This document shows, one piece after another, positions 1-10,701 of a stretch of DNA of 10,701 nt (within the stretch, counting starts at the first letter, position 1; each line of letters begins with the position of its first letter). Below the pieces are notes generated by a model, which saw only the letters and a list, made by a program, of their open reading frames with translations, ran no database searches and was not told the origin of the DNA. The position numbers were made by a program, and so were the translations under genes. The stretch comes from a plasmid, in the sequence record NZ_CP027399.1. One strand, 5' to 3'.

Positions 1-211
1 TTTTATTAATAAAATATTTGAATTTAATGAAATTATATATAAATAATTTTGACCTTGTTTATAAAAAAATTCTGCATTAGTTAATGAAAATTTTAAATTA
101 TTTTTTTTACTTAAAAATACTAATTTCATATTAGTTTCATCTAAATATATGTATTTTTTTTTATCAAAATATATAATATGATATTCTATATACTTTATTA
201 AATTTTTAAAT

Positions 212-1720
212 TTATTTATCATATTTTATTATTTCCAAATTTTCTAGCAATATCTTATTATTCTCAAACTTTCTTATACCTTCATTTAGTAATTCTATTG
301 CTTTTTCTCTTAAATCATTATTATAATAAACTTCTGATATTAAAGAAATTATATCAATATTATCTGTTTTTTGATAGTTATTTAAATTATTAATGATATT
401 TAAGGCTTCCTTATATTCATTATTTTCTGAAAGAATATATATATAATCATATATTATTTCAATATTTTTATCTAAAATATAAGCTTCCTTGTAATTAAAT
501 ATTGCTTCTTTTAAATCTTCATTCTTTAATGATATAAATCCTTTTAAAGAATAAATTTCTGGTATTGTACTATCCAAATCTAAGGCTATTTCCAATTCAT
601 TTAAAGCCTCTTCTATCTGTTCATTTTTTAAAAATAATTTAGATAATTCAATATGATATTCAGCAAAATATGGATCTAATAAAATCAATTTCTTATAAGT
701 TTCTATTGCTTCTTTTAAATAATTTGCTTTAGTATAGCATTGCCCTAAATTAAATAATAAAACTGTTTTTTGTAATAATGTTTTATTTATATCAAACTTT
801 TCTAACTCTTCTATTAATTTTTTTACTAATTCAATTGCTTCATCATATTTTTTATCATTAAATAAAAAAAATGCATATCCATTTCTGTTAAAAATTTTAT
901 TAATCTCAATTCTAGTATTATCAGGCTTTCTAAGGTTATTTAAAATCTCATATCCTTCATTTATATACTTTAATCCTAAATTATAATCTCTTCTATAAGT
1001 TTCCATATGCCTAGCTTGAAGAATTGATAAAGAATATAAACAACTCGCTTTATCTTCATAAGATCCATAAGAATACCATTTTTTTAAATAATATTCTGAT
1101 TTTATTGTATCTTCTTTCATATTATACGCAATAGAAAATAATGTATATAATTTTACAGATGTCTCTTTTTTTTCTATGAAATTTAATATTGATAAAGCAG
1201 TATAATAATCTCCAATATTAAGATAATATTCTGTTTGTTTAATTAAAAATTCTATGACATTTTTATCTGCAAAATTATTTTTTAGATAATAATTTATTTC
1301 TTTTTCTTGATCTGTATAAATTATATTTTCATCTTTATCTGTATTTTCAATTATAATTTTTATATTATTTGGAAATAATTCTTCAAATATATTAAAAAAT
1401 AATTTTGTTCCTTCATCTAATTTATCATAATTATTTATTGAAATTGATAAATTCTTATAATTACGAATAATATATTTTATTATCTTAATAATTTCTCTTT
1501 TAATTTTATTTTTTGTATAAAATCTAATTTGATTTTGAATTTTAGCTGAGGAAGTTAGAGAAAATTTTAAATTCTCATCATTAAATTTTAAATTTAAAAT
1601 TTTACAAGCTCTTTTAAATTCTAAATTTTTCTCTATTTCTAACATTTTTAATTTATAAATAATAGTTTTTAATCCTAAAAAAGATATCAAAATTTTGTCT
1701 TTAACAATTAATTCAACCAT
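212..1720 (-). CDS. TPR-repeat protein (~502 aa from the ATG at 1720; the six-frame ORF extends to an ATG at 1783, giving 523 aa)
   Basis: Long minus-strand ORF ending at TAA 212-214. The C-terminal two thirds consist of repeated 34-residue TPR-like units (e.g. YDEAIELVKKLIE, LKEAIETYKKLILLDPYFAEYHIELSKLF, EEALNELEIALDLDS, YKEALNIINNL). The ATG at 1720 is preceded by a strong RBS (AAAGGAGAA, 6-nt spacer). The ATG at 1783 has no RBS; it sits 3 nt after the stop of the upstream 29-aa ORF (TAA-AAA-ATG). A terminator hairpin (1751-1774) would lie inside the coding region if 1783 were the start. No obvious HTH is visible in the N-terminal ~100 aa. Confidence 0.75.
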   Translation of the reverse strand: MVELIVKDKILISFLGLKTIIYKLKMLEIEKNLEFKRACKILNLKFNDENLKFSLTSSAKIQNQIRFYTKNKIKREIIKIIKYIIRNYKNLSISINNYDKLDEGTKLFFNIFEELFPNNIKIIIENTDKDENIIYTDQEKEINYYLKNNFADKNVIEFLIKQTEYYLNIGDYYTALSILNFIEKKETSVKLYTLFSIAYNMKEDTIKSEYYLKKWYSYGSYEDKASCLYSLSILQARHMETYRRDYNLGLKYINEGYEILNNLRKPDNTRIEINKIFNRNGYAFFLFNDKKYDEAIELVKKLIEELEKFDINKTLLQKTVLLFNLGQCYTKANYLKEAIETYKKLILLDPYFAEYHIELSKLFLKNEQIEEALNELEIALDLDSTIPEIYSLKGFISLKNEDLKEAIFNYKEAYILDKNIEIIYDYIYILSENNEYKEALNIINNLNNYQKTDNIDIISLISEVYYNNDLREKAIELLNEGIRKFENNKILLENLEIIKYDK

Positions 1721-1744
1721 AACATATTCTCCTTTTAAAATTTT

Positions 1745-1774
1745 TATTTTAAAAAAGCTGTTAAAAATAACAGC
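1745..1774 (-). terminator. Rho-independent terminator between the 29-aa ORF and the TPR gene RBS
   Basis: Minus-strand RNA: GCUGUUA-UUUU-UAACAGC (7-bp stem, 3 G:C pairs, tetraloop) followed by UUUUUU then AAAAUAAAAA. On the plus strand the hairpin is not followed by an immediate T-run, so it is minus-strand specific. The stem is weak, so probably leaky. Confidence 0.45.
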
Positions 1775-1786
1775 CTTTCTCATTTT

Positions 1787-1876
1787 TTAGAAAGCTAGAC
1801 ACCCATCTTTATAACAATACATAACAGAGAAGTTTACTTTCTTTAATTCAATTTTCTTTTTTATTAACTTTTTCAT
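1787..1876 (-). CDS. small ORF, 29 aa (MKKLIKKKIELKKVNFSVMYCYKDGCLAF); hypothetical Lys-rich peptide with two Cys
   Basis: Below the size cutoff of the ORF track. ATG at 1876 is preceded by RBS AAGGAGTG (plus-strand ctcc 1885-1888) with an 8-nt spacer. A near-consensus promoter lies upstream and an intrinsic terminator downstream, so the ORF sits in its own transcription unit. Translation done by hand from the reverse complement. Confidence 0.4.
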   Translation of the reverse strand: MKKLIKKKIELKKVNFSVMYCYKDGCLAF

Positions 1877-1905
1877 AAAAATCACTCCTTTTAATTTATA
1901 TTCAA

Positions 1906-1934
1906 AATATATCTCTGTTTTTTTCATTTGTCAA
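1906..1934 (-). promoter_or_regulatory. sigma70-like promoter: TTGACA (-35, 1934..1929), 17-nt spacer, TATATT (-10, 1911..1906)
   Basis: Read on the minus strand: TTGACA-aatgaaaaaaacagaga-TATATT. It lies about 30 nt upstream of the RBS/ATG of the 29-aa ORF and downstream of the stop of the 1971-2426 gene. Confidence 0.45.
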
Positions 1935-1970
1935 TAAAAGTTTTATTTTTAACTTACAGTTACCTAATTA

Positions 1971-2426
1971 TTATTTCCAAATTTGATACCATTTTTTATT
2001 TTTTTTATTTTCTAACAATAATTGATATGTTTTATTAGTTTCTGAAATTTGCTCAAATAATCTTTGATAATTTAATTTATCTTCTTTTATTTCTTCTTCC
2101 ATTCTTGAAATAAAATTATTTTTATTTTCTAATTGTATATTTAATATTTTTATTTCTTGTTCTAATTCTTTAATTTTTTTATTTTGATTTTCAGTTTCAA
2201 AATTTAATAATTTAATTATATCATTTTGACTATCAATTTTGGGGGCACTTTTGATACTTTGAGTTTCAAAAGGTATTAATGAAGTATCAATTTGAGTATC
2301 AATTATATATAATTTACCATCTTCTCCTTTTACTTCTTTGACACTTCCTTCTCTAACATATTTTTTTAGTGTATTCCTAGATTTTATACCCTTTAAAGCC
2401 ATATATTCTTTATATGTAAATTTCAT
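1971..2426 (-). CDS. DNA-binding protein with an N-terminal excisionase/MerR-like HTH and a C-terminal coiled-coil (151 aa)
   Basis: ATG at 2426 with RBS AAAGGAGAA (7-nt spacer). The N-terminus (YMALKGIKSRNTLKKYVREGSVKEVKGEDGKLYII) fits the excisionase-type HTH pattern (S-R-T-hydrophobic-x-x-hydrophobic-x-x-G-x-hydrophobic...K-x-G-x-x-hydrophobic-hydrophobic-I). The C-terminal half is K/E/L/N/Q-rich with heptad periodicity (KKIKELEQEIKILNIQLENK...). Confidence 0.7.
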   Translation of the reverse strand: MKFTYKEYMALKGIKSRNTLKKYVREGSVKEVKGEDGKLYIIDTQIDTSLIPFETQSIKSAPKIDSQNDIIKLLNFETENQNKKIKELEQEIKILNIQLENKNNFISRMEEEIKEDKLNYQRLFEQISETNKTYQLLLENKKNKKWYQIWK

Positions 2427-2438
2427 AAATTTCTCCTT

Positions 2439-2497
2439 TTGACTATCAATTTGACAATGTCAATTGACTATCAATGATCATCAAATTGACTATCAAT
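2439..2497. repeat. Iteron cluster: three direct copies of TTGACTATCAAT (2439-2450, 2464-2475, 2486-2497) plus the palindrome TTGACA-A-TGTCAA (2451-2463)
   Basis: Exact 12-mer repeated 3 times within 59 bp of the 76-bp spacer between the rep stop (2502) and the HTH-gene start (2426). A 4th exact copy lies inside the HTH gene at 2226-2237, with related ATCAATT(T) half-sites at 2284-2304. The palindrome contains a TTGACA -35 hexamer in both orientations. Confidence 0.6.
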
Positions 2498-2501
2498 TTC
2501 A

Positions 2502-3938
2502 TTATACCTCTATTTCTATTAAATTCCAATATTTTTTTACTGTATTCTTAGAAAGTCCCGTTTCTTTCTGACAACGATACATTGTAGCATTAGGATTATT
2601 TTTTTTATATTCAATAACTATATTTTCTTTTGTTCCTTCACCAATAGGTTTACCATTTTTATTTCTCCATTCTCCATTTGGAAAATCTAAATTTTGCAAT
2701 ATTCTTGCTCTTAATAAATGTTCTTTTTGTTTTCTACCATTTCTTTTATTAGGTGGAATAATAATTCCAGTAATTTTTTCAATATCTTTTCTAGGAAATG
2801 TCGAATAATTTTCTCTAAATGCCTTTAAAGAGTCTTCAATATCTTCTTTGGTAAAATGATTATCTTCATTCATTGTTAAATTTTCCATAGGTGCTAATAA
2901 AGAATAAGAATCTTTTTTTAATTCTTCATAATCAATATTACATTTAATGGCATACATAGCTAAACTCATCAAACAAAAATATCTATGACCTTCTTTAACT
3001 TCATTTCCTTTAATTTTATTTAACCACCAATCGTATAAATCTCTTTTAATATTCCATTTCCCCCTTTTTTCGCCTTTAACTATTCTTCTTTCATACCAAT
3101 CTGGGTACAATTCTTTTGCTTTTTCTAATGATATTTTACTATGTCTATATGTAGATTTATTAATCATAGCAATTTGATCCATAGTCAATCTTTTTTTCTC
3201 TTCATAAATAAAGTTATTAAGATATTCTATTGTAGCATAAGGAATATCATTAAATTTAAAAGCCGTTACAATTTCTCCAAATTTAGTTTTAGTTCCAGGT
3301 AATCTAAAACCTTGAAAAATTCCTTGAACTTGTTTTTCAGAAATACTAGATGTATACATATTCCAAATTTCAACAGTAAGTTTATACTTAAAATCTTTAA
3401 GTAAAACTTTAATATTATCAAATAAAGCAATTGGCTTTTCAAATAAATAATATAAATGAACTCCATTACCACTATTAACAATCAAATTTGCAATAGGTAA
3501 TCTTTTAGTTCTCATTTGATGTAATAAATCTTGTAAATTAGATAAAAAAACTCCATCAATATCAAAAGCAATACCATAACAATATCTAGCATTATTAGAA
3601 TTTCTATTTCTACCTATATAAGTTATAGGAGATGTAATAACAAAGTCTTGACCTTCAAATTCTGGTAATTCTTCTAAATCTCTTGTAATAATTTTACTAA
3701 AACTTTTCTCTTTTTTTATATTAACAATAATAGAATTATACTGGCCTTCAACATAATTTTCTTTCCCTTTTAATTCAAAAGGATACTCATTATTTCTCAT
3801 AAAAACAAATTCATAAAAACCATATAAATCAATACGATCCAAATCAAAAATATCATTATATTCTAAAAATAAATTTTTCTCATTAAAATTCTGAATTTTA
3901 TCTTCAATAGTTAAATATTCAACATTCTTATTAGACAT
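2502..3938 (-). CDS. Plasmid/phage-type replication initiator: primase-polymerase (archaeo-eukaryotic primase superfamily) domain followed by a primase C-terminal (PriCT-1-like) motif (478 aa)
   Basis: ATG at 3938 with RBS AAGGAG (5-nt spacer). The three primase-polymerase motifs are visible: motif I (two catalytic Asp) GIAFDIDG; motif II (Ser-Gly-x-Gly-x-His) NSGNGVHLYY; motif III (Arg-x-Pro-Gly) FRLPGTKTK. Downstream, EGHRYFCLMSLAMYAIKC matches the Gly-x-Arg-Asn(His) plus hydrophobic helix signature of the PriCT-1 primase C-terminal motif. The extreme C-terminus (TMYRCQKETGLSKNTVKKYW) looks like an HTH. Confidence 0.75.
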   Translation of the reverse strand: MSNKNVEYLTIEDKIQNFNEKNLFLEYNDIFDLDRIDLYGFYEFVFMRNNEYPFELKGKENYVEGQYNSIIVNIKKEKSFSKIITRDLEELPEFEGQDFVITSPITYIGRNRNSNNARYCYGIAFDIDGVFLSNLQDLLHQMRTKRLPIANLIVNSGNGVHLYYLFEKPIALFDNIKVLLKDFKYKLTVEIWNMYTSSISEKQVQGIFQGFRLPGTKTKFGEIVTAFKFNDIPYATIEYLNNFIYEEKKRLTMDQIAMINKSTYRHSKISLEKAKELYPDWYERRIVKGEKRGKWNIKRDLYDWWLNKIKGNEVKEGHRYFCLMSLAMYAIKCNIDYEELKKDSYSLLAPMENLTMNEDNHFTKEDIEDSLKAFRENYSTFPRKDIEKITGIIIPPNKRNGRKQKEHLLRARILQNLDFPNGEWRNKNGKPIGEGTKENIVIEYKKNNPNATMYRCQKETGLSKNTVKKYWNLIEIEV

Positions 3939-4091
3939 AACTACTCCTTAATTTTATATATAATTAAAAAATTTTTCTCATACTTAAACGATAAATAGCT
4001 TCATAATAACCATATGGCGTTATTTTATCAATACAGTTTTTTGACCCTATTTTATTTTAACAAATTTTTATGCTAATAGTCAATAAATAGC

Positions 4092-4120
4092 TTGATTTTA
4101 TTTTGTTTTTAGAGTATAAT
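4092..4120 (+). promoter_or_regulatory. Possible sigma70 promoter TTGATT-17-TATAAT
   Basis: -35 TTGATT at 4092-4097, spacer of 17 nt, -10 TATAAT at 4115-4120. In DNA this AT-rich such matches can arise by chance. A strong terminator follows about 45 nt downstream, which would give a transcript of roughly 75 nt. Confidence 0.3.
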
Positions 4121-4166
4121 TATGTTGTAAATAATTATAATTATTAAAAATTAGTTGATACATTGG

Positions 4167-4199
4167 CATAGATAGTTTGGCGACTATCTATTTTTTTTT
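4167..4199 (+). terminator. Strong intrinsic terminator-like hairpin: atagatagt-ttggcg-actatctat followed by T9
   Basis: Perfect 9-bp stem (4167-4175 / 4182-4190), 6-nt loop, then nine consecutive T (4191-4199). On the minus strand no U-run follows the hairpin, so it is plus-strand specific. Confidence 0.5.
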
Positions 4200-4205
4200 A
4201 TTTTA

Positions 4206-4214
4206 TGTTATAAT
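4206..4214 (+). promoter_or_regulatory. Extended -10 promoter element TGtTATAAT
   Basis: TG at 4206-4207 and TATAAT at 4209-4214, immediately after the T-run of the upstream hairpin. It lies about 40 nt upstream of the RBS of the 30-aa ORF. No good -35 hexamer, which is acceptable for extended -10 promoters. Confidence 0.35.
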
Positions 4215-4255
4215 AAAATCGCCTCTGCTTTTTTTCTACGAGGAAAGGAGTAGAA

Positions 4256-4348
4256 ATGTATCAACTAATAAAAAAAATAATAGCATTTGTATTATTAGGT
4301 ATTATAATAATCGCCAATATTATATTACCCTTAACAATGTTATTTTAA
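4256..4348 (+). CDS. small ORF, 30 aa hydrophobic peptide (MYQLIKKIIAFVLLGIIIIANIILPLTMLF), predicted single transmembrane helix
   Basis: Not in the ORF track (too short, and in a different frame from the 69-aa shadow ORF 4177-4386). RBS AGGAAAGGAG (4241-4250), 5-nt spacer, ATG at 4256, TAA at 4346-4348. A terminator hairpin starts 8 nt after the stop. The product has a KK N-terminus followed by an uninterrupted hydrophobic stretch. Confidence 0.45.
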   Translation: MYQLIKKIIAFVLLGIIIIANIILPLTMLF

Positions 4349-4355
4349 AATTTTT

Positions 4356-4380
4356 CTGCAGCCTTTTGCTGCAGTTTTTT
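4356..4380 (+). terminator. Intrinsic terminator: ctgcagc-ctttt-gctgcag followed by T6
   Basis: 7-bp G/C-containing stem (4356-4362 / 4368-4374), 5-nt loop, then TTTTTT (4375-4380). It lies directly after the 30-aa ORF. In the minus orientation the hairpin is followed by AAAAATTTT, so it is less convincing as a terminator for the convergent mob gene. Confidence 0.5.
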
Positions 4381-4497
4381 ATTTAAAATGAATTATGCTT
4401 CTAATTTGCTAAAAATTGCCCCTCTAAGCTCCAAAATCAAAAAAAAAGGTTTTAATACCCCTTAATATAAAAAATGGCTCAGAATTGAAATTTGGGC

Positions 4498-6420
4498 TTA
4501 TCTCTCTAATGTTTTCCCTTGTGTCTTAATTTTATTCCATGCAGATTCAGGTTCTTCAAATCCTAATTCAACATTTATTTCTTTTGTTGCATTATTTTCA
4601 TCATAATAATTTGATAAATTAGATACTTTATCAATTATCTTATCAACTATTTTCTTTAAATTTGGTACATATTTCATTACATTTTGAATTACATTTAAAG
4701 TTCTTTTATACCAAGTCAATTCTCCTTTTACCTCATCTAATTCTTTTTCAATCTTTTTCTTTTCTTGTTTTAAATTGGTTATTTCATTATCTCTTAATCT
4801 TATAGTTGATTCTAATTGCTTAATTTTTTCATTTTTACTATTTAATTCAGAGTTTTTTATTTCTTCTAATCTTTGATATTTTTCTTTTAAATTAGCTATT
4901 AAAAATTCCTTTTCTGCTAAACTATTTTTAAATGAACTTAATTTGCTAGAATTGTCTTTTGCCATTCTAAAAATATATTCATAATTTTCTTTTGTTGTAG
5001 TTATCATTGGTGTACTATCAAACATTCCTTTTTTATGTTCTGATTTTTCATTATATATCTTTTCTAGCATTTGAATATTTACCCATTTATCAGTATTAGT
5101 AAATTTTGTTATTTGTCCCCTAATATTTTCTTTTTCATCTTTAACTTGTTGCAATTCATTTTTTTGACTTTTAAGATCCTCTATTATTTTTTTATTTTCA
5201 ATTATACTTTCTTCTTTTTCTTTTTGTGCTTTCAGTTTTTCTTCTTCAAGTTTTAAATACTCTTTATATTCTATTTCTTTTGCTAGTGCTATATAGTCGT
5301 GTTGTATCTTAGCATTAAAATCAAATTTAGTCTCTATTTTCTTATTAAAAAGTTCTCTCCATTCTTCTTTATCTAGTTCCATAAATTCTTCTTTTAACTT
5401 TTCTCTATTTCTTTTTCTTATGTATCTATACATTTCAATTTCAGTTAGTGGTTCTCTTTTTAAAATTTTCTTTTCAATATTTTTATTTTCTCTTTCTATT
5501 GTTTCTTTAATCTCGTAATGGTCTTTTGATTTACCATCATATACTTTCTCAGTAGAATTTTTTACAAACTCTACCTCTTCCCCTCTTATTTCAGTTGCTT
5601 TCTTACATAACTCTTTAATAAATTTATGCTCTTTACAAAAATTAAAAAGTTTATTTTGATAATCTTGATATGAATTAGATTTAGCAGCAATAGTCTTTGT
5701 TGTAGTAAAGCAATATTTCATATCAGTTTTTTTATTTCTTGGCTTGTATGATTTTATTATTTCTTCTCTATTTTCTTCAATCCATTTTTCTTTTGCGTGT
5801 TTATATAATTTTTTACTTTTAGGATCCGTATAATTTTCTTGTCCTTTTAAACTGCTATTGTATCTTGTGAACTTATTACTTGCCACCTTTTCAAATAATT
5901 CTTTATCGTTTCTAATGTCTTTCTCATCACTAGATTTTATTTCAGTTCTATATATTCCCATTATCTGCAAGTGTGGAGTAAATTCATCGAATTGTATCAC
6001 TTCTGATAGAATTCTATAATCTTCCCCCATATAATTTTTTATAAATTGAGAAACATCTTTATAAAACTCCGTCCACTCATCTTTACTTGCTAAAAAAGTT
6101 AAATTGATTCCACCTAAATTTACAAAGTTGGTTGCTTGAATTGTAGGTGTCGTAGAGTAAAAATCTTCAAATTTACTGGTATCTTTATTTAAACTATAAT
6201 CTGTATTTAAAATGTAATTATCATATTCTTCAAGATCAAACTTTTTTAGAATAATATTCTCCCCAGATAATTTTAGATTTATGTCTGGATTCTTCTGTTC
6301 TCCAATCCTTTCATACTCACCTGCAATGTCAATAATTTGTTGCCGACTTCCAGAAACTTTTGTTGACTTTTTCTTAAAATTTGAAAATATTTTGACTTGT
6401 TTTGCTATTGACATCTTCAA
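4498..6420 (-). CDS. mob: MobV / Mob_Pre-family relaxase (plasmid recombination/mobilization enzyme) with a long C-terminal coiled-coil (640 aa)
   Basis: ATG at 6420 with RBS AAAGGAGTGA (6-nt spacer). The N-terminus MKMSIAKQVKIFS follows the Mob_Pre start pattern (compare MobM of pMV158, MSYMVARMQKMKA). ...EYERIGEQKNPDINLKL aligns with MobM HNERVFETHSNKDINPSR. ...NYMGEDY...EVIQFDEFTPHLQIMGI aligns with MobM NYFAENY...ASVHLDESTPHMHMGVV (the HxDExTPHxH metal-binding motif). The C-terminal ~350 aa are a K/E-rich coiled-coil, as in MobM. Alignment was done by eye from memory of MobM. Confidence 0.7.
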   Translation of the reverse strand: MKMSIAKQVKIFSNFKKKSTKVSGSRQQIIDIAGEYERIGEQKNPDINLKLSGENIILKKFDLEEYDNYILNTDYSLNKDTSKFEDFYSTTPTIQATNFVNLGGINLTFLASKDEWTEFYKDVSQFIKNYMGEDYRILSEVIQFDEFTPHLQIMGIYRTEIKSSDEKDIRNDKELFEKVASNKFTRYNSSLKGQENYTDPKSKKLYKHAKEKWIEENREEIIKSYKPRNKKTDMKYCFTTTKTIAAKSNSYQDYQNKLFNFCKEHKFIKELCKKATEIRGEEVEFVKNSTEKVYDGKSKDHYEIKETIERENKNIEKKILKREPLTEIEMYRYIRKRNREKLKEEFMELDKEEWRELFNKKIETKFDFNAKIQHDYIALAKEIEYKEYLKLEEEKLKAQKEKEESIIENKKIIEDLKSQKNELQQVKDEKENIRGQITKFTNTDKWVNIQMLEKIYNEKSEHKKGMFDSTPMITTTKENYEYIFRMAKDNSSKLSSFKNSLAEKEFLIANLKEKYQRLEEIKNSELNSKNEKIKQLESTIRLRDNEITNLKQEKKKIEKELDEVKGELTWYKRTLNVIQNVMKYVPNLKKIVDKIIDKVSNLSNYYDENNATKEINVELGFEEPESAWNKIKTQGKTLER

Positions 6421-6604
6421 TCACTCCTTTAAAGTTTACACTTAGTAGTTTTTTTTAATTTTTGACATTTCGCCATAAAATCGGAATAATAATTTTTGAT
6501 AAAATTTTGAATTTTTTGCTTAATTTTTGTAGTACAGTTAGAGACAAGTTGTTTCTGACTAAAAATTTATCGCAAAAAACACATCAAAATTTGTTCCAAT
6601 ACTC

Positions 6605-6735
6605 TGCAAATTTTTCAAATTTGCAATTTTTACTGGAATTTATTAATTTCCAGTAAAAATAAAGGGGTCAAGGGGCTCCCTTGCACGTTAAATGTCAAGG
6701 TAAAACGGCTTGCGTTTCCTTGCATTATAACGTGC
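6605..6735. other. GC-rich, highly structured non-coding island (four consecutive stem-loops) upstream of mob; candidate oriT, alternatively a structured ncRNA
   Basis: Hairpin 1: tgcaaattt-ttc-aaatttgca (6605-6625). Hairpin 2: tttactggaa-tttattaat-ttccagtaaa (6629-6657). Hairpin 3: caaggg-gct-cccttg (6669-6683). Hairpin 4: gcacgtta...taacgtgc (6683-6690 / 6728-6735), enclosing nested pairs caagg/ccttg and aaacg/cgttt. G+C here is far above the window average. MobV oriTs typically lie immediately upstream of mob and contain several overlapping inverted repeats. Confidence 0.35.
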
Positions 6736-6763
6736 TATAATACAATATGATAAGAATTTTTAA

Positions 6764-6789
6764 AAAGGGAAAAATATTCCCTTTATTTT
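6764..6789 (-). terminator. Hairpin with flanking T-runs downstream of the ABC operon (probably works in both directions)
   Basis: aaagggaa-tattt-ttcccttt. Core GGGAA/UUCCC, followed by UUUUUAAAAA in the minus orientation and UUUAUUUUA in the plus orientation. It lies about 45 nt beyond the stop (6830) of the last permease gene. Confidence 0.4.
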
Positions 6790-6829
6790 ATATTCATTAT
6801 TTATAAGTTTAATTACCTAAAGAAATATA

Positions 6830-7630
6830 CTAAGTACCTGAACTCGAATACTTCTTTAATACATTATTCCAAATTAATACTACTATTATAAAATATAATA
6901 TTGTAATAAAAACTGAAATTAAAAATACAATTATCAAATTTTGATTACCATCTTTTAAATTTATGTATGCTGGTATATAACCGATCCATGCAACCGGAAT
7001 AATTGTTTTAAATAAAATAGAAATTACAGGATTAAAAATATTTATTGGATATTTAGAAAATTCATATATTATATATGGTAAATCTGAAAAATTAGATGAC
7101 CCCAAAAATATAATTGAAAACAATGACCCTATTACTGATATGCCTGAAAACACTAATCCCCCTAATAAAGCTATTATAAATACTAAAATAATATTCAGTA
7201 TCGGTAAATTTAATTTAAATGATATATAGAAATATATAATAATACCAACTGCTAAATCTCCCCACGCATCTTCATCAAAGCCTTCCATAAAAATTAAAAA
7301 TAAAGGATTCAAAGGTTTTATAAGTAATATATCTAATTTACCATTTATTATATAATATGATATATTTAGAGTATTTATAAAAAAACATCTCCAGATTGAA
7401 AAACTAATTGTAACTATAGAATATAAATATATCATTTCATTAATATTCCAACCGTTTATTACATTAACAATATTATATATAAAAAATATCAAAAATAGAT
7501 TAGATATATTTTTTAAAAACATCGCAATTGAACCTAAATAAAAATCTATTCCATAAGATTTTAATTCTTTTATATTAATATATAAATATAAAAAAAATAG
7601 TTTTAAATATCTTTTCATTTTATCCTCCAT
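6830..7630 (-). CDS. ABC-2 family transporter permease (266 aa, polytopic membrane protein)
   Basis: Almost entirely hydrophobic, with about 6 predicted TM segments. Overlaps the upstream permease gene by 11 nt. Last gene of the operon with the ABC ATPase. Confidence 0.65.
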   Translation of the reverse strand: MEDKMKRYLKLFFLYLYINIKELKSYGIDFYLGSIAMFLKNISNLFLIFFIYNIVNVINGWNINEMIYLYSIVTISFSIWRCFFINTLNISYYIINGKLDILLIKPLNPLFLIFMEGFDEDAWGDLAVGIIIYFYISFKLNLPILNIILVFIIALLGGLVFSGISVIGSLFSIIFLGSSNFSDLPYIIYEFSKYPINIFNPVISILFKTIIPVAWIGYIPAYINLKDGNQNLIIVFLISVFITILYFIIVVLIWNNVLKKYSSSGT

Positions 7631-8384
7631 TTATACTAATTTTCTTTAAACATAATTTAAAAATAGATTTATATACACAAAATAAAATCAATACAAAAAA
7701 AGTTTGAAAAAATAATATCTTTAAAAAATTTTTTTCATATAATATAAAATCTGCTATCTTTCCATATATATATACAAAAGGATTATAATCTAACATTTTC
7801 TTTGACCATTCTGGATAATATTCTATGGGGAAAAATGACCCTGAAAGTATAAGCATAAATATAGACTTTAAAGATTCAATTCCCCAGATACTTTGTGTAA
7901 AAAAAGAGAATGTCCCTAAAATTAATTCTATAACAAAATTAAGTACATATGAACCTATTATTATAATAATTAACTTAAATATAAAAAATATATTAAATTT
8001 CCCAATCAAAAACAAAGCTATTAATATATTAGGAATTAAAATCGCTAAAACTTTAGCAATAGTATTTCCTAATATATCAAAAAAATAATATTTTTCTACA
8101 GTAATTGGTTTTGTTAATATCCCTACTATATTACCATTTTTTACATCATAACTCATATATTGAGATAAATTGAAATTAACACTATTAACAGATCTAATAA
8201 TTATAAAATAAACTAATATATTTTTTATATCAATATTTATTGAGCTATTTTCTTTTATCGATAGCCATAAACTATATTGTAAAAATATATAAATATAATT
8301 TTTTATAATTAAAGTTGTTATTAAGCCTTTATATGATAATATTTTTTTTCCCCCTATTTTAATTAACTCTATATATTTATCCAT
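7620..8384 (-). CDS. ABC-2 family transporter permease (254 aa, polytopic membrane protein)
   Basis: Hydrophobic, with about 6 TM segments. ATG at 8384 overlaps the ATPase gene by 8 nt, indicating translational coupling. Confidence 0.65.
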   Translation of the reverse strand: MDKYIELIKIGGKKILSYKGLITTLIIKNYIYIFLQYSLWLSIKENSSINIDIKNILVYFIIIRSVNSVNFNLSQYMSYDVKNGNIVGILTKPITVEKYYFFDILGNTIAKVLAILIPNILIALFLIGKFNIFFIFKLIIIIIGSYVLNFVIELILGTFSFFTQSIWGIESLKSIFMLILSGSFFPIEYYPEWSKKMLDYNPFVYIYGKIADFILYEKNFLKILFFQTFFVLILFCVYKSIFKLCLKKISINGG

Positions 8385-9321
8385 TAGAAACTTCCTTTAA
8401 TATTTTTTCTAAATTATTTTCTTTAATTTCAAAATAATCAATCAAATTATTCAAGTAAATATAATCTAAGAAATTTTTTAATTCATCTTTTCTTATAAAT
8501 TCAAAATTATATTCATACTCATTTGTTTTACTTATTTTTACTTCTCTAAATTTTAAACTATCATACTTAAGTGGACTTTTAAGATAAATTTTTATACTTA
8601 AATATTCAATATCATTTAAAATATCATCTTTATTTTTATCCAATACAATTTCACCTTTATTTAAAATTATTATTCTATCTGAAATTTCATAAACTTCATT
8701 TAAATTATGTGAAGTATATATTATTGTTGTATCTTTTTTTAATTCTTCTATTAATTTTAAAATTTTATTTTTACTTAATATATCTACACCAATAGTTGCT
8801 TCATCTAAAATTAATAATTCAGGAGAATGTAATAATGCCGATAATAAATCTGCTCTCATTTTTTGTCCTAAACTTAAAGTCCTAACAGGCCTATCGATAA
8901 AAGAATTTAATTCTAATATTTCAGAATACTTATTTAATAAAGTTTCAAATTTTTCGCCAGGTATATCATATAAAGCTTTATTCAATTTATAAGAATCTAA
9001 GGGAGATAAATCCCATCTTAATTGTGTTTTCTGTCCAAAAATAACACCAATGTTATATAAATTTTCAATTCTATTTTCAAAAGGTTCTTTATCAAAAACT
9101 TTTATTTCTCCTTCGGTTGGAACAAGTATTCCTAAAATAATTTTTATTAAAGTAGATTTACCTGCCCCATTTAAACCTATAAGTCCTACTGTTTGTCCTT
9201 TATAAATTTCTAAATTTATATTTTTTAAAGCTTGTATTGTTTTAATCTCACTTCTAGAAAAAAATCCTTTTTTTATTTTATAAACCTTATTTAAATTATT
9301 TATACTTATAATTTTCTCCAT
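8377..9321 (-). CDS. ABC transporter ATP-binding protein (314 aa) with a ~90-aa C-terminal extension
   Basis: Walker A GLNGAGKST. Q-loop FGQKTQL. ABC signature LSLGQKMRADL. Walker B LLILDEAT. H-loop YTSHNL. ATG at 9321 directly abuts the TAA of the upstream peptidase gene (TAAATG), with RBS GAAGGA upstream. Confidence 0.9.
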   Translation of the reverse strand: MEKIISINNLNKVYKIKKGFFSRSEIKTIQALKNINLEIYKGQTVGLIGLNGAGKSTLIKIILGILVPTEGEIKVFDKEPFENRIENLYNIGVIFGQKTQLRWDLSPLDSYKLNKALYDIPGEKFETLLNKYSEILELNSFIDRPVRTLSLGQKMRADLLSALLHSPELLILDEATIGVDILSKNKILKLIEELKKDTTIIYTSHNLNEVYEISDRIIILNKGEIVLDKNKDDILNDIEYLSIKIYLKSPLKYDSLKFREVKISKTNEYEYNFEFIRKDELKNFLDYIYLNNLIDYFEIKENNLEKILKEVSNG

Positions 9322-10701
9322 TTATTTTCCTTCTTTGTAAATTTTTTTTATAATTTCAAACATTCTGCTACTTCTAGCTTTTAAATTAGAATTATGTGTT
9401 CCTTCATCCCAAAAAAATCTGAAATTTTTAGATTGAAAAGAATTTTCTAATATATTTCTTTTATTAATAATTTCATCATTATAACCAAGTATAAAATATA
9501 AATTCTTGTTCAAGTTTAAATTTAAAATATTATTTAAATTTATATCTCTAAAATCTTTATTTGAAAATCTTTTATAAAACCATTTATTATAACTTGTTGG
9601 TATACTCTCTATATGATTATTTAAATCAAGTAATGGATTTATTAAAATTTTATTTTTAATTTGGGAATTTTCTATTAATAATGATACTGTCCCCCCAAAG
9701 CTTCCACCTATTAGTATTTTTTTAGTTTTATCTTCTTCTAATAATTTATTTAATGATTTATTTAAAACATTCTTCCAATCATTATATGGTAATTTCCTAT
9801 ATTCACTTCCAAATGAAATTGAACCTGGATAATTAAATATTATAATTTTTATTGGAAATTCCTTTAAAAGCTTATAGTATAATCCACCATAATTATTTGA
9901 AAGTAATTCAAAACTCTCAGGGCCACCATGACATGATATTAAAGTTATTTCTTCTTCTTTATTTAAATCTTTAAAAATAGAAATATACTTTAAATTTTCA
10001 CTATAATATTCTTTTATTTTTATTCTATCTTTATATATATATTTTCTCAAAATTATATTATTTCTATAATTTGATGATTTATTTATTATTATCTCTCCAA
10101 ACAATAGTGAATCGATTTTATAAATTAATTTATTATCTATAAAATTATAAAGATTAACTTTACCTTTTAATTCATTAATTATTAATTTCTCACTTAAATT
10201 TAAAAGATCAATATGGATACAAAAAGTCATGCCGCTAAATACATATTTAATAAAAATATTATTATTAAAACTCAATATATCTGATATAACTCCCAATATT
10301 TTATTTGATTTTATATTTTTTTTTAGTTTAATTATTTTTATGATAAAATAATCTATAAATTTTTCTACAATTATAAAAATTTGATTATATATTCCAATAT
10401 AATAATATAATTTATCTAACAAATTAGACTCATAATTATTATTTTCATTTTTAAGTATGTATATTCGTTTAACTAAATCTATATATTTAAAATCATATTC
10501 TTTATTAGATATTAACTTTTTAAATAATTTATTTTTAAATCTCAATTTTGAACCTATAATTAAGTACTTATTAATAGGTTCTAAAAATAATATTAATTCA
10601 TTATTTTCATTAATAAATATATTCGAAATTTCCAACCTTTCTTTATAATATCGATTAAGATTATAAAGTTTTATTTGTATTTTAAAATGAAAATTTATTT
10701 T
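9322..10701 (-). CDS. S9 (prolyl oligopeptidase / dipeptidyl-aminopeptidase family) alpha/beta-hydrolase serine peptidase; 5' end outside the window (partial)
   Basis: The C-terminal half carries the S9 hallmarks. Oxyanion-hole motif CHGGPES. Nucleophile elbow IGGSFGG (GxSxG). Catalytic Asp candidate GYNDEI. Catalytic His candidate DEGTHN. The first codon of the ORF-track start (10635) is TTG, with no usable RBS spacing. The same frame stays open with no stop through 10636-10701 (...KINFHFKIQIKLYNLNRYYKER-L-EISN...), so the gene very probably continues past the window edge. Canonical S9 enzymes carry a ~400-aa N-terminal beta-propeller that would not fit in 437 aa. Confidence 0.6.
   Translation of the reverse strand, partial: KINFHFKIQIKLYNLNRYYKERLEISNIFINENNELILFLEPINKYLIIGSKLRFKNKLFKKLISNKEYDFKYIDLVKRIYILKNENNNYESNLLDKLYYYIGIYNQIFIIVEKFIDYFIIKIIKLKKNIKSNKILGVISDILSFNNNIFIKYVFSGMTFCIHIDLLNLSEKLIINELKGKVNLYNFIDNKLIYKIDSLLFGEIIINKSSNYRNNIILRKYIYKDRIKIKEYYSENLKYISIFKDLNKEEEITLISCHGGPESFELLSNNYGGLYYKLLKEFPIKIIIFNYPGSISFGSEYRKLPYNDWKNVLNKSLNKLLEEDKTKKILIGGSFGGTVSLLIENSQIKNKILINPLLDLNNHIESIPTSYNKWFYKRFSNKDFRDINLNNILNLNLNKNLYFILGYNDEIINKRNILENSFQSKNFRFFWDEGTHNSNLKARSSRMFEIIKKIYKEGK

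What the first reader, a model, noticed from the sequence alone, without database searches (positions are those of the whole stretch)
4092..4380. Compact plus-strand locus: promoter-like signals, a strong terminator, then a 30-aa hydrophobic peptide ORF and a second terminator. Candidate type I toxin-like small membrane peptide with an upstream short RNA
In 290 bp, reading left to right: a candidate promoter TTGATT-17-TATAAT (4092-4120); a perfect 9-bp hairpin followed by nine T (4167-4199), which would close a transcript of roughly 75 nt; an extended -10 (TGtTATAAT, 4206-4214); a strong RBS; a 30-codon ORF encoding a KK-prefixed, uninterrupted hydrophobic helix; and a second terminator 8 nt after the stop. 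Small hydrophobic peptides of 25-35 aa with strong RBSs on plasmids are typical type I toxins (Fst-, Hok-, TxpA-like), and their loci are flanked by strong terminators. No convergent antisense promoter is obvious here, so the antitoxin RNA, if one exists, is unclear. The upstream terminated short RNA is on the same strand. It might be a leader or attenuator rather than an antitoxin, or a separate small RNA.
Basis: partly seen in the sequence, partly recalled or inferred. Interest (0 to 1): 0.55.

Follow-up and report, generated by a model that had tools for sequence, protein, structure and literature searches.

The report
Small RNA plus membrane-peptide plasmid module
A Streptobacillus plasmid carries a compact two-gene cassette in which a short RNA is predicted to pair with the start codon of the next gene, a 30-residue membrane peptide; it looks like a plasmid "addiction" toxin-antitoxin pair, but the RNA lies on the same strand as the peptide gene, whereas published descriptions place it on the opposite strand.

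Summary
The window is a complete circular plasmid of about 10.7 kb from Streptobacillus moniliformis. The locus lies between rep and a 640-aa gene.

I found four more homologous modules in Oceanivirga miroungae, O. salmonicida (two) and a metagenomic plasmid. All share one layout: promoter, an RNA of about 70 nt, terminator, extended -10, an SD-sequestering hairpin, a 23-35-aa hydrophobic ORF and a terminator.

The pairing sequences differ between modules but stay complementary: cognate helices are 12-16 bp, non-cognate 5-10 bp, and 9 of 15 pairs show compensatory changes. The module's position and orientation relative to rep differ between replicons, so it is portable. No minus-strand promoter is conserved.

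Best reading: a type I toxin-antitoxin-like cassette whose antisense RNA is encoded in tandem on the same strand. It matches no Pfam, NCBIfam or Rfam toxin or antitoxin family. Transcripts, toxicity and repression are untested.

Verdict: a real feature, a new variant of a known kind.

The parts
4092..4120 (+). Promoter of the small RNA (TTGATT-17-TATAAT)
   Evidence: Found by the promoter scan. A near-consensus -35/-10 pair sits at the same place in 4 of 5 modules, and an extended -10 in the fifth.
4127..4199 (+). Predicted small RNA of about 73 nt. Its 5' body is largely unstructured and it ends in a terminator hairpin. The start site is inferred as 7 nt after the -10.
   Evidence: The homologous RNAs are 68-72 nt with the same layout.
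4150..4164 (+). Anti-start segment ATTAGTTGATACATT of the small RNA
   Evidence: Inverted repeat I22, 15 nt and 100% complementary to 4255-4269. The pairing covaries across five modules.
4168..4199 (+). Intrinsic terminator of the small RNA: a 9-10-bp stem followed by a T run. The T run also occupies the -35 region of the next promoter.
   Evidence: The stem shows compensatory changes between modules.
4206..4214 (+). Extended -10 promoter (TGTTATAAT) of the peptide mRNA. There is no -35 hexamer.
   Evidence: An extended -10 is present at the same position in all five modules.
4221..4380 (+). Predicted peptide mRNA of about 160 nt
   Evidence: With the same start-site rule, all five mRNAs start with G (GCC or GGC).
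4224..4254 (+). 5' hairpin that sequesters the Shine-Dalgarno sequence (AAGGAG, 4245-4250) in its 3' arm
   Evidence: Fold energy -13.8 kcal/mol, z = -3.35. An equivalent SD-sequestering hairpin is predicted in all five leaders, weakest in L207b.
4255..4269 (+). Target of the small RNA: the start codon and codons 2-5
   Evidence: The segment is unpaired in the mRNA's minimum-energy fold.
4256..4348 (+). 30-codon ORF encoding MYQLIKKIIAFVLLGIIIIANIILPLTMLF: one hydrophobic helix, two Lys, no acidic residue
   Evidence: The metagenomic plasmid L011 encodes a homologue 50% identical by tblastn, E = 2.5e-6 in the small local database of fetched loci.
4356..4380 (+). Terminator of the peptide mRNA (CTGCAGC-loop-GCTGCAG followed by T6)
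   Evidence: z = -4.0. Every module has a terminator directly after the ORF.

Best explanation
This is a self-contained, portable cassette of two transcripts that works like a type I toxin-antitoxin pair. The difference is that the antisense RNA gene lies upstream on the same strand.

1. A strong promoter (4092-4120) makes an RNA of about 73 nt that ends at the hairpin and T run (4168-4199). This step is inferred from conserved signals.
2. Directly after that terminator, an extended -10 promoter makes an mRNA of about 160 nt. Its Shine-Dalgarno sequence is locked in a 5' hairpin, and its start codon lies in an open stretch. This is predicted by folding and conserved.
3. The unstructured body of the small RNA (4150-4164) pairs with the start codon and codons 2-5 (4255-4269). 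In 4 of 5 modules the adjacent RNA segment also pairs with the very 5' end of the mRNA. Together these would clamp the SD hairpin and block initiation, and might trigger cleavage of the duplex. The complementarity and its covariation are shown; the consequence is inferred.
4. The peptide is a single-helix membrane peptide that would harm the cell if made, for example after plasmid loss if the RNA decays faster than the mRNA. This is inferred by analogy and untested.

My confidence in the RNA-mRNA pairing is about 0.85. My confidence in the full toxin-antitoxin reading is about 0.55.
For: **Conservation.** Five modules on four replicons share the full architecture:
- this plasmid;
- O. miroungae L010;
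- O. salmonicida L207 (two modules);
- metagenomic plasmids L011-L013.

This rests.

**Complementarity to the start region.**
- Cognate helices are 15, 12, 14, 16 and 15 bp, always across the start codon. Non-cognate pairs reach only 5-10 bp.
- Duplex energies beat dinucleotide shuffles in all but 1, 4, 11, 0 and 3 of 1000 trials.
- On the register-fixed alignment, 88% of cells pair, against 32-48% when the partners are slid. Nine of 15 pairs show changes on both sides, and 0 of 500 shuffles reach the observed covariation score.
- RNAalifold on an untouched MAFFT alignment finds the same long-range helix on its own. Seven of its 10 pairs keep pairing through changes on both sides in at least one module.
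- Folding 4127-4275 as one strand gives -45 kcal/mol, z = -7.

**mRNA leader.** The SD sequence is sequestered in a 5' hairpin in all five leaders.

**Promoters.** Both plus-strand promoters are conserved in position. No minus-strand promoter is conserved.

**Portability.** The module is divergent from rep here, co-oriented with rep in L011, and elsewhere next to a ParE gene in L010.

**Peptides.** All are strongly hydrophobic (GRAVY 1.8-2.5), carry 2-3 basic and no acidic residues, and share an invariant K7.
Against: - No transcript, toxicity or repression data exist. The transcription start sites are predicted, not mapped.
- Only five modules are known, all from one bacterial family (Leptotrichiaceae), so they are not fully independent.
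- I chose the register for myself. offsets this partly.
- A+T-rich DNA throws up promoter-like hexamers and inverted repeats by chance.
- The peptides match no known toxin family. They also lack the polar or charged C-terminal tail common in type I toxins (Fozo 2010, PMC2887945).
- The literature defines type I antitoxins as encoded on the opposite strand (PMC10767807, PMC12390103). That criterion is not met here.
- The second contact, at the mRNA 5' end, is only 3 bp in this window and absent in L207b.
Confidence: 0.55

Rival explanations
1. The RNA-peptide pair is real, but the peptide is not a toxin. It would be a small membrane or signalling peptide, for example a short hydrophobic pheromone or inhibitor precursor, or an accessory subunit of a transporter. 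The tandem small RNA would simply tune how much of it is made.
For: - The N-terminal Lys residues followed by a hydrophobic stretch resemble signal-like pheromone precursors. The window peptide gives a weak PhrA_Strep match of 18.3 bits.
- This plasmid carries an ABC-2 transporter and a TPR protein.
- In L207 both modules lie near ABC-2 transporter genes.
- No toxicity data exist.
Against: - The PhrA match is far below its cut-off of 40 bits, and only 1 of 5 peptides gives it.
- In L010 and L011 no called gene near the module has a transporter or TPR Pfam hit.
- The double lock on translation (SD hairpin plus RNA over the start codon), the strong terminators and the portability next to other toxin-antitoxin genes are typical of toxin control. 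That comparison is my inference.
Confidence: 0.22
2. There is essentially one transcript. The upstream element is a 5' leader, and its hairpin and T run act as an attenuator. The anti-start segment would act in cis in read-through transcripts to silence the ORF, so no separate antitoxin RNA exists.
For: - Both elements lie on the same strand, about 90 nt apart.
- The one-strand fold is very stable, z = -7.
- The terminator stem is A+T-rich and may leak.
Against: - An extended -10 promoter sits just after the terminator in all five modules.
- With that promoter, all five mRNAs begin at a G whose first nucleotides pair with the small RNA in 4 of 5 modules.
- A T8-9 run follows a 9-11-bp stem in all five.
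- Cis and trans action are not mutually exclusive.
Confidence: 0.13
3. The short RNA is a plasmid copy-number countertranscript that acts on the rep mRNA. The small ORF would be incidental.
For: The locus lies directly upstream of rep in this window. Many small plasmids use such RNAs; this last point is from my own knowledge.
Against: - The RNA is transcribed away from rep, and it starts beyond the conserved rep-proximal element and promoter-like sites at 4003-4083.
- In L011 the module is co-oriented with rep. In L010 it lies about 2.5 kb from rep.
- The covarying partner of the RNA is the peptide's start codon, not rep.
Confidence: 0.04
4. The pattern is a chance arrangement of A+T-rich sequence with no function.
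For: Promoter-like sites are barely enriched in the window (129 against 105 expected). There are many A/T-only inverted repeats.
Against: Five diverged modules keep the ORF, both promoters, both terminators and the compensating complementarity.
Confidence: 0.03

Closest known systems
Non-traditional type I toxin-antitoxin loci of E. coli (TisB/IstR-1, ShoB/OhsC, ZorO/OrzO, DinQ/AgrB)
   Same: - A small hydrophobic peptide of under 35 aa.
- A separate, adjacent, non-overlapping small RNA with its own promoter.
- Short complementarity of 18-21 nt there, against 12-16 nt here (PMC3919570, PMC4147584).
   Different: - Those small RNAs are transcribed divergently, from the opposite strand.
- They pair within a long 5' UTR, not over the initiation site (PMC4147584).
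- Here the RNA is co-oriented, the leader is only about 35 nt, and the pairing covers the start codon.
- There is no sequence similarity.
Fst/RNAII (par of plasmid pAD1) and SprA1/SprA1AS of Gram-positive bacteria
   Same: - Plasmid-borne, with a peptide of about 30 aa.
- The RNAs interact outside any region of gene overlap, through short complementary segments (PMC8594479).
- From my own knowledge, not re-checked here: in these systems the interaction covers the initiation region, and a 5' structure sequesters the ribosome-binding site.
   Different: - Those RNAs are convergent and share a 3' overlap or a bidirectional terminator.
- Here both genes read the same way, and the terminators are not bidirectional (my reading).
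- There is no Pfam or Rfam match.
Type III toxin-antitoxin loci (ToxIN-like), which are known in Fusobacteria
   Same: The layout is the same: RNA gene, then terminator hairpin, then toxin gene, all on one strand (PMC4147584, PMC3401426).
   Different: - The type III RNA is an array of tandem repeats that binds a protein RNase toxin.
- Here there are no repeats.
- The product is a hydrophobic peptide of 23-35 aa.
- The RNA is complementary to the mRNA, which points to RNA-RNA action.
RalR/RalA (E. coli rac prophage)
   Same: An adjacent small RNA with only 16 nt of complementarity represses translation (PMC4041452).
   Different: - RalA is in the opposite orientation.
- It pairs inside the coding region.
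- The toxin is a DNase.

Membership tests
Type I toxin-antitoxin systems (general definition) | The toxin is a small protein (under about 60-70 aa), usually hydrophobic and membrane-spanning | tested here: met
   The peptides are 23-35 aa, with GRAVY 1.8-2.5 and one uninterrupted apolar helix. This is shown at sequence level only.
Type I toxin-antitoxin systems (general definition) | The antitoxin is a non-coding RNA with its own promoter that base-pairs with the toxin mRNA | tested here: met
   Covarying 12-16-bp complementarity to the start-codon region. A conserved promoter and terminator flank the RNA. This is computational; no transcript data exist.
Type I toxin-antitoxin systems (general definition) | The antitoxin RNA is encoded on the strand opposite the toxin gene (PMC10767807, PMC12390103) | tested here: not met
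   The RNA gene is on the same strand, upstream. No conserved minus-strand promoter exists in the five modules.
Type I toxin-antitoxin systems (general definition) | Overproduced toxin arrests growth or kills the cell, the RNA neutralises it, and the RNA is less stable than the mRNA | not testable with these tools
   This needs expression, rescue and half-life experiments.
Known toxin peptide families (Fst/Ldr, Hok/Gef, TxpA, TisB, Ibs and others, as held in Pfam and NCBIfam) | Significant match to the family profile | tested here: not met
   None of the five peptides gives a toxin-family hit, even at E up to 10.
Known antitoxin RNA families in Rfam (Sok, RNAII/par, RatA, Sib, IstR, OhsC, Rdl, SymR and others) | Covariance-model match | tested here: not met
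   There is no hit at E up to 1 in the window. In L010, L011 and L207 only two chance-level eukaryotic snRNA/snoRNA matches appear.
Type III toxin-antitoxin systems | The antitoxin RNA is made of tandem short repeats and the toxin is a protein endoribonuclease | tested here: not met
   Only a trivial TATTT run was found at 4189-4211. The product is a 30-aa hydrophobic peptide. Only the layout of RNA, terminator and toxin gene is shared.
Plasmid copy-number countertranscripts | The RNA is antisense to the rep mRNA leader and keeps a fixed position relative to rep | tested here: not met
   The RNA is transcribed away from rep here. In the relatives it is co-oriented with rep or distant from it.
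Short hydrophobic signalling peptides (Phr/SHP-like) | Profile match, and linkage to a cognate receptor gene | tested here: inconclusive
   PhrA_Strep scores 18.3 bits against a cut-off of 40, for 1 of 5 peptides. A TPR protein is present on this plasmid, but no TPR hit is on record for the called genes near the L010 or L011 modules.

The most novel reading that the evidence does not exclude
This would be a previously unrecognised class of type I toxin-antitoxin system, the first in the phylum Fusobacteriota. The antitoxin RNA is encoded in tandem on the same strand as the toxin: a type I mechanism in a type III layout. Its terminator T run forms the upstream part of the toxin promoter, so antitoxin transcription could also occlude toxin transcription. 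If this is right, current type I prediction pipelines, which look only on the opposite strand, systematically miss such loci.
Probability: 0.45. Interest if true: 0.72.

Novelty: new variant of a known kind. Interest (0 to 1): 0.62.

Why it matters
[quoted passage not shown] According to the literature read here, they are known only from Proteobacteria, Firmicutes and Tenericutes, plus one cyanobacterial candidate from 2025 (PMC12390103). Definitions and search tools assume an antitoxin on the opposite strand (PMC10767807).

A well-conserved same-strand version in Leptotrichiaceae plasmids would matter in three ways:
- It would widen both the taxonomic range and the accepted gene layout.
- It would give a concrete search template: a terminated RNA of about 70 nt whose body is complementary to the start codon of the next small ORF.
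- It would offer a compact RNA-controlled kill switch, or plasmid-stabilising part, for bacteria with very low G+C content. One of them is the rat-bite-fever agent, a point from my own knowledge.

The five natural variants have mutually non-matching pairing sequences. They already look like an orthogonal set.

Tried and rejected
**Searches that found no relatives of the module**
- Megablast and blastn of the window or locus against PLSDB plasmids gave nothing.
- tblastn of the peptide against PLSDB gave nothing.
- blastn of an Oceanivirga module against PLSDB gave only chance A+T-rich hits.
- The exact peptide is not called as a gene anywhere in the collection.
- Rep-based scans of genome contigs and metagenome contigs found nothing.
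- A terminator-promoter junction pattern in viral contigs gave 8 chance hits.
- The same kind of pattern in genome contigs gave 62 hits. All were generic terminator-promoter junctions except the O. miroungae locus already known.
None was a true relative.
- The nhmmer profile found no module in the plasmids with Sneathia-type or other Rep homologues: L007-L009, L014-L016 and L208-L217.

**Ideas considered and dropped**
- A cis-antisense RNA from the minus-strand promoter-like site at 4348-4319. That site occurs only in this window and is not conserved.
- The second terminator serving the 640-aa gene bidirectionally. The minus-strand side has no proper T run.
- A rep countertranscript. The varying position and orientation of the module argue against it.
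- A type III system. The RNA has no repeats.

**Other dead ends**
- The orphan small-RNA copy in L010 has no convincing target in the sequences held.
- The 640-aa neighbour has no family or solved relative.

Full report
**1. The observation**

- The promoter TTGATT-17-TATAAT lies at 4092-4120. The scan lists it with 10 of 12 matches.
- The first hairpin has arms at 4168-4176 and 4183-4191, followed by a T run to 4199.
- The extended -10, TGTTATAAT, lies at 4206-4214.
- The ribosome-binding site AAGGAG lies at 4245-4250, 5 nt before the ATG.
- The ORF at 4256-4348 encodes MYQLIKKIIAFVLLGIIIIANIILPLTMLF.
- The second terminator lies at 4356-4374 and is followed by T6. Its fold has z = -4.0.

On its own this is weak evidence in DNA of about 20% G+C. 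Promoter-like sites are barely enriched, 129 against about 105 expected. A/T-rich inverted repeats are common.

**2. Context**

The window is a complete circular replicon. Contig UAVA01000034.1 of assembly GCA_900458955.1 wraps from the window's end back to its start. The Rep protein is named in public records as a plasmid protein of Streptobacillus moniliformis.

All large genes lie on the minus strand:
- a TPR protein;
- a 151-aa protein;
- a 478-aa Rep, about 40% identical to proteins of many small plasmids, a few of them annotated as replication proteins;
- a 640-aa protein with no family match;
- an ABC-2 transporter;
- a hydrolase-like protein.

The finding occupies the 559-bp gap between the rep start (3938) and the stop of the 640-aa gene (4498). 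It is the only plus-strand unit on the plasmid. Other copies of this plasmid in public data are identical in the locus, so they say nothing about conservation. The one difference is a homopolymer indel near 4439, outside the locus.

**3. Relatives**

I fetched contigs that encode Rep homologues of 58-72% identity and searched them with blastn, tblastn and an nhmmer profile. This found four more full modules:
- one on metagenomic plasmids L011-L013;
- one in Oceanivirga miroungae (L010, also fetched as L086);
- two in O. salmonicida (L207).

It also found two degenerate small-RNA-only copies.

All five modules have the same order of parts:
- a promoter;
- an RNA of 68-73 nt ending in a hairpin of type ATAGAnnGT/ACnnTCTAT (CCCTA type in L207a) followed by T8-9;
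- immediately after it, an extended -10 (TGNTATAAT);
- a leader of 26-40 nt with GGAG;
- a hydrophobic ORF of 23-35 codons;
- a terminator.

The peptides align with invariant M1, K7, I8, A20 and I22. They have GRAVY 1.8-2.5, 2-3 basic residues and no acidic residue. Between the window and L011, codon differences are fewest at second positions: 6, against 12 and 16 at first and third positions. This fits selection for hydrophobic residues.

The module is portable. It is divergent from rep here and co-oriented with rep in L011. In L010 it lies about 2.5 kb from rep, beside a ParE-type toxin gene.

**4. The key new point**

The body of the upstream RNA is complementary to the translation start of the downstream ORF. 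In the window, 4150-4164 (ATTAGTTGATACATT) pairs perfectly with 4255-4269 (AATGTATCAACTAAT). The repeat finder reports this pair independently as I22.

In the other modules the sequences differ, but complementarity holds at the same two places. The helices are 12, 14, 16 and 15 bp and span the start codon and codons 2-5.

Several controls support this.
- Cognate helices are 12-16 bp; all 20 non-cognate combinations give 5-10 bp.
- Duplex energies of the RNA bodies beat dinucleotide shuffles in all but 1, 4, 11, 0 and 3 of 1000 trials.
- On a register-fixed alignment, 88% of cells pair, against 32-48% when the partners are slid by 1-3 columns. Nine of 15 pairs changed on both sides, and no shuffle out of 500 reached the covariation score. 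I chose that register myself.
- As an unbiased check, I gave RNAalifold a plain MAFFT alignment of the whole tandem region. It predicted the same long-range helix. Seven of its 10 pairs keep pairing through changes on both sides in at least one module.

In 4 of 5 modules, the RNA segment just 3' of this helix also pairs with the first nucleotides of the predicted mRNA. This second contact is 7-8 bp in L010, L011 and L207a, but only GGC/GCC in the window.

**5. Further anatomy**
- Each mRNA leader folds into a 5' hairpin with the Shine-Dalgarno sequence in its 3' arm. The start codon lies in an open stretch. For the window the hairpin has -13.8 kcal/mol and z = -3.35.
- The small RNAs are unstructured apart from the terminator.
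- Folding 4127-4275 as one strand gives a three-way structure of -45 kcal/mol, z = -7.
- The RNA promoter is near consensus in 4 of 5 modules. The mRNA promoter has only an extended -10, and the terminator's T run lies where its -35 would be.
- Minus-strand promoter-like sites occur only in the window copy, so a cis-antisense RNA is not supported.

**6. Mechanism proposed**

The abundant RNA of about 73 nt pairs with the start-codon region, and usually with the 5' end, of the adjacent mRNA. The mRNA is already poorly translatable because its SD sequence is sequestered. The pairing would block initiation and might mark the duplex for cleavage.

By analogy with type I systems, the peptide would damage the membrane when the RNA is depleted, for example after plasmid loss.

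What is shown: the conserved architecture, the covarying complementarity and the predicted folds. What is inferred: the transcript ends, repression, toxicity, the relative RNA stabilities and the addiction role.

**7. Rivals**
- (a) A regulated but non-toxic membrane or signalling peptide. In its favour are a weak PhrA-like score of 18 bits against a cut-off of 40 and ABC-2 and TPR genes nearby in some contexts. These are absent in other contexts.
- (b) A single transcript in which the upstream element acts only in cis. The promoter conserved after the terminator, and the pairing to the predicted mRNA 5' end, argue against this.
- (c) A countertranscript controlling rep. The variable position and orientation of the module argue against this.
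- (d) Chance. The comparative data exclude this.

**8. Comparison with known systems**

Functionally the cassette is closest to the non-traditional type I loci: TisB/IstR-1, ShoB/OhsC, ZorO/OrzO, DinQ/AgrB and RalR/RalA. These have adjacent, non-overlapping small RNAs with 16-21 nt of complementarity (PMC3919570, PMC4147584, PMC4041452). It is also close to Fst/RNAII and SprA1/SprA1AS, whose RNAs interact outside their region of overlap (PMC8594479).

It differs in three ways.
- The RNA is on the same strand, whereas the antitoxin is described as opposite-strand (PMC10767807, PMC12390103, PMC2887945).
- The pairing covers the start codon, not a long 5' UTR.
- It matches no Pfam or NCBIfam toxin family and no Rfam antitoxin family.

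Its layout of RNA, terminator and toxin gene is that of type III systems, which do occur in Fusobacteria (PMC4147584, PMC3401426). It lacks their RNA repeats and their RNase toxin.

I found no description of type I systems in Fusobacteriota or in Streptobacillus. The phyla listed in the literature are Proteobacteria, Firmicutes and Tenericutes, plus a cyanobacterial candidate (PMC12390103).

**9. Verdict**

This is a real, conserved feature.

I rate it a new variant of a known kind. It is of moderate to high interest because it breaks the opposite-strand rule and extends the phylum range. It remains entirely computational and rests on five modules from one bacterial family.

**10. Limits**

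All collection scans for further members failed or returned noise. The family's true spread is therefore unknown.

Noticed in passing
window 1-10701: The window is a whole circular plasmid. A public contig (UAVA01000034.1) runs from the window's end straight into its start. Source records name it as a Streptobacillus moniliformis plasmid. From memory only, the size matches pSMON01 (10,702 bp).
   Followed up: partly
window 4000-4060 (minus-strand sense); L011 2123-2166; L207 about 640-680 and 710-750: A conserved element of about 45 nt (GGGTCAAAAA(A)CTGTATTGATAATATAACGCCA) lies just upstream of rep in every Rep-homologue locus. It is duplicated in some. It overlaps a promoter-like site at 4031-4003 and is probably the rep promoter, operator or iteron. 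It is not part of the RNA-peptide module.
   Followed up: partly
L010 4275-4166 (-); L207 3868-3954 (+): These are orphan or degenerate copies of the small-RNA gene (promoter, body, hairpin and T run) with no peptide ORF after them. The L010 copy lies directly after the intact module. No convincing target was found in the sequences held.
   Followed up: partly
L011 1560-1625: In the metagenomic plasmid, the small RNA's own promoter is preceded by another hairpin and T9 with almost the same terminator-promoter junction (CTATTTTTTTTTAT...TATGATATAAT). The junction is therefore duplicated in tandem.
   Followed up: no
window 4498-6420 (-): This 640-aa protein has no Pfam or NCBIfam family and no relative in the PDB by sequence. 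Its C-terminal half looks like a coiled coil. From memory only, an N-terminal stretch (QFDEFTPHLQ) loosely recalls a MobV relaxase motif.
   Followed up: partly
window 6420-6830: This intergenic gap holds the best promoter match in the window (TTGACA-17-AATAAT, 6462-6490, plus strand). It also holds a 17-nt near-perfect palindrome (6626-6660) and a terminator-like hairpin (6764-6784). It might be an oriT or a regulatory region.
   Followed up: no
window 6830-10635 and 212-1783; L207 1-232 and 6707-8249: The plasmid's cargo is an ABC-2 transporter (one ATPase and two permeases), a hydrolase-like protein and a TPR protein. In O. salmonicida both RNA-peptide modules also lie near ABC-2 transporter genes. 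I could not tell whether this is a shared backbone or a functional link.
   Followed up: no
window about 4439-4447: The only difference among public copies within the 559-bp gap between rep and the 640-aa gene is a 1-base change in the length of an A run in L002 (run SRR017785). It is probably a homopolymer sequencing error and lies outside the module.
   Followed up: yes
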